In this document: piece by piece, positions 1 to 12,043 of the stretch
Layout of the letters: each line of letters begins with the position of its first letter
Position numbering within the stretch: the first letter of the stretch is position 1
Assembly: GCA_003133025.1 (NCBI GenBank)
Contig: PKZK01000048.1
Coordinates: 1-12,043 of the forward strand
From: Vulcanimicrobiota bacterium
GTDB lineage: Bacteria; Vulcanimicrobiota; Vulcanimicrobiia; Vulcanimicrobiales; Vulcanimicrobiaceae
Length of the DNA stretch: 12,043 nt
Reading direction: 5' to 3'
The notes under the pieces: model-generated
Told to the model about the DNA's origin: nothing
Database searches by the model: none
The model's input: the letters and a program-made list of their open reading frames with translations, nothing else
Program-made: the position numbers and the translations under genes

Positions 1-99
1 GAAGCAAAAAAACTTCGATTTTCTGGAGGACGGTGCAACGCTCTGCGTAAATCCCTCAGTTTAGCAGAAGTTTTTTGGTTCTTTTTTTCAAAAAAGAAC
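1..99. repeat. AT-rich intergenic palindromic repeat (partial, cut by the window start), resembling Acetobacteraceae repeats
   Basis: gaagcaaaaaaacttc (1-16) is an imperfect inverted copy of gaagttttttggttc (67-81). gttctttttt (78-87) and aaaaaagaac (90-99) form a perfect inverted repeat. The Acetobacteraceae resemblance is from recall, not from a search. Confidence 0.6.
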
Positions 100-107
100 G
101 CCTTGCT

Positions 108-215
108 TAGAGTGCGATGACAACGGGTCGAACCATGAAATGGTCCGACCTGATGTCTGAATCGCCCTCTTAGATTATTTTTAGAGGCGGATTCAGAATA
201 TGTCATCCGGCTCTA
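108..215. repeat. ~108-bp CIR/Bru-RS-like alphaproteobacterial intergenic repeat (MITE-like)
   Basis: Terminal inverted repeats tagagtgcgatgaca (108-122) / tgtcatccggctcta (201-215), 12/15 match. Internal hairpins at 126-136/140-150 (10/11) and 156-170/183-197 (13/15). Two GANTC sites (159-163, 190-194) lie in the arms of the second hairpin. Confidence 0.65.
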
Positions 216-218
216 GGG

Positions 219-296
219 TCATTTCGCCAGACCCAGGCGCGGCATCTCGATGGCCGGGCAACGGTCCATGACCACGGCGATCCCGGCGTTGCGCGC
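219..296 (-). pseudogene. yccU: 3' fragment of a YccU-like CoA-binding protein gene, in frame with the GT2
   Basis: The translation ARNAGIAVVMDRCPAIEMPRLGLAK* closely matches the recalled E. coli YccU C-terminus ARDAGLNVVMDRCPAIEIPRLGLAK*. Confidence 0.8.
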
Positions 297-1547
297 CGCC
301 GACACGCCCGCGTTCGACTGTGCGATCACGCGCACGCCGGCCGCTTCGGCCACGGCACGGGTACCGTCCGTCGACCCGTCGTCGACGACGATGATCTCCG
401 TGGGCGCAAGGGTCTGCGCGCGCACCGACTCGATCGCCGCAGCGAGATAGCGCTCGACGTTGAAGGCCGGGATGACCACGCTGACCGGCGCGCGCGGCTC
501 GGAAACTTGCTCCACGACGTTTGCGTCGGCCTTCTGTTGCGCGCGCTTCGTGCGACGCCGCAGCGCTCGCGCCGCGTCGAACACCGCACGTCCCGCCGGA
601 AGCGCCGCCGCACGCGTCGCACCGTAGAGCGCGAACGTCGTTAGGTTAAAGCGTCGCGAGAGCGCCTCCTCGAGATCGCGGCGAGCGGCATCATAGCCGC
701 CGCAGCGGAACGACTCGAATGCGGCGACGCGCTCGTGAAAGGGCCGCAGCCGGGCAAACTCTTTGGGGCACTGCGGCGAGTAACGTTCGGGCGCGACCGA
801 GGTCAGCTCGCCCAGCCGCACGATGCCGCGCGCTTGACGGCGGCGGTCGGCCGAACGGCTGTCGTGGTGCGCCACGTACGACGAGAGCACGCGCTCCACC
901 ACGAGCACGTCGCTGTAACGCAGCGCGCGTAGCAACCACTCGAGGTCTTCCGCAACCAGCGCGTCGTCGTTCTCGGGCAGATGCTCGTCGTAGAAGAGTC
1001 CGTGATCGAGCAGCCAATCGCGATCGAGCAGCAGCGTCGAGGTGCTCACGAAGTTACGGCGCACCACGAGGCGCTCCATCACCGCGCGCTCGACCCGCAC
1101 CACGCCCTCGGCCAGGGTCTTTGCGGGCGCGCGGCGGTAATGCCTAACGTTGTGCAGCGCGGAGGGCTCGCCGCGCCCGTTTGGACGCGCGATCTCGTAG
1201 TCGGAAAACGAGAGGCGAACGTCCGGAGCGCGCGCGAGCGCATCCCAATGCACGGCCAACCGGCCGCTGGTCCACGTATCGTCGGCGTCGAGCAGCGCAA
1301 TCCAAGGTTCTTGCGCCGCCCGAATGCCCGCGTTGCGCGCCGCGGCGACGCCGCGATTGGTTTGCGTCAGGACGGTGGCGCCCAAGCTGCGCGCGATGTC
1401 GCCCGTGCCGTCGGTCGAGCCGTCGTCGACGACGATGACTTCGGCCGGCTGCCGCGTTTGCGCGGCCACGTCGGCCAATGCTCTGCCGATGTGGGCGGCG
1501 GCCTGGTACGCGGGAATGACCACCGAGATCGGCAGCTTCTCCGTCAC
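219..1547 (-). CDS. Family 2 glycosyltransferase: one complete GT2 domain plus a truncated second GT2 domain fused to a foreign C-terminus
   Basis: Domain 1 has ISVVIPAY, VIVVDDGSTDGT, GVAAARNAGI and IALLDADD (DxD). The second copy has VSVVIPAFN, IIVVDDGSTDGT and GVSAARNAGI but ends before its DxD. GTG start 1 nt after the upstream stop, preceded by GGAG. Confidence 0.88.
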   Translation of the reverse strand: MTEKLPISVVIPAYQAAAHIGRALADVAAQTRQPAEVIVVDDGSTDGTGDIARSLGATVLTQTNRGVAAARNAGIRAAQEPWIALLDADDTWTSGRLAVHWDALARAPDVRLSFSDYEIARPNGRGEPSALHNVRHYRRAPAKTLAEGVVRVERAVMERLVVRRNFVSTSTLLLDRDWLLDHGLFYDEHLPENDDALVAEDLEWLLRALRYSDVLVVERVLSSYVAHHDSRSADRRRQARGIVRLGELTSVAPERYSPQCPKEFARLRPFHERVAAFESFRCGGYDAARRDLEEALSRRFNLTTFALYGATRAAALPAGRAVFDAARALRRRTKRAQQKADANVVEQVSEPRAPVSVVIPAFNVERYLAAAIESVRAQTLAPTEIIVVDDGSTDGTRAVAEAAGVRVIAQSNAGVSAARNAGIAVVMDRCPAIEMPRLGLAK

Positions 1548-1548
1548 G

Positions 1549-2970
1549 TCACGCGCTCCGTGCAGGCACGAATCCCGGACGCACCAGTCGCCGCGCGAAC
1601 GCGCGCTCCGGCCGCTCGAGATTCAAGATCAGGAAGGGCAGAGAGAGCCCGAGCCACACGAACTTCAACCACATCGGATCGATGAACATCGACTGGACCG
1701 CCAATCCGACGATCGCCGCCTCGGCGGCCATGCGGAAACCGAAGTTCTGACTGCTGCGCGGGATGACGCGCAGGGAGCGGAAGCTCATGAACCAGGCCGC
1801 GAGCAGCAAGCCCAGGCCGATGATGCCGAGTTCGACGGACATGCCCACCAGGACGTTGTGCGCCGGGCGCGTCCAACCCTGACCCGAGCGTTGATATGCC
1901 AGGAGATACACCCGTGCGTAAATCTCTTGGAACGTCCCGATGCCCGAACCGAAGAGCCAGTGGCCGCGCAAAGCCTGCAGACCCACTTGCCAGATCAACG
2001 TCCGGCCGCTGCCCGTGCCGCCGCCGTCGTCGTGCAAGAAGCGCTCCCACACCAGCGGGTAGCGGAAGAGCAAAGCGACGAAACCCGCGACCATCAGCCC
2101 CACCTGGGTCAGGCTTCGGCTACGAACGGCGAAATAGGCGAACATCAAGCCCAAGGCGATGAATGCGCCGCGCGAGCCCGAGACGATCACGCCGAGCATC
2201 AGCGCAGCCGTAGCCGCCCAGCAGACGACCCTCAACCATAAGCGCTTCGTGACGACCGAGACCGAGAACGCGAAGGCCAGCGGCACGATGAAGCTCGTTG
2301 CGAAGAAGTTCTGGTCGACCACGTTTCCGTTGCCGCCGACGATCGAGAGACGGCTGCTGCCGCCGCCGAGTCCGCCGTTCGCGATCACGGCGTAGGCCAC
2401 GCTCGCGACGCCGGCGCCGACCATGATCGCAACGATCGTCTTGAAGTCGCGCCGCGTGATCGGATACATGGCGAGCACGGTCATCAGGCCGAAATTCTGC
2501 GCCAGGATGCCGTAGATGAGCCGGCCGTGATCGAAATCGAGCGACCAAAACATCGTCAAGCCGCACCACGCGATAAATGAAAGCCAGACGTACCAGGCGG
2601 GCCGCAAACGCAACATGTGGCGCGTCAACAGCATCCGCGTCACGAGCGCCACGACGGTCAGAATGCCCAGCACGCGCAGCAGCGTCGCGCCGCTCGTCAC
2701 CGAGAGCAACGGGTCGAACGGCATCAACGCGAGGAACAGCCCAAACGGGAAGATGATCGGTGCGCGCAAGAGCGCGAAGAGCGCGATCGGCGCGACGGCC
2801 AGCGCGAGTCCGAATTTCGGAAGGTGGAAGCCCGACGGCCCGCTCGCTCCGGCGACGGACTTGGCCACCACGAGTACGTAGAGCGCGATGCCCACGGCGA
2901 GCGCCGCCTTCGTCCAGAAGCCGCGCCGGTTGCCGGCAGGGCTCGCGAGCATCCTTGCCTGCGCGTACAT
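1549..2970 (-). CDS. O-antigen ligase family / Wzy-like polysaccharide polymerase (Wzy_C domain)
   Basis: Many hydrophobic segments; motifs DQNFFA, SGSRGA, GSGRTLIW, GSGIGTF and AHNVLV...ELGIIGL. Start chosen at ATG 2970, which overlaps the upstream stop (TGATG). Confidence 0.85.
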   Translation of the reverse strand: MYAQARMLASPAGNRRGFWTKAALAVGIALYVLVVAKSVAGASGPSGFHLPKFGLALAVAPIALFALLRAPIIFPFGLFLALMPFDPLLSVTSGATLLRVLGILTVVALVTRMLLTRHMLRLRPAWYVWLSFIAWCGLTMFWSLDFDHGRLIYGILAQNFGLMTVLAMYPITRRDFKTIVAIMVGAGVASVAYAVIANGGLGGGSSRLSIVGGNGNVVDQNFFATSFIVPLAFAFSVSVVTKRLWLRVVCWAATAALMLGVIVSGSRGAFIALGLMFAYFAVRSRSLTQVGLMVAGFVALLFRYPLVWERFLHDDGGGTGSGRTLIWQVGLQALRGHWLFGSGIGTFQEIYARVYLLAYQRSGQGWTRPAHNVLVGMSVELGIIGLGLLLAAWFMSFRSLRVIPRSSQNFGFRMAAEAAIVGLAVQSMFIDPMWLKFVWLGLSLPFLILNLERPERAFARRLVRPGFVPARSA

Positions 2971-3326
2971 CAGATGACCGAAAGCGCTCGGCGCAGGTCC
3001 GATATGAGGTGTTCTTCGCCGGCCCGCTTCGAGATGACGGCGCTCGCGCCCGAGACGTAGCACGAGGCCGCGTACGAAGGATCTTCGGACGCGGAATACG
3101 CGATCAGCGCGGCGTCGGGCGTGGCCTGGCGAATGCGGCAGAGCGCATTGGGACCACCGCGCTCGAAGAAGTCGACATCGACGAAAACGGCTGCGGGCGC
3201 GTGCGCCGCGATATCCTTACCGTCGATCACTTGGCTCGTCGCCACCACTTGCAATCCGGCGCCGTCGAGGCAACGCAAGAGGAAGTCGGTGAAGATGCGC
3301 TGCGGTTCGATGACATACGTGCGCAT
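2970..3326 (-). CDS. Stand-alone atypical receiver (REC) domain protein, 118 aa
   Basis: REC pattern TYVIEP / AVFVDVD / LIAYS / AVISK with no output domain. ATG 3326 is preceded by GGGGG. Confidence 0.8.
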   Translation of the reverse strand: MRTYVIEPQRIFTDFLLRCLDGAGLQVVATSQVIDGKDIAAHAPAAVFVDVDFFERGGPNALCRIRQATPDAALIAYSASEDPSYAASCYVSGASAVISKRAGEEHLISDLRRALSVI

Positions 3327-3339
3327 CAATGCCCCCGCA

Positions 3340-3984
3340 TCAGCGGACCAAACCGTGACGCACGGCGTAGACCGCGACACCGGAGCGGGCATTGACCTTC
3401 AACTTGGCCAGAATGTGGCTGACGTGGTTCTTGACGGTCTTCTCGGAGAGCGTCAGGCGCTTGCCGATGTCGCGGTTGGAGAGCCCGTCGGCGATGAGTC
3501 GCGCGATCTCGTGCTCGCGCGAGGAAAGTTCGCTCGGTTCCGGCGGACGCGCTGCGCGGCGACGTAGCATGGAACCGGCGATGCGCGGGTCGGCGTACGA
3601 GTCGCCGTTGGCCACCAGATGAACCAGTTCGATGAACGCCGCGGGCGAGGTGTCTTTGGCGACGTAGGCGTCGGCCTTGGCCGCGAGCGCGCGTTGCATC
3701 GCGCCGGGCCGGTGTTGCGCCGAGACCACGCAAATCCGGCTCTGCGGCGATACTTTTTCGCAAGCGGACAGTGCCGCTTCGATGTCGACTTCGAGTTCGT
3801 CGGCGTCGATGAAGATCAGGTCCGGCCGCAGCCGCCCGAGTTCGGCCGAACCCGGTGCGTCGGAGCGGCCGATCACGCGGATCTGCGGGTCGCGCTCGAG
3901 CAACATGGCTAGCGCTTCGGCGGCGAGCACGCGCGGTTGAACCAGGAAGACGCGGATGGTCCGCTTCCGGAGCAGCACGGTCAC
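3340..3984 (-). CDS. NarL/FixJ-family response regulator (atypical REC plus LuxR HTH)
   Basis: REC motifs DLIFID, ICVVS and AYVAK; HTH LSSREHEIARLIADGLSNRDIGKRLTLSEKTVKNHVSHILAKL. Confidence 0.93.
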   Translation of the reverse strand: MTVLLRKRTIRVFLVQPRVLAAEALAMLLERDPQIRVIGRSDAPGSAELGRLRPDLIFIDADELEVDIEAALSACEKVSPQSRICVVSAQHRPGAMQRALAAKADAYVAKDTSPAAFIELVHLVANGDSYADPRIAGSMLRRRAARPPEPSELSSREHEIARLIADGLSNRDIGKRLTLSEKTVKNHVSHILAKLKVNARSGVAVYAVRHGLVR

Positions 3985-3990
3985 CGGACT

Positions 3991-6162
3991 CTATGCTCCC
4001 GACAGTTCGACGGGTTGTGCGTCCGTGGTGCGGCCGTGATAGATCGACCGGCTGTCGGGCTTGGCGCCGTTGAGCACCGCGCCGAGCAGATTGACGGGTC
4101 CCAGTGCGAAGAGCTTGGAGAGCGCGGTCTGCACCGAACGCGCGTCGGAATGTTGTGCCGAGATGACCATCACGGCTCCGTCGGCCTGGCGTGCCAGCAC
4201 GGCACCGTCGACGATCGAGCGCAGCGCCGGCGTATCGATGATGATCGCGTCGAAGCGCTCCGCGGCCTTGGTGAGCACGCGCCGGAAGCCTTCGCCCTGC
4301 AACAGACCCACCGGGTTCGGCGCGGGTTTACCCGCGGTCAAAACCCACACGTTCTGGTGCCGCGTGCCCTGCACGGCCTCTTCGAACCGCGCCATGCCCA
4401 CGAGCACGTCGGAGAGGCCGCGCTCGTTGGAGACGTTGAGCTTCTCGTGTACCGCCGGGCGGCGTAGATCCGCATCGACGATCAGCACGCGGCCGCGCAT
4501 CAAGCCCATGCTGATCGCGGTGTTCACCGCAACGGTCGACTTGCCGTCACCCTGTTCGGGGCTCACGAAGGCGATCGAACGCGACGGTTTGTCGGACGAA
4601 TAGCGCAGTGCCGCAACGAGTTGATAGAAGGCTTCAACCGAGAGCGGCTTCACCCACTGATTCACGCGCCAATCCGTCGCGTCGATCTGCGGGACGGTTG
4701 CGAGCACGGGCAAGCCCAAGCGGTCGCGCACGTCGTCCTCCGTGCGAAAGCGGCTGTCGAGGAAATCGGCGCCGAGCGCGGCCATGAGTGCGAGGAAGAG
4801 TCCGACGATCGCGCCCAGCACGACGTTGACCGAAAGGTTCGGCGAGACCGAAGCCACGTTCGGGTCGGCGGCTTGCGTGATGGTCACGTCCGAGAGCGCG
4901 GTGGTGCGCGCGATGATCGCTTCCTGATACTTGCGCGAGAGCGCGTCGTAGACGGCTTCGGCAGTCTTCGACTCACGCTCCAGGTCGCCGATGCGGCGCG
5001 CCTGATCGGGCAGCTTGTCCAGTCGCGGGCGGAGCGCATCGCGCTGCTGGCGCAGCGTGGCCACTTGCGCCGTTGCGCCCGAGGCCGTCGACTCCAGCGT
5101 GCTGACCTGTTGCTCGAGCGCTTCGTACGTGGGGTTCGGAATCGTCGACGAACCGGCCCCGACCTGGGCGGGCTGTCCCTTGAGCTCGCGTTGAGCGGCA
5201 GCGAGTTGGTTGCGCAGGTTGATGACGGTGGGATGCGCGTCGGTATACTGGTGGCGCGCCGAGTCGAGTTGACCTTGCAGCGTCGCGACCTGTTGCTCGA
5301 TCTGGGCGCGGACCGGATTGGCGCTCACGTTCTCTTGGCCGGTGATGGTCGCGGGCGTTGAGGCCAACTGCCCGCGAACGACGCCGAGCTGCGCTTCGGC
5401 TTGATCGGCTTCGAGTTGGGCCTGCTGCTCTTTCGCCTCGAGCGCCGCCAGGCTGTCGATGTCGGACTTGGTCTGCGAAGGCAAATCGGCGATGCCCGTG
5501 CGCACCTGATAGGCCGCAAGCGCCGATTGCGTCGCCTGCATGCGGTGCTGAGCTTCGGGCAACTGCTGATCCAAGAAACCAATGGCCGTCTCAGCTTGCT
5601 GAGAAACCAAATGACGCTCGCGTTCGACGAAGACGCCCGCGTACGTGTTCGCGATCTGTGCGGAGAGCTGCGGATCGGTCCAGGCGACCTTGAGGCTCAG
5701 GATCGAGGTATCGGTCACCGGACGCACGATCACGTGGCTCAGCAGCGATCCGACGGAAGCGTGCAACTTCAGGCGGTCGATGACGTCCTGCGCCACCGGC
5801 GATTGCTGCAGCAACTCGGCGTAGGTTTCGGGCGTCTTGCCGCCTCCGGAAGCCAGCAGCGCGTTGAGGATCGGCAGTGCGCTCGAGTCGCCGGTGCTTC
5901 CCGACTGGTCCGAACTCCCGCCAAATCCGGCGATCAATTTTACTTCGGTGGTGTACTGCTTGTGCTGCAGGAGCGTGAACACGATGACCGCGCCGAGAAA
6001 ACCGCCGAAGACGGCGAGCATGAGCTTGCGGCGGCGCACCAGCGTCGCCCAGACGCGGCCGAAGTCGACGTCGCGCGGCTCGTCGGGCGGCACGCCGAGC
6101 GAAGGCGGCGGCGCAGCGGTGGCGGGTGGACGCGCGAAGCCGCGTTGGTATCGATCGAGCAT
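3991..6162 (-). CDS. wzc: Polysaccharide copolymerase / BY-kinase (Wzc/GumC-like)
   Basis: Two TM segments flank a long coiled-coil region. Walker A SPEQGDGKST, A' VLIVDADLRRP, Walker B IIIDTP, C-terminal LLGAVLN. Confidence 0.92.
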   Translation of the reverse strand: MLDRYQRGFARPPATAAPPPSLGVPPDEPRDVDFGRVWATLVRRRKLMLAVFGGFLGAVIVFTLLQHKQYTTEVKLIAGFGGSSDQSGSTGDSSALPILNALLASGGGKTPETYAELLQQSPVAQDVIDRLKLHASVGSLLSHVIVRPVTDTSILSLKVAWTDPQLSAQIANTYAGVFVERERHLVSQQAETAIGFLDQQLPEAQHRMQATQSALAAYQVRTGIADLPSQTKSDIDSLAALEAKEQQAQLEADQAEAQLGVVRGQLASTPATITGQENVSANPVRAQIEQQVATLQGQLDSARHQYTDAHPTVINLRNQLAAAQRELKGQPAQVGAGSSTIPNPTYEALEQQVSTLESTASGATAQVATLRQQRDALRPRLDKLPDQARRIGDLERESKTAEAVYDALSRKYQEAIIARTTALSDVTITQAADPNVASVSPNLSVNVVLGAIVGLFLALMAALGADFLDSRFRTEDDVRDRLGLPVLATVPQIDATDWRVNQWVKPLSVEAFYQLVAALRYSSDKPSRSIAFVSPEQGDGKSTVAVNTAISMGLMRGRVLIVDADLRRPAVHEKLNVSNERGLSDVLVGMARFEEAVQGTRHQNVWVLTAGKPAPNPVGLLQGEGFRRVLTKAAERFDAIIIDTPALRSIVDGAVLARQADGAVMVISAQHSDARSVQTALSKLFALGPVNLLGAVLNGAKPDSRSIYHGRTTDAQPVELSGA

Positions 6163-6165
6163 CGG

Positions 6166-7080
6166 CTACGGCACCAACAGACGGCCGATGCCGAGGATCG
6201 TGCCCAGGAGATCGGCTCCGTTGATGTGTTTGCTCGCCTGGGGCACGTAGACCACGTCGCCCTTCTGCAATTCGATGTCCTTACCGACGTCTTCGCTCTT
6301 GACGATCTCGTAGATGTTGACGGTCTGCACGATCGACTTACCGTCGGGGCCGGTGCGGCGCACGACCACGCGATTGAGGTCCGGATTGAGTCCGGGATTC
6401 GTGCCGGCGCGCGCGATGGCGGCGAGCACGCGATCGCCTTGATGCAGCAGCACGTCGCCGGGATGGTCGACCGCGCCGAAGATCTGCACGTTGAGCGTCA
6501 GCGGCGAGGGCACGTACACGGTCATCTCGTTTTCCACCGGCAGGTTCAGGCTGACGTTGCCTTCGTGCAGCAGACCTTGCAGCGAAACTTCTTTGACGGT
6601 GCCGCCCGGGCTCTGCAGGCGGGCGTTAGGCAGGTCGCCGTCGGTCGGTCCGAGGCCGCCGGCCGCCGCGATCGCATCGGTCAGGCGGCTCTCGGGCTGC
6701 AGCGAATACTTGCCGGGCAGTTTGACGTTGCCCAGCACCAGCACGTCGACCGGACCCACTTGCGCGACCGCGACGGTCACGCTGGGATCGCGAAGGTATT
6801 TGCCCAGCGCCTTGACGACCGCGACGGAGGCGGCGCTGGTGGTGAGTCCCGCGACCTTCACTTCACCCGCGAGCGGCATGCCGATCGTGCCGCCCGGCAA
6901 TACGCGCAAGGCGGGTTGGGTCAACGATGCTTCGTTGTACACGGTCACGCTGAGCGTATCGCCGACGCGGATCAGGTAGTCGCCCGGCACCGTGGCTGCG
7001 CGAGCGCTTGCGGCCGGGAGACAGAACAGCGCCGCGAGCACTGCCGCCAAAAACGCGCGGCCGGTCAAAATCGCCTTCAT
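6166..7080 (-). CDS. wza: Polysaccharide export protein (Wza/OPX family, Poly_export domain plus SLBB repeats)
   Basis: Signal peptide, then DYLIRVGDTLSVTVY, GTIGMPLAGEVKVAGLT, VLGNVKLPGKY, IFGAVDHPG and LQKGDVVYVP. Start is ATG 7080 (alternative ATG 7107). The longer ORF extension overlaps the GT4 and is spurious. Confidence 0.88.
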   Translation of the reverse strand: MKAILTGRAFLAAVLAALFCLPAASARAATVPGDYLIRVGDTLSVTVYNEASLTQPALRVLPGGTIGMPLAGEVKVAGLTTSAASVAVVKALGKYLRDPSVTVAVAQVGPVDVLVLGNVKLPGKYSLQPESRLTDAIAAAGGLGPTDGDLPNARLQSPGGTVKEVSLQGLLHEGNVSLNLPVENEMTVYVPSPLTLNVQIFGAVDHPGDVLLHQGDRVLAAIARAGTNPGLNPDLNRVVVRRTGPDGKSIVQTVNIYEIVKSEDVGKDIELQKGDVVYVPQASKHINGADLLGTILGIGRLLVP

Positions 7081-7088
7081 CGCCGTCA

Positions 7089-7154
7089 AGCATACGTCGA
7101 AACGCATGGCCAACCGAAGACCCGGAACGTCCCGCGGGCTAGGTCCAAGGTCCC
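7089..7154 (-). promoter_or_regulatory. Putative internal leaderless promoter for wza with tandem DosR-like boxes
   Basis: -10-like TATGCT (7094-7089) lies 8 nt before ATG 7080, with no SD. Box AGGTC-caag-GTCCC at 7141-7154 and a second GTCCC half-site 21 bp away (7129-7133). Confidence 0.45.
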
Positions 7155-7157
7155 GGT

Positions 7158-8378
7158 TCAACGCGCGGGCTCCGGGACCACGGCCGGGACCGGCGGAGCG
7201 TATCCGGCCAAGCGAAGGAGGCGCTTCGTCGTCTCGCCGACGGCGAACTCGGCCCGCACGAAATCGCGCCCGCGGTTCCCTGCGGCCCGCCGCTCGGCCG
7301 GATCGCCCAGGTAGCGCTCGAGACCGGCGGCCAAAGCGCCAGCATCGCGTTGCGAGACCAGTTCGCCCGTGCCCGGGACCACCAGTTCGTCGAGGCTGCC
7401 CGTCCGCGTCGCCACGATGGGCAGGCCCGCGGCCATCGCCTCCATCAGTGCGACCGGGATGCCTTCGCGTTCGCCGGGACGCTCGGTGCTGGCCAAAACC
7501 GCCAGATCGTACGCGCCCGCGGCGAGCGCAGCGGTCAGTTGCTCGTGCGGCACGTTGCCCAAGAAGCGCAGCCGGTCGGCGATGCCGAGGCGCTCCGCGA
7601 GCGCGGTGAGTTCCTCGCGCAAGTCGCCGTCGCCGGCCAAGTCGCAACTGAACGCATAGCCGCGCTCGCGCAACGTGCGCAGGGCTTCGAAAAGATAGAT
7701 GTGGCCCTTGACCGGATGCAAACGCGCGATGCACACGATCCGCGAGGCGCGCTCCGGCGCCTGCGCCGTCGTCTCCGGCAACTCGACCCCGAGATGGCCG
7801 ACGACGCAGCGCGCAGCCAGTTCCGGCGGGAGTTCCCGGCGCATGCGCCGGCAATTGCGTTCGGAGATCACGCGCGTGAAGCGAGCGGAGCGCACTTTCT
7901 CGGCGACGAGATTACGCGCGAAGATGTCGTGCGAATGCGCGCTGATGCTGTACTCCACGCCGGTCAGTTGGGACACGACGTAGGCCAAGGTTGCGGGCGT
8001 GGTGAGCCACGCCGCGTGCACGTGATCGACGCCGAGCCGGCGCACTTCGGCCGCGACCGCCAGCGCCTTAGGCAGCGTCATCAGGTTCACCACGCGCGAA
8101 CGCCGCGAACTCGCGCCGAACAGGACGTCGCCCAGCACGCGCAACGCCTTTGCGGGCGCCCGTAAGAACTCGCGCAAGGCGAGCGCGGCGACTCGCGCGG
8201 AGAACAACGGCAGGTGGAGAGCCTCGACGCCGAGCGCGGGATACGCGGAAACGGCCGAGGGCGGACGGACCGGCACGACGATCACGTCCACCTCGCGGGC
8301 CAGCGCGCGGATTTCGGGCTCGAAGAATTGCTCTTCGGGCGCAAATGGGAAGAGCGAGGTGACGTACGCCATCTTCAC
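7158..8378 (-). CDS. GT4 glycosyltransferase (WcaL/AmsK-like)
   Basis: HVHAAW, YSISAHSHDIF, IARLHPVKG and EGIPVALME (EX7E). The GTG start overlaps the upstream stop (GTGA). Confidence 0.92.
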   Translation of the reverse strand: MKMAYVTSLFPFAPEEQFFEPEIRALAREVDVIVVPVRPPSAVSAYPALGVEALHLPLFSARVAALALREFLRAPAKALRVLGDVLFGASSRRSRVVNLMTLPKALAVAAEVRRLGVDHVHAAWLTTPATLAYVVSQLTGVEYSISAHSHDIFARNLVAEKVRSARFTRVISERNCRRMRRELPPELAARCVVGHLGVELPETTAQAPERASRIVCIARLHPVKGHIYLFEALRTLRERGYAFSCDLAGDGDLREELTALAERLGIADRLRFLGNVPHEQLTAALAAGAYDLAVLASTERPGEREGIPVALMEAMAAGLPIVATRTGSLDELVVPGTGELVSQRDAGALAAGLERYLGDPAERRAAGNRGRDFVRAEFAVGETTKRLLRLAGYAPPVPAVVPEPAR

Positions 8379-9478
8379 GCGGTCAACTCCCGGTAGAGGG
8401 CGGCGTGCGCCGCGATCATCGCGGTCGAATCGAACAGCGCGCGCGCCGTTTCGCGAGCGCGCGCCGCAATCAGCGGGCGCGAAGCGTCGCCGCGCGCGCG
8501 GACGAGCGCAGCCGCAACGTCGTCCGCGCTGAAGCCGGCCGTTACGTAGCCGTTCTCACCCTCGCGCACGAAGTCGTTGTGATCGCGCCACGGCGTCACC
8601 AGCGGCGCGAGGCCGCCGGACATGGCCTCGCCGAGCGCGAGCGGCATGCCCTCGCGAAACGAGGTCAAGGCGAAGAGATCCATCGCCTCCACGAGTTGCG
8701 TCGCATCGCTGCGATAGCCGAGAAATCGAACGCGTCCGTCGAGCCCGAGTTCGTTCGCGCGCGCCTTCAAGAGAGCGTCGAGCGGTCCCGTTCCGGCCAA
8801 CACGAGATGCAGGTCGGGAGCCTGCGCGCCGGCCGCGGCGAAGCCATCGAGCAGCGCGGCGTGATTCTTCTCCTCCGAGAAGCGGCCGATCGCATAGATC
8901 GCGAACGCATCGTCCGGCAGGCCGAGCGCCCGGCGCAACTCGGCGCGCGACGCCGTTGCCGGCTGCGGGCGTGCGCCGTTGGGAATGATCGCGATGCGTT
9001 CGAGCGGCACGCGCTGCTCGCGCGCGAAGCGGCGGCGTTGCGTCTCCGTAAAGACGATGAAGCGCGCCGTGCGGGCGTGCAACACGCGGTCGAGCGCCCA
9101 GCGCACCGGCCCGCCCGGTTCGCGTCCGTGAATGGTCAGCACGATCGAGGGCACGCCCGCGAGCAGGGCCGCGATGCGCCCGGGATACTGGCCGGTGTGC
9201 AGGTGCGCGTGCACGATGTCGGGCCGCAGGCGACGCAGCGTGCTCACGAGTTCGGGGAAATACGCGTAATCGCCGCGTCGGCGCCGCCCTAGGTCGACCA
9301 GAGGCACGCCCAGGCCGGCCTGGGCGCCTTCGTCGAGCCCGCTCTCGTAGACCGAGACGACGCCGGCGTCGATGCCTTCGGAGGGCAAGCCCGCACAGAG
9401 CATGCGCACGGCCGTCTCCGCGCCGCCGCCGGAGAGGGTCTGGACCAAGTGCACGACGCGCGGGGGATGGGCTGCCAC
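8375..9478 (-). CDS. GT4 glycosyltransferase
   Basis: GGGAE, PDIVHAH, IIPNG, IGRFSEEKNH and EGMPLALGE (EX7E). Confidence 0.92.
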   Translation of the reverse strand: MAAHPPRVVHLVQTLSGGGAETAVRMLCAGLPSEGIDAGVVSVYESGLDEGAQAGLGVPLVDLGRRRRGDYAYFPELVSTLRRLRPDIVHAHLHTGQYPGRIAALLAGVPSIVLTIHGREPGGPVRWALDRVLHARTARFIVFTETQRRRFAREQRVPLERIAIIPNGARPQPATASRAELRRALGLPDDAFAIYAIGRFSEEKNHAALLDGFAAAGAQAPDLHLVLAGTGPLDALLKARANELGLDGRVRFLGYRSDATQLVEAMDLFALTSFREGMPLALGEAMSGGLAPLVTPWRDHNDFVREGENGYVTAGFSADDVAAALVRARGDASRPLIAARARETARALFDSTAMIAAHAALYRELTA

Positions 9479-9486
9479 GACTTCAG

Positions 9487-9552
9487 AGGTTACGCGGGGC
9501 GCGTGGCGTCCGCGACGGTCCCAGCGTCCGCAAGCTATGGGACTTTCAGCAC
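9487..9552 (-). promoter_or_regulatory. Putative leaderless promoter for the first GT4 with DosR-like boxes
   Basis: -10-like TAACCT (9492-9487) lies 8 nt before GTG 9478, with no SD. GGGAC-tttc-AGCAC at 9539-9552 and GGTCC-cagc-GTCCG at 9517-9530. Confidence 0.4.
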
Positions 9553-9583
9553 GGTGCCGTGCCGGGTGCCCGCTTGGATCGTC

Positions 9584-10933
9584 CTACCGAAAGAGCACGA
9601 ACCCCGAAGCTGCCGGCAACGTGGCCGGCGCCGCCGGCCCGTCAAAGTCGAGCGAGCCGGTGTCGCCATAGCAGGCGCACAGGCCGTCGCCCGAGATGCG
9701 GAGCGAGTGGGCGTACGTCCCGTGCAACTCGGGCAGCGGGACCGAGCGCTCGGGTTCCGGATTGACGACCGTCGCGCATGGCCCGACCGGCTTCCCGGCG
9801 TCGTAGCAGGCCGCGAACTCACGCACGAACGCCCCGCCCGCGGCCGCGACGTCGCGGACATCCTTCGGATAGGGCCGCAGCGGACGGTAGAACGTCAAGG
9901 CCGCCTCGGGGCACACCTGGATGTGTGAGCGTTCGCCGCACGCCGCGTACCAGAACCAGGTTCGATCGGCTTCGTAGAACAGCATGACGTCGGCCAGCGC
10001 TCGCCGGCGCGCGGCGGGATCGGTCACCGCGAAGTCGACGAGCACGACGTTCTTGCCGGCACCGGTGACGTGCATGATGCCGTCGAGCCGGGTGCGCAAC
10101 ACCGGTCCCGACCAGAGATACTTGTTCTTCGGAACCGGCGAGTTGCCGTAGAAACAACCGTCGCACGCGGCACCCCAAACGTGCGCATCGGTCGCGATGA
10201 GGCGCGTCTCCGGCGAAGGCACGTGCGCCGCATCGCTCGCGAGCCCGCCGTTGAGCAGGACGGGCCGCGGCACCGCGTCGATGAGTTGCCGCATTCCGGC
10301 GACCCAGGCCGCTGCTCCGCCGTCGACGGGCGGCCTCGCGCGACCGCCAGGCGCGCCCTCGCAGGGTCCCGTGCCCTTCTCGAAGCTCGGCGCGCCCCAA
10401 CACATGTCGGCGTAAAAGTCGTCCGGCGGCGTCGCGTCGTCCAGATAGATCAGGGTGTCGTCGTGCGCGTGCAACGCGCCATCGATTGCTGCGAGCGCGA
10501 GCGCGCGCATCTGGGGCGACGACGGGTCGCCGAAGCGCTGCCAAATGCCGCCCGACTTCGTCGACAGCGGCCGTTCCGGATGACCCGGTTGCGCGTAGAA
10601 GGCGCCTTCGGGCCACGCCGAGCAGTCCGGAAACGGATAGTCGTTCTTGCCCGGTCCCGTGAGATTAGAGCATAGGTTCACATCGAGGTACCGCGCCGTT
10701 TTCATCGTCGCGGGCACCTGCGCCGTGCGTGGGGCCACCAAGAGGTCGACGTAGGGTGCAAGCGCCGTCCAGTTGCCGGCGCCGAAGGTCGCGTTGTAGG
10801 CTGCGGCCCCGTCGTTCGGAGCCACCACCGTCAACGAGTGATCGCGCGGAACCGTATCCGGCGGCGATCCGGCTCCGAGCGTGCAAACCAAAGCGAGTCC
10901 GGGTAACGTTACCCGAAGTGTGATGCAGTTCAC
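9584..10933 (-). CDS. Secreted cysteine-rich protein, putative glycoside hydrolase-like (GHL15/GH114-like TIM barrel)
   Basis: Signal-like N-terminus from GTG 10933 (start uncertain; the ORF is open to 11020). GDPSSPQMR...IYLDD and FVREF...VVNP resemble GH-like barrel families. 12 Cys lie in the predicted mature part. Confidence 0.55.
   Translation of the reverse strand: MNCITLRVTLPGLALVCTLGAGSPPDTVPRDHSLTVVAPNDGAAAYNATFGAGNWTALAPYVDLLVAPRTAQVPATMKTARYLDVNLCSNLTGPGKNDYPFPDCSAWPEGAFYAQPGHPERPLSTKSGGIWQRFGDPSSPQMRALALAAIDGALHAHDDTLIYLDDATPPDDFYADMCWGAPSFEKGTGPCEGAPGGRARPPVDGGAAAWVAGMRQLIDAVPRPVLLNGGLASDAAHVPSPETRLIATDAHVWGAACDGCFYGNSPVPKNKYLWSGPVLRTRLDGIMHVTGAGKNVVLVDFAVTDPAARRRALADVMLFYEADRTWFWYAACGERSHIQVCPEAALTFYRPLRPYPKDVRDVAAAGGAFVREFAACYDAGKPVGPCATVVNPEPERSVPLPELHGTYAHSLRISGDGLCACYGDTGSLDFDGPAAPATLPAASGFVLFR
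10900..10915. promoter_or_regulatory. Perfect 16-bp palindrome, LacI-family operator-like
   Basis: CGGGTAACGTTACCCG is its own reverse complement; the central AACGTT is typical of LacI/GalR operators. Confidence 0.4.
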
Positions 10934-10934
10934 A
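10919..10934. promoter_or_regulatory. CRP/FNR-family binding site (perfect CRP consensus)
   Basis: TGTGA-tgcagt-TCACA, 10/10 match to TGTGA-N6-TCACA. Confidence 0.6.
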
Positions 10935-11124
10935 ACGTGACCCAGCGCACCATGAAGAAACTCCCCTTGCGTCCTACGTCTCTGCTTCATGAGGGCCGAT
11001 GACGGAAGTACATGGTCCATGCAGTTACCACGCTGCCGTCAGCGTTGGTCCCACTCGTCCAGCACCTCGAACGTGAAAGGCGCATGCTCGTTTTACCGGT
11101 CGTGAAGCCCTCGCCGCTCCGAAA

Positions 11125-11140
11125 GGTGATGCAGGTCATA
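11125..11140. promoter_or_regulatory. Second CRP-like site in the divergent promoter region
   Basis: GGTGA-tgcagg-TCATA, 8/10 match; shares GTGATGCAGnTCA with the 10919 site. Confidence 0.45.
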
Positions 11141-11161
11141 GGGCCCAACGTGTGGCGCGGA

Positions 11162-11175
11162 CGGTCCATCGGCCC
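11162..11175. promoter_or_regulatory. DosR-box-like site upstream of the + strand regulator
   Basis: CGGTC-catc-GGCCC followed by CAA; a GGGCC half-site lies 21 bp upstream (11141-11145). Confidence 0.35.
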
Positions 11176-11265
11176 CAAGCAGATGGGCTACCCTCTTCCA
11201 CGGATGTCGCACTAGTGCGCGATTCTGAGCGCGCGGTAGTTTCGCATCCCGAGGACTCCGCCAGA

Positions 11266-11901
11266 GTGACAGCTTTGGGTTTACGCGTCGCGGTCATTGA
11301 ATCCCAAGTTCTCTTTGCCAAGGCGCTTTGCGGCATCTTTTCCGACGATTCCGAATTCAAGGTCGTCGGCGACTTTCGTACGCCCGTGGCGGCCCCGCTG
11401 CAGCACGCGGCGCCGGATCTGATCGTCCTCGATCTCGACGGACAACCTGCCGACATCGCGCAGACGCTGGGCATCTGCAAGGAATCCGCCCCGAAGGCGC
11501 GCGTCTGCGTACTGTCGATGAACCTCTCGCCCGAGATCATGCAGCGTTGCCTCTCCAATGGCGCCGAGGCGTACATCGTCAAGGACATCTCGCCCGCGGA
11601 ACTGTTGCGCGCCGTGAAAACCGTCGCCGAGGGTCAATCCTACGTCGACCCGCGCGTCGCGGGCGGCCTCTTGCGCCGGCGCAGCATGAACGGCGGGAAG
11701 CCCGACATCATGGAACTGTCCGCGCGTGAAGCCGAAGTGCTCAAGCTGATCGCCGAGGGCCTGGCCAACAAACAGATCAGCGCGCGCCTGCACCTCTCCG
11801 AGAAGACCGTCAAAAACCACGTCAGCCGCATCTTCTCGAAGCTGAACATCTCCGCCCGCACCCAAGCCGCAGTCCACGCGATCCGCGCCGGCATAGTCTA
11901 G
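11266..11901 (+). CDS. NarL/FixJ-family response regulator with a DosR-like HTH (atypical REC)
   Basis: REC motifs VAVIES, DLIVLDLD, VCVLS and AYIVK; HTH GLANKQISARLHLSEKTVKNHVSRIFSKL...RTQAAV. GTG 11266 is preceded by GAGGA (11251-11255); the ORF is open from 11152. Confidence 0.93.
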   Translation: MTALGLRVAVIESQVLFAKALCGIFSDDSEFKVVGDFRTPVAAPLQHAAPDLIVLDLDGQPADIAQTLGICKESAPKARVCVLSMNLSPEIMQRCLSNGAEAYIVKDISPAELLRAVKTVAEGQSYVDPRVAGGLLRRRSMNGGKPDIMELSAREAEVLKLIAEGLANKQISARLHLSEKTVKNHVSRIFSKLNISARTQAAVHAIRAGIV

Positions 11902-11992
11902 CCTGCACCAAGGATCGCCGTGGAAGCCCAAGCCCAACGGTTGGGCGACCCCATTCTCCCGAGACCCAACACGCGCAGTGAGATCCCGAGGG

Positions 11993-12013
11993 GACCGAAA
12001 TGGGATTTCGGCC
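11993..12013. terminator. Hairpin between the convergent regulator and tRNA (possible terminator or processing stem)
   Basis: Minus strand reads GGCCGAAAT-ccc-ATTTCGGTC, a 9-bp stem with one G-U pair. There is no clean U-tract after it on either strand. Confidence 0.3.
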
Positions 12014-12020
12014 TTAAAAA

Positions 12021-12043
12021 TGGAGGCAAGGAGACTCGAACTC
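12021..12043 (-). tRNA. 3' end of tRNA-Ala (partial; tmRNA not excluded), CCA not encoded
   Basis: Minus strand reads GAG-TTCGAGT-CTCCT (T arm), then acceptor strand TGCCTCC and discriminator A. U70, C71, C72 and A73 fit alanine identity. The anticodon lies outside the window. Confidence 0.72.

Follow-up and report, generated by a model that had tools for sequence, protein, structure and literature searches.

Short-read metagenome assembly can place the reads of two genomes in one contig, and the interspecies chimeric contigs described in PMC7881036 resemble the present junction in that respect, in low contig depth (approximately 2.8 and 6.8 for the contigs of run X1, which lends weak support) and in a short common word near a contig end. 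The present case differs from those described there in that the word lies in two unrelated protein-coding genes and in the same frame of both, and the product could be taken for a clean fusion of two genes. On one side of the join, the closest described genes are the GT2 glycosyltransferases (PF00535) of Wzy-dependent polysaccharide loci; the true host gene likewise carries two PF00535 stretches, each followed by LLDADD, and is flanked by a wzy-like gene on one side and a membrane-protein gene on the other, a Polysacc_synt_3 gene lying farther along, but its two GT2 units form a single, fused 682-aa open reading frame (ORF), whereas the relative G014 has two adjacent genes. On the other side, the nearest family is YccU/CoA_binding_2 (PF13380; PDB entries 2DUW and 1IUK), to which the last 25 residues of the tail are tied by a match to the C terminus of 2DUW and, at the DNA level, by a match to E. 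coli yccU; in contrast to members of that family, only about 20 of the 116 profile positions are present, as a fragment of another organism's gene and not as a domain of the window protein.

The window, by which we mean the whole stretch of 12,043 nucleotides analyzed, comprises bases 1 to 12,043 of contig C53 (17,251 b) in a metagenome-assembled genome (MAG) of 265 contigs and 3.35 Mb, with a GC content of 66.5%, a completeness of 80%, and a contamination score of 0.47%. As the window begins at base 1 of C53, the junction lies approximately 280 bases from a contig end. The remainder of the window is a polysaccharide locus in which two group-1 glycosyltransferases are confirmed by Pfam and other ORFs, labeled from reading their translations, are putatively wzc-like, wza-like, and response-regulator genes. 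The ORF at 219 to 1547 on the minus strand encodes 442 aa with two GT2 N termini and matches the GT2 profile PF00535 above the cutoff (E = 8e-54). Its second GT2 unit breaks off at GVSAARNAGIA and then continues in frame as VVMDRCPAIEMPRLGLAK to the stop codon; the DxD motif of that unit is missing. A preliminary description of this DNA had noted both the in-frame switch to a YccU C terminus and the loss of the second GT2 unit before its DxD, and both are real in the sequence: LLDADD is lacking in the window form and present in the intact forms described below. Residues 2 to 26 of the translation of positions 222 to 299 match residues 113 to 137, the C terminus, of 2DUW, a putative CoA-binding protein (E = 2.1e-9), with the conserved C-terminal segment V-x-D-R-C of YccU/CoA_binding_2 retained; the resemblance of the tail exceeds what chance would give. 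At the DNA level, the tail shows 85.5% identity over 55 nt to an E. coli gene that carries the annotation yccU (in 1 of 5,426 genomes at that sensitivity) and also matches genes of a plasmid collection, 3 of the 6 matches being annotated as CoA-binding protein. The match to CoA_binding_2 proposed as a check on the tail was present (E = 0.007) but did not reach the curated cutoff for the whole domain (17.3 to 18.4 bits versus 22.8 bits), as expected of a 20-residue piece; it spans only profile positions 90/96 to 115 of 116. The coordinates of the features are collected in Table 1.

Table 1. Features at the junction and its surroundings (window coordinates; a dot marks features without strand)
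Feature	Positions	Strand	Evidence or remark
Foreign segment from a second organism, likely Acetobacterales	1..274	.	Absent from relatives; no copy in the MAG; separate X1 contig over 83-301
AT-rich high-copy intergenic repeat, Acetobacterales type	57..110	.	Matches in G041 and G045
Inverted repeat, 15-nt arms and 12-nt loop, just past the donor stop codon	156..197	.	Repeat search; fold of -19.3 kcal/mol, z = -2.8
Donor-only 3' end of a yccU-type CoA-binding gene (..VMDRCPAIEMPRLGLAK and stop)	219..274	-	2DUW match; E. coli yccU DNA match; MDRCPAIEMPRLG motif in 35 species genomes
Join: 27-nt word common to both parents, AARNAGIA in the same frame in both genes	275..301	-	Contig divergence points in runs X1, X2, X5, and X8
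First 424 codons of the host 682-aa GT2-GT2 glycosyltransferase	276..1547	-	Remainder: 35-nt unassembled gap plus C174:1-738
Wzy/O-antigen ligase-family (Wzy_C) gene	1549..2970	-	PF04932, E = 8e-14; upstream of the GT2 ORF; same gene order in relative G014

The host gene continues elsewhere in the same MAG. A search with an exact 41-base pattern taken from the right of the common word retrieved two metagenome contigs, L018 and L019, which agree with C53 from position 275 onward without a mismatch over 963 and 3,217 b, respectively, and which align with contig C174 of the MAG from its base 1 at 99.9%. Between C53:275 and C174:1, both metagenome contigs hold 35 nt that are absent from the MAG. 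Window positions 219 to 274, on the other hand, match L018 and L019 at just 18 of 56 bases. The ORF at 2796 to 4844 on the minus strand of L019 encodes 682 aa with two PF00535 matches (E = 4.9e-64); its second GT2 stretch reads ..ARNAGIAAATQPWIALLDADD.., and the DxD motif is present in the second unit, as LLDADD, in L018, L019, and 9 cluster members of a protein collection. In that collection, the 442-aa form is found on one contig alone, the window's own (17,251 b), whereas seven 682-aa variants occur on 17 contigs; with two partial proteins that likewise span the junction in intact form, there are 19 intact junction-spanning records against 1 joined record, although these records may not all be independent samples. 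Across the junction, 9 of the 11 cluster members have AATQPWIALLDADD, 1 stops short of it, and 1 is the window's own protein. The earlier suggestion that the operon is truncated does not hold for the species, in which the 682-aa gene is intact, and the 442-aa form with this tail did not recur among the four runs, the two metagenome contigs, and the protein records. The fused frame of paralogous GT2 units is seen in X1, X2, L019, and seven cluster sequences, while G014, whose gene order is the same, has the corresponding units as two separate neighboring genes, at L004:1486-2529 and in the ORF that follows.

The two parents of the joined form are found apart in metagenome runs. The runs are assembled contigs, which drop rare variants; all are from peat or moss, possibly from few sites, and they may include the source sample (X1) and overlap with L018 and L019. 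Part of the first 1,500 positions of the window was present in 20 of the 24 runs listed, and the top runs mostly carried approximately 0.8 of the words of this stretch, a value equal to the share to the right of position 275, with X1 carrying 0.94. The GT2 parent is represented in X1 by a 535-b contig identical to positions 275 to 723, with 86 unlike letters to the left of 275, and in X2 by a 1,185-b contig identical to positions 275 to 1356, with 103 unlike letters to the left of 275. When positions 198 to 352 were compared with four runs (X1, X2, X5, and X8, under four study codes), all four gave a contig identical to 275 to 352, with the same loose end to the left of 275 in each, continuing as the GT2 gene's own sequence; none of the four held a contig bridging the joined form. 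In the comparison over positions 1 to 1500, runs X3 and X7, covered in part, gave no close contig at the junction. The joined form was absent from both metagenome contigs (0 of 2). Because assembled contigs drop rare variants, the absence of the joined form is not thereby proven. The second parent is a 324-b contig of X1 that corresponds to positions 83 to 301 with 2 differences and continues with 97 unlike letters to the right of 301 as yccU; translation by hand of the nearest 30 of these loose letters gives LGVVNEAAA, which lines up with yccU homologues, L046 among them (WMQLGVVNEAAAAAARAAGIEVVMDRC). Other joints listed over positions 1 to 1500, with sides of 21 to 32 letters, were set aside as GT2 genes of other organisms, the repeat and generic GT2 motifs having crowded that comparison.

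Since the host contigs of X1, X2, X5, and X8 diverge to the left of 275 and the donor contig of X1 diverges to the right of 301, positions 275 to 301 are the overlap of two different genes. The preliminary description had thus been right that ARNAGI is a word common to both proteins, but the overlap is wider than the interval of approximately 276 to 296 that it gave. One of the two differences of the donor contig is at 255; the other was returned without a position and, judging from the rule by which differences are listed, is probably near 301, for which reason the exact common word may be somewhat shorter than 27 nt. Both genes read the word in one and the same frame, as AARNAGIA, which is why the join leaves the reading frame unbroken. 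A search of the MAG gave no second copy of the 27-mer. The two parents, then, are separate contigs with the word as their overlap; the true length of the host gene is 682 aa, and the gene continues on C174 after a gap of 35 nt. With both parents separate, the gene intact in independent assemblies, and its missing half on C174, the chimera between two organisms that had been offered as one reading is supported.

The other reading that had been offered, a real microhomology-mediated recombination, would have brought DNA of an Acetobacterales neighbor into the GT2 gene of the sampled strain, truncating the second domain and altering the polysaccharide; were it true, the product would be a hybrid of two lineages, joined in frame, and one sugar-transfer step of the locus would be switched off. 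The kept frame and the near-perfect 27-nt overlap are compatible with such an event, as are the co-occurrence of donor and host in at least one run (X1) and the capacity of contigs to hide rare variants. We nevertheless regard it as very improbable. The same MAG has the rest of the gene, undamaged, at the beginning of C174, 35 nt away from the junction; the foreign piece is at a contig end and contains no mobile-element gene within its 274 bases; and the joined form, seen in 0 of 4 runs, in 0 of 2 metagenome contigs, and in a single protein record, its own, against 19 intact ones, did not recur in independent samples among the assembled runs, metagenome contigs, and protein records.

The foreign segment differs from the host in taxonomic origin, as judged from its absence from relatives, its repeat, and the tails of the relatives' own genes. 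Positions 1 to 274 have no match in any of 40 relatives and no second copy in the MAG. The GC content of positions 1 to 218 is 0.44, compared with 0.665 for the MAG, in which just 10 of 15,220 tiles of 218 b have a GC content no higher than this. The claim that the DNA beyond the junction becomes AT-richer is correct as regards this low GC content but not as regards its onset, which is at approximately position 200 and not at the junction (0.62 at 201 to 250 and 0.76 at 251 to 300). The repeats, which had been called alphaproteobacterial in style, are indeed so and point more narrowly to Acetobacterales: positions 1 to 274 gave 40 matches in G041, an Acidocella MAG, and 46 in G045, a MAG titled Rhodovastum atsumiense, nearly all of them at the repeat at 57 to 110, and both names belong to Acetobacterales. 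The repeat is abundant in 2 of 5 Acetobacterales genomes, with one repeat match in G043 and a match to the yccU tail only in G042 and G044, and was found in 0 of 5 other alphaproteobacterial genomes. It is approximately 45 nt long and AT-rich, has internal dyad symmetry (78 to 99), and is very abundant in the peat runs, in each of which hundreds of short contigs pile up at 51 to 110.

The tail is less discriminating. A tight degenerate pattern of it was found in no species genome, and a looser one recovered the MDRCPAIEMPRLG motif in 35, mostly Alphaproteobacteria; the best DNA match among these 35 loci is L040, from an Acetobacteraceae MAG, at 68 of 83 bases, and the next two, at 67 and 66, are from unclassified Alphaproteobacteria. 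The tail alone therefore does not fix the family of the donor. The donor itself was not found among these 35 genomes, and the window's repeats do not occur within 900 bases of the gene at any of the 35 loci. Given the abundance of the repeat in two Acetobacterales genomes and its absence from five other alphaproteobacterial ones, the donor is likely an Acetobacterales bacterium, an assignment that stops short of the species.

An origin of the tail within the host also had to be considered. The MAG holds no standalone PF13380 gene, and the donor gene was not found in it either, while most of the 40 relatives have a full-length PF13380 match; the host's own gene therefore had to be excluded as a source of the tail. 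By an intragenomic misjoin or rearrangement, the tail would be the end of the host's yccU gene, otherwise missing from an 80%-complete MAG, and the lack of a standalone gene where most relatives have one is what such an origin would predict. Against it, in all 29 of the relatives examined, a set from which the three unpublished genomes among the 40 (G018, G020, and G036) were left out, the standalone CoA-binding genes end in the tail of a different subfamily, which is longer (..DRC[ILM]KVE..GGL..) and agrees at 6 to 9 of 18 tail residues; the flanking DNA has a GC content of 44%, and its repeat, present in Acetobacterales genomes, has no other copy in the MAG and none in the 40 relatives. An intragenomic source is, in our judgment, scarcely credible. 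As an observation on the family, all 29 of the standalone host-lineage CoA-binding proteins examined (L064 to L092) share a lengthened C terminus (..GGL..G.NSG.I.SRRR), which differs from the ending of 2DUW and YccU.

We conclude that the junction is almost certainly an artefact, whether it was made in silico or in the library. Very probably, positions 1 to 274 are the end of a yccU-type gene and the downstream repeats of a second bacterium, misjoined in silico to the host GT2 gene by way of the 27-base word. The host path of the source assembly would have broken just past the word, at the 35 nt that the MAG lacks, whereupon a de Bruijn assembler run at short k may have extended C53 through the word along the only remaining path, into a low-depth neighbor; the extension would have ended 274 bases later, in repeat-rich DNA. 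Values of k of 21 to 27 are usual for common assemblers. A bench-made chimera, in which templates were switched at the 27-nt word during PCR or amplification and the assembler followed the one or few hybrid molecules that resulted, would have the same anatomy and be indistinguishable at the contig level, and chimeric reads are known to arise from template switches primed by microhomology. A single hybrid molecule, however, usually falls under the coverage filter of an assembler, and the join coincides exactly with a word whose length suffices for joining in a short-k graph, beside a gap in the host path; we consider a library origin improbable and an in silico origin of the misjoin likely.

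The hybrid is not a real feature and is without biological novelty, and the 442-aa protein is not expected in the cell. Its interest is in quality control: a public MAG with a contamination score of 0.47% holds 274 foreign bases, and the false 442-aa protein has already entered a protein collection, where it serves as a cluster representative. In-frame chimeras at conserved motifs can pass for new domain fusions, and contamination scores derived from marker genes miss them. Trimming C53:1-274 and joining C53 to C174 would restore one continuous polysaccharide locus.

Three further observations concern this locus. C174:1-3536, equivalent to L019:1-3536, continues it with a membrane-protein-like ORF of 548 aa, which has no Pfam match at E = 0.001, and with a convergent Polysacc_synt_3 (flippase-like) gene. 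Within the window, the ORF at 9584 to 11020 on the minus strand (478 aa) adjoins the glycosyltransferases and has no Pfam match above the cutoff (best E = 0.14); our guess would be that it possibly encodes a secreted protein acting on polysaccharide. Finally, P0011, a 682-aa variant present on 1 contig only, is the same as the others up to LLDADD and strongly divergent across the second half thereafter (residues 439 to 682); its switch point is the place where C174 begins (DD), and either a recombinant allele or a further chimera formed at a conserved GT2 motif could account for it.

Follow-up and report, generated by a model that had tools for sequence, protein, structure and literature searches.

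The exopolysaccharide (EPS) locus in the window, by which we mean the whole 12,043-nucleotide stretch analysed, encodes three proteins that appear from their sequences to be pseudo-receiver regulators of matrix synthesis, together with a GGGAC-N4-GTCCC palindrome, newly recognised here, as their candidate operator. P0002 and P0003 join a receiver (REC) to a LuxR-type helix-turn-helix (HTH), and P0001 is a receiver alone. We lean, with modest confidence, towards a model in which P0002 and P0003 are orphan activators of the NarL/DosR type that would bind the palindrome and drive the EPS export operon without a kinase, and in which the REC-only protein would damp them. Taken by its parts, EPS regulation through the palindrome seems quite probable, the absence of a cognate kinase is probable to a slightly lesser degree, and a role for the REC-only protein as a negative modulator is offered tentatively.

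The original prediction of two REC-HTH proteins and one REC-only protein in this locus is confirmed at the level of ORF coordinates (Table 1). Its motif readings also hold: VIEP and VDVD in the REC-only protein, LVQP and IDAD in P0002, VIES and LDLD in P0003, the β4 Ser and β5 Lys, and the helix LSEKTVKNHVS in both HTH proteins. Pfam, a structure model and a fold search place P0002 and P0003 in the NarL/FixJ (LuxR-HTH) fold family, with REC, α6 linker and GerE HTH; the model of P0003 has a NarL-type fold with a pLDDT of 88. Both fall below the NCBIfam cut-offs for the named regulators MadR, NarL, CsgD, RcsB and EpsA (best 126 bits versus 300). A coupling of the REC-only gene to wzy had also been proposed. 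In the window the TGA stop of the former does overlap an ATG of the Wzy_C gene, but the arrangement is local, a same-strand wzy being next in 5/24 HTH-to-REC tandems. P0003 is a tRNA-linked gene; integration at the tRNA was considered, and an integrase is absent among the ORFs listed. A Pfam search with the protein that recurs in Vulcanimicrobiota EPS loci gave no convincing family. In one peat run, RNA-library contigs are identical to segments of wza, wzc and P0003, although neither transcription nor operon structure can be read from such contigs.

Table 1. Genes and candidate regulatory sites of the window.
Feature	Positions	Strand	Observations
GT2 glycosyltransferase, then start of a second GT2 domain in-frame	219..1547	-	PF00535, two stretches
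Wzy_C / O-antigen-ligase-family membrane protein	1549..2970	-	PF04932 8.2e-14
REC-only pseudo-receiver (P0001), 118 aa	2970..3326	-	Pfam Response_reg 8e-09; E7-P8-Q9, D50-x-D52, K100; K-3 not aromatic
Operon-encoded pseudo-receiver-LuxR HTH regulator P0002 (REC-GerE)	3340..3984	-	Q16-P17-R18, D60-x-D62, K110; helix KTVKN; start codon uncertain
wzc-like chain-length regulator / tyrosine autokinase	3991..6162	-	NCBIfam Wzc 2.1e-44
wza-like polysaccharide export protein	6166..7080	-	Poly_export 3.3e-21 + SLBB
-10-like hexamer TATGCT	7089..7094	-	8 nt before ATG at 7080; TAT.CT column conserved in anchored promoters
Third half-site GGGAC	7129..7133	-	21 nt downstream of main site start; column conservation 0.83, 7 anchored promoters
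Candidate operator, 14-bp inverted repeat of GGGAC-N4-GTCCC type, upstream of wza	7141..7154	.	Top-scoring site on contig; same position in orthologous promoters
Two GT4 glycosyltransferases	7158-8378, 8375-9478 (7158..9478)	-	
Weaker operator-like site upstream of glycosyltransferase pair	9539..9552	.	7.8 bits
Unknown-function protein recurring in Vulcanimicrobiota EPS loci	9584..10924	-	Start uncertain; 14-member protein cluster spanning 12 loci
Two weaker operator-like sites, gap upstream of P0003	11133-11146, 11162-11175 (11133..11175)	.	9.1, 8.6 bits; in window's top 10
Divergent pseudo-receiver-LuxR HTH regulator P0003 (REC-GerE)	11266..11901	+	E12-S13-Q14, D56-x-D58, S84, Y103, K106; K180/K183/N184

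The trio belongs to a lineage-restricted Vulcanimicrobiota family. In a quick tree of 123 columns the REC-only proteins (support 99), the P0002 orthologues (100) and the P0003 orthologues (99) form clades; as the deep forks are left open, we claim no order of events. The nearest sequences outside the lineage, used here as an outgroup, are canonical DegU-like NarL regulators of the Bacillota, at about 31–41% identity. Conserved linkage to EPS genes, on which the original prediction depended, and synteny of the trio are both found. The trio arrangement recurs in six relatives, and 53/79 REC-HTH and 31/38 REC-only copies have a polysaccharide export gene no more than 10 kb away (wza, wzc, sugar transferase or wzy, with marker profiles built from 40 of the loci), compared with 1.5% of positions in the source genome and 0/69 outgroup loci; the genomes are kin and the counts not independent, and the context counts exclude G128, the borderline G004 and G006, three weak matches below 46% identity and a broken copy in G036. 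The other 26/79 REC-HTH copies are away from core EPS genes, and the source genome itself has two further family members outside EPS loci (contigs C125 and C129). Presence follows a similar pattern: wza occurs in 46/46 REC-HTH-positive genomes versus 6/31 REC-HTH-negative genomes of the same family, and inside one genus in 7/7 versus 5/18.

No HATPase_c match was found on the contig of the window (C53), in keeping with the predicted absence of a histidine kinase. Across the family, a kinase lies within 3 kb of 2/79 REC-HTH and 0/38 REC-only genes, as judged by a profile built from the adjacent kinases of the outgroup and matched in 68/69 outgroup loci, which supports the orphan status of the family. 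The 80%-complete source genome yielded no HisKA_3 kinase; it does hold unpaired kinases (contigs C149 and C86), beside which no regulator was seen. Other signalling genes occur at differing frequencies: GGDEF, EAL or HD-GYP genes within 5 kb of 5/79 REC-HTH copies, solo LuxR genes with sensor-like folds (GAF/PAS-LuxR) within 3 kb of 15/38 REC-only and 30/79 REC-HTH genes, and further LuxR-type genes in some EPS loci.

The receiver pocket is, by its residues, remodelled rather than dead. The trio had been described as lacking the canonical acidic pair. Only the second, Mg-binding acid (DD2) is lost, its position being occupied by P, S and P so that none of the three carries a canonical DD, but the first remains Glu in two of them; the Gln of LVQP in P0002 is private to the source genome, and Glu stands there in 10/10 orthologues. 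DD2 varies freely in the family (G, S, P, K, E, R, A) and is acidic in 7/85 REC-HTH and 0/40 REC-only proteins versus 68/68 of the outgroup; 6/85 family members have two acids. Pro at D+4 and Gly at D+8 have disappeared as well (the Gly is kept in 0/85), a pattern typical of pseudo-receivers. By the published definition, under which DD2 loss is the commonest type at about 80%, the sequences of the trio are those of pseudo-receivers (PMC12632262). The rest of the canonical active site persists: the phospho-acceptor Asp in 86/86 REC-HTH and 43/45 REC-only proteins and, within the REC-HTH family, Ser/Thr in 85/87, Lys in 84/87 and an aromatic K-3 residue in 84/85. As the Asp is kept, these are not aspartate-less receivers (ALR) of the SecR type. 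E12, Q14 and D58 (P0003 numbering) are the sole positions conserved in both subfamilies yet differing from the outgroup, and the resulting E-x-Q and D-x-D are common to REC-HTH and REC-only proteins despite about 20% identity. Activity without phosphorylation is likely; because Asp, Ser/Thr and Lys are so strongly conserved, some residual phosphorylation could still occur. A redox switch through conserved Cys was dropped, as neither P0001 nor P0002 has the β4 and the α4 Cys together.

The palindrome was first spotted by eye in the wza promoters of near relatives, and the operator matrix was trained without the source genome. In 8/12 near genomes it starts 59–60 nt before the -10-like hexamer, and four of the 12 promoters are without a strong site at this spacing. 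Half-sites are conserved at 0.83–0.91 versus 0.46–0.51 for the spacers, seeded EM gave a log-likelihood of 112.6 versus 22–47 in eight shuffles, and four of the top 10 sites of the window fall in three upstream gaps that make up 4% of positions (p about 0.003). Allowing one mismatch at most, 10/76 REC-HTH genes have a site upstream, versus 1.5% of 1107 control regions. Beyond the promoters inspected by eye, the wza signal is weak (2/33 versus 0/57 at up to one mismatch, with unequal GC). Unseeded motif discovery in all 37 wza regions, many of them coding, did not raise the palindrome above shuffles, and in the source genome the best genome-wide matches lie elsewhere than at EPS genes. Neither the wza promoter nor its -10-like hexamer was picked up by the generic sigma-70 scan; the position of the hexamer suggests that the wza transcript is likely near-leaderless. 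The two sites upstream of P0003 make its autoregulation possible.

What links the palindrome to the trio is its identity, in core and spacing, with the DosR consensus box, which DosR reads through K179, K182 and N183 and which has a proximal site near -43.5; the likeness of helix and box to DosR is one of sequence match. KTVKN occurs in 3/24 LuxR HTHs of the source genome, all three from the family of the trio. Since the palindrome matches the core of the DosR box, and the base-reading K-T-V-K-N helix of DosR is confined to that family within the source genome, P0002 and P0003 likely activate the wza operon. The common helix alone is weak evidence because canonical DegU-like proteins carry it too: SEKTVKNHVS is present in 65/68 DD-bearing outgroup regulators, a set partly retrieved by that very pattern.

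The REC-only protein shares the pocket of the two HTH receivers but is only 18–21% identical to them, and it lacks their conserved α4 face with its M-Q-R patch; N-terminal α1 hydrophobic positions are kept in both types. Its gene directly follows a REC-HTH gene in 24/45 REC-only loci, and in eight loci it directly follows wzc with no HTH gene adjacent. REC-HTH is present in 27/27 genomes with the REC-only subtype of the window, which supports the dependence of this subtype on REC-HTH presence. No strong match to it was found in Wzc-positive, REC-HTH-negative genomes. A sister subtype occurs in 15 genomes in which a REC-HTH match was not found, and the five members examined all adjoin a solo GAF/PAS-LuxR. 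A complex prediction for P0002 with P0001 scored 0.13 (mark 0.32), a value that weighs neither way on binding. The proposed heterodimers and dominant-negative action of the REC-only protein are putative.

Together these data suggest a molecular model. Dimers of P0002 and P0003 would likely bind the palindrome upstream of wza and, needing no partner kinase, switch on the polysaccharide export operon. P0003, which is linked to a tRNA, would be the upstream activator; the operon would then yield the REC-only protein and P0002, which has the same helix and a further eroded pocket, and so close the loop. Feedback, which had been foreseen, is thus likely, as the candidate operator stands upstream of an operon encoding two of the three. 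The most likely site of input is the conserved remodelled pocket, which would sense a metal, a small ligand or a pocket-shaped partner contact in place of DD-Mg phosphoryl transfer. For the REC-only protein, the most likely role would be to compete for this input or partner rather than poison dimers through a shared α4-β5-α5 face.

Direct poisoning, in which the REC-only protein binds the receivers of the HTH proteins within a homo/heterodimer switch, was the mechanism originally proposed and we consider it unlikely. The tandem gene order, the strict co-occurrence with REC-HTH and the retained α1 hydrophobics accord with it, given that NarL-family dimers use α1-α5, that the isolated NarL receiver dimerises unphosphorylated and that BldM/WhiI offers a precedent. 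It sits poorly, however, with the low receiver identity, the missing M-Q-R patch, the loci in which the REC-only gene follows wzc and the sister subtype in genomes without a REC-HTH match. Retained phosphorylation is a little less likely again. Here the DD1 Glu and D+2 Asp would rebuild a metal site served by a distant kinase or small phosphodonor, with the REC-only protein as a phosphate sink. The near-invariant Asp, Ser/Thr, Lys and K-3 aromatic residues favour this, as do the unpaired kinases and the two family members with an adjacent kinase, and a review holds that DD changes do not always abolish phosphorylation. DD2 is nevertheless a direct metal ligand and varies freely, neither the D+4 Pro nor the D+8 Gly is kept, as is usual in pseudo-receivers, and no HisKA_3 kinase was found in the incomplete genome.

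It is improbable that the REC-only protein leaves P0002 and P0003 alone and has as its target the export machine (Wzc) or, in trans, a solo GAF/PAS-LuxR. Its place after wzc in eight loci and the frequent solo LuxR neighbours, constant for the sister subtype examined, would fit such targets; but a solo GAF/PAS-LuxR is absent from the window, and the subtype has no strong match where Wzc occurs without REC-HTH. Scarcely more credence, indeed marginally less, is due to the view that some other factor reads the palindrome, or that it is a promoter part, the trio being ordinary NarL-family orphans that travel along with EPS clusters. Its appeal lies in the weak motif signal outside the near clade, the other LuxR-type genes of some loci and the third of copies away from EPS genes. 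Set against it are the motif enrichment upstream of the family's own genes, the match to a site whose regulator has identical base-reading residues, and the agreement of family and wza presence within one genus. Our preferred reading remains that of kinase-free activators at the palindrome. A bolder extension, which we regard as doubtful, is a self-contained matrix switch in which the E-x-Q / D-x-D / K pocket would be a new ligand or metal sensor of DNA-binding and free receivers alike; the activators would read the DosR-like box, and free receivers would serve as decoys or trans-acting anti-activators of LuxR-type HTH proteins, including the receiver-less solo GAF/PAS-LuxR.

What turns bacterial pseudo-receivers on and off has been named as an unsolved problem, and a search for subclasses marked by conserved residues of their own is called for (PMC12632262). 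The family of the trio is such a subclass, with a three-residue pocket signature across proteins of about 20% identity. It also offers natural paralogues in the form of free receivers, and a candidate operator within a ready target promoter, and three small soluble proteins plus one reporter make the input testable. The trio is furthermore a candidate master regulator of EPS synthesis in a mostly uncultured phylum.

Several known systems resemble the trio in part. Among relatives of solved structure, DosR/DevR of mycobacteria is the best by sequence (E 1.6e-47), and it has the same K-T-V-K-N helix, but it carries the DD, has cognate kinases and controls hypoxia genes, so that the likeness is in the DNA-binding half and not the input. 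The DegU-like outgroup shares the recognition helix and differs in its DDH (68/68), in the adjacent kinase (68/69 loci) and in a core EPS marker found in none of 69. VpsT of Vibrio and enterobacterial CsgD are likewise atypical REC-LuxR activators of matrix synthesis; VpsT binds the vpsL promoter. VpsT is distant from the trio in sequence (E 1.6e-17; 17% identity in the fold search), and neither VpsT nor CsgD is known to have a co-encoded REC-only partner. The c-di-GMP motif of VpsT, W[FLM][TS]R at α6 and including R134, occurs in 0/87 REC-HTH and 0/45 REC-only proteins (0/132 sequences), and the PilZ c-di-GMP motif is absent from the family. By analogy with DevR, which binds c-di-GMP through its C-terminal domain according to a review, the trio may still bind this ligand. 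RcsB/RcsA is a LuxR-type pair whose heterodimer activates capsule genes; there RcsB is phosphorylated by a phosphorelay and the RcsA N-terminus is not a receiver, whereas here both are pseudo-receivers with no relay linked. SecR of Aminobacter is one of an orphan atypical NarL-family paralogue pair, forms innate dimers and binds its own and target promoters, but it lacks the Asp that is invariant in the family of the trio and controls the serine cycle (PMC13199381). A further case is the orphan NarL-type pair BldM/WhiI of Streptomyces, in which WhiI is without one acid of the acidic pair and homo- and heterodimers set the targets (PMC4125116). The Lys, too, is missing from WhiI, the system has no REC-only member, and it controls development rather than EPS; heterodimers are demonstrated there and putative here. 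Since homo/heterodimer switching of orphan atypical NarL-type regulators is already described for BldM/WhiI, that mechanism itself would not be new in the trio.

Within the window (bases 1-12043 of the 17,251-bp contig C53, from an 80%-complete, 66% GC genome, G000), the minus strand carries an unknown gene, two GT4 genes, wza, wzc, P0002, P0001, a Wzy_C gene and a GT2 gene, with P0003 oriented opposite to this set. The genome's nearest named relatives carry the label Vulcanimicrobiota (Eremiobacterota). Only 6 nt separate wzc from P0002 and 13 nt separate P0002 from P0001, whose stop overlaps an ATG of wzy. The residues cited for the three receivers in the original prediction are found in their sequences, and C53 as a whole has no HATPase_c match, in line with the lack of a kinase noted for the window. 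The atypical type makes up 5/24 receiver matches in the genome, namely the trio, a REC-HTH protein on contig C125 and a REC-only protein on C129.

Positions of the genes and elements discussed (window coordinates unless a locus is named)
Feature	Position	Strand	Description
AT-rich element	~60-110		T and A runs
GT2 frame	219-1547	-	Reads on into a second GT2 domain, covering its initial ~70 residues, then breaks off
P0001	2970-3326	-	REC-only
P0002	3340-3984	-	REC-GerE (REC-LuxR-HTH)
Palindrome	7141-7154		Candidate operator, wza promoter
Recurrent protein gene	9584-10924		430-480 aa, without Pfam family
P0003	11266-11901	+	Second REC-GerE
tRNA-like gene	12022-12043 and beyond (L001 ~1023-1075, minus strand)	-	Masked centre; ends ~120 nt past P0003
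C125 paralogue	L002 2096-2730		Third REC-HTH, KTVKN helix
C129 solo LuxR	L003 5235-6745		GAF/PAS-like

The linkage of this receiver family to EPS genes was assessed in regions of up to 20 kb fetched around nearly all matches, with genes called and clusters labelled via Pfam. Of the family copies, 53/79 REC-HTH and 31/38 REC-only ones are no more than 10 kb from a wza, wzc, sugar-transferase or wzy gene. The controls give 1.5% of positions for the own genome, which is fragmented, and 0/69 loci for the canonical DegU-like outgroup. The EPS marker profiles were derived from 40 of the scored loci and are biased toward positives. At least one EPS-linked REC-HTH copy is present in 43/46 genomes. Pfam Poly_export, which is independent of these profiles, occurs in 46/46 REC-HTH-positive versus 6/31 REC-HTH-negative genomes of the same family and, inside genus g4, in 7/7 versus 5/18, the linkage and co-occurrence counts alike being drawn from related genomes and so not independent. 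More distant families have wza without the REC-HTH family. The claimed EPS linkage is documented more fully than before. Six relatives show the trio arrangement as well: G139, G018 (without wzc), G039, G105, G138 and locus L144. Several recurrent trio loci carry an extra, degenerate REC-only gene ahead of the P0003 orthologue.

Only 2/79 REC-HTH and 0/38 REC-only copies have a kinase at a distance of 3 kb or less; as a control, a profile from the outgroup's adjacent kinases detects 68/69 outgroup loci. HisKA_3 has no match in the 80%-complete genome, which does carry kinases with no regulator seen alongside (C149, C86). A minority of loci have a GGDEF/EAL or HD-GYP gene next to the family member (L049, L059, L060, L061, L062, L147). 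The C125 paralogue stands apart from EPS genes, flanked by a PstS-like gene and a gene for a large secreted or outer-membrane protein, and G105 has a comparable PstS-linked copy (L070). In the related family f3 (L072, L073, L117) REC-HTH genes adjoin a PAS-LuxR and glycine-cleavage-like genes rather than EPS genes; in some of these members the acidic pair reads EE.

Several features of the locus edges were also observed. Contig C174 opens with the remainder of a GT2, after which sugar-transferase and further EPS genes are arranged as they are in G105 and G138, making it likely that the EPS cluster continues there. The AT-rich element is single-copy in the assembly and has high-depth matches in many unrelated contigs of four RNA libraries; it may be a repeat of wide occurrence that coincides with the contig break. 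ARAGORN makes no call on the tRNA-like gene downstream of P0003. Orthologues of P0003 are frequently near RapZ/YvcK-like genes, and the 430-480 aa protein recurs in these EPS loci, often in multiple copies.

At E<=1e-30, P0003 has matches in 50/151 genomes of the phylum, a tally that takes in the own genome and unpublished G128, with 40/71 in its own family and 1/1 and 6/9 in two related families; the remaining 69 genomes gave two borderline matches of 34-35% identity. The REC-only profile has a similar spread (63/151), and among its best 150 matches in a 50%-cluster library 77 are of at most 180 aa, 68 of which have an E-x-Q/H start. The nearest proteins outside the lineage are canonical DegU-like regulators with about 31-41% identity. 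A quick tree of the receivers groups the REC-only proteins in a single clade (support 99) and gives the P0002 (100) and P0003 (99) orthologues a clade each, so the two HTH proteins are old paralogues rather than products of a recent duplication. P0002 and P0003 share 38% identity in REC and 60% in the HTH.

The relevant sections of PMC12632262 define a pseudo-receiver as a receiver that lacks at least one of DD, D, T or K, and name loss of DD2, the direct metal ligand, as the commonest case. An acidic DD2 is found in 7/85 REC-HTH and 0/40 REC-only proteins versus 68/68 outgroup proteins; in REC-HTH proteins, Gly at D+8 is found in 0/85 and Pro at D+4 in 5/85. DD1 is acidic in 73/85 REC-HTH and 39/40 REC-only proteins and D+2 in 80/85 and 39/40, and the phospho-acceptor Asp (86/86 and 43/45) and pocket Lys (84/87 and 37/44) are retained. 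These patterns suggest a pocket that has been rebuilt and may still bind something. P0001 has only 18-21% identity to the receivers of P0002 and P0003, and the only positions conserved in both groups yet unlike the outgroup are E12, Q14 and D58 (P0003 numbering), all at the pocket, with an M-Q-R patch on alpha4 conserved in the HTH proteins only. Judged by sequence, the free receiver and the regulators would have the pocket site in common more than a dimer face. For P0003, the structural model (pLDDT 88) shows an ordinary NarL-type fold.

The original prediction cast P0001 as a dominant-negative dimer partner in a feedback switch. Made from the target operon, P0001 would be an accessory of the regulatory circuit, which fits negative feedback; direct dimer poisoning is one possible route among others. 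The mechanism has less support than claimed. Among 45 REC-only loci, the gene comes immediately after a REC-HTH gene in 24 and immediately after wzc in 8; it lies ahead of a P0003 orthologue in 6, next to a solo LuxR in 5 and beside other genes in 2. Comparison of the P0003 and REC-only tables places the P0001 subtype (E<=1e-30) with REC-HTH in 27/27 genomes and the C129 subtype in 15 genomes without a REC-HTH match. Part of PMC4549865 describes an isolated NarL receiver that can dimerise unphosphorylated and an alpha5-alpha6 loop that inhibits DNA binding; the loop is kept in many REC-only members and absent from P0001. The solo LuxR, within 3 kb of 30/79 REC-HTH genes, carries two N-terminal domains that look sensor-like; by fold they best match PAS/GAF proteins, though with low TM-scores. 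On C129 one such gene is divergent from a REC-only gene lacking the E-x-Q strand, with a SpoIIE-like phosphatase gene next in line. This LuxR/REC-only pair also occurs in genomes without a REC-HTH match.

A candidate operator at the wza promoter goes beyond what the original prediction could offer as a target. The 14-bp inverted repeat GGGAC-N4-GTCCC was first spotted by eye in wza upstream regions, and counts were made on other regions. With at most one mismatch it lies upstream of 10/76 REC-HTH genes versus 1.5% of 1107 own-genome control regions, with at most two upstream of 42/76 versus 22%, and sites with no more than one mismatch fall in EPS-gene gaps at 8/74 versus 6/713 in control gaps. 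A seeded matrix trained without G000 reaches a log-likelihood of 112.6 versus 22-47 in 8 shuffles and ranks the wza promoter site top on the contig; three upstream gaps (4% of positions) contain 4/10 top window sites (permuted-matrix p about 0.003). A strong site begins 59-60 nt ahead of a TAT.CT-like hexamer in 8/12 near genomes, and in 7 anchored promoters half-site conservation is 0.91 and 0.89, with 0.83 for a third half-site 21 nt on and 0.46-0.51 for spacers. The upstream position of the palindrome suggests a role in activation. Unseeded motif discovery on wza regions does not recover the palindrome, and, with the promoters spotted by eye set aside, the signal at wza is weak (2/33 vs 0/57; matrix p 0.014, with GC unequal). 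The best genome-wide matches in G000 are not at EPS genes; the strongest are intergenic (C103:7749, C260:13026, C255:9737, C177:8601) and may reflect a wider regulon or chance.

K-T-V-K-N occurs in only 3/24 LuxR HTHs of G000, those of P0002, P0003 and the C125 paralogue, and the best solved relative is DosR. The same core and spacing appear in a DosR consensus probe in the part of PMC5999986 consulted, and a portion of PMC13486717 has the DosR box read by K179, K182 and N183 and the hspX box centred near -43.5. DegU-like proteins carry the same recognition helix, so the match is a consistent lead, not proof.

No NCBIfam cut-off is reached by the trio proteins, and a full-text literature search, with subscription papers outside its coverage, returned no description of the REC-HTH/REC-only family or palindrome operator. 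Every element of the trio system has precedent: in the excerpts used here, heterodimers in BldM/WhiI and RcsA/RcsB (PMC4125116), VpsT (PMC3359988), SecR (PMC13199381) and DevR, which binds c-di-GMP (PMC12564702).
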